The notes under the pieces: model-generated
Databases searched by the model: none
Told to the model about the DNA's origin: nothing
The model's input: the letters and a program-made list of their open reading frames with translations, nothing else
Shown: positions 1 to 64,000 of the stretch, in pieces
Layout of the letters: each line of letters opens with the position of its first letter
Position numbering within the stretch: the stretch's first letter is position 1
From: Cystobasidiomycetes sp. EMM_F5
Lineage: Eukaryota
Length of the DNA stretch: 64,000 bases
Reading direction: 5' to 3'
Assembly: GCA_051047955.1 (NCBI GenBank)
Contig: JBPGPT010000016.1
Location: 186,001 to 250,000, forward strand
Position numbers and translations under genes: made by a program

Positions 1-2738
1 TTCTTTCGTCAGTGTCTTGAGCTTTTGAACAAGCGTATACGGAATTTTTTGCGGTGGCTTGCCCGCCGCGAGCGCCCTCTGATTGATGCGTTGCCATTTA
101 CGGTACTGAGCATCGATTTCGCGTAATTCGGCCTTGGCTTCACGCTGTTTTTTATCAGCAGCATCAATCTGTCGAATGGGTTCGCGCAGTCCTTGTATGG
201 ATCGTGAGAAGGCAGACTGCCTGACTGCAGCCAGCCGTAGGTACTCCAACATCGGACGCAGAGCCGGCGTCTGCATCATTGTGACCAGATGAGCATCCAG
301 CATGCATGTAAGAAACATCAATAAGCGGTCCATGCGCGGCCTTGAAGCGCCCACTGCATCGTTTGCAACGCCTTTGATCATATCGCCATCTTCCAACCAC
401 AACGCGAGGACTGGTAGAATTTCAAGGAGCTCTTGACTTCTAAGCCTGGCCTTCATTGCCGATTTGAGTGCAGCAGGAGTAGTCCTGTGATTGACGATAT
501 CGCAGACGACAGCCAAGTTCGGCACGGAACCTTCCAATCCGCGACCAATCACAGCTCTGAGTGCGTTCATGAGCGAGTCTTCTGTAATGTCCATTAGATT
601 CTTTACAGCCAAGGATAGCGTTTCCGCTTGGTTTGCATGACAAGTCCCTGCGACCAGGCCCGGCGGCGTATACATACAGTCCATGACATTCTCATTCACA
701 AGCAAGATATCAATGGTGGTCTTCGCTAGTACGCTTCGCGTAATGTTGGGGTCGGATAGCAGTGGAACGGCCAACGCCAACAATTTCCTAATGACGCGGG
801 GTGGCAATCCGGTCACACTCGCCTTGTCACCGCGTGCCTCTCGCGAGCGTCGCTCGTAGTAAGTTTCGAAAGTCTGATGAACTTCTGCAGGATCTTGTAT
901 GTCGCCCTGGTTTGTTAACATCCTTTCCAGTATATGCGATAATTCTTCTGTTTCAGCTGGATCTGATCGCTCTGAATGATCCACCGAGGAAGGCGGCCTA
1001 CTTGCGGCTATATCTTGGGTAATATAGTGCATGTATTGCTGTTGTTTGCCAACAAGATCCGCTAAGACACTGCTCACTGGCACAGTGCAGGATACCGCAT
1101 GTAGTGTTGCCCGGCTAACGGAGGTCTGGCTGATTGAGGCGGCCGACACCGCTATAGTCGCATAATCAAATCTTGCAAGAGTGATCCGCAAAGGGCGAGA
1201 CATATCAACTGACTCGTTGTTGCCCGCGATTGCCACTCTGCTATCAGCAAGGATGAGGCCATACGGGACGTTATATAGAAATAAACGGACGTCGTTAGCT
1301 TTTGCGTCCAGTCCGACTACAACAGCCAGATCCGACACCGCTGTTTCTGAAGGGATGTCGGTCGTTGCCGCGACTGAGTCGGACAGGCTCGCAGGTAGGG
1401 CTAGCATTCCACAAGTAGTGATTTGTAGCGCCGTGCTTGCCAGTCGTTGCACGCGAACAGAGACGGCATGGAAGTACTCATCGGCATTCGTTTGCAGATC
1501 CATCATATTTTCCAGCGTCTTAGGTCGTACACTATCATTAGAGCGATCCAGTTTGAAGGTATGCAGTTCCCCTCCTAGACCTATACATCTGATATCAGTA
1601 TTGTGCGAAGGCGCACTGCAAACAACGCCTTACTCAGCGTGGTGACATGTCCATGACTCGTCATAACAGCATCGACTATATTTGCAGCGGGGAGGTTGGC
1701 ACACCCCACTCTGCGCAACTCCGAGGTGTGCGGGTGCAATGCCAAGAAATGGACCGAGGACGATGAAGGAGAGGCAAATTTGGCGTCAGGGTCGTCTGCT
1801 GACCTCACGCGACCTTTCTTGTCCGCCTTCTTGTTTTTGGCCTTGCTTTGCGGGACCACAGATCTTGTCGTGATGAGCGGAAAGACGTCCGACGCGCTAA
1901 CAATGTGTAGAAACGGCAACGTTCTCGTCGTCATTGAGGGTTGCCAATGGAAATTATACTTCGACCCTGTCTCTGCCTCACTGGTCAAGCTCATTGAGAT
2001 GGTATTGCGTACTGCGAGGTTCCAAGCGATTGTATGAATGTTACCATCAGCGGTGCACACCAGGACAGACTGCGGAATTTGTGATGCATTGAGCGAAACG
2101 ATTTCTGAGTCAAACTGTAGGCATCATTGGGAAATCAGCCTGCTATGCCGGCAAGAGGACAATGTCAACGAGTGTACTAACCTCCGCTTCGGTCTTTACG
2201 GCCTCGCCTTCACTGCTTCCATCCTTGCGCTCCTGTTCAGTCCAGCACCATAGTTCACACCTGCTACTGCCTTCTTCTGGCTTGACACCGACAAAGGTCT
2301 TGCGATGTCGCAAAGCATTTGCAGCTTCATAAGTCGAAGGTCCCGCCGCAGCTTCATCTAGCACAGATGCAGAGCTGTAGGATATCGATACTGCTGCGCA
2401 CGAAAAGACTGTGCGTGGGCTGACGGTGTACGAAGCCAGCGGCGACTGGTCGGCAACCTGTACGAAATTTCAAGACAACACAACCGAGTGAGCAAAACCT
2501 TCAGTCTGCAGCGCGACAATCCAGACCGTGCGCAGCTCACATCAATCAAGTGTACGCCGTTGCGCTGTACGCTGACGACTGCTACGCTGCGGTGCGCCTT
2601 CTGTTTCGTTTGGCTCGCCTTGCCGTCATTATTCGTTACATAGACGAGTCTGCTTGCTTGCAGCACGTACGGGTCGTGCGTAGCTTCATTATCAATGCTG
2701 TAGGATGACAGTAGGAAAGGCTCGTCGATGGAAGCCAT
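1..2738 (-). CDS. Multi-exon protein, possibly Utp8/NOL11-like SSU processome factor; 3' end runs off the left edge of the window
   Basis: ATG at 2738 gives MASIDEPFLLSSY...AVVSVQRNGVHLID, which resembles fungal Utp8-type N-termini. Minus-strand coding frames continue through 1581-2060 and to position 1 (...LEYLRLAAVRQ...QKLKTLTKE). Confidence 0.45.
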
Positions 2739-3001
2739 AGTAGTGTCGTTTGGCAGCAGAAAGAGAAGACGGACTGGTCTCGAAAAAACATTTGTGCTTT
2801 GACAAAACTTATCAGAGCTCAACGAATGCACTGTTGCGAATTACGACGCCTTCAAAGGATGCTAATCTAATTACTTTTGGGTAAAGTGATGTATTGTCCA
2901 TCTTTTGTTTCATCGAATGTGCATGACTTCATCGTTGTCATACACACTGTCGGGGGACTGTGAAAGCCATACCGTACTCAGCGCAATGCAACATATTCGC
3001 C

Positions 3002-5481
3002 CTAGCCTTGTATGTAAGGACTCACAAGACCTAAGGCTGTCAGCGAGCTTGTCGAATTTGACGGAGCGGCATCGTAGCAATACTGCTGCATGCAAGCATT
3101 GCACTGCGATGTGCGTGTGATGTTCGCTGCTTGGCGACGACGTTCCACCAGTGCGCAAGCCATGCAGACGCCATACTGGCTGTCGCGGCTGTTCAAAGAC
3201 GATGTATTGTAGCCAAGAATTTGGGTGTTGTACATCGAATTAAGGAAAGACTGTGCGTCCGAGCGGGAATACTCCAGTGTGTACGTCGACACATTCGTCT
3301 GGTACCCGCTTGCCTGAGGTCTATTCGGAATATAGCTTTTGATCAAGAAGAGATAGTCAGAGGCGTACAAGGAACCAACAAGTGTTGGACTCACATGACC
3401 AGAGGCATCTGCGCAGCAATCTCTGCAACGGTGGCATTGCATCCAAAGAATGTAGGTCTTTGATTGAGGCGCTGGCTAACGAAAGTCTCTGCGCTTGGGA
3501 AGTAAGGGAGAGTCTGCTCGCCTTGAAGCAGAGTCTTCGACCGTGCATATGATGCTCGGAGAGAAGTGCCGTTTGGCCAGTATTGATCTGTGTCCGCAGA
3601 AGCATCGATGGCGATGATAGTATCCACGTGTCGTGCTTTCACAAGCAAGGGGTCGAGGGGAATGCTGGATGACTCGCGTCAGCCTCAAGTACAGGAAGCT
3701 TGGCATGAGCGCTCACTTTGCGCCTGCTTCACCACCATCAACGAGCTGTAGGCCGTCATCGTTTGAGCGAGGGAAAACGCCAGGGTTGATGCCCTGGAAA
3801 GGGTTGGGATAGATTGCGAGATCATCCTATAACGAGTATCAGCGGCTAAGACCAGCACTATACAACAGGTCACGCACCTCAGAATCCCGAAGGTCCGAAC
3901 CGATACCTGCCAGTAGATCATCAAGGAGTGACTCAACGAGACCGTTGCCATCACCAAGGCCCAGCAGAGTAGCATTCGCTGTTTGTATGATGGCGTTGAA
4001 GAGCGAAGATGACGTGCCTATAGTGTAGCCAAACTATGCATGTCGTATCAGTCTCTTGTCTTGCGCGCAATTTCATAGATAGCTCTGCGCGACGCTCACG
4101 TTGGAGAAGCCATTGATGCATCCAGTGGAGTTGTAGGGTTGTCCGTTGACTAAATTCGTACCGACGTAGTCCAGCTCGACGAAATGCGCGAGACCTGCAT
4201 CCCAACTGCCAAAATCATACGGATTGAACTCGTAGACTGTGCTGTTTAGCGGAATGTAGACTGTCGATAGGTTGAGTGCGATAGGATAGTAATTCGGCGG
4301 ACGAGAATCTGCAACAATGGCCTGCATTATTGGTGCGTTAGCCGGTACACGTAAAGCGGGCAAACCCAGATGTACTGACGGGGAATGGCATGCTGTAATT
4401 CTGGAAATAAGAGGTATTCCGGATGGCACTCCATTGCGTGGGTGTATTGTGCTGCGTCTGGCTTTCGCTGCAAGGTTCAGGCAAGCGCAATCTCAGCCTG
4501 TTGTCATTGGCATTTGGAATGAAAGGGCCTGACTGACTTGTAGAAGTTATCGGCGGTCGTTCCACCAGGGCCAAAATGATATGCCAGAGCAACGCCCCAA
4601 ACATCCGTTATTGAAACATTGAAACCAGCGTTCTCCTTGAGTTCCACGTTCATTGATATCGAGTCGTAATAGTCTTTGTCATTGAAAATACCGGTGATGC
4701 CGTCAGGTAGTACTAGATTGTACTCCAGAAACCATCTAAAGTTTGAGAGCAAGTTATTAGACATTCCGCTGTGGTAGTGTACTGAATGCACTCACCCTTG
4801 TTTACCGTTGCCGCCCAAAACAAGGTCTTGGATAGCGGGGAAGTTGTTGACTGCCATACTGCTGACGAACCAGCTACCTCCAGACAGACCAGTCATATAG
4901 CTTGCTGTTTGCAGGATCCCACCCGTCCCCGCAGAAACTGCAGTAGCATTTCTCCCATCAAATGCGTCGAACACGCCTGCCCCAACGAGGGCCGCGCGGA
5001 AGCCACCTCCTGAAGCAGCTATACCTACATTTGGCCCTGTCGACGGTTCATCACGGAGAAGAATCAAGATCAGTCCGAATTTTCTTACATATGACGGTGA
5101 AATTGCTCGGCCAAGCAGCATTTGCCACTCACAGTACGAACTGTTTGGCGCAAGAGCGCTCAAGTTGTACCCAGTATCATGCCGCGAGAGGTATGTCTGG
5201 AAACCTTGCGCAATCTGAGTAGATTTGAGCCGCTGGACATATGAAGCTTCCTGCGGATTCAGTGTTTGATTGCTAGTTTGACTGGTCCCTGCATTGCGTA
5301 GAAGACTGCGGTTGGGACAGGTGCTACACGAGAAAGCTGTGAATCAGCTAAAAATGTGTCCAATTCAACATGCTCGCACCTACACATTCACGGGCCTGTA
5401 GCTGTTGATTGCGACCTGTTGACCGTTGACCGAAAGAGGCAATGCTAGAGCCGCTGCGACGACAGCTGTCAGAGCCAACAT
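3002..5481 (-). CDS. Secreted lysophospholipase / phospholipase B (PLA2c domain), multi-exon
   Basis: Signal peptide MLALTAVVAAALAL; motifs IAASGGGFRAAL, catalytic GLSGGSW, YEFNPYDFGSWD, IAIDASAD, NQRPTFFGC; hydrophobic C-terminus that may be a GPI signal. Confidence 0.92.
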
Positions 5482-5840
5482 TTGCACAACGGCGTCGAAG
5501 CTAATCCAGAGAGCTAGAGGCGGCGTCCAGCACTTGTAGAAGCAGAAAGAAAGCTCGCCAGATGCGCCTCTTTACAGAAAATGCCTATGCTCTCATATAC
5601 GTGGACAAAGCCCTCAAATGCGGTCCGTCGGTCGATCACCACCTGAAGCCGGTAGCTACCAGGGCAAGGAGCTTGCAGTAAGACTGAGATACCCTGATAC
5701 TGGACAATACCATACTGCGCTCGGAGAGCGCTGCTGTGCTCTGGCAGTCCATGGCTCTGCGGGAGGCAATGGATGGCTGTGATGAAACTGCATGCGCAGT
5801 GAAGCCAGGAAGTCAAGGCGTGAAGCTCGTATGCAGAAGG

Positions 5841-6854
5841 ATGTCGTGGGCGAACACGAGGTTACTCGGGCTGCTGGTACTCTTTGTCCTGGTGGCCGCG
5901 TGTGTCGGCAACAGCAGCAGCCCTGTCGTCGAGCTGGACAATGCAAACTATCGAGAAGTACTCTCGACAAGCAGCCCGGAAGACGTCTGGATAGTGCACG
6001 TAACGAGCGAGCAGGTGGGTGCTGGACATGCTTTGCTAGTACGAAGCTCATCGCGTACATTGCATTTCGTTGCTGCAGACCTCTGCAATCAACCGAGAAG
6101 TCTGGTCAAATGTCATGGCCGAGCACGGAGAGAAGCTCGGCGCACGTTACAGACTTGCGACGATCGATTACGACGGCCCGACAGAGGTAGTGCTGACACA
6201 GTGGGGCGTCTGGCGGTAGGTCGCATCGTTTATATCCTGATAAGGTTTCGAGAATACGGGCAATTCTGAGATTTGAAATCTGATACTCGCGACCGTCCAC
6301 AGTACTCCTTACTTGGTTGTCGTGAGAGACCAAGGACGTACTCTCAACTTTCTATCGGCACGCACGCTGTCCAACCGGGCCGAGCAGTTATACTTGTTGT
6401 TCGAGACAGACGCCTGGCAAGAGTACAGCGTGCCATGGACAGGTCCTCTTGCCCCAGGCGGATGGTTGTGCGCCTCTCGTATTCCTATTAGCTCCACGCC
6501 GGGTCTAATGCTAGTCCTGCAGATATCCCTATATGGGCAAAGTCGGCGAGGGCTTTGCCTTCTTCCACAGTACTATCGGTCGGCTACCGTCGTGGCGTAA
6601 GCGTCTGCAGCAGGCTCCACTACATGCTGTCTGACTGATATAGTCTCGCCGGTACAGTGGTCTTCATCCTGGCCGCCGGAATTGGAAAGCTATTGCGCGA
6701 CTCGATTCATCGTGATCGATTACGCGCTACAGAGCAGTATACACAGACCTCCGCATCCGCTCCTTCAGACTCCAGCAAATCTGCCGACGCAAAACAAAAG
6801 CCGAAAGCGGAGGCGCCATCTGCACCGGTATCGGAATCCAAGAAGACCCAGTAG
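5841..6854 (+). CDS. Thioredoxin-like-fold membrane protein with signal peptide, no CxxC motif
   Basis: Signal peptide, then VVELDNANY, VWIVHVT, WGVWR-TPYLVVV, PWTGPLAPGG, a hydrophobic segment and a basic tail ending KKTQ. Four GT-AG introns inferred. Confidence 0.6.
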
Positions 6855-6882
6855 ACCAAAGTAAAGGAGCATATTTACCAGG

Positions 6883-8802
6883 TCATGAAGTAGCATTCCC
6901 GCGCCAGACGTCGACCAGTTTCTGACTAGCGCGGACGATCTGCTCTGCCAATTCGGACCCTTCTGCTCCAACTAGGCCTGTATGGCACAGTAACGCTCTC
7001 AGATCGTCTAAAAGTAATGACCAGCGGGGAGCGGACCACTTGGAAACAGTTTCTGGTGAAAGACCGTTTGCCGGAAAGGAAGCTAGCAATGAGGGGAATT
7101 TGCTAGGAGAAAATGATATCACAGATGACGCTCTCGTAGAGGTCAAATCAGGCGAGTTCGCAATTCCTCCGGATGTGCTGGCGCGTGGTGAGGCAGCGGA
7201 TGATACTCGATTCGATGTAGTGCCACCCTTGGCAGAAGACGCAGCCCAGCGAGAGGCAGACAAGCCTACCGCGCCTCCAGGTGAATCTGCATGCGAACCA
7301 CTAGATGTGGAGGCGGAGAGACTAGACTTTGTTGGCGATGATTCGAAGCTTGCTGGGCCATATTTAGAAACGGCCTCCATTCTACGTTGTTTACTGGCAT
7401 ATTCGTCCGCTATATTCCGAAAGATGTCTCGCCAGTGTACATCTAGCAGTCTGAGCGTACTGTAAGCAGACCATGTTCTGCAATCTGTCAACCTAGCGTT
7501 CCCGCTGTTGCCGTTTGGACTCCCGTGCTGGGCTGCGCTAAATGCCGATTCGTGCTGTAAAATATATGTGTAAAGGCTCTCTTGCTCGTTTGCCAGTACG
7601 CGGAAAAGAACGGCATGCACTGGCGGCGCGAGAAGCGCTCTGACTGTTGCGTCAAGTAGATTGAGCAACTCCATCGGGAATTGCGGAAAAGGTTTAGACT
7701 GCAGAGCCGCCATCAGATCTCGCATAGCCAATACAGAAGCGCTGTCGTTTGAGGGGACTCGGGTCATTGGAGCAGACGGCGAAGTTTGCATGGCGATATC
7801 TTCTCGCGCCACCTGCTCTGCACGCAAGGTTTCGAAATGCGCCGGTAGATCAGGATGCAGCTTGGCAAGGAATTTTGTTGGATCGGCATCGCAAGGTTCG
7901 TAAGACAAGGTCGTAATGTCTGAATGAGACGGTGTTTAGCTTGATGCATACCACTCTAGAGACGCCAGCTTACTGAAAGTTTTTGCGAACGCCGACAAGG
8001 CAAGATCATCGCTGAGAATGCCTGTTTGTCTCTTGTTTGTTGCCCACCAGGATGCGCAATCGATAATTTGCTCGTCATTCGAGAGCAAACGCACACCGAC
8101 GCCCTGAATGCGACTTTCGTTCGGAAGTTTCTGTACGCGAACCAGATCTGGCCGGGTGTCCAAATGCACGGAAAGAAAGTGAATTGCTCGCCGAGCGAGC
8201 TTTCCTAAGGTCAGGGTGGGTATTGCAGTGTTTGAATCGTTGTTTTCGACAGGGGCGATTGAGGACTTTAATCCATCGAGCTCGCGCAGTACAATTTGTG
8301 CTGGAGAGAAAGGTGAGTTCGTGCGAGATACGCTTATACGTGTGTCGCTCACGTAATATGAAGACTACCGGCGACACTACAGAAGTTATCGGAATGAACG
8401 CAACCATGTGTAGGAAGAATGCCAGGTGTGATATAAGCCAGTTTGTGTCTAGGACAGAGTAAGTACACGCTATTAGCGTACACTTGGGACGAGCGTACCG
8501 ATGACGAGCAGGATGGTCGTTTCAGGAACGCTGTCGCTGTTCTTTGAACCGTGGGCAAGTCTTGAGAGGTCTCCTAAGTGATCTAAACCCTCATCAAGAT
8601 GGTTCTGACGTCCTTCTCGCGTATTTCCTCGAATATCATTTGCAACAGCATGCTGGTTGGCATAACTGACTTCGTCGATTTCCGTCCCAATTGAGGCCTC
8701 AATCACCGAGTCCGTACGAGCGTCAATCACCAGCTTGACTGGAGCCAACGGACCCGCTGTGCTTCCCCCATTTGCAGCGCTCCAGTCTGCATACGTTGGC
8801 AT
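6883..8802 (-). CDS. PIN-domain RNA endonuclease, SWT1-like
   Basis: Manual splicing gives LLVI-DTNWLISHL...FILP-QIVLRELDGLK...ARRAIHFL...NDEQIIDCA...ILSDDLAL, the PIN_4/Swt1 acidic motifs. Confidence 0.75.
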
Positions 8803-9065
8803 GATTCTGGCTTGTTCCGGAGTTGAGGGTTTGCATGCAGCATGCTCAGTTGCAAGACAGATGTCCTAGACAGTGCATCATTATGCAGGTAGGGTTGGCT
8901 TGAAACAGACCAGAATTCGGCAGACGCCTTTTGTGTTGACGTTGCTTGCCACCAAACGCCGTCATCTTGCAATCTCACCCACGTCTTTCACTTCGGGTGC
9001 ATGCAAACCATGGAGTCTGAATAATTTCCGTCTGCAATGCTCCCACGCAAGCAGTGACTGTAGCC

Positions 9066-11115
9066 ATGCAGACTCCGCCAGATATGACGCCCATGAGCTC
9101 GCGGCAACCAAACTTGTTGGCCAGCCAGACCAACAGCCGGCCAGCATATAGACAAGCTGTTGCAGATATCCATGCTCTTCTGTACAATACTGCCGACCGC
9201 GGCGGAGCAGTTGACGGGCAGGATGTCGAGGAAATTGTATCGGAACTTTACGAGTGAGCATTCTATACAGAGCCTGACGACATCGCACTTCTGGCGACTA
9301 CTTTGTTGCTGCTTACTTCCTGTACCAGCATCGACGCCGTATACGAGAACCCCGTCACAACTGCCCGCGGTCGAGCCAGAATAACAGACCACTTCGCAAT
9401 GCTTGCATTGTAAGAAATACCGCTGGCAAAGTTGCGGGATACGTGATGGTCCTGACTCTCCCTTTCAGACTTCCCGGGTCTGTGCAGTCGGAAATTCAGG
9501 ATGTGTGCGAGTCGCACGACTTTAGCAAGTAGCTTCGACATGTTTTCCTTGACCAATATTGATTGCCGTCTAAACTTTAGGCGGTAACCGTTCGGTCCTC
9601 CTTTCTCATGTGCTCAACCTTCGCCTGCACATCCCAATGCTAGGTCCAGGCTATACGGCAGCGTCAGCGCTGCTTCCCACACTTTCTCGCGCGTCATCAT
9701 TTGGACATTCACGAGCAACCTCGGTAGCAACAGCTACGACTCTACATCAGTTGCGAGGACCGTCTGAAGCAACCTCTGGCCGCAATACCCCAGCAGACAG
9801 TGACGCCGCTACCCCGACCCCGGGAGATCTGGCCAGGACACGACTGACCAGCTGCGCAAGCTGGATGGATTTTTATTACGGACCAGATGCCACAGTCGAC
9901 CACGGAAGTGAGCTTCAATCATACGCGACTACTCCAGCCGCCACTCCGGGACAAAACTGGATGTACCCACAGGCGGACTTTGATGTACAGTCTTACACGC
10001 ACCCTCATCATCCCCCGCGCGATCCGCCCGGGTCCGCCATCGAAGTAGAAGACGATGATAAGACCGAGGACGGTCGTGGGTGTAATCGCCCTCGACGCCG
10101 GCCGCTTCCGAGCTACCAGCTCCACCTTGAACAACCACTCCCCAGCGGAGATGCGGATTCTCCTGAAGATGCCGAGTCTGCCGATCTTTCTGCCAACGAG
10201 ACCGCTACTCCATTCCTTGTCAGCAAGTTTACAAATCGCTTGCCCATAATACCAACTCTATTGAGGATACCAGGGAGGATCTACTCTCGTATGCCGTCGA
10301 TACCTCGACCGACCTTATCCTTACAATTGCGCATCACAACTCGCCTCGATTTCAACGATTCCCAACATATATACCATCACGAAGATCATTACTCAGTCAA
10401 GGATGTTGTAAGCGCTGTGCCTGTCTTGGGATCCTTATACACGGCAGAGCGTGTCGCATTCAGCCTGTGCGCTGGCTTCGTATGTCGATGGCTAGTCAGC
10501 GTTGCAGACACGAACAGGCAGAAGAAGCCAGATCCGATGCAAAGTCAAAGAGACCTGCGAGAACACAGATCGGCCCAATCCATGTCATATGCAGCCACAG
10601 TGGCTGACCTTCCGCATTACTCACGCCTCAATACGTACAACATCAGGAGTGCAAGTGGTACCTCGAACTTGATGCCTTTCCCTACGAGCGAAGGCAAGGA
10701 AGCTTGGGCGCCTGATGGAGATGGGCGTGAAAGTGGAGGGCTATTACTAGACCTTGGCGAGAGCTTCAGCGTCGGACGGATCCGTCAGACATCGAATAAT
10801 TCCACCATTCGAAGCTCGAGCAGCTCATTTCCGCAGGCCGGAACGACTCCATCTCCTACAAGAAGCAGATTCGGATTGGGCAGTATGAGTAAGAGCAAAG
10901 TCGCCGCGCCCAAGACCAGCCGAGGTTTGAGCTACATGGGTTCAAGGGAGGCCGCACTGCCCGTAATGACCAGCGGCGACGAATCGCTGGCTCATCTAGG
11001 ACGGGAATCTGCTGTTTCCAAGCTACAAGCGCTAGGCATGCAGCCTAAGCACAGCTACCAGGAGACTGCCGCCAGACGCAGTGACAATGTCAGCCCAGAC
11101 ATCGATGGGCCGTAG
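9066..11115 (+). CDS. Hypothetical protein with N-terminal SnoaL/NTF2-like motif and long low-complexity regions
   Basis: Spliced N-terminus ...IVSELY-DIDAVYENPVTTARGRARITDHFAML joins the 501-aa ORF through a GC-AG intron at 9525-9580. Confidence 0.6.
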
Positions 11116-11337
11116 TAGGGCATCTTTAGTCTGCTCCATTTGCTGCTAGTGCCGAATCAGCGTTCACGTCGGACATCCCGGCGGCTGCTTTTTGTATAGA
11201 TAACTCACGTGTAGCAATGGCAACATGTTCTCAGGCATTTCGCTCGGCTTCTGTGAAGGGTGGCGGACTTTCCCAACTCCAGCTATATTACTGCATTATC
11301 AATTTCAAGCACCACGTCTTTCTTCTCAATGGCGAAC

Positions 11338-12678
11338 TTACTTCTGATACCCAGTGGCTTGCAGTGCGGTCAAAGCTATGTCCTCGTGTACTTTCTGCGT
11401 CTTTCGAGCGTCGCCCTGCTCAGACGATCCGCCTGGACCATACAAGGTCTGCCATATTCTGATACAGTCATGCAGATGAGATGGGTGCGAGCAACCAACA
11501 ACGACAGGTGTATCGAGACCTCCCCGAGATACTGGAAGGGAGCTTTTCAAAGCGAACCCAAGTGCAACTGCCTGTATCGTAGTTGCGGCAGCATCTGTAG
11601 ATCTATGCTCTAATTGCTCGTTGATCTCCAGACAGGCATCCCGTAATGGCTGCGGGGCTAGATGCCAATATGGCGGCCCAGCAGACGTCAGCAACCCCAT
11701 ATTCAACGGGGACGCGTTGGTAACATGCGTTACGCCCGCTTCGCGAAACAACTGAATCTGATAAAGAATCAGAAGAAGCATATTTGTGTTAAATCTTGTT
11801 GTCAGAACATACGAATTCCGAAAGGCTTGTATTTTGCAGGTTGAAATGAGAGTATGTTTGTACGACATCGACCGCTCCGATCTTGTCCCGAATGAGACGA
11901 GCCAAACGCAGAAGGGTGGGAAGTGGATAGCCCGCCAAGCCTGCATTGCGTATCTTTCCTGCTTGTTTGAGCTCCAGCAGGGTTTGGAAGGCTTGAATAA
12001 TTAGCGCGTCCCCTTTTCCGGCGACAGCAACTTTTGGCTTCCCCTCATTATACGCTCGATACGACACCAACGAGTTACCAGGACCGTTCAGATTACCGAC
12101 TGAATCCGCGATGAACTCGCAATCATGGAGATACACAATGTCGAGATAGGTCGTTTGAAATTGCGCCAAGGATGCGTCGACGCTTTTACGTATGCGAGTA
12201 GGCGAATAGTCAAACATATCCTTGTTTGCGCCGTATCGACCGCATTTTGTGATGAGAAAGTATGACTCTCTCGGGTACTTGCTAGCAATCGCCGAGCTAT
12301 TGATGGCTTTGCCGATAATGCTCTCCGAGGCTCCGTAGAACTGTCTGCCTAGTTAGTCAGACGCTATCAGATGCTCTGGCAGAGAGCATACGGGGGATGT
12401 ATCAATTGCATTGATGCCGTAGTCAAAGGCAAGTTTGATAATTTCCGCAGGCAATTCGGACTGCAGGTAGTCCTGCGAGTTATACTGAGCGCCCTGACGT
12501 TTGTGATACAAAACGAGAAATTGTCAGTAAAGGAGCATGCGACCGCTGTCTTTTGTGTCTGCGCGCTCACGAACACTCCTCCCCCTAGCACAATCGGCGG
12601 TAGTGCTAACGATCCTGACTTGACAGCGTGGTCCGAGCTACGCTCATCGTCAGGTCGCTGGATCCTGGCATGCATCAT
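11338..12678 (-). CDS. Aldo-keto reductase, D-arabinose dehydrogenase ARA2-like
   Basis: LPPIVLGGGVF, DTSP, SESIIGKA, YFLITKCGRYG, FDYSPTRIRKSV, YLDIVYLHDCEF, NASPLNMGLL. Confidence 0.85.
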
Positions 12679-12971
12679 GTTGTCGCAGTGTTGAGAGCAA
12701 GAAGAAGCTGCCTGCACCACGACGACCCTCTTGTCAAATCACGTGCAGACCGGAACGTCCGTCGCTTCAAATAGCGGTAACAAGCGGACGCTACATCGCG
12801 TCTCGGTTCCTTTCCTACTATCACGCAGACCAAGCATATGGCTAGTCTGCTCCGTCGTGGCGGGACTATACTCACAGTGGCAGGCAGCCGCCCCGCTACT
12901 AAGCGAAGGTGTGTGCTGCTCGGCAAACTCGAAATAGAGAACCACACTAATTCACAAACAGCGTCTCTACG

Positions 12972-14068
12972 ATGAAAGGTGTTTTCTTTTCTCACGAACT
13001 CCCGCAGCTGTGCGAGATACGCGACTTTGAAATTTGGAAGCCGTCATCAGACGAAATACTTATAAAGAATGTCGCGGTTGCAAGTAACCCAAAAGACTGG
13101 AAGGTGCCGTTCTGGGTACCGGAGCGGTCAGCAATAGAGGGCAACGACGTGGCAGGATACGTTGCCGAAGTTGGCGCGAGCGTCACAGGGTTCAAGAAGG
13201 GAGACAAGGTTGCCGCTTTCACGAAGATGAGGAGCGAGAGCAAGTATGGAGCGTACGCAGAATACTCCGTTTCTCCGGCCAATACGGTTTGGCATGTCGC
13301 AGACAGCACGCCCTTCGAGGATGTCGTGACACTTCCCCTGGCGGTTATGACCGCATTCATGTCGCTGTATAAATGCCTCAATCTCGAGCTACCTCCAGCA
13401 TCCGGCGAGAGAGGACATGCCTCTGGAGTTGTGGTGATCAATGGTGCATCGACCACCATCGGAATTTTCGGAGTTCAACTTGCACAACGTAGCGGGTACA
13501 AAGTAGTCGGGATTGCAGGCGGTTCCGGAGACCTTGCAAAGTCCTACGGGTACGATGCCATTATCGATTACCGCAATAAATCTTCTGCCGATATTGCCAA
13601 AGATGTCAAGACCGCAGTGCAGAAGCTGGGTGGCAATCTGGCCGGAGTTTTCGACGCGGTCAGCGATGAGAGCACAATAGAGATGATTGCATACGACATA
13701 TTACAACCTGCAGGCGGAAAAATGTCCACTGTACTACCCCCGTACGAGAATGGCGGCCTGAAGGTGGATAACGTAACACTGACTCGAAATCACGTAAGAA
13801 AATGGGTATCAGCATCATCAGCGCGCATCTGACATTTCATGGCAATGTACAGGTTGGATGGTCACACAACCAGTATGCCGACTTTGCCTCAGAATGGTAT
13901 AAGATTATAGGGGGTTGGCTCGATGATGGCTCTTTCAGGCCAATGGTGAAGAAAGTCATGCCGGACGGTCTTGATTCGGTAAAAGAAGGAATACATCTGC
14001 TCCGCAATAACAAAGTTAGCGGCCAAAAGCTGGTTTATCGAATATCGGACAGCAAATGCATCCGGTAA
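12972..14068 (+). CDS. MDR-family (enoyl-reductase-like) oxidoreductase, copy 1
   Basis: NVAVASNPKDWK, EGNDVAGYV, YGAYAEY, INGASTTIG, C-terminal VSGQKLVY; one intron starting at 13794. Confidence 0.9.
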
Positions 14069-14401
14069 ATCGATTTTCGATGTCTTCAGTATTAGCATTT
14101 GGATAGCAAAAGGGATATGAAATTTCCATATGCATTGCGTGTCAAATATCCTGAGCGAGATCTATACGGCCAAGCAATGAACGCCCGCATTAACCGGGCG
14201 TAGAAGCCAGCGTACGAGCCCGTTTATGGTGACAGCTACCCACCTTCAGCCACTCGCTGTAATATTGTCCAGGCTGCTTTCCGTCCGCGGCGCCCTCTCG
14301 CTGTGACGCTGGTGGCGTCCCCGCTTGGGCTTGACAGCTTGCTTACAGCAGAGCTGTTGCGAGACACCAGCATTGATCAAGGCTGCCAGCTGACTTCCAC
14401 C

Positions 14402-15506
14402 ATGAAAGGCGTATTCTTCTCGCATGACCTGCCAGGACTGTGCGAAATCCGTGACTTTGAAATATGGAAGCCAGCTCCAGACGAGATACTCATCAAGAAT
14501 GTTGCGGTTGCTAGCAATCCCAAGGATTGGAAGGTGCCACTGACCATCAAGGAGCGATCAGCCATTGAAGGTAACGACATTGCTGGTTATGTAGAGGAAG
14601 TGGGCTCCGGCGTGTCGGGGTTCGAGAAGGGGGACAAGGTAGCCGCCTTTACCAAAATGCGGAGCGAAAGCAAGTACGGAGCATATGCAGAATATTCTGT
14701 CTCGCCGGCCAACACGGTATGGCATGTTGCGGAGAGCACCTCATTCGAAGATGTCGTTACCCTCCCGCTGGCAGTCATGACGGCATGTATGTCGCTATAC
14801 AAGGTTCTCAAGCTGGAACTACCTCCGTCATCCGGCGAGCAAGGAAGCGCGTCTGGTGTCCTACTCATCAATGGTGCATCCACGACTATCGGCATCTACG
14901 GGGTACAACTAGCAAAGCGAAGCGGCTACAAAGTTATCGGTATCGCGGGCGCTTCCAGCGATCTGGCAATGTCCTACGGTTTCGACGCCGTCATTGACTA
15001 CCGTGATAAGTCTGCAAGCGAAATCGCAAAAGCCGTTAAAACTGCCATTGAGCAGTTTGGCAGTTTGGTTGGGGTATTTGATGCCGTTAGCGAGAAGAGC
15101 ACAATAGAAATGATAGCATATGAGATTCTGCAACCTGAAGGGGGCAACATTGTGACTGTGCTTCCGCCCTACGAAGACGGCGGATTAAAAGTTGACAACG
15201 TCTCGCTGGTTCGAAATCAGGTAAGCCTCCTCAAATCAGCTCGCTGTGGTCATGCCCTCACTTCTATCGGCATTCGCGCAGGTTGGATGGTCGCACGGTC
15301 AATATGCTGACTTCGCGTCAGAATGGTTCAAGAATATCGGCCGTTGGCTGGATGATGGTTCCTTCAAACCAATGGCGAAGAAGATAATGCCCAATGGCCT
15401 AGACTCTGTCCAGGAAGGCATGCGACTCTTGAAAGAAAACAAAGTCAGCGGTCAAAAGCTGGTTTATCGAATTGCGGACAGTCAATGCATACCAAGTCAA
15501 CCGTAG
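14402..15506 (+). CDS. MDR-family oxidoreductase, copy 2 (tandem paralog)
   Basis: Protein closely similar to copy 1 (MKGVFFSH..., same motifs), with an intron at the equivalent position (15221). Confidence 0.9.
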
Positions 15507-15612
15507 TTCAGCGCAGTCACTGTGTAGCATACTGACACAGAGCATTGCGCATCTCCCATTTGCTTACGCCCTTCTGCGACACTTGTGCCGAGACTCTGGG
15601 CTCATAAGCCTG

Positions 15613-16988
15613 TCACAGCGCCGTGTTCGCGTTGTCCGCGTCTTCGTTATCTGGCACGGCCGAGAAGACGCTTTGTGATCGGAGACGGAAAGCATCTAAG
15701 CCCCCATCTTCAGCACTTTCGTCTTCATCCATCGGCGTGCGAGGCCGAAACAGGGGCCTAGTGTCATTGCGAGGCGGCGCTGACGACATTGAGCGGGATC
15801 GTCTATCGTTGTCGACGAATTCGGAAGTTTCACGAATACTGCGCGGATTGACGGAGAGTTCTCGCTCGTCCAAGTTTGTTGTGCTCTGAGGCTGCCGAAG
15901 AGGAGGATATGGTTCCACTCTGAATATCACAATCCAAGTCAGCAAGCAATCACGACAGCACCGTTTCTCGATGGCCCTACTGACATGACCACCAGAGTTC
16001 TTCGTTGGCAGGGTAAGAAGTCTGGTCAGCTATTTTGATTTTGCCCTGCGACCATGGCACGAACTTTCCAAATATACTGCCGCGGGCGAATTAGCAGCAT
16101 ATCGCATAACTCTCAGCAACGACTTGAAGGCTCACGAAAAACCCTTGTACGAGACTCTTAACTTGGGCTTTCCCTCAGGCTTGACATCTTCATCATCTTC
16201 ATCAAAGTCTGGCACAAACAGCGGTGCTTGCTTGCTTTGCGGTCGCACAAAGACGTCATCCTCTTCTTCCTCCTTGACCAATGTCGTCCCATCCTGAGGC
16301 GGTAACTGCTCGCCGTCGCCGACCTCGTTGTTATCATCATTCGTCATATCGATAGCTTTTCGCTTCCCTCGCTGCTTAGATGACAAATTGGTAGGCTTTA
16401 TCGATTCTTGCTTTGGCAACGGTTCCCATGTGACTGTTTTGTTCTACGCATTCGCAAAACGATATGACATCAGCACGTCCCCATAGTGACAATAGAGCTT
16501 CATACCACTGACCTTCAACATCAATGCATGCCTATGAGCGGTCTTGCGGAAGAAATAGGCCTGAATATGTTGTCAATTACGCATGTGAGTGTTAGAAATA
16601 CTCTCTGTACATACCATTTGCCAGCCGGCTATACACTCCAATGCGCGCAGTTAGGAGTATGCACAGAGCCATTTGCACACAATGTCAGCTGTCATCCTTC
16701 TCCCATAATTTGACTAGCGTCAGCTGCCTTACCTCCTCGAAACACATCGACCTTTTCGCTGTCCTGCTCCCTGCGTTTCTTGCTCATGGGTGCATTCTCG
16801 GCTCCAAGTTTGGTAGATATCCGCGGCTTGAGTGCCGCCAATACTTTCTCGAGGGTTTCGTCGGACATCCACGCATCGTGCCCGTGCGCAGAGTCGAGGA
16901 ACATCAGAAGCTGCAAGACGGTGGAAGGCGATATCCGTAGATAGAATGCATTCCGAGGATGATACTGTCTTGGCGGACGGGAGGACAT
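15613..16988 (-). CDS. Fungal hypothetical protein
   Basis: Spliced: MSSRPPRQ...YLRISPSTVLQL...VDVFRG-AGWQM-AYFFRKTAHRHALMLK-NKTV...KPKLRVSYKGF...VEPYPPL; includes a 14-nt exon at 16615-16628. Confidence 0.65.
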
Positions 16989-17117
16989 TGTCAGATGGGC
17001 GGCAGACAACCATTTGCAAGACCGCGTCATGCGGAGCAATCGTACGAAAGCGTCAAACTTTTCCGACACAACAAGCGTACTCTGATGTATGTACACGCAG
17101 ACTATGGAATGTAACAA

Positions 17118-18734
17118 TCACGATTGCCGTGCTCCACCATGCGGCCCGACGATGATTTCGAAATTCTTGCCATCTGCTCCTTGCCCCACAGTGACGCTGA
17201 TTCTGCCGTTCCCGTCGTCGACCAGCGTGATAGCATCCTTGCCTTCACCTTTCACTATAGTGTGAACTCCTCCAGACTTCTTATACATGTTCTGTACATC
17301 GTAATGGATCACAAAAGAAGTTCCGCCGCGACCAGTCATATGACAATGCCAATGCTTGTCGTTTGGTAGAGGCTGATGGACGTCGTTCTTTGTCGGTCCA
17401 AAGTGGAAGATCTCTGATTGAGAGAGACTGTGACTTGTGGTGGAGTCGTGCACTACATACGGCGAGTATCCATCTGTTCGAAATCACGTCAGCAATTATA
17501 CACGTACGCTCAGAAAGGTGACTGACAAGTTAGATAAGTCTTCCGAAGTTTGGCGGCGCACATCGGGACATCCTCGATGACGGAAGCCACCAGCCTCTGC
17601 GGAATAGATCCTCCAAGATCGGTCTGTACGTATATAGTCCTTAGCGCGATGAGCGTGTACTATACCTGAGTACATCTCAGAGCTGACCTTGACAAGATAA
17701 ATAACTTCCACATTATTCCCCACTGGCCTATGTAGACGCGTCAGTATAGGCATCGGCTCTTGAAAGCCAGGCCTGCCTAATTCTCCAGCCTGACAAGGTC
17801 AGTCGCATACGTGTCGCGCTCTTCTGCTCAGAGGCACGCGTGTCATCGGTAACACTCGTCTGCACAACAATAATCTCTGCATTTGTGCCAGCTAGCGAAT
17901 TGTCTTCTCGCCCGCCAATGTATACTTGGCTAACTAAAACATTGCAACGTTTCTTAGATTCCTTGCATTACATATATACGATACTTGACGCACCACCAGA
18001 GATATCTCGCGGCCATATGAGCCACTTGAGCGCCGGAGGGCTGTTTCCGAGGGAGTAAAATTGGACAGAAGTCTCGGAGAATCGTCGCAATATCCAGGCC
18101 GTTTCGAAGCGCTATTCGTCAGGTAGAGAACCATCAGCGATTGATGCTCTGCGCTTTGAAACGTGTCCGGGCCTCACCGGATCCCACTTCCTTCTGATTC
18201 TACGCGATGTAAACACGATTAGCTGGCTGCAGTTGAAAAGGTCACACCATCTTCATACCCAGCGGTCTGGAGGATTGGAACAATCTTATCTGTAGTAGTA
18301 TTTGGGATGGTGCTGTGAACCGGGAATACGGTAGGAATCGTGAGCAGCCTGTGACAGCCAGTTACAGGGCAGAATAACAGACCATGTCCCCCTGACCTGC
18401 GAGAAGCTTGTGTTGAGAACACTGAAGCTGTAGCCGCTCGCTGAAAAGCACCCACCATCGGTATCTGACTCGCTCCCGCTCCTACATCGGCAGACTTCTT
18501 CTCCAGCTTGACATCATCGTCTTCGGTCGTCAGTGTCTTCTTGATGTCTGCAGGGTAACAGTGAAAGCACACCTAAGACCATGGACACTGAAACTGTTAT
18601 ATCGATTGCTCACCCTCCCAGCCTGAAGTATTGTCGATTTCTCTATCAAAGAGCGCTTTCGCTCGGTCGAGTTCGCCACGAAACGGGTTTGGCTCATCGA
18701 CTATTGGGTACGTAGGCGCTTGCAGCAGTGGCAT
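17118..18734 (-). CDS. START/Bet v1-like lipid-binding domain protein, multi-exon
   Basis: Spliced motifs IRRKWDP-RFE, LIWPRDISG, IIVVQTSV, VEVIYLVK-IDLGGSIP are typical of START domains. Confidence 0.7.
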
Positions 18735-19067
18735 GTCCAGTAATGTATCGGAAGGAGAGAAAGCAACAAAGACTCCAGCTCGAAGCGGTTTTAGATGGAA
18801 TGGATATCGGAGTCTGCCGGATCGCCGGCAATGACAAGAGCAACATTCACATAACATAGCACAAATTGTGAGTGACAACACGAACTCTGTCATCATATTC
18901 GTTTGACTCGTTGTTGAAAAATACAGGGGTGGCCTACGAAGAGCGTTGTTTCAGTCTGGAAATACTCTTTGCAATACTCATTTTGTGAAGAGCGCAAGGA
19001 GCGGGATCAGCATGTCTGTCGTGTTGCATGCAACGCTCTTGCGCGGCCGTTACTGCACATGAATGTC

Positions 19068-20066
19068 ATCACCGCTTGACTTCGAAGAACCTGTAGCACA
19101 AGTGCAGTCATTAGCCTCAATCAGGTCGTGTGCTGTAAAGGGAGTTAGCTTACTGCCTCAAGTAGTATATCTGCCAAGCGCAGACGGACACGAGTAGTAC
19201 AGCTTGGATGATGGACCACCATTTGACCTTGTCATTGGTTGATTCGGCGGCTAAAATTTTCGAAACGTCAGCGAGGTGTCCCTGACATACAGTTTGAACG
19301 ACTTACTATCCCTGTGCAACCTCTCGCGCGTCACGATATACTCCTGCTCATCTTTGACATCCTGCAGCGCAGCTGATAGAGCGCGAATCTCCTTTTCTAT
19401 CGGTGCGGTATGTCCGTCGTCCTCGACATACATGACACCGTGGACGTTGAAAGACACGGTCTTTTGCGTCACTGAAGACATTTCGTTGCTGTAGGATTGG
19501 ATTTAATCAGAATTGTAGACAGACTATTGTGGTGGAGATGGAAGGCCATACCTGAAACAGTATGTATAGCGGCCGCTTAAAAAATACATCGTGTCAGTAT
19601 CACATGCTTCCCATTGTATTGCGTACTACAGCGCACTCTGACTTTGCCGTAAAGCTGTATGTCCCCGTATCCTTCTTTGACAGTGTATACATTGGCGTAT
19701 TTCTCGGATCTGTAATCCAAAAGTCGAGGTCGAGGTCACCGCCTGACGCGACTTGGTATGTCACTGTCATTTTCTGAGTAGGCCCAAGTTGTGCAGTGGG
19801 GAGATTGTCAGCCAGTCAGCCAATTCATCACGCACACTGCAAACATGACCCACATCATCTGAACTCAGGTCCTCAAAAAAACACTCTTTTTGACCCGCCA
19901 ACACGTCTATCGTATGTGCGGACGCCGTGTGCAATGTCTGCGAGAGGAGCACGGCTGCTAGTAAGGGAGCTAGCCAGAATTTAGGATTGGTGGGCGATTG
20001 TTGCCGTTGCCTTGACCGGTGCGTCTCGGGACTTGAGGACGTGGATGGACAGCTTGGCTTTGGCAT
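19068..20066 (-). CDS. EMP24: p24/EMP24 (TMED2-like) COPII cargo receptor
   Basis: Signal peptide, KECFFEDL, YQVASGGDLDLDFW, YTYCFS-NEMSSVTQKTVSFNVHG, QEYIVTRERLHR, KWWSIIQ, FFEVKR. The last few codons are uncertain. Confidence 0.9.
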
Positions 20067-20784
20067 GATGAATTTGAGATGCGACGTGATGGGCGCTGGT
20101 AAGTGCTCCCTTTTGTGTTTGCTACTCGTTTGGCGGGTTTTGTCTTGGACGTGCTTCGACGTTGCAAGTCTCGTTTTCAAGTGGATTCCGGAGGCTACCA
20201 GTGATTAGACGTTTGCAGTGTATGAGCAGGCTAAGTCAATCAGACAGAATAGGACAGGCTGAAGGTCGTGTTGGAGTTGGCCAGGTACAGAAAATAACGC
20301 GTTGCATGGATTGAAACAGGCGAATGAATGCACAAACACAGATAACACACACACTGATAATTGTGATTTCAAATACATTTAAAGGGCTGTATTTCTGAAC
20401 AGCGAAGCGCATCCAGAGTATGGCTTGACTATGGATTCAAAGGAAATTAGAGCGTCGTTGTCGGTGTCCAGGACAACGGAATGGCAAGGATAGTATTGAT
20501 GATATCCATTCCCAGGACACACTTCACCATCGCTTTGGCTTTGAGCTGATTTGCTGTAAGTGTGCTTTCAGTCGCCACTTGTCAGAGCGTACTCGGTGTT
20601 CGTCCAAGATCGAGGCTTTTAGAGGTCTGCAAACACCCTGCGACAGCAAGACTGACTACAAGAGACTCAGAGGGCAGCTTGTCATACGACACAGTGCTGC
20701 AGGAAGGGAGCGCCATCCCTGGAGAGTGCCCGTCGGGGCTGCAGCTGTACCCCAGGCAATACCTAAAAAGCTACAACGGCAGCC

Positions 20785-28602
<7,818 letters not shown>

Positions 28603-28955
28603 ATGGGTGGTGCGGAAGTCTCGGAGTGGCAGTGATGTTGGAACAGAATGCTCTTCACAGGTTATTGTAAACCCAGTACATAAAGTCTACTGCATTGAGG
28701 ATGCCTGTGGCTTGCTTCTGCTTCTTTTGCCTGTACAAGCTCCTCTCGAGCTGCTCTGACCAAGCTTTCTTGGTGGTGGCAAATCCATGACAAAACTGTC
28801 CAAGCCTTTGCAGAAAGGGAGGGTCTTGTGCTCCGGCTGTGCAGACAAAGCAGAGACAGCTCAGGATTTGGTTGGACACCAGGCTGGATTGACGGCGACG
28901 TCGATATCGGAAAACAGCACGCAGCACCAGCACACAGCGCTGGACGCGTACAGCC

Positions 28956-29800
28956 ATGGGCAAGTCGCAGTCAAAGCTCAGCCAAGAGCAAATCACCGAA
29001 CTCGAACGCAACACGCGATGTGCGTCAGTCTGTAGACGGACATGGCCATAGCGGAACTGAATATGTGAGACTACTGCCACAGTCGACAGGAAGGAGCTCA
29101 AGCAATGGTACAAGGGTTTCGTGCGGTATGGTGTCGACATTCGTCTAGCACGACGGAGATCCGCAGCCAGCTAAATCATAACCACAGAGACTGCCCATCC
29201 GGCCAGCTTGACAAGGCATCATTCGCAAAGATATACTCGCAATTCTTCCCGTATGCTGTTTGCGCTGTAGCTATACTCGTGCACTCGCTGACCCCTATCT
29301 CGTTTACCCCTTGTGACGGATGTTGGCGCAAACAACAGCTTTGGAGACCCATCGACGTTTGCAAACTACGTTTTCGACGTATTTGACAAGGATCGTAACG
29401 GTTCTATCGACTTTCGCGAGTTTGTAACGGCACTATCTGTGACAAGCCGTGGCGACCTGGACGACAAGCTGAAGTGTAAGACGTCAAGCGGAGTCGCAAG
29501 GATCCCCTGCTGACATTGTCTGCGTCGCATTTAGGGGCATTTCAACTCTATGATATCGACGGTGACGGCTCAATCACCTATGACGAAATGCTGGCCATCG
29601 TCTCGAGCATATACAGAATGACCGGCGCCATGGTCAAATTGCCAGATGACGAGGCAACTCCTGAACAACGCGTCAACAAGATATTTGAAGCTATGGATAT
29701 CGATAAGAACAAATCGTTATCGTTCGAGGAGTTTTGCGAGGGTTCCAAGAAGGATCCGACAATCGTGCAGGCTCTTTCCCTGTACGATGGTCTGGTCTAG
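28956..29800 (+). CDS. NCS1: Neuronal calcium sensor / frequenin (myristoylated EF-hand protein)
   Basis: [70 protein letters not shown]. Confidence 0.96.
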
Positions 29801-29906
29801 ATTGATACAAAGCAATTGTGCAAGCCCGCTGAAGTTACTTTTAAATGCTAGCAACATGTTGTATATAACGATTGTAAAAACCCTGTACGCCAATTCTTGC
29901 TGGTGA

Positions 29907-32292
29907 CTACTTCGCAGAATTGCCCTTTCGTTCTTTCCTGTCGACTTCCATCATGCGCAATCGCTCCTGCTGCTCCTGCCGTCTCGTTTCGTGGTCCGTC
30001 AAACCAGGTGCTCGTGTTCCCATTCCCCATCGCCCAGCTGCTTTGCCCCAGTTCTCGACCATTCCCCAAAAGTGTGTCGTAGCAATGTTTGGCTTTGGCA
30101 ACAAGCCAACATCGATTTCGGGATCCAGTGGATTCATCTTGACACCCCTCTGGTATTGACTTGCTGGTTGCGGTTTCGGCGGTGTTGGGGTAATTGGGCC
30201 GACGCTACTAGCAAACGGTTTGGGATGCTCCCATACCCGTTCTTCATACGGTATTGGAGTGTGTTTGGCAGTTTTAACGTATTCTTTGCTGGTCATTTCG
30301 AAGATGCGAGACAAAGCCCGCTTGTACGCAAATTGCTCGTCTTGACCGGTAAAGATGGCCAGATTACTCAAAACAGGCGAATTACTTGGAGCGGTAATCT
30401 TTGATGCTTCTCGTTTTGCTTCAGCCGAATCGTCGCGATATGCACTAATATTTGGTCGGAAAGATTCCTGATTGCAACAGGGCGTGTCAGTCTTTTATCG
30501 CGCGGCCGTCTCTGCAGAAGTATGCTCACGATTAGATCTTGAGATATTTCTCCTAATGTCTCTTGTATCATTGCATCGCCGTCTTTGAAAGCATCTAATA
30601 GGCTCGTCGCGTCGGGAAAAAAGATGTTATCAGGCTCCGCCGCAGCTGAGCATATGAGCCGCGTCTTGGCCTCGTCTAAATCAAGCATGGGACCTCAGCG
30701 CCTCTTCGTGCTCATCGCGGAGATCCACTCACAAGCGGCGTCAATGAACGTTATAAAACGTCTGGCTTCATTTTTTGCATTCAGCTTGAGCTGAGGTATG
30801 TTGTCAACGATGACGGTCGGGTAAGTGGAAGTGATAGTCAGATAATCTGCTGGTCCAAGTTCCTTCTGACACAAGTCTGCAAAGCTGAACCTGGCGACCT
30901 GCTGGTTGATTTGCAGAGGAACCTGGAGGCTACGTCCGTAGACTTTTAGTAATTTCGGCTCGCCTTCACCATCTGGCAAAGCGGCGTGGGCCAATTCAGC
31001 CATTTTCTTCGTTTCGGTGAACCACGTTGATGATCCAATAAAGTGTTCCGACCAGCTCGGGCGGGCTTCTTCTCCGTAGTATAGCTCGTTGGCACGCTCT
31101 CGCCTTCGCCAATCATTGTCGCTACGCAGCTGATAGACCGGACACCTGTCTTGGAGAGTTGTAAGAAAGCTCTAAGACGAGGACGTTAGCTTGGAGCTTG
31201 CATAGCGATAACTTAGGCACCTGAAATTGCTCTTGTTGTACACCTTGTTGATATAAATCGCTGGGCAAGCGATTACTTGTTCCAATAACGACTCCACCCA
31301 ATCTCCAGTACCATGTCAATACTCTGCGAATGATTCCCTGTGGATTAACCGATGTTAGCGACGTTTGGGAATCTGTTTCCTGATGTTTCGCACCGCTCCC
31401 GCAACATCCACAAGCTGAATCTCATCAAACGCCAGCACGGTCGAAGCTTCCATGAGTTCAACAGCTATTTTGGCCAGGACATATTCTTTGACGAGAGCAG
31501 TGTCGTCAAACTTTCGGCCCCCTGCAAAGACTTGACGCCAGCCCTTGGACAATGCTATTGCTTTGTTTTCTTCTCTGCGCGACCACGGGTAGCCTCTTGA
31601 CGGGTCCTGTTGCGCCAAGCGCTGCATCTCGCGTTCTTCGGCCTCCATCTGTACACGGTGATCTTCCAGGGCGACGAAGACCTTGCGGTAAAGACCAAGT
31701 AGGAATGCATGATAGTGTATGCGTTGTTTTCTGACGGGCAGACTGCGGTAGAATATGTCCAGCAGCATCGTCTTGCCCGTGCCGACGGAGCCAGTAAGCA
31801 GAAAGCCTGTGGGCGTATCTAGCATGGAGAGGTCGTCCTCGTGGGTGAGCGCTTTCACAAGAGACTTCTCCGTTCGTAAATTCGGCAGGATCCGATTAGC
31901 GAGTGATCCGGTATCGTCGGAGGTGCTTTCTTTGATGGACGGTGACGATGCAAGCATGCGCTTGAGTGATTGGGATGGCTCATAATTGACCAGGGTGGTA
32001 TGAACTTTCTTCAGCTGAAGCAGTGTCCGGACTTGCTCTTCGTCCCTAATGTCGTTGTACATACACAATCAGTCTACGAAATAAGCTGAAGTAGCACCAC
32101 GATCGCGAACCATTGGACCTTTCCAGCAGCGACGAGATTCTGGTACAAGACGAGTGGATCCGTTACTTCCAGAGCTGTGCTGGGGTCCGCAGATGTAGCC
32201 AGAAAACGCCGGCGATTGACACGACCCGACCGAGTGATCTGGTCACAGCTACGGATACTCCGGACACATGTTTCACATCGCCTGCGCAGCAT
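29907..32292 (-). CDS. AFG1/ZapE-family mitochondrial ATPase
   Basis: Arg-rich presequence-like N-terminus, Walker A GSVGTGKT, Walker B LAFDEIQ, TSNRLPSDLY, LGPADYL, NEARRFITFIDA, FAYKRALSRIFEM. Confidence 0.9.
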
Positions 32293-32609
32293 CGCGCGCT
32301 TGCCCAGAGCAGTACAGTGCAGCCGTGCTCAGAAGCTGGTCGGATGCGGAAAGCGAGACGTCTCCGGTCGTGACATGGCCGCCGCGCTGCACAATCGATC
32401 TGTACACGATGGCCCAGATCCCTGAGCGTATATCGCTTTGACCTATGAAGCAACATAGCAGAACGCCATTAACAGACTAAGGCTTCTGCTCGGTGAGCCC
32501 TCCTGGCGAAAGAAGCGCAGACACAGGCGGACTACCGACCTCGCACTAGGGCGGAAGGAGCGAGTTTGTCGGAGTTTTTGTCGGAGTGGAGGTGCATCGT
32601 AAGATGGCG

Positions 32610-32617
32610 TATATATA
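32610..32617 (+). promoter_or_regulatory. TATA-like box upstream of U2 snRNA
   Basis: TATATATA ending about 22 nt before the inferred U2 5' end. Confidence 0.5.
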
Positions 32618-32638
32618 TCACTTAGAATGAGCCCGATC

Positions 32639-32870
32639 ATCCTATCTGGCCTTTTGGCTTAGATCAAGTGTAGTATCTGTTCTTTAAAGGTTAGTTAGAT
32701 GTACCGCGTTTTGCAAGTTCGAAACTGATCAAGATCCGATCGTAGAGTAATTTCTTTAATGTTGGCATAGCCAGCTTTATAAATTACCTTATCTTTACCG
32801 CCTCCGTTGAGCCCAGTGCTTGCACTAGTTCTTCGGACGATGGCCCCCGCATTACACTCCTGCGTTGGCT
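32639..32870 (+). ncRNA. U2: U2 spliceosomal snRNA, intron-containing
   Basis: GGCCTTTTGGCTTAGATCAAGTGTAGTATCTGTTCTT matches the universally conserved U2 5' region, including the branch-point recognition sequence GTAGTA (32670-32675). Stems IIa, IIb, IIc, III and IV can be drawn after removing 32690-32745. The 3' end is approximate. Confidence 0.93.
32690..32745 (+). other. Spliceosomal (mRNA-type) intron within U2 snRNA
   Basis: GTTAGT donor, CTGAT branch motif at 32725-32729, TAG acceptor, 56 nt. Removal restores stem-loop IIa: TTAAAG-AGTAATTT-CTTTAA. Confidence 0.88.
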
Positions 32871-33323
32871 GTCAGGGCTTCCCACTCGTTTTGCCGGGCT
32901 TTTTATGCCTCCTGTTTTACGAAAGTTTTGTGATTCGCTGAGACAACCTGTCAGTCAGGACTCATGTAGGTATCAGAGTGTGGGATTCCCGGCTTTATCG
33001 CATTTTGTTACAGCACAATTTGAGAGGCGGCCAGCGGAAATGGTTTCATCTTGTCGCTGCTAGAACCTTACGTTACTGTGTCCAAACCGCCCTCTGAACC
33101 TCAATGAGGAGGGCGAGGTGTTGTCCGAGTCAGGTACCGTTGAGGCCTTTCAAGGGCAACGATACAGAGCAGTTTGGGCACCGTTAGAGCTGCTCATTCA
33201 GCTTCTTCCTCAGTCCTGGAGCATCAGCGATTCGCGTATACACACCTCGTACTATCGCCTGTTGGCGTTTTGGTCGGTGTATATATATGCTCAAGTCGAG
33301 CTTTCCTTCAACATAACACAAAC

Positions 33324-33396
33324 GTTTCGTTAGCTCAAATGGTAGAGCGCGCGCCTAGTAAGCGCGAGGTAATGAGATCGATGCTCATACGAAACA
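33324..33396 (+). tRNA. tRNA-Thr(AGT)
   Basis: 73-nt cloverleaf: acceptor GTTTCGT/ACGAAAC, D stem GCTC/GAGC, anticodon arm CGCGC-CTAGTAA-GCGCG, T arm ATGAG-ATCGATG-CTCAT. Upstream TATA and downstream T runs. Confidence 0.92.
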
Positions 33397-33858
33397 GCCT
33401 CTGTTTTGGCCAACATCCCTTTTTTTTTCGGCTGTCTGCATTCTTCTTCTGAAACCCACATCATCTATTGTCGAGCCGCGCTTCCATCACTATCTTCTTT
33501 GTCCACGCCAACAACGGCACTGCTTTCGCATTAGGCCTTTGCCATTGCCTGTGCTTTGGCTATGAAAGACGCTGCTCTCATGTGGAATGACGTGGACCTT
33601 CGGCCACTGTTATCGATGGAAATCTAGACGATACACTCGCTATGATCTCCAAACACCATGCCATTGTTCCTATTTTTACGTTTCTGCGTATACGCGTCGC
33701 TGCGGCCGAAGCGTAAAGTCCGACAGGCACACGTGTGCCTTCGGCGATGACTTAAGGCGCTCTGTCCCGCCCGATAGATCCGTAACGCACGCCAACCGAA
33801 TAAAAGGGGGCTCATTGTCAGGCTCCTCTCCCTCCTTCACAGTACAACACACACGACC

Positions 33859-36202
33859 ATGTCCCATCCTACCACGCAGCCGCAGCCTGTCGAGGCCCCC
33901 AGTGCAACAATGGTCTCAAAGGGCGAAGAGATGGACGTCGCTACCGATAAGCCCGCTGGGCCGCCTGCGCAAACAACAGTTTTGGAAGGGAAACAATTGG
34001 TGTTCGCATTCACAGGAATGATGGTAGGTCAACGGTAAACACCGCGAATATGTTCTAATCAAGCCTACCCTTATTTCAGCTTGCCATCTTTCTCAGTCAG
34101 TCGCGACTTGTGTTTCGGCTCATCAGTATGGTATAGCTGACTCATTCTATCTCTGAATCAGTTGCGCTGGATCAGACAAGTAAGCTGCCATGTACTGCGA
34201 AATGTAGAGCCGCCTGACAACGTATCTTAGTTCTCGCCACTGCGCTGCCGGAAATCGTCACTACTTTCAACTCCCTGGACTCTGTAACATGGGTGTCTGG
34301 TGGATTCATCCTTGCTCAAACCGGTCTCATGACAACCTTCGGCCAGGTCACCGCCCTCTACGTTCCTAAGTAAGTTTATTGCGAGTGCGCGGAGAGCTGG
34401 ACTGATGTGATTTACAGATATGTCTTTATTTCCGCCATTATCGTCTTTGAGATTGGCTCCTTACTTGCTGGCGTCGCTCCGAACATTGACGTCCTCATTC
34501 TCGGCCGGTAAGCCGAGGTACTCCTGCCAGCTTACCTGTACAATGGCTGATGTCTCATACAGTGCAATTACTGGTGCAGGTGCAGCCGGGCTCATGGTGT
34601 CGATGATCACAATCATGTCAGTAACGGGTAATAACCAGCGGCCGGAGAAACACTGTTCACATTTCACATTGCTAGGACCGAAATGATCCCGCTTCACAAA
34701 CGCGCGGCATACATGGGCATTTTCGGCTCCGTCTTCGGATTGGCGTCCGTGGTCGGCCCTTTAATAGGTGATTTGCAGCACGAAAAAGAAAATAAGGGAT
34801 TTACTGACCATATATATGTATCAGGTGGCGGATTTACTGACCATGTGTGGGTGTTATATACAACGCAGTTGGCTGTAGGAGTCTGACAAGCGTTTATCGG
34901 ACAGAACTTGGAGGTGGTGCTTCTATATGTGAGTATGTAAGGAGACCACAGTGTTGCAAGGATCTGACGCCGTTTACAGCAATCTGCCTTTTGGCGGTAT
35001 AGCGCTTGCAGCTGCCGTCTTCCTCGTCAAAAAGTCCACGCCACCTGCAGTGTCGATGGGAGACAAGCGCAATGGTTGGCAAAGAATGCTGTCCATCGAC
35101 TGGGTTGGAACTGTTCTGGTACTAGGTTGTGTGACAGCTCTGGTCTTCGCAACAACGTATGGGCCGAACCGAGGCTGGAACAACGGAGGCGTAATCGCTG
35201 TAAGAACGTTTGCTGAGGATGGCTATTAACTAAGCTAATACTCGATCTCCCTAGTGCCTTGTTGTGTGCGGCAGTCTGGCCATACTGACCGTCGCCTGGG
35301 AGTGGTATCTTGGTGACAAGGCCATGATTCCGTTATCGCTTTTCAAGAACCGCTCTTTCTGCGCAGTCATTGGCTCGCAGGTGTCTAGTCGTTGGGTCAT
35401 GCTTGTTCCTGTGTACTATCTACCTATCTACTTCCAAGCTGTCAAAAACCACTCTGCAACGACCTCCGGTCTCGATCTTCTTGGAGTCATTCTCTCACTC
35501 ATCGTTACTGGAACAATCGTTGGCATAATTGTACGCAAGACTGGCAAGTATGTGTACTTTATCATCGCTGGTCCGCTGCTGTCAGTCATCGGCCTTGCTC
35601 TGCTATTCACCGTCAAGGTCGACACGAGCTTCGCAAACATTCTGGGATACGAGATCCTCGTCGGAGTTGGCATTGGTTTATACTTCCAGATGGGTATGCT
35701 TGCTGCGCAAGCTGAATTCGCAAAGGAGCGTGCGAAGATGTCTCGAGCTATGGGAGTTACAACAGGCTCTCAAATGTTGGGTGGCATTGTCGGATTAGCA
35801 ATTGCTGGTGCGGTGTTCGATCAAAAGCTGGCCAACAACCTCGAACAATTTGCACCTGGAGTACCCGCTATCGTCGCCAATGCTCCAACTGCTCTGCGCC
35901 AATACGTATCGGGCTCGACGCTGGACGCAGTAATTCTGTCGTACGTCAATGCCGTCAAGTATACATTCATCGTCTGCGTTCCTATCGCGGGAATCAGCGC
36001 TATCGTGGCTTTGTTCATTAAAAACAGGCCGATGATGGCACCGGGGGCTCCGCCCGCTGGCAAGAAACCGGAGGACGTGGAAAAGCAATCGCAGAACCCA
36101 TCTGAGCGTGCGGCCGAGGCAAATGATGTACAAGATAATGACACGACGAGGAGGAACAGCCTAGATGCTGTTTCGAAATCATCGAGCTCGAGTCCTGTAT
36201 GA
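33859..36202 (+). CDS. MFS drug:H+ antiporter (DHA2 / 14-TMS type), many short exons
   Basis: VALDQT-ILATALP, FEIGSLLAGVA, GRAITGAGAAG, SVVGPLIGG, WRWCFY-INLPFG, YYLPIYFQAVK. Confidence 0.92.
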
Positions 36203-36369
36203 CCTGCTCCCATTCAGTATATCTTCGACGTTGTATGAATAACTTAGTCTGTGCGGGTGATAAGCCTGCATATTGTAAACCCCAAATGATAGCCCAGGCT
36301 GCTGCATGGCTGGATATGTCGAATGCATTCGATAATGATTGCCACCATGATGCTTCACTCCGCCTTGAT

Positions 36370-38694
36370 ATGAGCGACCAAGCAGCGCAACCTCCCTCAA
36401 AGCGCATACGTCTGGACTCTGCGTCGTTGCAAAATGAAGCGGACTGCGATAATAATGTCGCATTGAAGCGGTTGAATCCGCTCTCCCTAGCGAGCCGTCT
36501 CCAGCTCGCAAAATTGGACACAACGTCTGCCGAGCAACTCGTCGGCATTCGAGGTTATGTCAACGCATCTGTTCCGCCAATTTCGAATGCCATCATCAAA
36601 CATCGCTTTACAGACTTTTTGGTCTGGGAGATTTCTCAGTCTGGAGAGGTTGTCAGGTTGAAAAATATCGCAAGGCCGATACCGTCACCAGATACGACAG
36701 CATCGTCGGACTTTCAAGAGAATGGAGCCGAGAGCGTTCCTTCAGAGGACGCTGAAAATGTCAACCTGCTTGATTACATGTCGTCAGAAAAGCTGCAAGC
36801 GCTGCAGCGATTCGTTGATGCGGGTCCTAATGACGACTCCATCATTTCCGATGTGAGTACGCCAAAGATCGTCCACCCGCTCAGGCTGAAGTTCGTGCAG
36901 ACAATAGCGTCTAAAGATGACCGCAAAGCATTTCACCAGGCAATCCGTATTGCATATAATGGAAAGCTGGTTACGGTTGCGCAGGAAGGAAGTGCAATTA
37001 AGATTTCCTGGGACCGCGGAGATTCCAAAGGTGATGTGATATCTATGTTGTCGGAATTTCGCTCAAGCTTGTTTCGTTCAGATCGCCGGTCTATTCGGCC
37101 ATCGAAACCAGGACAGCGCTCCCTTCCGCCATACATACAATTCACTCTGCAGAAAACGAATCGTGAGACTCAAGACTGCCTTTCACAACTTGCCTCAAGA
37201 TTGGGTGTGTACAACAGAGACCTCGCGACGGCAGGAACGAAAGACAAACGCGGTGTTACTACGCAACTCGTCACGCTCAAACGCGGGAAGCGTACAATCG
37301 AGGAAGTATGGGATCAAGCGAACGGGTTGCATCATGGGAAGTCTCGCGGCTTTCGTGGCTCCGGACAAGGTGGCTATCTGGACCGCAAAGGGATGCAGCC
37401 AACGGAAAGGGGCGAACGTGGCATCAGAATTGGAGATCTATCGTACGTGAAGACCCCTCTGGACTTAGGCATGTTACAAGGCAACCGGTTCTGCATAGTC
37501 TTGCGGTGAGGTTGGTCTCTACTTGTCAAGTCTTGTAGCACTGATACCTTATTGTCCGTCACAAGAAACGTTGATGCTCCCACAGACGATGCCATCTCTC
37601 TCGCTGTGGAAACCCTCAAAACGACTGGCTTCATCAACTTTTATGGAATGCAAAGATTCGGTAATTCGTCGGTGCCAACACACGCTATTGGGCTTGCACT
37701 GTTGCGGAGCGAGTGGGAAGAAGCAGCCCGTCTCATCATCAGTGAACGGGATGGCGATACTGACGAGACTAAGGCCGCTCGTACGGCCTGGTTGACCGAT
37801 CGCAATGCGGAGCGAGCCTTGTCCATGATGCCGAAATGGGCTATCGCTGAACGCAGCCGTACGTTGTGATGAGTCCAAGCTGATGTCCCCCTTCGGCTGA
37901 CATGATGGTCTCTAGTATTGGAGTTCTACAGGTCTGAAAGCAGTGCAACAAATCATTACGGTGCCATTTCGCGGATACCCAAAAACTTACGGATGATGTA
38001 CGTGCACGCTTACCAGTCGTACATATGGAACTCGGCAGTTTCCGAAAGGATACGACTGTATGGATGTGAGAAGCCCATAGTCGGAGATCTGGTGTATGCC
38101 GATAACACAACTCAACCAAGTGAGGAAACGCAGTCGGAGGAGTTCAAACAGCCTTTAGAGCACGCGAGAGGATCGAAAGAGGCCCTTCAAGCTGCTTCGA
38201 AGGTGGCGAAAGTGACAGTCCTCACCGAAGACCAGTTGCTCAATTATACCATACATGACGTCGTTTTGCCTTTGCCGGGCTACATGGTCACGTACCCTGG
38301 TGGTGCGCTGGGAGAGTTGTATAGGGACATGATGCGTGCCGACGGGCTGGATGCAGACGATTTGTTCCGCAAACAGAAGGAAACGTCGCTGGGTGGCGCG
38401 TATAGAAAAATCGTCACGAGATTAAGCGATCTCACCTGGGAAGTCAGAAAGTACGATGATGCAAATGAGCAGCTTACAACGCCCGACGAGGACGCTCTCT
38501 TGGGTATACATCCTCCGCCTGCGAGAGGTCCTGGCAATAAAACTGCACTTATTCTATCCTTCAATTTGAATACGGCAAGCTACGCTACGATGGCATTGAG
38601 AGAAGTGTTGAAGACAGAGACCGGGAATGTGCAGCAGAAGGCGCTGTCGGAGGCCTTGCTTGACGACAAAGCCAGTGATGCCGCGCAAGGATAG
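36370..38694 (+). CDS. PUS7: Pseudouridine synthase 7 (TruD family)
   Basis: IKHRFTDFLVWEI, catalytic AGTKDKRGVTTQ, LQGNRF, GFINFYGMQRFG, MYVHAYQSYIWN, GAYRK, SYATMALRE. Confidence 0.96.
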
Positions 38695-38823
38695 CTGCCG
38701 GACGAGTCTGCTTGATGTTGTTGATGCTGCTCTCCAACCTGCTTCAGAGGTGCACGAAATGGCGTGTTGCTCGAGCCTGAAGAAGCCTCTTGCCGCTTGT
38801 ATGTTTTGACGAGCGTGCCGTTC

Positions 38824-39844
38824 TCATTGACGGGCAGCGGTACGACCATTTGATCCGCTGTCATCGCTACCACCACTAAGAAGCAGCACCAAAAGAACCG
38901 GAACGATGTACATCCAATACCTAGTACAGATGCGGATCGATCAGCTGGGGTCGCTTCCAGGATAGAATAATTACCCTTCGACGTACTTTTGTATAAAACT
39001 GCATTCAATATATCGTGCGGTATGTCGTACGGCATATCGTACTGTCAGCACAGACATTCTCCCTTCCTTATCGGTAGGTTATGCGAACGCACCTCTTCTC
39101 AGGCTCCGGCTTTTGTATCGTACCGTCGGGCTGGTATTGCACGACGACTGGTTCCAATAGTATGGGGCTATTCGATAGTCAATTTGCGATCTGATGCGAG
39201 TGCAAGAGCGGTACACACCTAGGTCCCAACGACGATCGGCGTATGCGGATGGTCGTGTTCGTTTCGGTGGCCATGATGCATATTGCGGGGGTTGGACTAG
39301 AGCAGACGTTGTGCGGTGAGACCCGGTATGCCATGTGCAACGGTCGATTGTGGGCTTCGGGCGGCATGTACAGCGTTATTGTGTCGTGCAGCAATGCAGA
39401 ACCTTGTAATTTGAGTGAGGACTGTCCTCGTTAATTTAGCTGCCAGTCGGTGCGACGCGAGGTGGGAAGATTACCGTCGATACAGACACATAGTTGTCGA
39501 CGTCCGCATTCTCTTCGACTTTGTATCCAACTTGATAAAGGTCGCCGTGCCCGAGCCCATCCAGCAGGTTATTGTCTCTGGCTGAACTCCAGTTGACGGA
39601 AGGTGCACCAGAATCATGAATGGTCACAACGCCGCGTTCTTCCCACGTCCGCTGACGTTGGTCACCCGATACCACAAGGCGGTGGAAGATGTGCACTTGA
39701 CTGATGCCTCCATCATCGAGTGGTTCCTGCGATAGGGAAATGTTATATAAAGCCTTAACCCAACACAATGCCACGGCGTACAGCTCGCGACAGTAAGCTC
39801 GCTGCAAGTGTTAGAACAGTGCATGTTGCTTGGATACGCTTCAT
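38824..39844 (-). CDS. EMC10: ER membrane protein complex subunit 10-like
   Basis: Signal peptide, WEERGVV, and spliced C-terminus PEPEK-SFIQK-YWMYIVPVLLVLLLSGG, the EMC10 signature. Confidence 0.8.
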
Positions 39845-39992
39845 TGGTCGAAAGGCAGGAGTGTGGGCGTTGTGTGCACTCCGCCGGACTGCTTGCGGTC
39901 GCTATAATTTCATTAGAGCCACTGGCTACGCTACAGAATCTACAGAAAGGACACCACTAATCTTAACCTTCTGCGGTTACAACTTAACAGGA

Positions 39993-42900
39993 TCAAGCCG
40001 TGCCCATCTGCTTTTTGAGCGAATCCACTGTCAAGTCGTTCACAATTCAGCACTGCACGAGCGCAGCCAGGCATAGGAGAACACTTACGGGCCGCGTTTG
40101 CTTTCAGAATAATGCCACTTTGCAGGCTGACTTTGCCCTTGCCCTTGGTGGGACCAAGCACGACCCTTGCTTCAATAATGGTTTGGAAAAGGTCTCGCGC
40201 TCTTGCTTGATTGGCAGCACCTCCTATGCGAGTCAGAAGACGACCAAGCTCGAAGTGCGCATACCATGCTATTTGATGTTCTAGTGTCAAATGGGTGGCG
40301 TTGTTTATGATGAGCTCGAATGACTGAGGCATACAGTCTGTTAGCTTTGACAATGCTTCTACTGTAACTCAGCCGACATACATTCAAAGCTTGCTCGTCT
40401 GCCTCTTCCAGCTTGAGTGGACACTCTGGAGGATCCAGTTTGACATGCTGTTCTGGCCGCGCAACCAGAACCAATACGACGCCACGCAGCAGATGAGCAA
40501 GACAGTAATCTGCTCTATCATCATCAGATTCCGATCGTGTTTGAGGATCTAGTCAGGGCTCACCATCCCACCATGCTTCGTGCTCACTGCTGGCATGCCT
40601 TTGGGCGTCGAGCCTCGCCAAGCTAGCGTCAATCTGACGCAGATGGCGGCCCGAAAGTGCATATCTGGGGGCCAGCGGAAGAGCTTGAAAGGTGTATGCC
40701 AACTCGAGACCCGGAAGAACAAGATGACCGTTTTGAGCAGCATATCGCCTGGATTTACGCGCCACAAACTTTTCAAAGGGCAGGGACTTTCCTGCAATCT
40801 TTTTCATGTGACCGGTGATGGTAGACATAATCTCAAGGATCCTTTGTTCATTCTTCGCGTCTTTGTGGCTATCTTCCTTGCCGTTGTCGCCAGCAATGTT
40901 GCACTCGTACAGAGTGACCGCTTGAGTGTATGCATAAACGGCTTTACTCCAGTTAGATTCTGTCGCCAATATGTCGAAAGACGTGTGTGCAGACTTGTAA
41001 TCACCCAGAGATAGGTAAGTGAGACCCATATCTGTCGTGACTCTGAGCGCTAGGCGATTAGAGCAGGCAATACCGTCAGACTCACCCCAATTGACGATAT
41101 GCTGGATCTGTCGGTACTCTTTCTCGCTCTCGATAGCCTTATGGTATTGCTCGATGGCTACGGTGCCGAGGGTTTGCGTAGAGTACAAACGTCCAGAAAA
41201 GTACAGCCAGAAGACGCCATTCGGGTATCGCTGAAGATTGTATTTGAGTATGTTCTCGGCGAGTTCGATGTCGACGTCCGGTATAGGCATGATACTCGAT
41301 ATGATCAGATGGTACATGAGTAGCTGTAAGTCACAAACCTGGAGTGTGCGCATTAGCAGAACTCCTGCACTCGGTAGCAAAGGGAAAACATACACATCGA
41401 CGCAGCCCTTCGTTTCCCGGCCCTTCACCTCGTTCAGGTGCCGCCTGGCCTCGCACCCAACCTCCAGGCTCCATCAGCGTGCGCAAAGCTTCTTCTCGGT
41501 TTCCGCCAAAGCCAAATATCTCCATGATTCGACCGGCGGTGCTTGGCAGGAGCGATAGAATAAGCGAGATACAGCCTGTACCGAGCGAGACGCCACTTCG
41601 GAAATCCAGATCGATACTAGGATCATAGCCGCCTTTATGGATACTATCTTTGTGCGCAACGTATTTTTGCAATACGCGGTACGTAGCGTGGGCGGTGCGC
41701 ATATTGAAGGCTCTGTGGACATCTGTCAGCGACTGCAGGCCTACGACTGATAGGTAAGCAATACTCACTCTCTCAGGAAGGCCAGCCAGTCGCCTGCATA
41801 CATTAGCCCTACGACCGCTTTTCTGTGACGAGCGAAGGCTCAGCATGAAATATTGAGACGTCGACAATTGACGTACAAGAGTAAACACTCTGCATATGCC
41901 AATTCGGCATGCTTTTGCTCGTCAGTCATCCGGGCAACCTGATCTGTCGTCAAGCCACTTCCACGCATGGCAGCTCCCGCTGCCGAGCCGATGCGTTCAG
42001 TCCATGATTTTTGTACCGTACTCTTTTCACGAGCAGCAAGATCCAAAGTGATGCGGCACAGTTCCACGGCCTCGGCGAGATCAGTCGGTTCAAAGGTCAT
42101 CATTGCCTTCATTGCGTTGATGAGTGATGTGCCTAGAGAATAATACAGCCGATCCTTGTGATGCTCAAGCATGACGACCTCGGCTGAAGAAAGAATCGTT
42201 GCGTCAGGTGCGGCCATCGGATGAGAAGCCCCTGTCAAGTAGACATACCGTCCTTCATACGACTGTTTAAAAACAGATTGACGGCATACCAGGTCTGACG
42301 GATATCTGCCCGCAATTGGCTTTCTCCAGGCACTGGCAGACTGGCCTGAGGCCTCGCAGCTGGAGGCTTCTTACCATTTTGTAATAGTGCTGTGGCAGAT
42401 GATACTGGGGCTGAAGCGGTGGACAAGGCTTTCGGTGGAACGCTCGATACGATCAAAGGATGGGAGAAAGAAGTAGGCGGAAGTCCGGATGGGGTTTCTT
42501 CGGCTTCAAAGAATTCGTCGGGCGAATCGTAAACGTCGTCGTCATCGGATGCCGATGTTGAAATTGTCAATATTGATGTTTCGGCCTTGTTTCCAGCTCC
42601 TCGCGAGAGGAAACCGCTGTCGCCGGCTGTTGTTACTGAGGTAGCCGTGACATGAGTGTCATTACTGTGAGAATGTGCAGAGACGATCTGGGTTCCATCG
42701 ATAGACCTTGGCTTTAGACTGCTGGCGTTACTCTTGCGGCTGGCATAACTTGCAGATCTGCTTCCAGCTGGTCTCGTTTGCTTGTCGGAAATTGTGTCTA
42801 CATGACCGTGTGCGTGAGTGTGCGTCTTGGCCGAGCCATGGCTAGTGAGTCTGCGACTCGCTGGTATTGCATCACTGGAATCATGTCGGAATGATGCCAA

Positions 42901-43438
42901 AAGATCCCGGACATGCATTGTAACTTTATGGGGCGAATCGTGCTCTGAAGACAGAGTACTGCGGGGCAATAAACGTAGAATGATGGTGTTGGATGTATTT
43001 CGCGGTCAGCCGCGTTTATCGCCGAAGCCGAGTAGGATGTCATCAGCAGTAGATTACGCAGGGAGCAGCAAGCGGAGCCGCAGTAAAGATGAGTGCACCA
43101 GTCAGTAATGCTTGCGTGAAATACAAAGTGCTTCCCCACCTAGACCTGTCAGTTGAAAGGTGCTTGCTCGCGCTGCTCGCGCTACGCATCTGCTCAGGAG
43201 CCTGCTCGCTCTGCATCTGCGAATGATGGCCGCCGTTCACTTTGGCGACCTGCGCACTGCTGTTACTTCTGCTGCCTTTGCCAAGTCTGAAGATGCTCGT
43301 TGCTGTACGGGAGCGTTGCAGGATCCCAGGCTTGCCAGGAGCTGGCTGCTGAGGCGGAGGGTCCTGCGATGCTATCAGACTGTCGAAAGGTATACTGCTA
43401 CTGCTACTGCCATTGTGCTCATTCTGACTGCCGGTCAT
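39993..43438 (-). CDS. IML2: IML2/TTC39-family TPR-like protein with Ser-rich N-terminus
   Basis: LFLNSRM, MMTFEP, HAELAYAECLL, DFRSGVSLG, FGFGGNRE, YPNGVFWLYFSGRL, ESNWSKAVY, IAGKSLPFEKFVARK. Confidence 0.88.
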
Positions 43439-43579
43439 GTCTCGTGTCTTTCGAATGACGCAGATCCAAGCAGAGGCAAGGGGCAACTTGAACAATCAGA
43501 TAATCGGCAGGTGCCGAGTGGCTTGCAGCGACAACAACAAACGCCAACAGTGTACATGTATGTAAATGCATACATAGCC

Positions 43580-44914
43580 TCAATAATACTCCAAGAATCT
43601 GCAGAGATTCAGTTCTACAGTTAGCACATGTGTCTCTGAAAGGGGCATGGAAACACCCACAAAAGACTAAGACTGGCTCCGAGAAGGAAGATGAGCAACC
43701 ACACCCTTCCCTCACGATTACGTTCTCGTGCCTGCTTCAATTCTTTATTGCCATCCTCGACTCTGCCAGTCACGAGGACCGCATCTTCCCAGAGCTTGTC
43801 TGTAATTTCCGACTGCTGCGTCAGATGCACGACGAGTTCGCTCTGCAGCGCCGATATCTCCAACAGTGAAGCTTGTGCTTTCTCGATGCTTGCCAATTGA
43901 GCGTTGGCTTCCTGCAGTAGCTGTGAGGATTCAGACTCAAATTGCTGCATTTGCTTTTGAGTTAGAATACTGTCAATGGGTTGATAATCTTCATCATCGT
44001 AGCCATTCATGTCTCCAGATTTAGCATTGCCATAGATGGGCGCGGGAACGTATGCGTCTGGTACGCCGTCTATCCCGTTTACCTTCTGTTTGGAGCCTGG
44101 ATCGCCTTTACCAGTAGCACTGACAGAAGCTGTCATTAGAGCTGCACTCCCAGCAGCCATGCTCTGGTGTTCCAGCTGGCGATTGATACGCGCTTCCTGC
44201 TGTTCTTTCTGTAACCGGCTGGTATCTGCCAACGCCCTCGACAGGTAGAGAGCAACGGCTACTCTGTGCGCGTGTAATTGATCCTCGGATGCTTGCGCAC
44301 TGTTTGTTAGTCCGGATGGTAGTCCAAGCAAACGAGTGAAGCTGGATCCAGGCAGGGAAGACAATTGTGAGTGTAGTCGAGCGTGTCGATCTGTAGGCAG
44401 CCATTATTTCAACACGATGCATCAGCCTAGTCGTAGGCTAAGAGTAAACTCTTCACCTACTCTTCTCTGCTTGTTCGAGTTCCTTTACGCGCTGGGAAGC
44501 GCTCTTCAAAACAGTCTTGGCCTGATAATCCACCTCGTCCCGCTCGCGGTCGTCCAGCCACCTGATATCCCTCCAGGCATCCAATAGACCCTTGCTCAGA
44601 TCGAGTTGACCTTTGTTGACAGCTTTGCCCTTGTTTCGGGATGACGAGGTTGCATTGCTCGACGAGACATCCAAGTATGCTCTTCGAATGCTTCTGAGAA
44701 AAGCACTCAAGCTGTGCAGAGACGACAGCACTCTACGAGCTTCTACTATCCAGATATCGATGGTGGGGTCCGCTGCGTCAATCTGGTCCAGCGGGGTGTG
44801 CGCCGCTTTTACGCGCAGTCTTCGAGCGCGCAGTGATTCTGACGGCAATTTAGCAGAAGAAGAACCAGCGAGCGATGAGACGAGTTCTCGGAATTCATTG
44901 CTGCGGGATGGCAT
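43580..44914 (-). CDS. UFE1: Syntaxin-18 / Ufe1 ER Qa-SNARE
   Basis: FLRSIRRAYL, ERDEVD, HRVAVALYLSRAL, QFESE, SLLEISALQSELVVHL, GNKELKQA, C-terminal TM ending LFLEYY. Confidence 0.88.
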
Positions 44915-45067
44915 GGTCGCTGGGATTGCACAGAGTTGCGCATGTCGAAAGCTGAACTTGAAAGACTTGCCGACGTTCAGCCTAAGAACAACTCTGCCTC
45001 CGTCCGGCACATCGACACTGCAGACTTTTGATGGCATTGTAGCTTCTGCATTCGCACTCTTCACATC

Positions 45068-47092
45068 ATGTCTGCTCCCGTCAAGCGACGCTTCGTTGGT
45101 CGGGCTCCGGGCACGACTGCTCCAAGTGCAAACTCGAATGGCCCTAAAACTGCCTCGCAACCCGTCTTCAACCAGATCCCGCAGGACATCCTCAACGATG
45201 GACTGCTCAACGCAGCTATAGGAGCACTGCTGCCGTCCAATTACAGCTTCGAGGTGCACAAGACAATCTGGCATGTGCGAAAATATAGCATTCAGCGTGT
45301 AGCGTTGCAGGTGGGGAGCCCTTGTATGGAGCAGGACACTGCGGACACTTAGATACTGATTGTCCTTATTGGCATGTCATACCATGTCGTACCAGATGCC
45401 AGAAGGGCTGGCTATGTTTGCGACTTCGCTGGCAGATTTGGTCGAGCGATTTACTGATGCAGAGTCAGTCAATAGCATTGGAATACGAGTGTATATCTGA
45501 CTGAAATTCCACAGAGCAGTCATATTGGCTGATGTGACCTATGGAGCGTGCTGCGTTGACGATTACACGGCAAAAGCACTCGGATGTGACATGCTCGTCC
45601 ACTATGGACACAGTTGTCTCAGTAAGTCGATCCTTGTGTCTCGTCCTCCCGCTTCCACGTCCCACTTCCCCCTTTTCACGATGAATAAAAAACATATGGT
45701 TCGATTATACGAAGCCAACGGCTCAAGAACGGAAACTGTTTCGAACTCCTACTAGAGTTCTCAGTCTGATTACCACTTTCCACACCCTCGTTGTGTGTCG
45801 CAACTCGCAGCGTGACTGACAACTGCCGTTCTCCAGTTCCGATCGACACTACATCCATCCGATGTTTGTATGTCTTTGTTGAAATTTCAGTGGATACCGA
45901 GCATCTCCTCGACACGATACGTCTCAACTTTCCTCCCTGTCTCCCATCAACATCGCAAGTGCGAATGAAGGGAGGTAATATGCGACAAGATCAACCGGCA
46001 ATTGCCATCGAGGCAGATGCTGTCGAGCCAGAACATGTGATTCCCGACGACGAGGTAATTACAAACTTCCACATGGCGGTCGTAGGGACCGTGCAATTTT
46101 TATCTGCTGTGCATGGCTTGAAAGAAGATTTGGAGAACCCTACACTGGCTGAAAAGCCATTTACAAGCCGCCTTGCAATCACGGGCATCACCCAAGATCA
46201 GTCTGCTCCCGCTGCGCCACAGCGCAAGCGGACTAAATGGCAAGTCACCATACCGCAAGTGAAGCCGCTGTCCCCAGGCGAAATACTGGGCTGTACTGCA
46301 CCTCGCTTGCCAAGCAATGTCGATGCCCTGCTTTACGTAGGCGATGGGCGATTCCACCTAGAAAGCGTCATGATTGCGAATCCCTCCGTCCCTGCGTATC
46401 GTTATGATCCGTACAGCAAACGCTTGACGAGAGAGGAGTATGATCACGGAGATATGCGAAAATTGAGAGCGGATGCCATTGCACAGGCCAAGAAGACCCT
46501 TCCGAGTCCGCAGAAACAAGCTTCCGAGCCATTGACTACGGATCAAGGTGGCTTGAGCTGGGCTGTCGTTCTGGGCACTCTTGGGAGACAAGGCTCACTA
46601 GCCGTCTTGTCATCCATCACCTCTTGTCTTCCCCTATCATCTACGATCCCGATCCTCCTATCTGAGTTATCACCAGCAAAATTGAGTTTGCTTGGACCGC
46701 AAGTTGGAGCATACGTACAAACTTCTTGTCCGAGGTTGAGTATTGACTGGGGTGCAGCCTTCGACAAGCCTCTGCTCAGTCCGTATGAGGCCAACGTAGT
46801 CTTCGGCAAAGCTCAGTCTCGCTGGGCAGCCCAAATACCTTCTCTGGATAGCGTTAGAGCGCCTCCTGGATACTCGGATCAGCCGTCTACGTCAGCAGCC
46901 CAGATGTCGCCAGATACAGATCCGCAAGAATATCCCATGGACTTTTACGCTGATTCATCTCTCGGTCGATGGACACCTAGGTGGCATATCGGACAAGCTG
47001 ATCGGGAGCGCAAGGAGCGACAACGATCACGCGCACTCGAACGTGAAAGGGCTGTCCTTAAGGCATCGCCCGTGCAGACAGCCGCGGCGTAG
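45068..47092 (+). CDS. DPH1: Diphthamide biosynthesis protein 1
   Basis: [89 protein letters not shown]. Confidence 0.97.
45678..45769 (+). ncRNA. Putative intronic box C/D snoRNA in DPH1 intron
   Basis: Variant C box ACGATGA (45678-45684), D box CTGA (45766-45769), 92 nt long, inside a 215-nt intron. ATGGTTCGATTA (45696-45707) is complementary to the conserved LSU rRNA motif TAATCGAACCAT. Confidence 0.65.
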
Positions 47093-47615
47093 TGGTGAGT
47101 TGCAGCTTTCCGCTTCACAGTGCCTAGTCTTCCTTTCCTATGATGAGAAAATTCTCGAAGCGAACAACTTCAGGATCGGTGATCACTTTTGATCAACCGC
47201 GATGACCTTTTCATCACGTTTAACCTATTAGCCTGATTGACACATCGCCTTCATATCCTGCGCGAATGCAAGAAAACGATACTTTTACTGACTTGTAGCG
47301 CATGTATCGATTGCAGGTCGACGTAGGTTAAGTAGAAGGCACCGGAAGATTGAGAATGATAGAAACTCTGTGTAGCATATTAAAGCAGCATCCTGGCTTG
47401 TTGGTCACAATCGAATCTATCGGGTTTTTCACTCTCGCAAATTCTTTTATCTTGGTCAATGGCTAAATCCTGGCCATCAAAGTACGTAGCCTTCCAGAGG
47501 CTGATCGCGTACAATGACAGCATCATATCACTTCTCTCACTTCATTACGCCTTCCAACAATGTGGCAGCCAAAATGACCTAACGTCCATGGCTCTGACCG
47601 CATCATTGCGGCCTA

Positions 47616-48490
47616 CTAGCAATTGGCTGGTAGCTCGTAGATTGAGGGTCGCTTCATTTCAACGGGTAACGATACGCTCTTTGCGCCATCAAGCTCCGCA
47701 ATGGTCGTAGTGGCGGTTGTGACCGGCGTCCGACTGCCAGAGACTGATCCACGTCTGCTCCTGCTTCGCGGCAGCGGCGCGACTGAGCTTGCACTGCGGT
47801 TAGATTGATTAATTGAGCTCTTCCGGATTGGAATCGGAGGTTCCTCGCAAACGACAAGACGGACGCCGCAGGTGTACTTGCCGATAGATAAGGTTCGATT
47901 GAGTACGCTGCGTTCCTTCGAGCCGCTAAACGCGGATTGAGGTGGGACAGTCAAGACGCTCTTGCGTCGTTGGCCTCTCGAGCGGGTGCTTAGCGCGCGA
48001 TTTGGCCTTTCCACGGCTTCCAGACCTGCTGGATCCTCGATCACTTCGGGTCCCGTATCATAGCTCTTGGCGGAGGTCGAGGATGTTTTGCCAACAGATC
48101 CAGCTGTTGAGCTTAAGCTTGACGTACGTCCCGTAGAGTGTGAGACGATGCTACTCGCTGGCTCATTGTTCTGACTTCTGACGGAGTGGCTGCCATTGGT
48201 GCCCCTTCTGGATATACTTTGCTTTGGCAACGGGCTGCCAATTGAGTCTGGAGAGTATGGCATGCCTCCGGCGCGGAAGGACGATAACGATGGACGGCGG
48301 GGTGTTGCGTTATTCGAGAGCCCGGGTCCCGTCGTTGCCATCGTTCGTCCAGCATGGGCCAGAGCATGTGGTATACTGACTTGTGTCAAATGGCCTGAGT
48401 TGCTACTCTGAAGACCGATCTACGATTGAGCTGATGTTCCAGAGCCAATGAAAACTGTTTGAGCGGACTTACGGATCGGAGGAAAGGCAT
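47616..48490 (-). CDS. Ser/Arg-rich low-complexity hypothetical protein
   Basis: 257-aa open frame; a short upstream exon MPFLRS splices in frame through a GTAAGT...TAG intron. No domain recognised. Confidence 0.5.
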
Positions 48491-49092
48491 GCTTGTAATA
48501 AGCGCAACCGTCTCCAGATGGCCTGATCAAATGGTTTGTTGCCATGTTGTGATTGTCGTTGGATCGCAGCTCCGTGGCAGCTGCACACCGCCCTTCAAAA
48601 CAGCTATGCCGGTTCCGATATGTAGACGGATCACGTCCGGTTATGCGATCGCCCATCAAGCGAGAACGACCAACGAGAGCCAACAGCATGATATGAAGCC
48701 AATGTCTGCGTAGGGTTAGATCTAAATTGTTGCCTGCCCTATCCCGCTCATTCTGGGCCAGGCATCCGCAGCTACCGCCTGTCGGATTGAGAAGTAGGAA
48801 ATTGCTCCATAGAGTAGCGGATTGCGCGAATACCAAAGAGATGTGGAGGGATGTCTCATGACATCGCCATGCGTATGCCTGTGAAGCGCGTCAGCACTTT
48901 CAAGACATCTCGGCTTGAAGTTCGGGATCAGTAATAGCAGCCATGGGATTTATGACAGTTTTCGGAGCTTCTTATTGCTTGTTAATACATTACATGACTC
49001 AATGACACTCCTGCTGTCGACTGGTATGCTACTAGATTTGGGTGATCTGCCTCATCGAGGGGAGGTGAATTGAAGAATAAGTGGAGCCGAGC

Positions 49093-49484
49093 TTAAGCGT
49101 GAACAATCTCGATACTCGCTACCGAGTTCCCTCTGACGACCTGGTGTTGCATACACAAAGCGTCAAAGTCAGCATGTACGTATATCTGAAAAGTCAGCCA
49201 AAGTAGACGTACGACCATTCCGCCCTCCATGCGCTCTTCCCGCCCCGGTATTGATTCATCTCTCGCTTGGTCCAGCACGAGATTGAGGAATATATCGAAC
49301 CCACGGAGAACACCGGTCACACGCCTTGCTCCTTGTATGTGAACGAGTAAACGCTTGTCCATGAATTTCTTGACTGCCATTTCGGCGGAAGATTGGGCGA
49401 GTCAACACTGGCTAGATAATAGCGGCCTACAGTATCATAACAACTATGCAAGCGCTCACGTTCTGGATTGGCTGGCTTTGCCAT
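49093..49484 (-). CDS. SMX2: Small nuclear ribonucleoprotein SmG
   Basis: [43 protein letters not shown]...VVRGNSV (Sm1 and Sm2 motifs). Confidence 0.9.
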
Positions 49485-50043
49485 TTTGACGCTGTGTCTT
49501 TGCTGTTCGGACGGCTTCGAACTGTGCGATCGATGCTATCGTCTGTTCAGGTTGATGTTGCCCAGCTTGCCGCAGAATCGTATGTTTGCGTTTGGTCGTC
49601 GCCTATTCAGCCTCGTCTGGGCTGGTATCTGATGCAGGATTCCGCGAGTGGATTGGAGCTGGGAACAGCTGCATGATTGGTCACATTTCCACAAAACGAA
49701 AGTATCCTCGGTCTATCTGCCGCACGTCGTTGCGCTAGGCATAGGTGCTACACACTCTTTTTACCTACATACTGGACTGTGTGCTCGGGAAACGCTTCAG
49801 CATTACAGGGAGGTCAGTATCATCCTGTGCACGTTACGAAGGGCCTGATGAATCATGACGCTCATAACGGTATCGTCAGGTAACTTATTACTGTACATTC
49901 CGATTCTTTCCCTCATCAATCTACAAACCAGACTCCTTCTGAAATCCGTTCTCAGATTCCCGCTCAGACCCTCTGCTGATCATTGCCCTGCTTCTCCGTA
50001 ATTTACCATAGGCGCGCGGGGGATAACATCATCACGCAGTAGC

Positions 50044-53000
50044 ATGACAGACGAATGGGATAATTGGGATGTGCGCAATGCACGTCCCGAATCTGAGCAG
50101 ACAGGACGCTACAAATCCCTAACCTCTTCCAATTCCAGTCAGGTCTCGTGCAAAGATCCTGCAAAGCACAGTCAATCCACACACTCCGCCTTCAACGACT
50201 CTATCCATCCCACGACCACGCTTTCAGGCCTGAAGGCATCTCCTGACAATGGTATCAGACCAATTGTACGCATTGGCCGACAATCTCCACACATACCCCA
50301 AGCACGAGTGTATGCGCAAAATGTTGCAGGTAACAACGGCACTCAGGCCAACCCGGGTCATGAACACGAACGGCACAATCCTCCCCATCAACATAGTAGT
50401 TCTCCACGGTGGCATGCTGCGGGTCTCATCCCATCGCAGGTAAAATACCCTCAGTCGCCTCATGGATGGGATAATCATGAATCACAAAAGCCACCAAATC
50501 AAAATTATCTTGACTCTAAAGCCCTTCGTCCAGAGAATGGTCAGTCATACAGTGAACAGAATCATGGGGCCAGCCAATCCCGCCCTTTACCCCCAGATAA
50601 TCGCTCTCGTCATAATCTACAACAAAGCGATGTCGTGGCTCACTCAGATGCCAATCGAAGTGCGATCGTTCCAAGAAGGGCTGTCATGTCATCCCCACAA
50701 TCTCCAGCTAGAGCTCAAGCCGACATGAACACGCCAGCTGCGCTTGCTCCATTTGTTCTGCATATTCCCGAGGAGTTTCAACAAGGCTCGCCAGGACATA
50801 AAATGCTCAAAACCATGATATCCCGTCTAGCCAATACCGTTCTGTCTCATCCTCCGTCCTTCATTAAAACAAAATCATGCAATTTCAACGGGATGGGCAG
50901 CGCTGAAGTCCCCGCAGTCTCGATGACAGGTCCCCGAGCAAAAGAAGCTGCTCGACAGCTGTTGGAATTTTTCGTCGAAGAAAGTCAAGACTGCTACTTC
51001 ATCCAAGACACTCAGACCAAACATGCGCTTAACAGCGCGACTCCTCCTCTGCTCGACTCTAGCATTGAGCGGAGTCGTTTCGAGCAAAATGGTACGCGTC
51101 CTCTAGGCACGATTATCGAAACCAATAAGCCAATGCAATCTGCGACAGGCAGTGACGCTTTGCAGCACGGGAATGGCTGGGATGCACTCTTATCTTCTCG
51201 ATATGCAAGTCCTGAAAGCACGCTCGAATTCGCCAACAAGAATTCCGAAAAAAGCGAAGGTGTCCCACAAATCGGTATTCTGCGCTGGCAATTTCCACTT
51301 CACGATCTGTTTCGTGTACTTATACACAACCACACAAGTACAGATATCCGAATGGCCACGCATGTCCCCTTTGTCAAGTTTGCCAGACTTGCGCCTGGTA
51401 GCGGGGCGCCGTCAATAGAGATCACCATGACTGGCGGTCGGTCGCCACTAACCTGGAAAGAACATTATCGTTTACGTTTGGCTTTCCAAGTCACAGTGGC
51501 AGTCTGCGAATTGGTCCGTCCGGACATCTACCTACCAAGAAAATGCGATATCCATCCTGCATTCAGGTCATCTGGCAGACATAGCTTTCTCGATGACGGA
51601 AAGGCACTGCTTCTCGAAGAAGTCCGATCCCAGCTACAATCTGGCAGATTCAATCTAGCGATTGCTGTTGGAAAGCTGATCGATAATATTTGCGCGGCGG
51701 AGGCTGAAAGTAGTGTATTCCAGCGTCGCGGCGCGCACGAGCGACATGCTAGTGGCCAATCTTACGAATCCCGGGAGCCTGCAACCTATGGCGACGATAG
51801 CCGTGAGGCACATGCCGGTATCGCGAGCGGGCAGCCGAAGAAAAGATCCTCGAAAGCTCCAGGAAGCCACCGGGATCCCCGAGGTATCGAGGATGATTCG
51901 CGACAGCTTCCGATAGGAGCAGTTGAGCGTATTGACAACACATACAGCGCAAGCCATAATGACCAGTCTTTTTCATCGCCGATGACTGCCCCCTCGATGT
52001 CCCGCTCCCTCCAGGTCAGCTGGTTCTTGGCGGACCGGAAGTCTCGAGGAGCTCTGCTGGGAGCTCGAATGAGCACTCTATCTAGTCTCTTGAAAGCCTC
52101 GGGTATTTCGGACTTCAGAATGAGTGATCCGAGCAGGTCGGCAGATTGTTCTCGCCAATTGACTCTGATAAATACCGTGGATGGCGACACTCGTCAAGCT
52201 TTTGACGAGGCTGTGTCTCGGCTTCGTCTAGCTGTCAGACTGTTTGTGGGCGTGGCAGAATTGATTGATCCCGGCCACTATGTGCCAACCGCCTCCGATC
52301 TGCCATCGTTCCTGGATCTGTCTTCCACAGAATTACTTTCGCCGGACGAGATTCTATATATCAGCAACGTGAGAAAACGAGCTTCGGAATCAACACACTT
52401 ATCGCATGTCCCGCATAGGCCTTACTTCACTCACAACGATATAGAAGCACTGATGACGCGACTCTCAACCCGTCAGACTGTATCTTCCAGTTGTGGGAAC
52501 AAGATCGCACTTCCGCACGATGCTGCCTTTATTTCCGCAACGACCGTTACGTCACAACATCCGATAAATTTGGTACAGGATATTCATCAGGACGCCTTCA
52601 CACATCAATGGCAGGAGCCGTCAACACCAGAACTTCTTCAGCATTCGGATGCGTCCGCTCAAGCAGCTGTAACGAATGAAACGGATATGCATTGCGAGCA
52701 GCCGCTTGCACTGATGTGGCCATCTGCAGACCTTTGTGCTATCGACGATGGCTTAATTGACAATCGAGCGGATGAGGCCGCATTGGGCGAAGATTTCGAA
52801 AGCGACCAGTGGAAGATACTGACACCGCAGCGACGAATGCAATTACTAGGCTCGGCATTCTGGATCACTGAAGTGGTCCTCAGTTGTCTGTCGGACAGTG
52901 AAGGTGCCCGTCAGCGTTACCTCAGCGCACGCAACAACGGCGAACGAACGGTAGATTTTCCTCGAAGCGGTACCGAAATGTCTCACGCCAAAGTCCTCGA

Positions 53001-53398
53001 CCATGAGAATCACGATTCCGTGACTGAACTAACACATGCTGCCTCTGCACGCACGCTCAACACTGTTACGGTAAGTCTATTTTGCCCTTACTTTCACAGA
53101 TTCAGCAATGCTGATCCCGCAAAGGCGGCAGGATCGCCCTACAGAGATAGGTATTGGCGGCGAGACAGCCACACTAGATGGTCCAGACTTAATCAGCCTG
53201 CACAATCTAGTCGAGACGGGCTGGGGCACGCTCGAGCACATCAGGCCCGACTCGCCCAGTGATAGCTATTCACCTCGTAACAGACGTCACAGAAGAGAAA
53301 ACTCTGAGTGGGAGGGAATGTTGGCGTCGGGCGATGGTCCGCCACCTTACGTCAGTGCTGCCCTCGGCAGGGACTCATGGAGCATTAAGCCCCAATGA
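50044..53398 (+). CDS. Large hypothetical protein (about 1100 aa) with internal degenerate KH-like repeats
   Basis: 1072-aa ORF; an intron at 53071-53131 leads to a last exon ending at 53398. Repeated RLRLA-x-ELxxP-xxYxP segments. Confidence 0.7.
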
Positions 53399-53580
53399 GG
53401 AGTTACGAGGTTGTAGAACGGCATAAGTAGCTACATGTCCGGACTCCTTGCACCGCGCAACCGCTATCCGCAATTTCTTCATCCAACTCGATACCGACAA
53501 GAAGATCCGAACATGGTCTGTGAGCGCTTCGCCGCTGCCCTCTTCCTCCCGTCCACCGCAAACAAGAACGCACATACACA

Positions 53581-54975
53581 TCAGCGAAGTGGGCGGCCGC
53601 CATCTGTCGCAAGAACATTCTCTCTACTGGCAAGTCAGCCAGGTCATTGCGCCTGATTGATGCATTACGACTCACGCATACTGTCCCGGTATATTGCCAC
53701 CCTAACGTCGGGCTATATGTCAGTCTAGTACCAATGAATATTTGGTGGTGCAGCTAACCTGGAAGTAATTGCAGACAGCATACTTGGCGTTCGGCCAAGA
53801 CGCAGGATATACCGATGCGAAAGCTGCTGGACATTCTACGATGGCGCAGCCAACTTGCGTAGAATCTTTCCATACAACCTGAGTATTATAGAGACTTCAG
53901 CGCCCATACGATGATCATTAAATAATGGCTTTAGTCTCACCTGCGTGAAATGGGAAGCTTCAGGTTGATCGGGGTCGTACTCCGTCCTTTCCAGTATACC
54001 CAGTGATGGTTTTCCCTTGACCCATACGTTGAGCATGCTGTCGCCAGTAATTTGTGCTGAGCCGTCTGATGCGCCTTCAGTGTCCAGGTTCTGTCCCTCA
54101 AGCCAACCTTGTAATCTGGGATCATGCTCCCATTTACATTGTCGTGCCCAATCCAACGCATGTTCGGCTAAGGTATCGTTCCATCTCACTTTGCCGACCC
54201 CGTAGAATGCTCGCCACGAGTTGTGCGCATCAATGGCTTGTTGAGCAAAGCCAGTCAACGGGATCGATGGAGCTGAAGACTGCACAGGTGTTGCAACCTT
54301 TGACATTGCGGCTGTAGCAGGTACTTTGACGGAAGATGGACTAGACGATGCGCTCTGAGTATGCAGAATCGCTGGTGTGCGTGATTGGTGTGATGTCATC
54401 GTCGTCACATGGGTAGTGAGCAGCTTAGGAGGCTGAGAGCTAGGCTTAGGCCTTGCCAAACTGCTGAATCCAGCCGTGCGGTGATATGTCACCGTCTTTG
54501 TCCTGGTCACTGTCAACGGGAGCTGCTTCTGACATGTTACTACGAATGGTCTGCGTGAGGTCTCAGCCGGGGCGTCGATGTTGTCAACGATCACTGGTGC
54601 ACCCTGTATGATCTCAACGGCTGCAAGCAAGTCTGGATCCGGTTCCATTGAAGACAGATTGGATACTGTCGGGAAACTCTCGTTTGAAAAAGGTTGTATA
54701 GACGGCATTTCGAATGTACTCCCATCAAGCATGCCTTCGATATTGGTTGAGAAGTCCATCTCAGGAGGAGTCGGCGGAAACGGCGGACGCATTCCCGCAG
54801 GCGAAGATACGTCGGACCCAGACAACTGAGCGTGCATCTCGATATGTATATCTCGTTTGACCGCGTCCTGTGTTGACCCAACAGGCAGCGCACCTGCAGC
54901 GCCGGCCGTATAGGTGACGTGCAGAGCTGCTAATAAGTATCTTGAGAAGTACTCTGGCGCAAAGTGACAGCGCAT
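53581..54975 (-). CDS. Secreted CAP/SCP (PR-1/Pry-like) protein with Ser/Thr/Pro-rich linker
   Basis: AHNSWRAFYG, WNDTLA, GQNL, HFTQ-VVWKDSTQVGCA, VCNY, GN...ENV. Confidence 0.88.
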
Positions 54976-55067
54976 TGCTCGGATGTGATAGTGTGATAAT
55001 GGCGAGTGGTGCATAAGTCGGTTCGTCCAATATGCAAGTGCATCTGACGCTAGCGATAACGCGAAGT

Positions 55068-57226
55068 TTAATCCAGACGACAACGCCTGAAGCAGGAAAC
55101 TTTGGCCTAGAGCGACATATTAGCGCATATCAGGTATCTTTCAGAACGGCACGTACCATTTCGTCCCTGTGCAATCGTTACGATGGAGATGGCATCAACT
55201 CCTGCCATCATCGGTGAAGTGCCGCGGAGACTCACCACCTGACTCGGATCTCATCCACTTCTCCGGTATCCTCCCGAACAAAGATAGCTTCCGCCCTAAT
55301 AAATCGCGTGTCCATGAAACCGGGCATTGCGATCCTGCCAGCTGCTCTGAGTGTGCCTTCATACCATCGCGGAGAATTGCTTGTCATTTGAGAACCAGGA
55401 TTGGCAACCAGATCGGACCAATTTTCCCAGTCGCTTCGCATGACAACAGGAAGCTCCAAGCTAGCCATGTCAGCCGATGCATCTTTTTCTGCAAGCCACT
55501 CTTCCATAGCACTCAGTCGAGGATCGTTGCAACTCGCGAGCTGGGTACTGGGTAATTCCGCAACCCAGCTGACCTGACCACTGGGCACATTCGTATCGCC
55601 AGTCACTTTGATGAACTCGATGATATTTGTTCTGCGGCGGAGGTTGCCCTCAAGATCAGGCTGCAGCGCCTCTCGAGCGATGGAGGGATCCGCATCGGGT
55701 GAATCGTCCGGACCTTCGCCATCGTAAATACGGTCTAAGTCGACTTGGTTCACCATATTCGGCTTTGCCCAGACGCTTCTAACGCTAATGATTCCAAACT
55801 CCTGCCCATGAGTAGAGTAAGTGCCAGTCCAGAGGCCTCGCAGTGCCGACGCAGGATAAGGCTCGTCCGCTGGTGTGGATCGCTCTCTAGGCGAATGTGT
55901 CGGGCCCATGATCGGGTAAAACCATTCTTGGTCATCATCATTGGGTACACCTGTTTCTCCGAGTAGGGTCTCTCGGATACTGGTGGGAATATTTACGCCG
56001 ATGCCGGTCAGAATAGACTGGATGAACTGGGTTGCAGGATTGGGCGCTAAGAGTAGAGCTGGCTCGTCGGCCTGCGGCAGGTTGCCGTTTTGTGGCGCCT
56101 GATGTATAAATTGTACGCCTGTGTCGGATGTAGACACGGAGGATGCAGACCGGTTAAGCGCGTCACGGGTGAACGGGAAAGCGGACGCAGAACCGCTTGA
56201 GGCGGTCTTGGGTGCTCGGATCGGTTGCATAGTAAATGCAGCTGCCGTAAGCTCCCTTCCTTCAAGTTTGAGACCACGCATTGAGCTGTTGACATCATGT
56301 CCGGTAGATCCCCAACAGTCAACATTGCGAATGATTCCTGCGTACACAGCGTCCTTTCCAGGGAAAGAAGAAGCCTCGACATCGGACGAGAAGGGCGGGT
56401 TCCTCGACGCGGCGCTAGAACCAGAAATATCGCGCAGCTTTCGTCGGCGCGAATAGTCGAGCGGCAACGATATTGGTATTGATGGCGCGACGACTCCAGT
56501 GATGGAGGAGAACAAGGCAAAGCCCTGGCCAGGAGCGAAATTGAAGAGGGGAGTGAACTGGAGCGCTGGCTTCAGAATGTCCACGGAATATCCGGCATCA
56601 GGAGAAGGATGATCTACTGGCAGTCTAGAGAAGTGACATTGGGTAAGCGTAAAAATGCAAGGCGTTGACGAAACTTGCCGATAGGATAACCGTCTCGAAC
56701 CAGACCATAGTGCTGCGGCAGGCTTCCACCGTCTTGGAGGCGGAAATATGCGGTCGACGTACTCTGGACTGTACGCATTGGCTGCTGCGACTTCCTCGCC
56801 AATCAAGCCCAGGCCGCCATCGTTCAGCAGACGCAACGACACCCTGGTTAGACGTCCGCGATACGGCTGTGTAGATGCCCACCAGCCTTTTGCGATACTC
56901 GATCAGCTTGCTTATCAATGAGATGCGGAGAGCCTACCGAGATATCGACTCGAATAGCCAAGCGTAGGCTGCACGTACGACGCATAGATGCGATTGCCAG
57001 CCTCCCACAGATTTGTCGTCAGATCAGAACGGCGCCGTATGTGCGCGTTGACGACTTGCTCTACGCGATGTCGCCAGACTTCATCGGATCTGGATATGGT
57101 CAGTGCCAACTTGCATGTGCACGCCAATCGCAGCACATCCTGAACGTTCAGATGCTTGATGACGGAAAGCAGCAGCTCGTCTGGCAGATCAATCAGCGTT
57201 GCGCTGGCTGAAGCATTACTGCTCAT
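55068..57226 (-). CDS. F-box protein with FBXO31/DUF3506-like C-terminal domain
   Basis: LIDLPDELLLSVIKHL...LACTCK (F-box); C-terminal LRGLWTGTYSTHGQE, FIKVTGDTNVPSGQVSW, GRIAMPGF. Confidence 0.8.
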
Positions 57227-57901
57227 GGTTGTTGGATTTCGTGAATGTCGTCAGAGTGGAAGCCGAAAGCCAAGCAGGGGAGCGATGGAGCAAAAGGAAG
57301 TAGCGAGAGAGATGGGCATCCTACGAGCATCTAAGCATATCGAAGGCTGGGCTAGTCTGCAGCACAATTGAAATCTCTCCGAAATGAGTTGTGAGCGCAT
57401 GGGTAGTAGGCCCGGGGCGCCACATACGATTACTAAATTTTATGCAGTCGTCTAGTAGTCAATATCACTATCCCGCTGCAGGGCTACCTATCTACCAGGC
57501 CTAAGGCCAGCCCCAACACTGTCCGCCTCCAATGCGATATAATGCCATGTAATCTACTTTCTTTCGCGGACGCCATACCATGGGCCCGAGAATCCTAAGG
57601 CGAACGTTCGTCCGTCCTTGGCTCGCGAGTGTTAAAACCATACTTTATCACACGGTGTTGTGATGGAGTACGTTTGGCAGCAATGCTTGGTAGGATCTAT
57701 CCCATGTCAAGGACGGCGGTGTAACTTGACGTTTTTCGAGTCGCGGCCACGACAGCAGATTGGTCGCCTGCATCGGCTCAATGTAGCCATCTATGCTTTT
57801 GACTTGCAGGTGCGTCTGGCAGGTGCGTCTGGAGATTTCGCATGTTGACGAAAAGACGATGGCTTGAATGCAGGCTTTATTGACGATTCTGCTAGCCTTC
57901 A

Positions 57902-58517
57902 TCACGCTTCAGGTCGGGAGGCGATAGATTTCTTCATGAGGATGTGAGGAGTACCATCCTCCCTGTAGTGCTTCATCAGGTCGCTGGAGCAGGCAGGCGG
58001 TGACGAGGAACCTACAAGAATTCCTCTCCGAAAGTTTCGTAACCAAGTCCTATATAGAAGGGCACGACGGGTACTTGTGCGTTACACTGTAACTCGGTTG
58101 CTCGAATGTCTCGAATGGCTTCGTTGCTACTCTCTTCCAGCCTGCCCAACAGCAGAGCTTCTAGGCCATTCATGAGGTTGCTTCCTAGCCCTTTGCCTCT
58201 GAAGCGTTTGCGAATAGCTACTCTACCAATCTTGCTTTTTGGCGGAGCGAAGTAACGTAGAGTTCCAGCTGCTTCATCGTTCTGATTGAGCAGAAGCAAA
58301 TGGATGCATGTCTTGTCATAATGGTCAAATTCCTCGTCGCGTTTGTACTAGATATGCCTGCAAATATTTAGCAGCAGATTATGCTCAGTAAGAGCTACTC
58401 ACGTACGCCCTGCTCGTCTACGAAGACTTCTACTCGAATTGCTGCAGCTTCTTTGAAGAGATCCGAGTCGAATGGGGCGAGGACAACGCGATAGCTTTCT
58501 TCAGCATCTGCAGACAT
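57902..58517 (-). CDS. GNAT acetyltransferase, ElaA/YjcF-like
   Basis: IRVEVFVDEQG, EFDHYD, AGTLR, KIGRVAI..RFRGKGLG, NAQ..VVPFY..LGY, EDGTPH. Confidence 0.88.
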
Positions 58518-58626
58518 GCTCCAATCTTGCTTCTTGAGGGCCTTTCCAGTCTATGTCAGGTAAGGTATCGCATGCAAGCGGAGGAAGCTGCGGGTGTTTC
58601 TCGTTCGGCGTGACCACAATGATCGG

Positions 58627-60215
58627 ATGGATCTTGACTCCGCTACAGGCGAATCCATGAAAGGCCATCATGAGAACGGGTTGCAAGCTTCGTTGACAAA
58701 CATGACAGCCGCGCAGCCTACGCCAACCCCACCGAATATCTCGCATCCAATCCCTCAGCCTTACAACAAATACTCTGCGCTAATCAGCTCGCAGGAAATT
58801 GCTATTGTTGACTCGTTCGAACTCGAAAGCGGCGAGCAGTTGCAGGATGTACAAGTAGCCTACAAGACATGGGGCAAGCTCAACGAAAAGCGAGATAATT
58901 GCATGGTTATCTGCCATGCCCTTACAGGCAGCGCCGACGTAGAAGATTGGCAAGTCGTACCAATACAGACAAGGCGATATGACTTCTCGCTGATACCCCT
59001 TGCTCACGCAGGTGGGGTCCAATGATGGGCAGAGATCTCGCCTTTGATCCATCACGGTACTTCATCTTTTGCGCAAATGTACTCGGATCGCCATACGGCT
59101 CATCTTCGCCTGTTACAATCAATCCGACCACGGGCTTGCGTTGGGGTCCAGAATTTCCGCTTGCGACCGTCCGCGACGACGTGAAGCTACACAAGATCAT
59201 TCTGGATCACCTGAACGTCAAGAGCGTTGCTATCGTCGTTGGCGGATCGATGGGCGGCATGCAAGTGTTAGAGTGGGCATGCATGTACTCGCCGTCATTC
59301 GTGCGCAACATCATACCTATGGCTACCGCTGCACACCACTCGGCCTGGGGTATCTCATGGGGAGAAGCGCAAAGACAGGCGATATATTCAGATCCAAACT
59401 ACGATGGCGGTTACTATTCTGACGAGAGGCCACCATCCAGCGGTCTGGGTGCGGCTAGAATGGCAGCACTGCTCACATACCGGAGTCGAGATTCGTTCGA
59501 GAGCCGCTTTGGCAGGAAGGAGATGGAGTCTCGCACAACGTCCCCGACTCATGAGTCACGACCAGCCAACCGAGCGCGAGAAGCCCATAACGACGGCTAT
59601 AGAGCACCCGTACGAAGGGACTCGTCTGCGTCTCTGTCGTCAGTCACTACGCCAAACAACAACAGTGCCGATGGAGCGAGCACGCCTCGAACGGAAGCAG
59701 TTGCGTCTATGACGGGAGCAAGCCGCCGGCCGCTAGTGTATTCTGCTCAGAGTTACCTGCGATACCAGGGCGACAAATTCATTGGCCGCTTTGATGCGAA
59801 TTGCTATATAGCTATCACGCGCAAAATGGACTCACACGACGTTATGCGAGGCAGAAGAGATCCCTCAGATCCTGATTTCCATCCTTTTCACAACTGTCCA
59901 CCAGGTTCTCTAATAATAGCGATATCCTCAGATGCACTGTTTACACTGGATGAACAACGCAATATGGCGGCGAAACTGCCGGATGCTCGCCTAGTCATTG
60001 TGGAATCGCCAGAAGGGCACGATGGCTTCTTGCTGGAGTTCGAGCAAATCAATGCGCATATTGTTGCTCATCTGAGAGAGCGACTTCCTGAGATATACAA
60101 AAGCCAGCCTCTTCTGAGTGTAGCGGAAGAACCTCCGGAAGATGTTGCGGAGAAGTTTATGGTCAAAAAAGACAGTCTGTTCGGAGAAGCAGAAGCGGAT
60201 GTCACTGCGTGGTAG
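58627..60215 (+). CDS. MET2: Homoserine O-acetyltransferase
   Basis: [27 protein letters not shown], nucleophile [40 protein letters not shown]. Confidence 0.96.
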
Positions 60216-60366
60216 ATACTTTTAGAGAGAGAGCGATGCGGTATTCGCTTATTGTAGCATAGTTGCGGCCGAAATCAAACGTGACATCAGGCAAGTTAGC
60301 CGACTCGACTCCAATCACATTAGGCCAGCCTACACCTCGACTGTTACATTGGCAAGCATTCCGACA

Positions 60367-62286
60367 ATGAATCAGTATAATCACTTGGATCTCGACATCG
60401 CGAGCTTGCTAATGTAAGGATGCTCATTATTCGCTTGTGGTATCACGACAGGCTGACAGTGGAGTCACTTCGGCTGTAATCTTTCTTGCCCATCCAGCCA
60501 TGCCGACGGCGGATCGGACGAATTGGCCGTAGGAGTTCCCATAAGGTGCTTTGCTGCTCTGGTGATTAGATACGCTGTGCTTACGGGCCACTTAGTGTTT
60601 CTACAACATTTCGCCACGCTCGTCCGATAGAGAAGGCACGTCCTGCAACGAACGGTACGAGCTCGAGTACAGGCCTACTGCATCCGAGCGAGCCGGAAGG
60701 CTTCGATTCGTATACCGAAGGAGGACCCAAGACCAGCTGGGATCCAGCCGACCCGAAACGACATATTTATTCGAGATATACACAACCCACTCTAACGAGA
60801 GCTGAAAAGGTTCTCGGCGCCTTAACAGTATGCTTAACTTTTCTGTCCACTCGTCACTTTGGACCATCTTACTCATTCGTATAAGTAGCACGGTCATGCC
60901 CTTGCCTTTGGCTCGGGCCTTTCAGTACGTTTTGTAATTGAGGGCTCGGCTCTATTTGCCTGTCACTAATGCGCTTCCTTGACTCGCAGGCGATCTACGC
61001 AGTTCTATTACATTTTCAACCAGAAGTCATTGCAATTTCAGCAGGTTACCACGGATCCCACGAAACCATAGCTGTATACAGGAGGACGCGACCAGGCGTG
61101 CAAATTATAGACCTTGACGATGATTACACGCAGTACAAAGACAAGAAGCTATTGTGCTGGTGTGAGACACCGGTCAATCCTGACGGTCTTTGCCGGGATC
61201 TAGCAAAATGTGAGCCAACAGAGTAGGGTTCGCCATAATGGGTCAAGAGGCTAAAAATGTGCAAATGGAAGACGTCAAAAAGACACGGGAGGTTACAAAC
61301 GGCAAGATTGCAGTCGACGCTACATTTGGTCCACCTCCGTTACAGAATCCGTTCGAATTTGGAGTTGACCTGGTTATGCATAGCGGTACAAAGTGAGATG
61401 GGGACATTGTATCACCAGACCGTTGACTGAAGCCACGTCGCCTACGTAGGTACTTTTCCGGTCATTCGGACGCGCTCATTGGCGTTCTGGTCACGGAGGA
61501 TTCCTCAGAGTGGCAGAAGGTAGGGTTTCCATCTTTGTAAATGATCGCATGACGATCGGGCTCACTGCAAATCTAGCTATGGGAAATACGCACATTCACG
61601 GGAATGGTGCCAGGGTCACTTGAGACATGGCTGATTCTGCGATCATTGAGGACTGTCACTCTGGTAGGTGACGCGCAGACTCGCAACAGGGTCCGAAGTG
61701 ACGCAAAGTACATCTGCAGCGAGTCAAGCGTCAGTCCGAGACAGCAACGGCGTTAGCTCAGTGGCTCTATGAGGTCGCGTTGCACACTACCTCGAGTAAG
61801 CAAACGTACGACGGCTGCGTTAGTGGAGTGCTTGCGAGTGTGTCGCATGCTGCATTGCAAGGCAAATCCAAGGGAGCATTCGATCCGCTTGGCGGCGAGA
61901 AGCCTCTAATGACTGGTGGCCCAGCCTGTTTTGCGATAATGATGCAAAATTCCGAACAAGCTCAATGGCTGCCTCATGAGATGAAAATAATGGTGGTGAG
62001 TAATGCTGATCCACAGGAGATAAGAGAGCATGGACCGCATCTGACGAGTGTGATGCAGCCTGCTACTTCTCTTGGTGGAGTTGAATCTCTCATCGAATAC
62101 CGCCTGCAATCTGATGCAGCAGCGGATCCACGTTTGAGTAAGTTGCATGAGCCCAAGAGCGTTCAAAGTGTCTGATCCAAAGCACGACCAGTACGACTAA
62201 GTATTGGTCTTGAGGACTTAGAAGACTTGAAGGAGGACTTCAGGCGTGCTTTCAAAGCCGTCCAGCACCGCGGAGTGGAGACCTAG
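60367..62286 (+). CDS. Cys/Met-metabolism PLP-dependent enzyme (cystathionine gamma-synthase / beta-lyase-like), multi-exon
   Basis: IHAD, IS-VSTTF, HIYSRYTQP, GYHGSH, CETPVNP, VDATFGPP, PLP-lysine HSGTK-YFSGHSD, WLILRSLRT, ATSLGGVESLIE, RLSIGLED. Confidence 0.9.
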
Positions 62287-62466
62287 TCCGGGCAACGATT
62301 GCCAGTTTGTGTAGCGGTAACGTTGCGCTACTAATCGATAGAATGGGATGCATACAAGGATTGTTATGGAGCGAATGGTACTATGATGCGGTGGCTACAC
62401 GTGAAGCTTGTTCTTGCATCATCGTTTGCCAATACAATGATGCCTTGAATTGCAACAGCCAGCAGG

Positions 62467-63674
62467 ATGTCTGCGCAGCCTTGCCTATGGGAAGATGGAG
62501 CACTCCGAGGCATTGACGTTTCCGGCTGGTCCATCGTCACTTGCAAGAAACCAATATTGGCAGCCAAGGAGATCGACGAGTGCGAACCTCGTACGGCGAA
62601 GCTCTTGTATTCGCTGATACTGGCCTTATCAGAGCTACTGACAAACTCAGCATCCCGCTGCCGGAGATCACGTTTGGCAATAACTACGTTTCGCTGTCAA
62701 GAAAAGGCAAACAACCTCAATTCGGCCTGTCAAGCAGGGACAATGACGCTGATACGGACATCGCCTTCAAAACACTCGATGCATTGGCCGAAGTAGACCC
62801 GACCGGAAAGGACAATATCAAAGTCGCGTATGCAGACAAGTGGGCTAGTAGCCGAAACTTGGAAGGTTCAGGCGAAACTATCATTGAGACTGTCAAGAAC
62901 TTTGACTGGACGTATTCTACATCGTACACAGGGACGACCGGTCCATCGCTCGTTCGTGCACTAAGCAAACGATGATTGCCATGATAATGGCTAAATATGG
63001 TCTTCCCAGAGCTTCTCCCGCGCTCCTGATGGCCATATGGGCATACCGTTGCATAAGTTAGCAAGGCAAGACGAGCCGATCTTATTTTATGATGATGTGA
63101 CCCTTTTCGAGGATGAACTACATGACAATGGCATCGCTAATCTAAATGTGAAAATCGTAAGTAGGATTCTGACGTAATCGCGCCATGTTACTGATAGACG
63201 TGCATGAAGCGAGTCATGCCATCATGCTTCTTCGTTCTATGCCGCTTCTTTCTCCGGGTCGACCATGTGCTGTTCCGCATTTTCGATGTGCGCCTCTATC
63301 ATGAATTTGGCAGCCAGGTAATCATTAGAGAGACCAAGGGCAAGCAGGCAACATATGACGCTGTCAAAAGTCGTCTGCCGAGGGAACAAGCCGAAGACTT
63401 GACGCCCTTGACCGACCCGAACTGGGTTGCCACCAACCTGGGGATGTTAGAGCAGACTTCGAGCGAGCTTCCAGCAGGAGGAGGAGCTGCAATATCGGTA
63501 TCTCCAACGTCTTCACGCCGAGCAGTTGCAGCTGGCATCAGCGTGCCGGTACGACATCCGGTTGTTGCCCAATTTGATTCTGATACCAAGGCAAACGAGC
63601 GTGCAATGCCTTCAGGGCAGACTTTGCCGTCTTGGACAGCTCTCGGCACGCATGTATACCTAGCGAGCGTCTGA
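62467..63674 (+). CDS. TIP41: TIP41-like PP2A regulator
   Basis: KKPIL, IPLPEITFGNN, FDWTYSTSYTGT, ILFYDDVTLFEDELHDNG, RVMP..FF.L.RFFLRVD.VLFR. Confidence 0.94.
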
Positions 63675-63714
63675 TGCAGTAGAGTCGTTGCGTACAAAGC
63701 CAGGGGCAAGCCTT

Positions 63715-64000
63715 TCATGTGGGCAATAAGTTATCCAAGCCGTCGCGAATGAGTGTTTCCCATAGAAAAGTGATTCCTTCTTGATGAGCTTTGGCAAAGA
63801 AACTGTCTTTGACTGTTTCGCTCGCACGCGCGATGATTTCGAGGTCTTCCGGCTGCTCGACACCCAATCTCTGCAATGCTGTCTTGATTGGCGAAATGCG
63901 TTCTGCACTCAGATACGTAGGCGTCAAAGATCTGATGAATGCATCGAGTTCATCCGACGGGACCAAACCAGCATCAACATTGGCGACCATCGTTTGCATC
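63715..64000 (-). CDS. 3' end of an unknown gene extending beyond the window
   Basis: Open frame from the window edge to a stop at 63715, with helical protein-like composition. Confidence 0.5.
   Translation of the reverse strand, partial: MQTMVANVDAGLVPSDELDAFIRSLTPTYLSAERISPIKTALQRLGVEQPEDLEIIARASETVKDSFFAKAHQEGITFLWETLIRDGLDNLLPT

Follow-up and report, generated by a model that had tools for sequence, protein, structure and literature searches.

A cmscan search against Rfam of the whole stretch of DNA under analysis (64,000 nucleotides, hereafter the window) located a match to U2 snRNA (RF00004) at 32639-32880 on the forward strand, scoring 97.4 bits (E 2.6e-18) against a gathering score of 46, with an alignment that spans the model in full (positions 1-192 of 192). 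A permissive Rfam scan returned the identical result for U2. The first 51 nt of the locus are close to the Rfam consensus, with every upper-case (conserved) consensus position of model 1-46 matched, and the match deviates substantially at one place alone, the stem IIa loop, where an insertion is left unaligned. Judged by this full-length match, obtained on the unspliced window, the locus is a genuine U2 snRNA gene, as the first-pass annotation had named it. The elements of the locus and the evidence that places them are as follows.

32610-32618 (+): TATA-like run TATATATAT; it begins 29 nt upstream of the U2 start (sequence reading)
32639-32880 (+): U2 gene, 242 nt in precursor form and 186 nt once the insert is removed (RF00004)
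32639-32689 (+): exon 1, 51 nt, ending in AAG (Rfam consensus alignment and sequence reading)
32670-32675 (+): branch-point recognition hexamer GTAGTA (sequence reading)
32684-32689 (+): 5' strand of stem IIa, TTAAAG (pair list)
32690-32745 (+): putative spliceosomal intron, 56 nt (splice signals, intron filter)
32690-32695 (+): donor GTTAGT (sequence reading)
32725-32729 (+): branch motif CTGAT, its A at 32728 lying 17 nt from the last intron base (sequence reading)
32743-32745 (+): acceptor TAG (sequence reading)
32746-32880 (+): exon 2, 135 nt, including stem-loops III and IV (Rfam alignment, pair lists, pair probabilities)
32746-32753 (+): loop IIa, AGTAATTT, 8 nt after insert removal (Rfam alignment)
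32754-32759 (+): 3' strand of stem IIa, CTTTAA (pair list)
32761-32775 (+): stem-loop IIb (Rfam alignment)
32781-32787 (+): 3' strand of stem IIc, AAATTAC (Rfam alignment)
32791-32798 (+): Sm-site position, ATCTTTAC (Rfam alignment)

Exon 1 thus contains the 5' end, stem-loop I, the branch-point recognition hexamer and the 5' strand of stem IIa. Compared with the canonical intronless U2 of RF00004, the locus retains all model positions, the hexamer, stem I, stems IIa and IIb, the complementarity that forms IIc and stem-loops III and IV. It differs in the 56-nt break within the IIa loop, in a stem IIa strand that ends in AAAG where the consensus has CAG, and in a non-canonical Sm-site position. 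Neither the standard and permissive Rfam scans nor sequence comparison revealed a second U2 within the 64-kb window, and the permissive scan (E up to 0.1, 64 kb) returned U2 and one tRNA only, with no other interrupted non-coding RNA gene.

The insert opens at 32690, 14 nt past the GTAGTA hexamer, and its last base is 32745. It is placed precisely where the 5' strand of stem IIa gives way to the loop. The putative intron starts directly after the last base of that strand, which is probably the equivalent of yeast G53. The first-pass annotation had described a 56-nt insert carrying a GTTAGT donor, a CTGAT branch motif and a TAG acceptor, and had placed it 14 nt after the branch-point recognition sequence; the signals were found in the sequence as described and the distance follows from the coordinates. 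The exact borders are set by these splice signals and not by the covariance model, since cmscan assigned the opening four bases of the insert (GTTA) to the loop and kept the following 60 nt, up to CTTTAA, out of the alignment. An alternative donor at 32694 (GTTAGA) was judged less likely, as the loop remaining after its use would be 12 nt long and its +6 base is poorer. The AAG at 32731-32733 is implausible as an acceptor, lying just 5 nt beyond the branch A.

A sample of the host's own introns was available in the PRP8 gene at 20904-28599 (+), identified by Pfam domains and tblastn approximately 4 kb upstream of U2. Its introns were mapped by aligning the PRP8 protein of Rhodotorula graminis and taking, wherever the alignment broke, the GT..AG segment that gave the best restoration of the protein. 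This gave twelve introns with lengths of 62, 55, 60, 132, 61, 56, 56, 61, 55, 54, 47 and 58 nt. Their donors follow the pattern GT..G[T/C/G] (GTGAGT, GTAAGT, GTCAGT and similar), a CTRAY branch motif, the A of which lies 11-19 nt from the 3' end, is present in 11/12, and the acceptor is CAG in 11/12 and TAG in the remaining one. For that single TAG acceptor, the position at 25402 (score 251) was chosen over a top-scoring GAG at 25405 (score 253). The 132-nt intron (24826-24957, +) is about twice the usual length and contains two CTRAY motifs, 88 and 19 nt from its end; it could be one long intron or a pair flanking a very small exon.

The U2 insert is mid-range among the PRP8 introns both in length (56 nt) and in branch distance (17 nt), which bears out the earlier remark that it resembles the mRNA introns of this window. 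The T at position +3 of its donor is the rarest base there (0/12 PRP8 introns), and its TAG acceptor belongs to a minority. To place these features in a wider sample we used an intron filter requiring GT..G[CT], [CT]AG, CTRAY with the A 11-19 nt from the end and a length of 45-65 nt. The filter recovers 9/12 PRP8 introns and yields 43 hits on the forward and 28 on the reverse strand of the window, compared with 11.6 +/- 4.0 per random 64 kb. Among these 71 hits, 8 carry T at +3 and 19 end in TAG. Between 32500 and 33000 the sole segment that passes is 32690-32745, at exactly those borders. Overall, the insert looks like one of the host's own short spliceosomal introns in every measurable respect.

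We then asked how often an intron-like segment would fit the loop by chance, counting cases in which a segment passing the filter lies inside a 64-nt loop and leaves a loop of 4-12 nt. This was seen in 157/300,000 Markov-1 random loops and in 248/300,000 shuffles of the real 64 nt, corresponding to a chance of approximately 5-8 in 10,000. Real 64-nt windows of the sequence passed in 359/127,872 cases, a set in which genuine introns are included.

These figures bear on the proposal that the 56 nt are retained in mature U2 as a lineage-specific expansion of the stem IIa loop. Such an expansion is consistent with the covariance search, as cmscan can model the stretch as a loop insertion. Against it, the stretch carries donor, branch site and acceptor alike, placed so that excision brings back an 8-nt loop (p below 0.001). 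Moreover, the insert folded alone has a minimum free energy of -6.5 kcal/mol (z 0.66), with 149 of 200 shuffles folding as well or better; being no better folded than shuffles, it is not like a structured expansion segment. The insert also brings the predicted pairing of stem IIa to 0, while prespliceosome formation needs stem IIa according to the passages on this stem in PMC4712673. We regard retention of the 56 nt as highly improbable. The insert was also considered as a repeated or mobile element and rejected as such, its best other match in the window covering 15/16 bases (E 0.14).

Removal of the insert has a clear predicted effect on the fold of the RNA. Stem IIa, TTAAAG/CTTTAA, then consists of six Watson-Crick pairs (6/6), and the 8 nt of its loop equal the length of the Rfam consensus loop (4 shown and 4 hidden positions). 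Within the loop, GTAATTT (32747-32753) is the exact reverse complement of AAATTAC, so that stem IIc could form with 7/7 pairs. The pair lists therefore uphold what had been read from the letters, namely a perfect 6-bp stem IIa, an 8-nt loop after removal and complementarity of that loop to the downstream AAATTAC. In the unspliced RNA the six pairs of stem IIa have predicted probabilities of 0.0, compared with 0.23-0.32 in the spliced RNA, while the seven pairs of stem IIc are predicted at 0.81-0.96 unspliced and 0.56-0.67 spliced. The isolated IIa hairpin has an energy of +1.4 kcal/mol with its 64-nt loop unspliced and of -1.6 kcal/mol with the 8-nt loop of the spliced form. In silico, then, removal of the insert is required for stem IIa to form.

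The significance of this fold can be gauged from work on yeast. Stems IIa and IIc of U2 are described as mutually exclusive, with stem IIa promoting branch-site association and prespliceosome formation and stem IIc able to inhibit, and the stem IIa mutation G53A pushes yeast U2 into IIc (all from the sections of PMC4712673 on these stems). By analogy with yeast U2, the unspliced RNA would be assembly-incompetent.

Taken together, these observations suggest that the U2 gene is interrupted by a single ordinary mRNA-type GT-AG intron of 56 nt, a reading to which we assign a probability of roughly 0.78. A spliceosomal intron is by far the best reading of 32690-32745, given that its borders, branch distance, length and the structure restored by its removal all fit together, and given a precedent in the same subphylum. 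Under the spliceosomal-intron reading, the gene would be transcribed as a 242-nt precursor that is predicted to adopt the competing stem IIc pairing and to be inactive before excision. Spliceosomes containing already mature U2 would excise 32690-32745 and join ...AAAG to AGTAATTT..., and only after this excision could stem IIa with its 8-nt loop form, the conformation for branch-site binding and prespliceosome formation. We infer transcription, splicing in vivo and inactivity of the precursor, as well as any origin of the U2 intron by reverse splicing. Among the 24 public sequencing runs listed, none was from this fungus, and the best shared 0.04 of 48 sampled words, which corresponds to a short conserved part. 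A search of metagenome contigs for the U2 of relatives, using a 19-nt query that spans IIc and the Sm site, returned 17 loci (L001-L017), in 0/17 of which Rfam finds U2; they are chance matches, Rfam finding just two tRNAs (L014 and L017).

The position of the intron invites stronger proposals. One is that the intron is the only route to a working U2 and that its placement is not accidental, with splicing licensing a precursor held in the assembly-incompetent IIc form; we consider this distinctly unlikely. The first-pass annotation went in another direction and proposed that a real intron also acts as an autoregulatory sensor, coupling the supply of U2 to splicing capacity through the IIa/IIc switch. 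Its location at the junction of stem IIa and loop, and the predicted preference of the unspliced form for stem IIc, would fit such a sensor, and the U6 review (PMC5855946), where it touches on regulation, allows that snRNA introns might have a regulatory use in species that possess several paralogues. The same passages, however, give no demonstrated regulatory role for the intron of the sole S. pombe U6 gene. For the insert described here we found no conserved element, alternative splice site or paralogue, and it is unstructured and unique in the window. Furthermore, if the splicing of pre-U2 depends on mature U2, the feedback would be positive (more U2 giving more spliced U2), which is not the behaviour of a homeostatic sensor and would not stabilise the U2 level. 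Nothing in the sequence indicates regulation, leaving the sensor proposal unsupported; we judge it very unlikely, and there is no need for a regulatory role to explain the U2 intron.

The main reservation concerns not the intron but whether this copy is a working U2, because the Sm-site position is non-canonical. At 32791-32798, the Rfam alignment sets ATCTTTAC against the consensus AUUUUUgg, in which a run of uridines precedes G, and this is the only conserved single-stranded element of U2 that departs from consensus. The departure could be either a lineage-specific trait or a sign of a non-working copy. In the latter case the locus would be a minor, variant or decaying copy, with an intronless U2 elsewhere supplying the working RNA, and the insert, perhaps still an intron, would be inconsequential. 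The rare T at +3 of the donor would agree with such a copy, and a parallel exists in eight fungal genomes in which intron-bearing and intronless U3 genes coexist, as given in the U3 survey's account of such genomes (PMC5832005). Several features of the locus argue the other way. The match is full-length at 97.4 bits, with the conserved positions of the first 46 nt all matched, stems IIa and IIb are intact despite a sequence that differs from consensus, and the complementarity between the IIa loop and IIc is retained over 7/7 pairs. The TATA-like run TATATATAT at -29, a possible Pol II snRNA promoter element, and the lack of a second U2 within the 64-kb window also speak against a dispensable copy, which we consider unlikely.

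Introns in spliceosomal RNA genes have precedents. The U6 review, in its passages on such introns, states that many fungi have them in U6 and lists further cases in U2 (Takahashi et al. 1993) as well as U1 and U5 (Takahashi et al. 1996); it notes that splicing has for the most part not been validated experimentally and that the determinants of insertion are unclear (PMC5855946). The description of an intron in U2 as rare but known was therefore apt, that review citing one U2 case in the passages concerned, Takahashi et al. 1993 (PMC5855946). The case is the U2 gene of Rhodotorula hasegawae (Takahashi et al. 1993, Mol Cell Biol 13:5613), which is also cited in the relevant part of PMC2396436.

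The U2 gene of R. hasegawae (now Erythrobasidium hasegawianum) resembles the one described here in having one short GT-AG intron within its 5' functional half, downstream of the branch-point recognition sequence, and both come from Pucciniomycotina. The R. hasegawae intron is reportedly 60 bp long, its site directly downstream of the domain that recognises the branch site. The intron here is 56 nt long and lies 14 nt downstream, at the junction of stem IIa and its loop. This suggests a site in R. hasegawae that is nearby but probably different.

Comparison with other small RNA genes places the U2 intron in context. Like the introns of fungal U6 genes (S. pombe, Tani and Ohshima 1989), it has a canonical 5' splice site, branch site and 3' splice site; in U6 the intron sequence is otherwise unconserved and the snRNA needs the spliceosome to mature (PMC5855946, in its description of U6 introns), as the U2 described here would. 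In contrast, U6 is transcribed by Pol III, and the introns in it are concentrated near the catalytic core, which is how the reverse-splicing idea arose, whereas the site described here is in the IIa/IIc switch, which is no known active-site element. The introns of fungal U3 snoRNA genes offer a second comparison, since they too are normal short introns in a Pol II-transcribed gene for a small structured RNA, although the RNA and its function are different (PMC5832005, sections on U3 introns). That survey reports introns in 138/310 fungal U3 genes and in 78/147 genomes, with a broad distribution in Basidiomycota and with two introns in both U3 genes of Rhodotorula graminis; in the corresponding passages U3 and U6 are, among small structured RNAs, the sole ones known to be interrupted often (PMC5832005).

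While U6 and U3 have fungus-wide surveys, introns in U2 genes rest on the single 1993 case in the searchable literature. We found no other U2 intron and no U2-wide survey in the literature searched, which did not cover Canzler 2016 and the supplements of Davila Lopez 2008. Canzler et al. 2016 reportedly surveyed spliceosomal introns in fungal U6 genes, and the Davila Lopez 2008 supplements reportedly contain predictions of fungal snRNAs, among which there may already be Basidiomycota U2 genes with insertions.

Protein comparisons support a source in the same subphylum as R. hasegawae, the Pucciniomycotina. A PRP8 fragment is 88-90% identical to the proteins of Rhodotorula graminis, Sporobolomyces, Atractiella, Puccinia and Mixia, several Pucciniomycotina classes being alike in this respect, and a DPH1 fragment has at best 50% identity with named Microbotryomycetes, the figure for unnamed proteins being 55-65%. 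By these comparisons the source is a Pucciniomycotina lineage without close named relatives in the protein collection.

The U2 locus is thus a probable further case of a rare, already known arrangement. A second case in this subphylum would help to tell a lineage trait of Pucciniomycotina from repeated gains of U2 introns. Because the site lies in the stem IIa/IIc switch and not beside the branch-pairing sequence, it is relevant as well to the hypothesis that snRNA introns come from reverse splicing. Under the unlikely licensing proposal given above, a second U2 intron at a site away from the catalytic centre would also argue that snRNA introns arise at any exposed proto-splice site (AAG|A here) and not solely through reverse splicing at the active site. 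For genome annotation, covariance models still detect an intron-bearing U2, but the annotated 'mature' RNA would be 56 nt too long.

Several further features of the window were recorded. An ORF for an AFG1-like ATPase (31355-32068, -; PF03969) is transcribed away from U2, and the spacer of approximately 570 bp between the two contains the TATA-like run at 32610-32618. An intronless tRNA-Thr(AGT) gene (33324-33396, +; ARAGORN) lies 444 nt downstream of U2 on the same strand. Farther downstream, an uninterrupted ORF of 1072 aa (50044-53262, +) has no Pfam family and no relative but itself among 5.8 billion proteins; by this search it is an orphan gene of the lineage. Finally, three splicing-related genes are found within 17 kb, namely PRP8 (20904-28599, +), U2 (32639-32880, +) and an ORF for a TruD-family pseudouridine synthase (36199-37509, +; PF01142, E 8.3e-15), the last of these 3.3 kb downstream of U2. 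In yeast, U2 itself is a substrate of the TruD enzyme Pus7; that PRP8, U2 and TruD lie together may be coincidental.

Follow-up and report, generated by a model that had tools for sequence, protein, structure and literature searches.

A candidate box C/D snoRNA with two-part complementarity to LSU rRNA in the third DPH1 intron of Cystobasidiomycetes sp. EMM_F5

Inventories of snoRNAs in Basidiomycota are incomplete, and homology surveys report an apparent loss of whole families (PMC5824354). The locus described here raises the question of whether the longest intron of a DPH1 gene encodes a small RNA of this class. It lies in a stretch of 64,000 nt from contig JBPGPT010000016.1 of Cystobasidiomycetes sp. 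EMM_F5, which was analysed as a whole and is referred to as the window. The original prediction placed an intronic box C/D snoRNA at this site, with DPH1 as its host. This is still the best reading of the intron, although the boxes are imperfect and no Rfam family could be assigned. On balance, we lean towards the view that DPH1 intron 3 encodes a box C/D snoRNA with a guide on the D′ side and an accessory pairing element, as in yeast and human snoRNAs. Such an RNA would probably be an unannotated member of an already known kind.

The exon downstream of the long intron matches Pfam PF01866 (diphthamide synthesis) with an E-value of 7.6e-56, and tblastn with three homologues showed that the protein is gap-free across the junction of intron 3. 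The coordinates of the gene and of the candidate RNA are collected in Table 1. The length of 215 nt claimed for the host intron was confirmed, the other two DPH1 introns measuring 85 and 51 nt. In contrast, the accompanying statement that most local introns are about 50–60 nt long received only rough support. In a survey with a crude splice-and-open-frame heuristic, which returned 34 unverified candidates and missed DPH1 intron 3, 15 of the 34 were 47–87 nt long, while 19 were at least 129 nt long. Close to the 3′ end of intron 3 stands a CUGAC that resembles a branch site. The same CTGAC also precedes the 3′ end of DPH1 intron 2.

Table 1. Features of the DPH1 gene and of the candidate box C/D RNA (positions are those of the window)
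Feature	Position	Strand	Evidence or remark
DPH1 exon 1, from ATG	45069..45310	+	sequence; tblastn with P0004, P0017, P0019
DPH1 intron 1, 85 nt	45311-45395	+	sequence; tblastn
DPH1 exon 2	45396..45463	+	sequence; tblastn
DPH1 intron 2, 51 nt	45464-45514	+	sequence; tblastn
DPH1 exon 3, ends ...VHYGHSCL	45515..45621	+	sequence; tblastn
DPH1 intron 3, hosting the candidate (215 nt; GTAAGT...CAG)	45622..45836	+	sequence; tblastn; 12-residue junction restored
Predicted mature box C/D RNA, ~100 nt	45673..45774	+	ends placed ~5 nt outside the boxes
Box C-like ACGAUGA	45678..45684	+	6 of 7 positions match RUGAUGA; C for U at position 2; both GA kept
Antisense element 1, ATGGTTCGATTA, 12 Watson-Crick pairs with LSU rRNA UAAUCGAACCAU	45696..45707	+	duplex -15.2 kcal/mol
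D′-like ACGA	45709..45712	+	2 of 4 positions match, GA kept, positions 1 and 2 deviate; 1 nt past the guide
Spacer with two small hairpins (AGCC/GGCU; 6-bp stem ~45727-45742)	45713..45742	+	6-bp stem in MFE and centroid folds
Sole C′ candidate, split UGUUUCGA	45737-45744	+	putative
Hairpin GAACUC-CUACUA-GAGUUC	45743..45760	+	in MFE and centroid folds
Antisense element 2, CTACTAGA, 8 pairs with rRNA UCUAGUAG	45749..45756	+	duplex -9.6 kcal/mol
Box D CUGA	45766..45769	+	81 nt lie between it and box C
Branch-site-like CUGAC	45815..45819	+	17 nt upstream of the 3′ splice site; 46 nt downstream of box D
DPH1 exon 4, stop codon included	45837..47092	+	sequence; Pfam; tblastn

All motifs that had been listed for the candidate were recovered in DPH1 intron 3 at the coordinates first given for them. 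The candidate lies in sense within this intron, with 56 nt to the 5′ splice site. The distances of 92 nt from the first base of box C to the last base of box D, and of 67 nt from the end of box D to the 3′ splice site, were reproduced as well. The box C-like heptamer deviates from the consensus at the U that protrudes from the K-turn and is contacted by Snu13. Fungal C boxes are reported to match their consensus nearly perfectly (PMC5824354). Among the matches listed by a literature search for CGAUGA together with snoRNA, none dealt with variants of box C. Box D, a CUGA, is present within the expected 60–140 nt after box C. Between the two, box C is followed by an 11-nt A-rich spacer, a perfect 12-bp duplex with rRNA, a single nucleotide and an NNGA, with a C-to-D′ spacer of 24 nt. 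Such a layout is what a D′ guide typically shows, and the overall length also falls within the normal limits, C/D snoRNAs being trimmed about 5 nt outside the boxes to 80–135 nt with a median of 93 nt (PMC5824354). The ACGA is inferred to act as the D′ box. Its degeneracy, already pointed out in the original prediction, was confirmed at two of four positions, and D′ boxes are variable in general, by 15–45% per position (PMC5824354).

No convincing C′ box was found in the candidate sequence. The assignment of UGUUUCGA as a split C′ box is speculative, and split C′ boxes have been described as functional (PMC3116282). Of the two small hairpins in the spacer, the one with the 6-bp stem appears in both the MFE and the centroid fold; near AGCC/GGCU the two folds pair different bases, and neither draws that stem. 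Any role of the GAACUC-CUACUA-GAGUUC hairpin in presenting the second antisense element would be assigned from sequence alone. No terminal stem was found: the flanking sequences are not complementary to each other, and in the MFE fold box C itself is paired with the stretch that precedes box D. Such a stem is not obligatory; none is predicted in more than 40% of the C/D snoRNAs of fungi (PMC5824354). Folding is not more stable than that of shuffled sequences, the z-scores being -0.13 for a 121-nt segment and -1.09 for the intron as a whole.

The rRNA region concerned is that around UAAUCGAACCAUCUAGUAG in 25S rRNA. The conservation claimed for this LSU motif was borne out, since the 26-mer occurs exactly in eukaryotic rDNA, with 45 loci returned and about 320 stretches estimated in a survey that drew on eukaryotic rDNA contaminating prokaryote assemblies. 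The target stretch is also identical in all three complete LSU rRNAs extracted, which are used here as stand-ins for the rRNA of the species itself. This stretch is a hot spot for snoRNAs in yeast, with overlapping pairing by four of them, whose release requires helicases (PMC8053091). The duplex of antisense element 1 occupies positions 2–13 upstream of ACGA, and a guide of at least 10 nt that stops 1–2 nt short of a D or D′ box is found only if ACGA is taken as the D′ box. The target of antisense element 2 adjoins that of element 1 with a 1-nt overlap, and the element itself ends 10 nt upstream of box D. Together, both elements span 19 contiguous rRNA nucleotides, with a combined energy of about -25 kcal/mol.

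The two-part pairing with LSU rRNA that had been proposed is partly upheld: both complementarities are real and accessory pairing has a precedent (PMC3116282), but relative to box D, element 2 is out of register for a guide. We read it as a probable accessory pairing rather than a guide. According to PMC3116282, accessory pairing beside a methylation site comprises 4–11 bp and is found either between D′ and C′ or in the second guide region. In some cases it shares 1–2 nt with the guide duplex, and snR39 and human snR39b are among the snoRNAs for which it is reported. The 8-nt element of the candidate fits the accessory pairing described by van Nues et al. in 2011 in its length, its place, its overlap and its non-adjacency to D or D′ (PMC3116282). 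In contrast to those elements, for which conservation across many yeasts and mutation tests are reported in the same source, the candidate is known from a single sequence. A guide directly upstream of box D was also sought, and no target common to the stand-in rRNAs was found, nor one in the U2 or tRNA-Thr of the window.

With ACGA as the D′ box, the 5th-nucleotide rule selects the U of UAAUCG, two nucleotides 5′ of Gm805 (U803 in yeast numbering). These yeast numbers are presumed, having been placed on the motif by the letter pattern G, A, A with spacings of +2 and +12; the stand-in rRNAs contain indels that defeat a check of this numbering against more distant sites. This U is not a listed 2′-O-methyl site of plants, human or yeast in the table of PMC11542601. 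A literature search for Um803, U803, Um1507 or U1507 in 25S/28S rRNA returned only the plant Um803, which is a different nucleotide by the table offset. The known neighbouring sites Gm805 and Am807 are out of register: to reach them, a box would need to begin at 45707 (AUAC) and at 45705 (UUAU), respectively, both inside the duplex.

These properties can be compared with the snoRNAs known to act on the same stretch. Yeast snR39b, which directs Gm805 in 25S rRNA, and snR39B, its namesake in human, are box C/D guides on this rRNA stretch (PMC8053091), and human snR39b also has extra pairing next to its target (PMC3116282). However, snR39b targets G805, while the register of the candidate, with ACGA as D′, falls on the U two nucleotides 5′ of it. 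Yeast snR39 and snR59, the guides for 25S Am807, are intron-encoded box C/D RNAs directed to this stretch (PMC8053091, PMC8476143), and snR39 shows conserved extra pairing beside its target (PMC3116282). In contrast to the DPH1 location of the candidate, their hosts are the RPL7A and RPL7B introns, an intron position that 82% of fungi retain (PMC8476143). Moreover, the C′/D′ motif of snR39 has no natural guide, which implies guiding from box D (PMC3116282), whereas the guide of the candidate is on the D′ side, and A807 is out of its register. The guide register for A807 or G805 that characterizes the snR39/snR39b/snR59 family (CD_47, Canzler et al.) is therefore absent from the candidate. Yeast snR60 of clan CD_5, which guides Am817 from D′ and Gm908 from D, also pairs with UCUAGUAG (PMC5824354, PMC8053091). 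Unlike snR60, the candidate cannot put A817 at the 5th position with an 8-nt element that stops 10 nt short of box D. The Am817 guide of clan CD_5 is also inferred to have been lost in Basidiomycota (PMC5824354). A homologue of U24/snR24 was considered and dropped. Its targets, C1437, A1449 and G1450, are in a different stretch of the rRNA.

At gathering thresholds, Rfam reports only U2 and a tRNA in the window. A 351-nt query with E-values up to 10 returned only a flavivirus hairpin, and a 113-nt query returned the same hairpin together with SNORD27 and snoU43, which scored 15.0 and 12.5 bits against gathering thresholds of 52 and 45, respectively. These sub-gathering matches were treated as noise, and the Rfam check suggested in the original prediction therefore yielded no family for the candidate. 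Four DPH1 loci were found in metagenome contigs, one of which covers the C-terminus only (residues 292–416). In the three loci that cover the site, all distant (44% identity), no intron is present and HYGHSCLIPIQ is uninterrupted; these loci are uninformative about close relatives. Closer DPH1 relatives were found at the protein level, with 54–65% identity, among them P0002, P0005 and P0012 at 60–65%. Guides for the same rRNA site were also sought in five assemblies with eukaryotic rDNA (G001–G005), which gave 37 matches to a 10-mer; none of the 30 of these examined as loci was snoRNA-like. Six of these 30 loci are antisense rDNA, and one has an RTGATGA at most 50 nt upstream, in a repetitive stretch. 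Literature searches on basidiomycete snoRNAs and introns returned no snoRNA hosted by DPH1, and PMC8476143 does not mention DPH1 or diphthamide.

Intron 3 could in principle be an ordinary long intron that yields no stable RNA, and the joint presence of a heptamer resembling box C, a CTGA and two short stretches antisense to rRNA a coincidence. A 12-nt antisense match to rRNA alone is at chance level. In a scan of both strands of the window against one stand-in rRNA set, 39 sites with such a match were found, and about 20 k-mer positions per strand are expected. Furthermore, a loose C box combined with any rRNA 12-mer and CTGA occurs in 31% of 300 random windows. The features were also chosen post hoc by a reader in search of them, and the imperfect boxes, the missing terminal stem, the ordinary fold, the lack of an Rfam family and a predicted target that is no known methylation site all agree with coincidence. 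However, the window-wide rate falls to 5.3% of the 300 random windows when only conserved rRNA is allowed, with CTGA anywhere. The abutting 8-mer adds another factor, since it was found in 0.92% of 200,000 random 53-nt segments, or in 3.2% when placed anywhere within 25 nt, and the site must also fall in sense within 215 of the 128,000 strand-positions. In the window, the 12-mer of element 1 occurs once, only one of the 39 antisense sites has a C-like box at most 25 nt upstream, and the intron 3 candidate is the sole one on either strand that joins a loose C box, antisense to conserved rRNA and CTGA; no candidate with a strict RTGATGA exists anywhere in it. In addition, the duplex stops exactly 1 nt before NNGA, and its target is a known snoRNA hot spot. 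Owing to this joint rarity and to the sense orientation within one long intron, the conjunction is well beyond chance, although no single element is, and we consider coincidence unlikely. An inserted antisense fragment of rDNA was ruled out, since contiguous antisense rDNA would carry the two elements in the reverse order.

Alternatively, the intron may carry the remains of a once functional snoRNA that no longer accumulates or methylates, with its boxes degenerating (C in place of U in box C, an altered D′) around intact antisense sequences. The perfect 12-nt and 8-nt elements beside defective-looking boxes, the known neighbouring methylation sites lying out of register, and the reported frequent loss and rearrangement of fungal snoRNA families, with an inferred loss of the Am817 guide of clan CD_5 in Basidiomycota (PMC5824354), would agree with such decay. 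Nevertheless, the lack of any mismatch in the two antisense elements speaks for selection that is still acting. Box D is intact, as are the GA dinucleotides of box C and D′, and the missing terminal stem is common in real fungal C/D snoRNAs (PMC5824354). Decay is quite improbable in our view. Even less weight is given to a non-methylating box C/D chaperone, a possibility that had been raised together with the methylation guide, whose two elements would clamp 19 rRNA nucleotides and steer folding or time the access of other guides. Both elements do lie on one continuous rRNA stretch with a combined pairing energy of about -25 kcal/mol, D′ is degenerate, the predicted target is no known site, the yeast stretch is contested by four snoRNAs with helicase-dependent release (PMC8053091), and snR190 offers a box C/D precedent (PMC11879421). 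On the other hand, nothing points specifically to chaperoning over methylation, a duplex at positions 2–13 before NNGA is standard guide geometry, and ordinary methylation guides often have accessory pairing as well (PMC3116282). A chaperone is possible, but very improbable.

The following sequence of events is proposed for an intron-encoded snoRNA with a D′ guide and accessory pairing. Intron 3 would be spliced out and debranched, and exonucleolytic trimming would then proceed back to a particle formed on ACGAUGA as box C and CUGA as box D. Through its 5′ antisense element, the RNA would form 12 bp with LSU rRNA domain II, in a stretch that is universally conserved. In yeast, this stretch bears the methylation sites Gm805, Am807 and Am817, and snR39b, snR39/snR59 and snR60 bind there (PMC8053091). 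Fibrillarin would methylate the rRNA nucleotide opposite the 5th position upstream of ACGA, while the 8-nt element would pair with the abutting rRNA segment and stabilise the interaction, directing no methylation itself. In this scheme, the motifs, their layout, the pairing potential with rRNA and its rarity in random sequence are established, while the accumulation of the RNA, the binding of the core proteins Snu13, Nop56, Nop58 and fibrillarin and the nucleotide that may be methylated, if any, are deduced from the letters of the intron. More tentatively, and with considerable doubt, we suggest a lineage-specific C/D snoRNP with a non-canonical box C and DPH1 as its host. This snoRNP might methylate a U that is unmodified in yeast, human and plants, two nucleotides from Gm805 and near Am807, or might clamp the 19 rRNA nucleotides without methylating; either way it would compete with guides of the snR39/snR59/snR60 type.

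If the RNA proves not to be expressed, the locus would serve as a caution that 12-nt antisense matches to rRNA and loose boxes arise readily. If the RNA is verified, a further guide would become known for a part of 25S rRNA that is heavily modified and depends on helicases. The RNA could also bring a new methylation site and a natural box C without the consensus U. A verified snoRNA at this position would also tie a gene for the modification of a translation factor to the modification of the ribosome through co-transcription.

The host gene is an orthologue of DPH1, whose large downstream exon matches Pfam PF01866 (E = 7.6e-56) and whose four exons were delimited by tblastn with three homologues. 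The best named relatives, at about 50% identity, belong to Pucciniomycotina and Ustilaginomycotina, which makes the organism a basidiomycete with no close relative among named species; nearer relatives (54–65% identity) are known as proteins. Removal of intron 3 rejoins a continuous stretch of 12 residues across the junction. Four DPH1 loci were found in metagenome contigs, of which three (44% identity) are intronless at the site of intron 3 and one covers the C-terminus only. All motifs that the original prediction of a hidden box C/D snoRNA had placed in intron 3 were found there by sequence inspection.

Positions of the DPH1 introns and of the motifs of the putative box C/D RNA in intron 3
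Feature	Position	Length	Strand	Basis
DPH1 intron 1	45311–45395	85 nt		sequence and tblastn
DPH1 intron 2	45464–45514	51 nt		sequence and tblastn
DPH1 intron 3, host of the candidate	45622–45836	215 nt		sequence and tblastn
Box C-like ACGATGA	45678–45684		+	sequence
Element 1, ATGGTTCGATTA	45696–45707		+	sequence
D′-like ACGA	45709–45712		+	sequence
Hairpin GAACTC/CTACTA/GAGTTC	45743–45760		+	sequence
Element 2, CTACTAGA, within the hairpin	45749–45756		+	sequence
Box D CTGA	45766–45769		+	sequence
Branch-site-like CTGAC	45815–45819		+	sequence

Since an Rfam search found no rDNA in the window, eukaryotic rDNA contaminating prokaryote assemblies was taken as the rRNA stand-in and retrieved with the 26-mer of the original prediction, which returned 45 loci. 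Such rDNA amounts to an estimated 320 or so stretches in prokaryote assemblies and MAGs (e.g., L022, a 532 kb contig; L009, 167 kb; L031, 116 kb). Some of these sit inside long contigs whose remainder looks prokaryotic, and the assemblies are likely chimeric or contaminated. Complete LSU rRNAs were located by Rfam in L022, L023 and L043. The LSU motif predicted to be conserved, GACTAATCGAACCATCTAGTAGCTGG, is carried by all three stand-ins despite wide divergence elsewhere. The predicted two-part complementarity to neighbouring segments of the stand-in rRNA also holds: the 12-nt element 1 is the perfect antisense of UAAUCGAACCAU (duplex −15.2 kcal/mol) and the 8-nt element 2 that of UCUAGUAG (−9.6 kcal/mol), the two targets having one U in common. 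Yeast numbers on this motif are assumed from the sole local fit of G, A and A (spacings +2 and +12), the stand-ins having indels toward more distant sites. In yeast, the target stretch carries three methylations whose guides overlap in their pairings (PMC8053091), namely Gm805 (snR39b), Am807 (snR39/snR59) and Am817 (snR60; also PMC5824354).

The putative RNA consists of the C box, a 24-nt spacer, ACGA, 24 nt with a small hairpin, a possible split C′ box, 21 nt and CUGA. The final 13 nt of the C-to-D′ spacer are the guide and one unpaired nucleotide, element 2 lies in the 21 nt before CUGA, and UGUUUCGA could, speculatively, be the split C′ box. Both the layout and the length (about 100 nt) are typical: 90% of the fungal C/D snoRNAs surveyed in PMC5824354 fall within 80–135 nt (median 93) and their D′ box varies by 15–45% per position. 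With ACGA as D′, the fifth-nucleotide rule would make the U of UAAUCG (U803 in yeast numbering) the methylation target; for G805 or A807, the box would have to sit inside the duplex. Element 2 corresponds to the accessory pairings of van Nues et al. (PMC3116282), which span 4–11 bp directly beside the methylation site, lie mostly in the D′–C′ spacer or the second guide region, do not adjoin a D or D′ box, at times overlap the guide duplex by 1–2 nt, and have been reported in several snoRNAs, including snR39 and human snR39b.

At its 5′ end, intron 3 carries a splice-site region (45622–45639, GUAAGUCGAUCC...) that is similar to the rRNA target and able to form a duplex with the guide region 45692–45710 (−15.6 kcal/mol, a value reached by 3.5% of 1000 shuffles). 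This pairing, drawn in both the MFE and the centroid folds of the intron, could set splicing and snoRNP assembly in competition, or be a coincidence.

A chance coincidence of the elements is in our judgement unlikely. Taken singly, they do not exceed chance: perfect antisense matches of at least 12 nt to one stand-in rRNA set occur at 39 window sites (24 on the + and 15 on the − strand), near expectation, so the 12-mer alone is unremarkable. Matches of 13–15 nt at 61422–61436 (−), 29644–29656 (+) and 33774–33786 (−), with no C box and no in-register D box nearby, illustrate this rate. A C-like box lies no more than 25 nt upstream in just one of the 39 cases. A scanner requiring a loose C box, then within 21 nt an antisense match to rRNA that the stand-ins share, and CTGA 45–140 nt further on returned, over both strands of the window, solely the DPH1 candidate, and none with a strict C box. 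Among 300 random windows with matched dinucleotide statistics, 5.3% contained at least one candidate with a conserved-rRNA 12-mer, 31% when any rRNA 12-mer was allowed and 74% with 10-mers. An 8-mer abutting the first target arose in 0.92% of 200,000 random 53-nt segments (3.2% if anywhere within 25 nt). The candidate also lies in sense within one 215-nt intron, and its duplex ends exactly 1 nt before NNGA. Combined, the elements are beyond chance; the factors are not fully independent of post-hoc choices in the original prediction, nevertheless their product is far below a plausible prior for a snoRNA in a fourfold-overlength fungal intron.

Several observations count against a snoRNA, among them the absence of an Rfam match, of a target for the region upstream of box D and of a listed methylation at the predicted U, and the out-of-register position of G805 and A807. 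In box C, moreover, a C replaces the consensus U, the nucleotide that flips out of the K-turn and is contacted by Snu13, and the candidate lacks a terminal stem. Folding shows no gain over shuffles for the 121-nt segment (z = −0.13) or the whole intron (z = −1.09). According to PMC5824354, fungal C boxes fit the consensus near-perfectly, and a predicted stem is missing in more than 40% of fungal C/D snoRNAs too. A decaying snoRNA, its boxes degenerating beside intact antisense elements, is improbable. The Rfam comparison suggested originally yielded no matching family; an alignment to snoU43 at 45678–45773 (+), which lines up box C, the A-rich spacer, UAUGGUU.GA, ACUAG.G and CUGAUU, scored 12.5 bits (E = 9.9), far below threshold, and was taken as noise.

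The window also contains a full-length U2 spliceosomal RNA gene at 32639–32880 (+; Rfam 97.4 bits) and, about 440 nt downstream on the same strand, a tRNA-Thr(AGU) gene at 33324–33396 (+). For the region upstream of box D, neither stand-in rRNA nor U2 or tRNA-Thr offers a conserved target. The predicted target U is an unlisted site: in the accessible part of PMC11542601, the comparative table is empty between the plant Um803/804 row, about yeast 794 by the table's offset, and the Gm805 row. An RNA that pairs with the rRNA as a chaperone and directs no methylation is very improbable. Real guides to the target stretch were sought in five assemblies with eukaryotic rDNA, where the matches proved to be either antisense rDNA or unrelated.

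The Am807 guide snR59/snR39 resides in an RPL7 intron that is kept in 82% of fungi, including basidiomycetes (PMC8476143), whereas the candidate is hosted by DPH1, a name with no occurrence in that study. Because the RPL7 intron is so widely kept, the candidate is more likely an additional RNA on the target stretch than an snR59 orthologue. The Am817 guide (clan CD_5) is inferred lost in Basidiomycota and several snoRNA families appear missing there (PMC5824354, as far as accessible), which shows the catalogued Basidiomycota snoRNAs to be incomplete or divergent. Judged from sequence, we lean towards the candidate being a genuine box C/D snoRNA, encoded in the intron and so far unannotated, that has a D′-side guide and accessory pairing. 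If this is true, it would be of wider interest only for its atypical box C and for a target nucleotide absent from the lists of known sites.
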